Assembly (NCBI GenBank): GCA_044236265.1
Contig: JBIIGV010000230.1
Span: 1 to 10,792 of the forward strand
Source: Oligoflexales bacterium
Lineage (GTDB): Bacteria; Bdellovibrionota_B; Oligoflexia; Oligoflexales; RGVZ01
Reading direction: 5' to 3'
DNA: 10,792 bases
Shown here piece by piece: positions 1 through 10,792 of the stretch. The translations under genes and the position numbers were made by a program. Position 1 is the first letter of the stretch. Every line of letters begins with the position of its first letter. The notes under the pieces were generated by a model, which was not told the origin of the DNA, searched no databases, and worked only from the letters and a program-made list of their open reading frames with translations.

Positions 1-1
1 A

Positions 2-418
2 AATCTTCAGGAGGTCTTTCTCCTAAATCAGATGCTCGACAAAGTTTATCCCCATCATATCTACAAGGTCGAGCCGCAGTCAGCGAGCTACACAACCCAC
101 GGAGATGTCTGGGACTATCTGTATGACCGCAGGCGTGCCGCCGGTGGCTCGGTGTTTTTGCCCCTGACACTGGAGCTCGGTTCCTGGCTCTGGATTAAGA
201 AAAATCCTCGCCAATTGTTCTCCGGGCTTGGGATTTTTAACCCTTTGCTGCCGCATCGGACGTCCCGTATCCTGAGGCGCCATCTTCTACTATTGGATTT
301 TCTTATGAGAGCGGCCGCCACTCCCGCGATGTGGTGCCAGGGGCTCGGCGCCCATTACTCCGCCGACGACATTCAGCGGATGGCGAAGGCTCGTTGGTAT
401 GATAAAAAGGCTGCTTGA
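2..418 (+). CDS. C-terminal part of a probable M14-family zinc carboxypeptidase-like protein (5'-truncated by window)
   Basis: Frame +2 is open from the window edge (NLQEVFLLNQMLDKVYP...) to TGA at 416-418, so ATG 32 is probably internal. The motifs YTTHGDVWDY and PLTLELGSW resemble, from memory, the C-terminal catalytic-Glu region of M14 peptidases. The N-terminal Zn ligands are not in the window. Confidence 0.55.
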   Translation, partial: NLQEVFLLNQMLDKVYPHHIYKVEPQSASYTTHGDVWDYLYDRRRAAGGSVFLPLTLELGSWLWIKKNPRQLFSGLGIFNPLLPHRTSRILRRHLLLLDFLMRAAATPAMWCQGLGAHYSADDIQRMAKARWYDKKAA

Positions 419-435
419 GCGGCCTTTCTTTTTTT
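406..435 (+). terminator. Rho-independent terminator overlapping the upstream gene's stop codon
   Basis: AAAGGCTGC (406-414) pairs with GCGGCCTTT (419-427) with one G-U pair. The loop TTGA contains the stop codon, and CTTTTTTT follows. An A-run at 404-408 could make it bidirectional. Confidence 0.85.
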
Positions 436-460
436 AAATAATCCTCCAATAAACTCCTAA

Positions 461-492
461 TATCCCTTGACACCAACACGTCTCAAGGGATA
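461..492. repeat. Perfect 10-bp inverted repeat with 12-nt spacer
   Basis: TATCCCTTGA (461-470) and TCAAGGGATA (483-492) are exact reverse complements. Confidence 0.9.
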
Positions 493-503
493 CATACGGC
501 GTC
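467..503 (+). promoter_or_regulatory. Putative sigma70-type promoter of the S10 operon
   Basis: Perfect TTGACA at 467-472 preceded by AT-rich DNA. Only a weak -10 match (GATACA/TACATA, 489-496), followed by GC-rich CGGCGTC resembling a stringent discriminator. The position after a terminator and before rpsJ implies a promoter here. Confidence 0.5.
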
Positions 504-587
504 TCTATTTTTCAGGCATGCCTGCTTAGCCAAGCCTCTGCCATCTAAATCGCAAGCCTCGCGACGCTCGGTTGCCCTGAAAAAAGA
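504..587 (+). promoter_or_regulatory. Candidate structured 5' leader (r-leader) upstream of rpsJ
   Basis: TCTaTTTTTCAGGCA (504-518) pairs with TGcCCTGAAAAAAGA (573-587), about 14 bp with two single-nt bulges. The stem encloses two CAAGCCTC copies (531-538, 553-560) and the hairpin TCGC-AAGCCTC-GCGA (550-564). Confidence 0.45.
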
Positions 588-631
588 ATAAGTTCGGTAA
601 GTTGTGAACCATCTTTACAGGGTCTCAAAAC

Positions 632-949
632 ATGGAAAATCAAAACATCAGAATCCGTTTACGTGGCTATGACCACAAGCTGATCGATAACGCAGCTGCG
701 GACATCGTCGAGCGCGCCAAGAGAACTGGTGCTCGCGTCGCCGGTCCGATTCCGTTGCCAACCGCCATCAGCCGCTACACGGTCCTCCGCAGTCCACACG
801 TGGACAAGAAGAGCCGTGAGCAGTTTGAAATTCGTACGCACAAGCGCATGCTCGATATCCTCGAAGCAAAGCAGCAGACCATTGACGCACTCATGAAGCT
901 AGACTTGGCTTCTGGTGTCGACGTCGATATCAAGCTGACTAAGAAGTAA
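632..949 (+). CDS. rpsJ: 30S ribosomal protein S10 (uS10/NusE)
   Basis: [37 protein letters not shown] motifs; first gene of the cluster. Confidence 0.99.
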
Positions 950-993
950 GAAGCGTTTGTTCTCGTTAACCCCGTAGAAAGCAGGTCTGAGAA

Positions 994-1632
994 ATGACTA
1001 CTCCAAAAGGATTGGTAGCTAAAAAGATCGGAATGACACGCATGGTCGGCAAAGACGGCCAGATGATTGCTGTCACTCTGCTCCAAGTTGAAAACCAGAA
1101 AGTTACAAAAGTTCTAACCAAAGAGCGTGATGGCTATGACGCTTATCAAGTTGGTTACAAGGAAACTAAAGAGAAGAATCTTGGAAAGCCTGACGTTGCG
1201 CGTATGCGTAAAGTTAATGTGAATGAAAACTTCACATGCTTTAAAGAATTCCGCACTGAAGCGCCTGTGGCTATTGAGCTCGGCACTCAGTTGACAACGG
1301 ATCTACTAAACGGCGTTACAGCTGTGGACGTGACAGGACTTACAAAGGGCCGTGGATTCTCCGGCTCTGTTAAGCGTTGGGACACGGCTGTTGGTCGTTG
1401 GTCACACGGTTCTCGTTTCCACCGAAGTCCAGGATCTCTTGGTACACGTACCACTCCAGGTCGCGTATTCATGGGTAAAAAGATTCCTGGTGTTTATGGA
1501 ACCGAGCAAGTCACAATCCAAAACCTAAACGTTGTGGATGTTGATGCAGAAAACAGCTTGATCGCGTTAAGTGGCGCCGTACCGGGACACCGTAACGGTT
1601 ACCTTTTCATCAAACCATCCATCAAAGCGTGA
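994..1632 (+). CDS. rplC: 50S ribosomal protein L3 (uL3)
   Basis: [42 protein letters not shown] motifs; synteny. Confidence 0.99.
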
Positions 1633-1651
1633 TCGGAGAGGAAGGTAACAA

Positions 1652-2293
1652 ATGGGAACTCAAATGGAAATTCAAGTAAAAGATATCAGTGGCAAGGCCG
1701 TAAAGAAAGTCGCTCTGTCGAGTGACGTCTTTGGTGTTGAGATGAATGAACACCTTCTTCATCTTGTTGTAAAAGCTTACCAAGCAAATCGTCGTCAGGG
1801 TACTCATGCTACCAAGACAAAAGCGATGGTAGCTGGTGGTGGAAAGAAGCCATTCAAGCAAAAAGGAACTGGCGAAGCGCGTCAAGGCTCAAGCCGTTCT
1901 CCTTTGAATCCAGGTGGCGGTGTATCGCATGGTCCACAACCACGCGACTACAATGAGAAGGTCAACGCCCGTTCGAAGCAAGTGGCTCTGGCTGTCGCAC
2001 TTAGCGACAAAGTACGCCACAACCGCTTGATTGTTGTCGATGACTTTAAAGTTGCTGGCAAGCCTAGCACCAAGCACGTTGTTAATGCTCTCAAAGCTCT
2101 GAAAGCAGAGAAAGCTTTGGTTCTTGATGAGCGCAAAGACGATTTGCTCTTCCGTTCGACTCGCAACATTCACGGCGCAGCTTGCGTTGCTCCAGCCGAA
2201 GTCAATGCTGAGCACGTTCTACGTTACGAAAACTTTGTCATCAGCATGACTGGACTTGACGCTCTCCAGCAGCGCTTTCAAGGGGGCAAATAA
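1652..2293 (+). CDS. rplD: 50S ribosomal protein L4 (uL4)
   Basis: RQGTHATKT, GGGKKPFKQKGTG-ARQGS, GGG..HGPQPRDY motifs; SD-like GGAGAGGAAGG upstream. ATG 1664 is an alternative start. Confidence 0.98.
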   Translation: MGTQMEIQVKDISGKAVKKVALSSDVFGVEMNEHLLHLVVKAYQANRRQGTHATKTKAMVAGGGKKPFKQKGTGEARQGSSRSPLNPGGGVSHGPQPRDYNEKVNARSKQVALAVALSDKVRHNRLIVVDDFKVAGKPSTKHVVNALKALKAEKALVLDERKDDLLFRSTRNIHGAACVAPAEVNAEHVLRYENFVISMTGLDALQQRFQGGK

Positions 2294-2580
2294 TGAATTC
2301 GTTTCAAATTCTCTCCAAGCCAGTATTGTCCGAGAAGAGTACGCTCGTTCGTGAGGACCTGAAGCAGTACACCTTCAAAGTCGATCTCCGCGCTACGAAG
2401 ACAGATGTTCGCAAAGCGATCGAAACTGTTTACGGAGTTAAAGTTGTCAAAGTTCAAACTTTGATTACACGCGGCAAAGTAGTTCGTAAGGGAAATAGCG
2501 TTTCTCTGACGAGCAAGACAAAGAAAGCGGTAGTGACACTTGTCGAAGGTGCGAAGCTTCCGTTGTTTGAAGAGCAATAA
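2293..2580 (+). CDS. rplW: 50S ribosomal protein L23 (uL23)
   Basis: PVLSEKS, YTFKVD..ATK, KKAVVTL motifs; TAATG overlap with the rplD stop codon. Confidence 0.97.
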   Translation: MNSFQILSKPVLSEKSTLVREDLKQYTFKVDLRATKTDVRKAIETVYGVKVVKVQTLITRGKVVRKGNSVSLTSKTKKAVVTLVEGAKLPLFEEQ

Positions 2581-2606
2581 AACAAAGCTGATAAGGAAAA
2601 CCAGAA

Positions 2607-3434
2607 ATGGCTATCAAGCAATACAAACCAACTACTCCAGGTCGTCGCGGCGCTTCCGTCGTCGACTTCTCGCAGCTCGACAAAGTGAAGCCACTTTCTC
2701 AAGCGCTTGAGAGTATGAAAGAGCACTCCGGTCGTAACAACACCGGTCGCATCACAATCCGTCATCAAGGCGGCGGAGCTCGTCGTCACTATCGTTTGAT
2801 CGACTGGCGTCGTGACAAACTCGATATCGTCGGCAAGGTTGAGTACGTTGAGTACGATCCGAACCGCAGCGCATTCATCGCACGCGTTCTCTACAAAGAC
2901 GGTGATCGTCGCTACATTCTTTGTCCAGATGGCCTTGCCAAGGGTGACGAAGTTGTAAGTTCCAAGACGGCTGACGTTAAGGTCGGCAACGCAATGCCTC
3001 TGAGCAATGTTCCTGTTGGTACATTCGTTCACAACATTGAAATGCGTCCCGGCAAAGGCGGCCAAATGGCTCGCTCAGCTGGTACCTACGCTCAGCTGAT
3101 GGGTCGTGTAGAAGGCTACGCTCAGCTTCGTATGCCAAGTGGTGAAATGCGCCGCGTTCCAGAAGAATGCTTCGCCTCCATTGGTCAGGTAGGAAACAAA
3201 GATCACTTCAACGAGACGATCGGTAAAGCAGGTCGTAGCCGTTGGCTTGGTATCCGTCCAACTGTTCGCGGTTGTACGATGAACCCTGTTGACCATCCGC
3301 ATGGTGGTGGTGAGGGTCGCGGTAAGGGTGGTAAGCACCCAGTATCTCCTTGGGCACAGCCAACCAAGGGTTACAAAACTCGTAAGAACAAGCGTACCGC
3401 GAAGAACATCATTCGCGATCGTCGTCAGAAGTAA
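2607..3434 (+). CDS. rplB: 50S ribosomal protein L2 (uL2)
   Basis: [40 protein letters not shown] motifs; TAAGGA SD. Confidence 0.99.
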
Positions 3435-3449
3435 TAGGAGGACACGCAC

Positions 3450-3722
3450 GTGGCTCGTTCACTCAAAAAAGGTCCGTTTGTTGATAATTACCTGTTCAAA
3501 AAGGCTGAACAGGGAAAGAAAGATAAAAAGCCTATCAAGACGTGGAGCCGCCGCTCTACGATTCTCCCAGAGTTTGTTGGTTTGACCTTCGCTGTGCACA
3601 ACGGCAACAAGTTCGTAACGATTCCTGTTACTGAGCACATGGTTGGTCATAAGTTTGGCGAATTTGCTCCGACTCGTACCTTCCATGGTCACGGGGACGA
3701 CAAAAAAGCCCCTAAAGCGTAA
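3450..3722 (+). CDS. rpsS: 30S ribosomal protein S19 (uS19)
   Basis: [35 protein letters not shown] motifs; GTG start with AGGAGG SD. Confidence 0.99.
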
Positions 3723-3741
3723 TTGAGAGAGGCAGATCATT

Positions 3742-4071
3742 ATGTATCAGGCAGTACTCAAGAATGTTCGTATATCGCCCCGCAAGATGCGTCTTGTCGC
3801 GGACCTAGTCCGTGGAAAACAAGTCCAGCTTGCGATGGACACGTTGCAGCTCACCAATAAGAAGGGTGCGCGCATCATGTCTAAAGTTTTGAAGTCAGCG
3901 ATCAGCAACGCTTCAGACGTGGCAACTATTGATGTGGATCGTCTACATATCGCGGAAGTGACTGTAGATATGGGGCCGGCCCTCCGGCGCTTCATTCCTC
4001 GCGCACAGGGTCGCGCGACACCGGTAAAAAAGCGGATGTCGCATGTAACTCTGCGTGTCAAGGAAGTCTGA
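3742..4071 (+). CDS. rplV: 50S ribosomal protein L22 (uL22)
   Basis: RISPRKMRLVADLVRG, SAISNA, PRAQGRA, SHVT motifs. Confidence 0.99.
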   Translation: MYQAVLKNVRISPRKMRLVADLVRGKQVQLAMDTLQLTNKKGARIMSKVLKSAISNASDVATIDVDRLHIAEVTVDMGPALRRFIPRAQGRATPVKKRMSHVTLRVKEV

Positions 4072-4102
4072 TTAAACTCAAGAAAGGAAGAGGTCAGAAA
4101 GC

Positions 4103-4741
4103 GTGGGACAGAAAGTAAATCCAATTGGTTTTAGATTAGGCATCACTCGTACGTGGTCATCTCGCTGGTTTGCGGACAATAAATACAAGTCCCTTCTCCA
4201 GGAAGACATTGAGATCCGTAAGTTTATCAATAAGAAGTTCGAAGCCGCTGGCGTTTCCCATGTGGAAATTGAGCGCGCAGCTCGTAACCTTAAGATTAAC
4301 ATCCACAGCAGCCGCCCCGGTATCATCATCGGTAAGAAAGGCGCTGGAGCTGACGATCTTAAGAAGGAAATCGTAACGAAGTGCAAGATCAAGTCCGGTG
4401 ATCCAGTTCTAAACGTATTTGAAGTAAAGAAGCCTGACTTGGACGCGAAACTCGTTGCTGAAAACATTCGTCAGCAGCTTGAAAAGCGCGTGTCGTTCCG
4501 CCGTGCAATGAAAAAGGCGATGACACAGTCGATTAAAGCTGGCGCAAAAGGCATCAAGGTCAGTCTTTCAGGACGCCTTGGTGGAGCAGACATGTCCCGC
4601 ACAGAGCGCTATATGGAAGGTCGTGTTCCTCTCCATACGATGCGCGCTGATATCGACTATGCAACAGCTGAAGCTTACACGACTTATGGCCTAACAGGCG
4701 TTAAGGTGTGGATCTTCAAAGGCGACATTCTTACTAACTGA
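4103..4741 (+). CDS. rpsC: 30S ribosomal protein S3 (uS3)
   Basis: [49 protein letters not shown] motifs; GTG start. Confidence 0.99.
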
Positions 4742-4769
4742 TTTTTACTTAAGCTGAGAGGAAAGCACA

Positions 4770-5192
4770 ATGCTAGCCCCTAAGAGATTAAAATACCGCA
4801 AGTCCCACAAAGGACGCATCAAGGGTAAGGCCAAAGGCGGCACCGAGTTGACAAAGGGTGACTACGGTCTAATGGCTCTTGAATCTGGCAAGGTGACTGC
4901 TCGTCAAATCGAAGCAGCCCGTATTGCCATGACCCGTCACATTAAGCGTGGTGGAGAAGTTCTAATCAAGATCTTCCCAGATAAGCCTATCACCAAGAAG
5001 CCTGCGGAGACCCGAATGGGCTCTGGTAAAGGTGGCGTAGAGTACTACATCGCGGTGATCAAACCAGGCAAAATCCTTTATGAAATGGCCGGTGTCGATA
5101 AGGCTGTGGCGTCTGAGGCTCTTGGCCTTGCCGCTGCCAAGCTCAACATCAAGACGAAACTCATCACCAGACAAGATGATCCGTGGGGTTAA
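4770..5192 (+). CDS. rplP: 50S ribosomal protein L16 (uL16)
   Basis: [42 protein letters not shown] motifs. Confidence 0.99.
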
Positions 5193-5195
5193 GTT

Positions 5196-5423
5196 ATGGA
5201 TATCAATAAGCTAAATGTAAAAGAAGTGCGCGCCATGGACTCCAAGAAAATTGGAGATGCTGCCAAGTTGATTCGTAAAGAGCTTGTCGGCCTTCGTATG
5301 GACGTGTATAACGCCGGTCCACAGTCTAAGAGCAAGTCTCGTAACCTGCGTAAGACGCTGGCTCGCCTGCTCACAGTCAGTGGTGAGAAGACCAACGCAG
5401 TCGCTCAAAAAAGCAAGAAATAA
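5196..5423 (+). CDS. rpmC: 50S ribosomal protein L29 (uL29), divergent
   Basis: Canonical position between rplP and rpsQ; 75 aa; partial motifs KEVR, ELVGLRM, RKTLARLLTV. Confidence 0.88.
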   Translation: MDINKLNVKEVRAMDSKKIGDAAKLIRKELVGLRMDVYNAGPQSKSKSRNLRKTLARLLTVSGEKTNAVAQKSKK

Positions 5424-5436
5424 TTAAGAGGCAACA

Positions 5437-5703
5437 ATGAGTCAGGCATCCGAAACCAACAAAACTGTAAAAGAAATTCGCTGCGTTGTAACCAGCGACA
5501 AGATGACGAAGTCCCGCGTTGGCGTCGTCGAGCGCCTAGTGAAGCACCCGCTCGCAGGCAAGTACATCCGTCGTCGCACGAAGCTAATGTTTCATGATGA
5601 CACGAATCAATCAAAGATTGGTGACGAGGTGATCATCACCCCTAGCCGTCCATTGAGTGCAAGAAAGAAGTTCACCTTGGTACGAGTTGTACGTAAGGCG
5701 TAA
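5437..5703 (+). CDS. rpsQ: 30S ribosomal protein S17 (uS17)
   Basis: [21 protein letters not shown]...GD.V.I, RPLSARK motifs. Confidence 0.98.
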
Positions 5704-5761
5704 TTTAGGTTCGATTGGGTGCTTGTATCAAGCAAGCGCGAAACTTATAGGAGCGAACGAA

Positions 5762-6133
5762 ATGATCCAGATGGAAACAGTCCTCGCGGCAGGGGACAAC
5801 TCAGGAGCTAAGAGGCTGAAGTGCTTCAAAGTGCTGGGTGGAAGTAAGAAGAAGTATGCCTCCGTCGGCGATATCATCGTAGTCTCGGTCAAAGAGGCGG
5901 TCGCCAACAGCAAGGTAGCAAAAGGCTCCGTGCACAAGGCAGTCGTTGTCCGCACTACGAAAGAAATCAAGCGCAAAGATGGTTCTACCATCCGCTTTGA
6001 TCAGAATGCTGCGGTACTCATCAAAGGCAAAGATAACGAGCCAGTCGGCACCCGTATTTTCGGGCCGGTAGCACGTGAAGTTCGTGTAGCGGGTTTTGGT
6101 CGCATTGCGTCCCTCGCTCCCGAAGTATTGTAA
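5762..6133 (+). CDS. rplN: 50S ribosomal protein L14 (uL14)
   Basis: True start is MIQMETVL at ATG 5762 with AGGAG SD at 5749-5753, not the ORF-track start 5657. [24 protein letters not shown] motifs. Confidence 0.99.
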
Positions 6134-6169
6134 TTGACACTCAACGATTGTTCGAAAGTGAGAACAACA

Positions 6170-6715
6170 ATGGATATGCCAAGACTTCAAAAACAGTATG
6201 AAAAAGAGTTCCGCGCAGCTCTCGTAAAAGAGCTGGGTCTCAAAAACGTGATGCAGGTCCCACAATTGAAAAAAATCGTGGTCAACATCGGTCAAGGAGA
6301 AGCGACTCAGAACATCAAAACTCTGGAAGCTGCTGCCGCTGAGTTAGCTGCCATCACTGGCCAAAAGCCGGTTTTGACTCGCGCTAAGAAGAGCATCGCA
6401 ACATTTAAGCTTCGTCAGGGTGCACCAATCGGTTGTTCGGTGACTCTTCGCCGTGCGCGCATGTGGGAATTCCTCGACCGTTTTATCAACGTGTCTGTTC
6501 CTCGTGTTCGCGACTTTAAGGGATTCACCCCTAAAGCGTTTGACGGTCGTGGAAACTACACTGTCGGTGTGAAAGAGCAGATTATTTTCCCGGAAATCGA
6601 TTATGACAAGGTCGACAAAATCCGTGGAATGGGGATTACTTTTGTAACGAGCTCTGAAAACGACGCTCATGCAAAAGCCCTGCTTGATAAATTCAACTTC
6701 CCGTTCCGTAAATAA
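6170..6715 (+). CDS. rplE: 50S ribosomal protein L5 (uL5)
   Basis: Start ATG 6170 (GTGAG 7 nt upstream; ATG 6176 is an alternative). [30 protein letters not shown] motifs. Confidence 0.98.
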
Positions 6716-6744
6716 TCAGGACGCCCAGAGGATAGGAGCTCAAA

Positions 6745-6930
6745 ATGGCAACTAAAGCCATGATCGAAAAAGCAAACAAGAAGCCAAAGTTTTCAACTCG
6801 TGCCTACACACGTTGCACCAATTGTGGTCGCCCCAAGGCGGTTTATCGCAAGTTCGGCGTTTGCCGTATTTGCTTCCGCTTGATGGCCCTCAAGGGACTG
6901 CTCCCGGGTGTAAAAAAGGCTTCTTGGTAA
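6745..6930 (+). CDS. rpsN: 30S ribosomal protein S14, zinc-binding type Z (uS14 C+)
   Basis: 61 aa with CTNC...CRIC zinc ligands and a [10 protein letters not shown]-terminus. Confidence 0.98.
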
Positions 6931-6963
6931 TCAACCGACTGCAAGATTTTTGGAGATAAAAAT

Positions 6964-7362
6964 ATGCGCGCAAATGACCCAATCGCAGATCTTCTCACCA
7001 GGATCCGCAACGCACAGCAAGCAAAACACGAAGTTGTTTCTGTGCCAGCATCCATGGTGAAGATTGCTGTGACCCACATCCTAAAGGATGAAGGCTTCAT
7101 CAAAAACTATAAGTGTATCCGCGACCGCAAACAGGGCGTTATCAAAATCGCTCTTAAGTACACTGACGACGGTCAAGGCGCTATCCGCAACATTTCGCGC
7201 GTTAGCACTCCGAGTCAGCGTATTTATGTTGGCGTAGACAAAATCCCATACGTTAAAAACGGCTTGGGCGTAGCAATTCTTTCGACTCCGAAGGGTGTGA
7301 TGGCTGACCGCGAGGCACGCCAGCTCAACGTCGGTGGCGAACACATCTGTTCCGTTTATTGA
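6964..7362 (+). CDS. rpsH: 30S ribosomal protein S8 (uS8)
   Basis: DPIADLLTRIRNA, ILKDEGFI, GLGVAILSTPKGVM, VGGE motifs. Confidence 0.99.
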   Translation: MRANDPIADLLTRIRNAQQAKHEVVSVPASMVKIAVTHILKDEGFIKNYKCIRDRKQGVIKIALKYTDDGQGAIRNISRVSTPSQRIYVGVDKIPYVKNGLGVAILSTPKGVMADREARQLNVGGEHICSVY

Positions 7363-7380
7363 TCGGCGGAGGAGTAAAAC

Positions 7381-7923
7381 ATGTCTCGTATTGGTAAGAA
7401 ACCAGTTGAAATTGTAAAAGGCGTTGAAGTCTCCGTTAGCGGTCAGACTGTCAAGGTTAAGGGCCCAAAGGGCGCTGTAGAGCGCAAGATTCACGACTCC
7501 ATGACTGCAGTTGTTGAAGGCGGAGCCGTCAAGGTTGTGCCAAAGACAGCAGGTGTTGAAGATGCCCGTTTCCACGGTCTGACTCGCACTCTTATCGCAA
7601 ACATGGTTCACGGAGTGACTCAAGGCTTCTCAAAGACTCTGACACTCGTGGGCGTTGGTTACAAAGCTGCTCAAAGCGGTAAGAATATCACGCTAAACGT
7701 TGGCTACAGTCACCCAGTCGAAATCAAGGCTCCGGCTGGAGTTGAGTTGAAAATTGACAAGGCTGTCAACATTGTTGTTTCAGGCCCAGAGAAAGAAGTT
7801 GTAGGGCAACTTGCAGCAACTATCCGCGGGATTCGTCCACCTGAGCCATATCATGGCAAGGGCATTCGATATATGGATGAAGTGATCGTAACTAAAGTTG
7901 GTAAAGCAGCTGGTAAGAAGTAA
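7381..7923 (+). CDS. rplF: 50S ribosomal protein L6 (uL6)
   Basis: MSRIGKKP, VKGPKG, LVGVGYKA, GYSHP, RPPEPYHGKGIRY motifs; GGAGGAG SD. Confidence 0.99.
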   Translation: MSRIGKKPVEIVKGVEVSVSGQTVKVKGPKGAVERKIHDSMTAVVEGGAVKVVPKTAGVEDARFHGLTRTLIANMVHGVTQGFSKTLTLVGVGYKAAQSGKNITLNVGYSHPVEIKAPAGVELKIDKAVNIVVSGPEKEVVGQLAATIRGIRPPEPYHGKGIRYMDEVIVTKVGKAAGKK

Positions 7924-7959
7924 TAACTACTATCGTCCTGCTGTATAAGTGAGGAAACC

Positions 7960-8313
7960 ATGGCAAATAAAGTCGCAAAAAAGAATGAGCTTCGATTCCG
8001 TCGTAAGCTTCGTATCCGCAAGAAAGTCTCGGGAACCGCAGAGCGTCCGCGCTTGTCGGTATTCCGCTCTGCTCGTCACATCACGGCTCAAGTGATTGAT
8101 GACGTAACGGGTAAGACTCTCGTTGCAGTCAACTCTTATGAAGTTGGTAGCCGTGCAAACAAAGACGTTTGTACAAAAGTTGGTAAGGACCTTGCTGCGA
8201 AGTGCAAGGCTGCCAAGATCGACGCGGTTGTTTTTGATAAGAACGGTTATCGCTACCACGGTCGCATCGCAGCTCTTGCTGCAGGTGCTCGTGATGGTGG
8301 CTTGAACTTCTAA
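7960..8313 (+). CDS. rplR: 50S ribosomal protein L18 (uL18)
   Basis: [38 protein letters not shown] motifs. Confidence 0.99.
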
Positions 8314-8354
8314 TTTCGTCTCAGACAACTGATAAAAGAATCGAGGAGAATCTC

Positions 8355-8957
8355 GTGGCAAAAGAACAAAAAGAAAATAAAGAAGTAAAGAGACCTGATC
8401 AGGCCGCTGGCGCAGCGGGTCAAGAAGGTGACGGTTTCCAGGACCGCGTAGTTCACATTGCGCGTGTTGCAAAGGTTGTTAAGGGCGGTCGTCGCTTCAG
8501 CTTCTCTGCTCTTGTAGTGGTGGGTGATGGCAAAGGTCGCGTTGGCTTTGGCTTAGGCAAGGCTGGCGAAGTTCCCGACGCAATCAAGAAGGGTGCAGAT
8601 CAGGCTAAGAAAAATCTAGTCAAAGTCGTTGCACTTGATGGAACGATTCCATTTGACGTGACTGGCAAGTTTGGTGCCGCAAAAGTTCTGATGTTCCCTG
8701 CGAAAAAGGGAACTGGAACGATTGCCGGTGGTGCGGTTCGTATCATTTGTGAATTGGCTGGTATTCAGGACATCGTTTGTAAGGTGCATGGCACCAAGAA
8801 CTATCACTCAGTTGTTCGTGCAACTGTAAATGGTTTGACACAACTCGTATCTCCTGATGATTATGCTGCAACTCGTGGAAAGACGCTTGCAGAGGTTCTT
8901 CAAGTTCGTGGATCTAAGAAGAAAACAGCAGCAAAAAAGACAGCAGCAGCCAAGTAA
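8355..8957 (+). CDS. rpsE: 30S ribosomal protein S5 (uS5) with N- and C-terminal extensions
   Basis: [41 protein letters not shown] motifs; GTG start with GAGGAG SD. Confidence 0.98.
8919..8948 (+). repeat. 15-nt in-frame tandem duplication encoding KKTAA x2
   Basis: AAGAAAACAGCAGCA / AAAAAGACAGCAGCA, 13 of 15 identical. Confidence 0.8.
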
Positions 8958-9009
8958 TAGAAATGCTCACTCGCAACGAGAGTGAGATGAAGAAGATAGG
9001 AGTTAGAAC

Positions 9010-9192
9010 ATGAGCCAGATTGTTGTGACGCAAAAGCGCAGCCTGATCGGCCAATCCGAAGCCAACCAGCGTGTGGTGAAAGGTTTGGGTCTCGGTCGTA
9101 TTGGGAAAACTAAGACTCACAAAGACAACAACTGTATCCGCGGCATGATCAACAAGGTTAAGCACCTTGTTAGCTACGAACTTAAGGCGTGA
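9010..9192 (+). CDS. rpmD: 50S ribosomal protein L30 (uL30)
   Basis: VTQKRSLIG, GLGL.RIG, IRGMINKVKHLV motifs; AGGAG SD. Confidence 0.98.
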   Translation: MSQIVVTQKRSLIGQSEANQRVVKGLGLGRIGKTKTHKDNNCIRGMINKVKHLVSYELKA

Positions 9193-9221
9193 GACGTTGA
9201 TCTCAACTAGAAGGTGATAAA

Positions 9222-9689
9222 ATGACAACGAAAACTGAAATGAAGCATCTTGGAAACCTGAGCCCTGCTCCTGGTTCCAACGTGAAGAAAAAGCGCCTTG
9301 GTCGCGGCCCAGGTAGCGGTCTCGGTAAGACGGCTGCTCGCGGTGGCAAAGGTCAGACAGCTCGTAAGGGCGGTGGTATTCGCGCTGGATTTGAGGGTGG
9401 TCAAACTCCTCTTTACCGTCGTTTGCCAAAGCGTGGTTTTACAAATCCATTCCGCGTTGAGTACAACGTGGTAAACATCTCGGTGCTCGAGAAGTTTGAC
9501 GCAGGCACGAAGGTGACCCCAGAATTCCTTAACGAAAAGGGACTACTTCGCAACCCAGCCAACCCAGTGAAGGTTCTTGGTAAGGGTGAGCTCAAAAAGA
9601 AACTGACAGTCGCAGTTCACAAGGTTAGTGCTACCGCGAAGTCGGCTATTGAGAAAGCGGGCGGAAGCGTCGAAGTTAAGGAGAAATGA
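9222..9689 (+). CDS. rplO: 50S ribosomal protein L15 (uL15)
   Basis: [46 protein letters not shown] motifs; AAGGTG SD upstream of ATG 9222. Confidence 0.99.
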
Positions 9690-10792
9690 GCGTGGCTCAA
9701 GGCATCAGTAAGCTTCCTGAGGGCACGCTGAATCACCTTCAGAAGAAGATTCTCTATACCCTACTATTTCTTGCTATTTACCGTATCGGTGTTCACATTC
9801 CGATTGCCGGAGTTGACACACCTGCTCTTGCTGAATTCTTTAGGACCCAGGGCGCGAATCTTTTCGGGATGTTCAACATGTTCTCGGGTGGTGCACTTGA
9901 GCGCTTCAGTGTGTTTGCGCTTGGAGTGATGCCTTACATCTCGGCTTCGATCATTGCGCAGCTTCTGACGGTCGTCGTTCCTTATCTGGAGCAACTCTCT
10001 AAAGAAGGCGAAGCCGGACGTCGCAAAATTAACCAGTACACTCGTTATGCAACCATGATTCTGGCTTTGTTCCAGGGCTACATGATTGCTGCTGGCTTGG
10101 AAAGCCAGGCGTTCCAGGGTGGTCGATTGGTGATTGAAGGCGGACTTGCTTGGCGTTTAATGACGGCTCTTAGTTTGACCGCTGGTACTGCTTTCGTGAT
10201 GTGGCTTGGCGAGAGAATTACGGAATTTGGCGTTGGAAACGGCATGTCCCTGATTATCTTCTCTGGTATCGTCGCGGGACTTCCCAAGATCATTACCAGT
10301 ACATACTCTCAGTACGCCCAGAGCCAGATGGATCTTGGTCGCATTCTGATGATTATTGTCCTGGTCGTTCTGATTATCGCTGGTGTGGTGTTCATGGAGC
10401 AAGGCGTTCGTCAGGTTCCGGTTCAGTACGCTAAGCGTCAGGTTGGTGGCAAAATCTACGGGGGCCAAAATACTCACTTACCCATCCGTCTAAATGCGGC
10501 TGGTGTTATTCCGCCGATTTTTGCGAGCTCCCTGCTACAGTTTCCGCAAACGATAGCGGCTGTGTCGCCGCAGTCGAAGTTTGCAGATGTTATCAATTCA
10601 GCTTTCGTTCCAGGTGGTTGGCTTTATAACACTGTTTACGTTCTGCTGATTCTATTCTTTGCGTTTTTCTACACGTCCATCACATTTAAAGCTGATGATA
10701 TCGCTGAGAGCTTGAAAAAGCATGGCGGCTTCATTCCTGGGATTCGTCCTGGCGCGAGAACGTCGGAGTACATTAATAAGATTGTGTCGAGA
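9686..10792 (+). CDS. secY: Preprotein translocase subunit SecY (3'-truncated by window)
   Basis: Not in the ORF track because it has no stop in the window. Manual translation gives [66 protein letters not shown] and [10 protein letters not shown]. Start is ATG 9686 (ATGA overlap with rplO) or GTG 9692 (better spacing from AAGGAG 9678-9683). Confidence 0.98.

Follow-up and report, generated by a model that had tools for sequence, protein, structure and literature searches.

The gene for ribosomal protein uL24, rplX, has left the S10-spc gene cluster of a freshwater Oligoflexales bacterium: its slot between rplN and rplE is empty, an intact single copy lies at another address that is common to the order, the signals flanking that copy are conserved, and the species tree places a lineage with the ordinary operon outside Oligoflexales and Silvanigrellaceae. 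We propose, with moderate confidence in the parts taken jointly, that rplX made one ancestral exit from the operon, that it is likely expressed from its new site in this organism, and that it was later likely lost in the Silvanigrellaceae. uL24 is one of the two classical initiators of 50S assembly, the other being uL3.

The analysis started from a stretch of 10,792 nucleotides, hereafter the window, whose relevant features, all on the plus strand, are as follows.

632..10792, +, S10-spc cluster from rpsJ to secY, in canonical order except for rplX; secY is cut at the window end
5762..6133, +, rplN (uL14), the usual predecessor of rplX; TIGR01067, 165 bits
6134..6169, +, rplN-rplE spacer of 36 nt, the vacated rplX slot
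6148..6167, +, weak 6-bp hairpin, predicted, just 5' of the rplE start codon
6170..6715, +, rplE (uL5), now right behind rplN, with an ATG start; NF000585, 286 bits

An earlier note on this DNA had described a 36-nt gap in an otherwise complete cluster, and both statements hold. The rplN stop at 6133 and the rplE ATG at 6170 were re-read in the sequence and both genes are matched by profiles, while all 21 cluster ORFs match their own NCBIfam families, rpsQ and rpmC being the weakest. uL29 is present (28.7 bits for a cut-off of 22.6), as is uL30. The 36 nt leave no room for rplX, and no ORF of at least 40 aa fits in the spacer. The canonical position of rplX in the spc operon, between rplN and rplE, is thus vacant, and the remaining genes from rplN to secY follow in canonical order. 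The spc operon of E. coli resembles the window in the order of these other genes and differs from it in that rplX has been excised here. According to the available text of PMC3616713, S8 bound at the start of rplE exerts retroregulation on rplN and rplX in E. coli; outside the operon, rplX would have to be controlled in another way.

The hairpin near the rplE start has a predicted stability of -5.6 kcal/mol for 6131-6175, and its core is kept in six of nine close relatives checked, among which no compensatory change was seen. In genus g3 the rplN-rplE junction holds another conserved element, GC-rich and some 60 nt long (L041, L044-L046, L050, L079). The hairpin at 6148-6167 and the g3 element are each a possible site of translational control; in E. 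coli this is where S8 acts. The TTGACA at 6134-6139 was discarded as an internal promoter: there is no -10 downstream, and relatives differ at this position. An ORF at 2-418, before rpsJ, is unrelated and has no NCBIfam match.

The gap is not an artefact of assembly. Contigs of four public runs (X1, X4, X7 and X6) bridge the spacer with neither an indel nor a joint; the insertion of about 300 nt that, by the note, would reveal an assembly artefact is not there. These are assembled contigs, not raw reads, and X1 is a possible source of the window DNA itself. The X4 contig spans 5400-6301 with 0 differences, that of X7 spans 6028-6252, and that of X6 spans 6107-6269, with only 27 letters on the left side. 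Comparison of the junction across the clade agrees: at 29 rplN loci of Oligoflexales, the rplN stop lies 21-220 nt before the first aligned rplE residue. The bridging contigs and these short junctions together rule out a misassembled gap.

A search of the whole genome (G000) with uL24 and KOW profiles shows where the gene has gone, on the minus strand of another contig.

G000:C161:2675-3010 (locus L001:1495-1830), -, rplX (uL24), 112 aa from the second in-frame ATG
G000:C161:2672-3031, -, longest rplX ORF

TIGR01079, PF17136 and PF00467 all match this one frame. TIGR01079 scores it at 113.4 bits (cut-off 53.7) over model positions 2-103 of 104, with no stop; PF00467 (KOW) gives 37.4 bits at residues 15-46 and PF17136 (ribosomal_L24) 89.6 bits at 48-111. 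In an unfiltered six-frame scan of the genome it reaches 152.6 bits and the next-best frame 11.3. rplX is therefore intact and single-copy in this genome. On one side a DsbD-like gene points away from it, and on the other a fatty-acid desaturase gene converges with it. The note had left relocation and loss side by side; for this genome relocation stands and loss falls. The alternative assembly route that a loss would have implied does not apply to this organism, since an intact rplX is present. The note's view that general genome reduction is not at work is borne out by a genome of 3.2 Mb that keeps uL29, uL30, bL9 and trigger factor.

It could be argued that uL24 is lost here after all and that its copy on C161 was binned with this genome by mistake, or that the gap was misassembled, because the genome is in 234 contigs, 88.7% complete and 2.5% contaminated. 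We consider this very improbable indeed. The GC content of C161 (0.490) matches that of the window (0.493), its uL24 is 74-89% identical to that of 11 aligned loci of the same genus, and the dsbD context recurs across the order, including in single-contig genomes; these three points rule out C161 as a contaminant, and independent contigs bridge the spacer. The window is also present in the public runs that were retrieved with the rplX locus.

Several signals suggest that the relocated gene is in use. Its codon score, 0.04, lies at the 99th percentile of the background (0.04; mean -0.11), and the operon ribosomal genes, which formed the training set of the score, range from -0.02 to 0.19; by this measure its codon use resembles theirs. 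A TTGAC motif precedes the KOW codons by 80-150 nt at 27 of 30 rplX loci (1.7 expected), and a hairpin followed by a T-run lies at most 120 nt downstream of the gene at 24 of 30 (1.3 expected). Both the 80-150 nt window and the terminator rule were set after inspection of the sequences, and the loci are not independent, 20 of the 30 being from one family. The conserved TTGAC site was missed by a generic promoter scan, since the consensus T is absent from its -10, and the generic terminator scan found one terminator, with 1.1 expected by chance. From the sequence we consider it likely that rplX is still expressed from its own promoter in this genome. The stand-alone gene would be strongly expressed and free of the control through S8 to which rplN-rplX is subject in E. 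coli.

The putative 3' UTR of rplX contains a 27-nt stretch (L001:1447-1473, minus strand; G000:C161:2627-2653) that runs into the terminator. It is nearly invariant in most loci of the same genus, single-copy in this genome, and starts with a pyrimidine-rich run resembling an anti-Shine-Dalgarno sequence. A small RNA from this region is possible.

The new address is shared well beyond this genome. We surveyed 103 genomes of the class with completeness of at least 85%, 74 of them in Oligoflexales; a phylum-wide search returned the same class only. rplX was found in 72 of the 74 Oligoflexales genomes, and the two without a match are fragmented (460 and 910 contigs). Among the 70 genomes with both genes, none has rplX adjacent to rplN, one likely contaminant copy aside, and in the five genomes where both lie on one contig they are 0.2-1.6 Mb apart. 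The single adjacent rplN-rplX pair involves an extra rplX in genome G020, which has 8% contamination, and lies on a contig of 1.8 kb; the rplN beside it is 69% identical to that of the window, and G020's own rplN 86%. We read this pair as contamination. This likely contaminant aside, no genome with both an operon and a stand-alone rplX was found. Two matches in the order are partial, one at a contig edge (G010) and one below the cut-off: the uL24 match at G063:C13:3550-3753 covers model positions 3-69 only, in an 88-aa frame, and this uL24 may be truncated.

The best 80 rplN loci from genome contigs divide in the same way. No rplX is found near the top 45; one of these ends at the match and is uninformative, seven were placed in the tree, and the others were taken as Oligoflexales by rank. 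The other 35, from other lineages, have rplX, and rplN-rplX-rplE is kept in 35/35. A DsbD_N/DsbD_TM gene stands divergently beside rplX at 25 of the 30 loci with the best rplX scores; among these 25 are 8 of the 10 loci outside the window's family. The distribution indicates that the relocation is old and common to the order Oligoflexales.

Family f17, basal in the class, gives the polarity of the change, as it keeps rplN-rplX-rplE in both genomes (2/2). In Silvanigrellaceae (family f18, assigned through the named members of its uL14 cluster), rplN adjoins rplE in all 12 junctions read. A FastTree species tree from uL14, uL5, uS14 and part of uL16 (55 loci, about 500 columns, with long branches) joins Oligoflexales and Silvanigrellaceae with support 1.0 and places f17 outside (0.81). 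The simplest reading is that rplX left the operon a single time, in an ancestor common to Oligoflexales and Silvanigrellales.

The gene tree of uL24 itself is less straightforward. The Oligoflexales sequences form one clade (SH-aLRT 100) that is not sister to f17 and sits among alphaproteobacterial and Alicyclobacillus-type sequences, to which the mean identity is 0.45-0.54 as against 0.38 to f17. This topology would fit a loss of rplX in the common ancestor followed by the gain of a foreign rplX at the dsbD locus in Oligoflexales, the Silvanigrellaceae retaining the loss. However, an AU test (35 of 69 sequences, 116 columns, LG+G4) does not reject Oligoflexales and f17 as one clade (p 0.3), the branch of f17 is long, and the close outsiders include several that had been chosen as top matches of the Oligoflexales profile. 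Since vertical descent is not rejected, we treat foreign replacement as a minor and quite improbable rival to a single ancestral exit.

The Oligoflexales case shows one hallmark of a translocation: an intact rplX lies elsewhere, and rplN and rplE are still joined. The available text of PMC8046335 explains exits of single genes from the ribosomal cluster as deletions that came after the gene had been duplicated or where a homolog was already present. Those cases are alike in that a single gene is gone from between neighbours that remain joined, with a copy kept elsewhere. That text covers Gammaproteobacteria and Bacilli, and 'rplX' is absent from its main text; unlike the cases described there, the Oligoflexales event is order-wide and has one conserved new address. 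By analogy, the event appears to work like the known single-gene translocations, with a gene unlisted in those sources. We propose the following sequence for the ancestral exit. A duplicate of rplX with its own promoter and terminator would have arisen beside dsbD, and the operon copy would have been deleted before the split of Oligoflexales and Silvanigrellales. With the remaining copy, the Oligoflexales organism would build a normal, uL24-containing 50S subunit.

Silvanigrellaceae share the empty slot, and searches for uL24 in this family came back negative. TIGR01079 matches 0 of 27 genomes, in 25 of which rplN is found; the 27 include two single-contig and two three-contig genomes, 96-99% complete, the closed ones being 2.8-3.7 Mb. 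A uL24 clade profile gives matches in 7 of the 27, all unrelated and with E above 0.1. PF17136 and an f17 uL24 protein query each find nothing in five genomes (0/5), and no rplX-like gene faces dsbD in any of four (4/4). TIGR01080 yields weak false matches only, to RsmE and others, and a KOW profile finds NusG alone above or near the cut-off; two KOW patterns have no match. The weak uL24 matches in the family are to RsmE, to RpiB-like and sugar-binding proteins (these two identified by eye) and to other unrelated frames. In an unfiltered scan of G096 with a 54-sequence profile, the best E among 46,130 frames, covering 2.35 of 3.34 Mb (70%), is 4.5; the other 30% of the chromosome and two small contigs were covered by the filtered genome search only.

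Screens for small basic ORFs recovered S9, L13, L21, L27, L28, L32 and S18, identified by eye, and no uL24-like candidate by inspection, either among the 22 with ribosomal codon use (of 566) or among the 43 kept by a looser filter (of 606), six of which were scanned with Pfam. Database searches add little: none of the best 120 of 7,999 protein matches to the uL24 profile is named Silvanigrellales, a weak negative as most are unnamed, and an ESM Atlas search that skips L24 families gave no usable match, which by the tool's own note is uninformative. Silvanigrellaceae uL5 has an N-terminal extension of 30-45 aa with a conserved tail (L065-L076). That this extension is a fused remnant of uL24 is unlikely, Pfam finding L5 domains only.

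On these searches we judge it rather probable that rplX has been lost in Silvanigrellaceae. The loss falls short of proof because the same tools miss a uL29 gene that is in the operon and because 23S domain I is intact. Pfam L29 misses this gene in 8/8 Silvanigrellaceae, a 71-sequence clade profile gives the protein 10 bits, and its best uL29 match in the PDB has an E of 0.23. A stand-alone uL24 that had diverged past profile detection, so that relocation occurred with no loss, is a less likely explanation and a somewhat doubtful one, to be weighed nonetheless. It draws on the escape of uL29, on the low identity of Silvanigrellaceae uL3, uL22 and uL30 to those of this genome (35-38%), on the part of G096 outside the exhaustive scan, and on the absence of a large deletion in 23S domain I. 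The available text of PMC12321486 adds that complete genomes of the family's order score 74-77% in BUSCO, and Table S2 of PMC7386786 lists TIGR01079 and 16 other markers as 'not present in all investigated genomes', the genomes being unspecified and the entry without comment. Against it, uL24 is longer than uL29 and has a strong KOW motif, uS17, equally diverged in Silvanigrellaceae, is still found at 42 bits, and neither the G096 scan, the KOW patterns nor the small-ORF screens gave a candidate.

The ribosomal RNA gives no sign of remodelling at the uL24 site. The helices of 23S domain I are retained without large deletion in two Silvanigrellaceae compared with two Oligoflexales and E. coli. 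Elsewhere in the Silvanigrellaceae 23S rRNA (L311, L312; G102) there are deletions near E. coli 1517 (13-14 nt) and 1713 (26-29 nt), and one of the three 23S copies of G079 (L316) is about 300 nt longer (3,221 vs 2,918 nt), by insertion or duplication. In G096, rpsJ comes straight after rpoC, without the str operon between them (L317:295-4913), and the stretch from rpsK to rpoA contains no ORF of the size of rpsD (L318:171-2795).

If rplX was lost after its exit, the route may have been simple: outside the operon the gene would be deletable without disturbing its neighbours, which would allow a clean loss in Silvanigrellaceae. We think it reasonably probable that Silvanigrellaceae assemble 50S subunits without uL24, with a remodelled tunnel-exit face and another assembly route, and that the stand-alone rplX of Oligoflexales represents the intermediate in which a gene leaves the operon before it vanishes. 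A short uL3 (183 aa in Silvanigrellaceae, 212 aa in this genome) and strongly diverged uL4, uL22 and uL29 point to such a remodelled face and a different route. In the available text of PMC2770661, SrmB links L4 and L24 in early assembly.

According to the available text of PMC7782861, loss of uL24 is confined to drastically reduced genomes, and E. coli knockouts are reported viable. These tiny-genome losses are a precedent for Silvanigrellaceae in that uL24 is dispensable in some lineages; the window's own genome differs from them in not having lost uL24. Silvanigrellaceae, in contrast to the tiny genomes, have genomes of 1.8-5.4 Mb and keep bL9 (8/8), trigger factor (4/4) and bL20 (4/4), with no co-loss of any of the three, which counts somewhat against a loss of uL24, and so lack the marks of genome reduction (under 1 Mb, bL9 or trigger factor co-lost). 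A parallel is given by the lineage-wide losses of S21, L25, L30 and L34 in free-living bacteria described in the available text of 10.1101/2021.01.31.429008, where, as in Silvanigrellaceae, whole clades with normal-sized genomes lack one protein; that text, tables and supplements aside, holds no such case for L24 and no mention of Silvanigrella or Oligoflexia. In the literature, subscription papers and bioRxiv supplements aside, we found no report of the rplX relocation in Oligoflexales or of its absence in Silvanigrellaceae, the sole trace being the TIGR01079 entry in Table S2 of PMC7386786.

The window records a break in a gene order that is among the most stable; such a break is rare, and this one defines a clade. 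The empty slot is a marker for two orders, and a warning that operon- or marker-based checks can misreport uL24. If the loss is true, cultured freshwater Silvanigrellaceae with genomes of 3-4 Mb lack uL24 yet keep its rRNA helices, and they would offer a natural, growable system for early 50S assembly and the tunnel exit without uL24.
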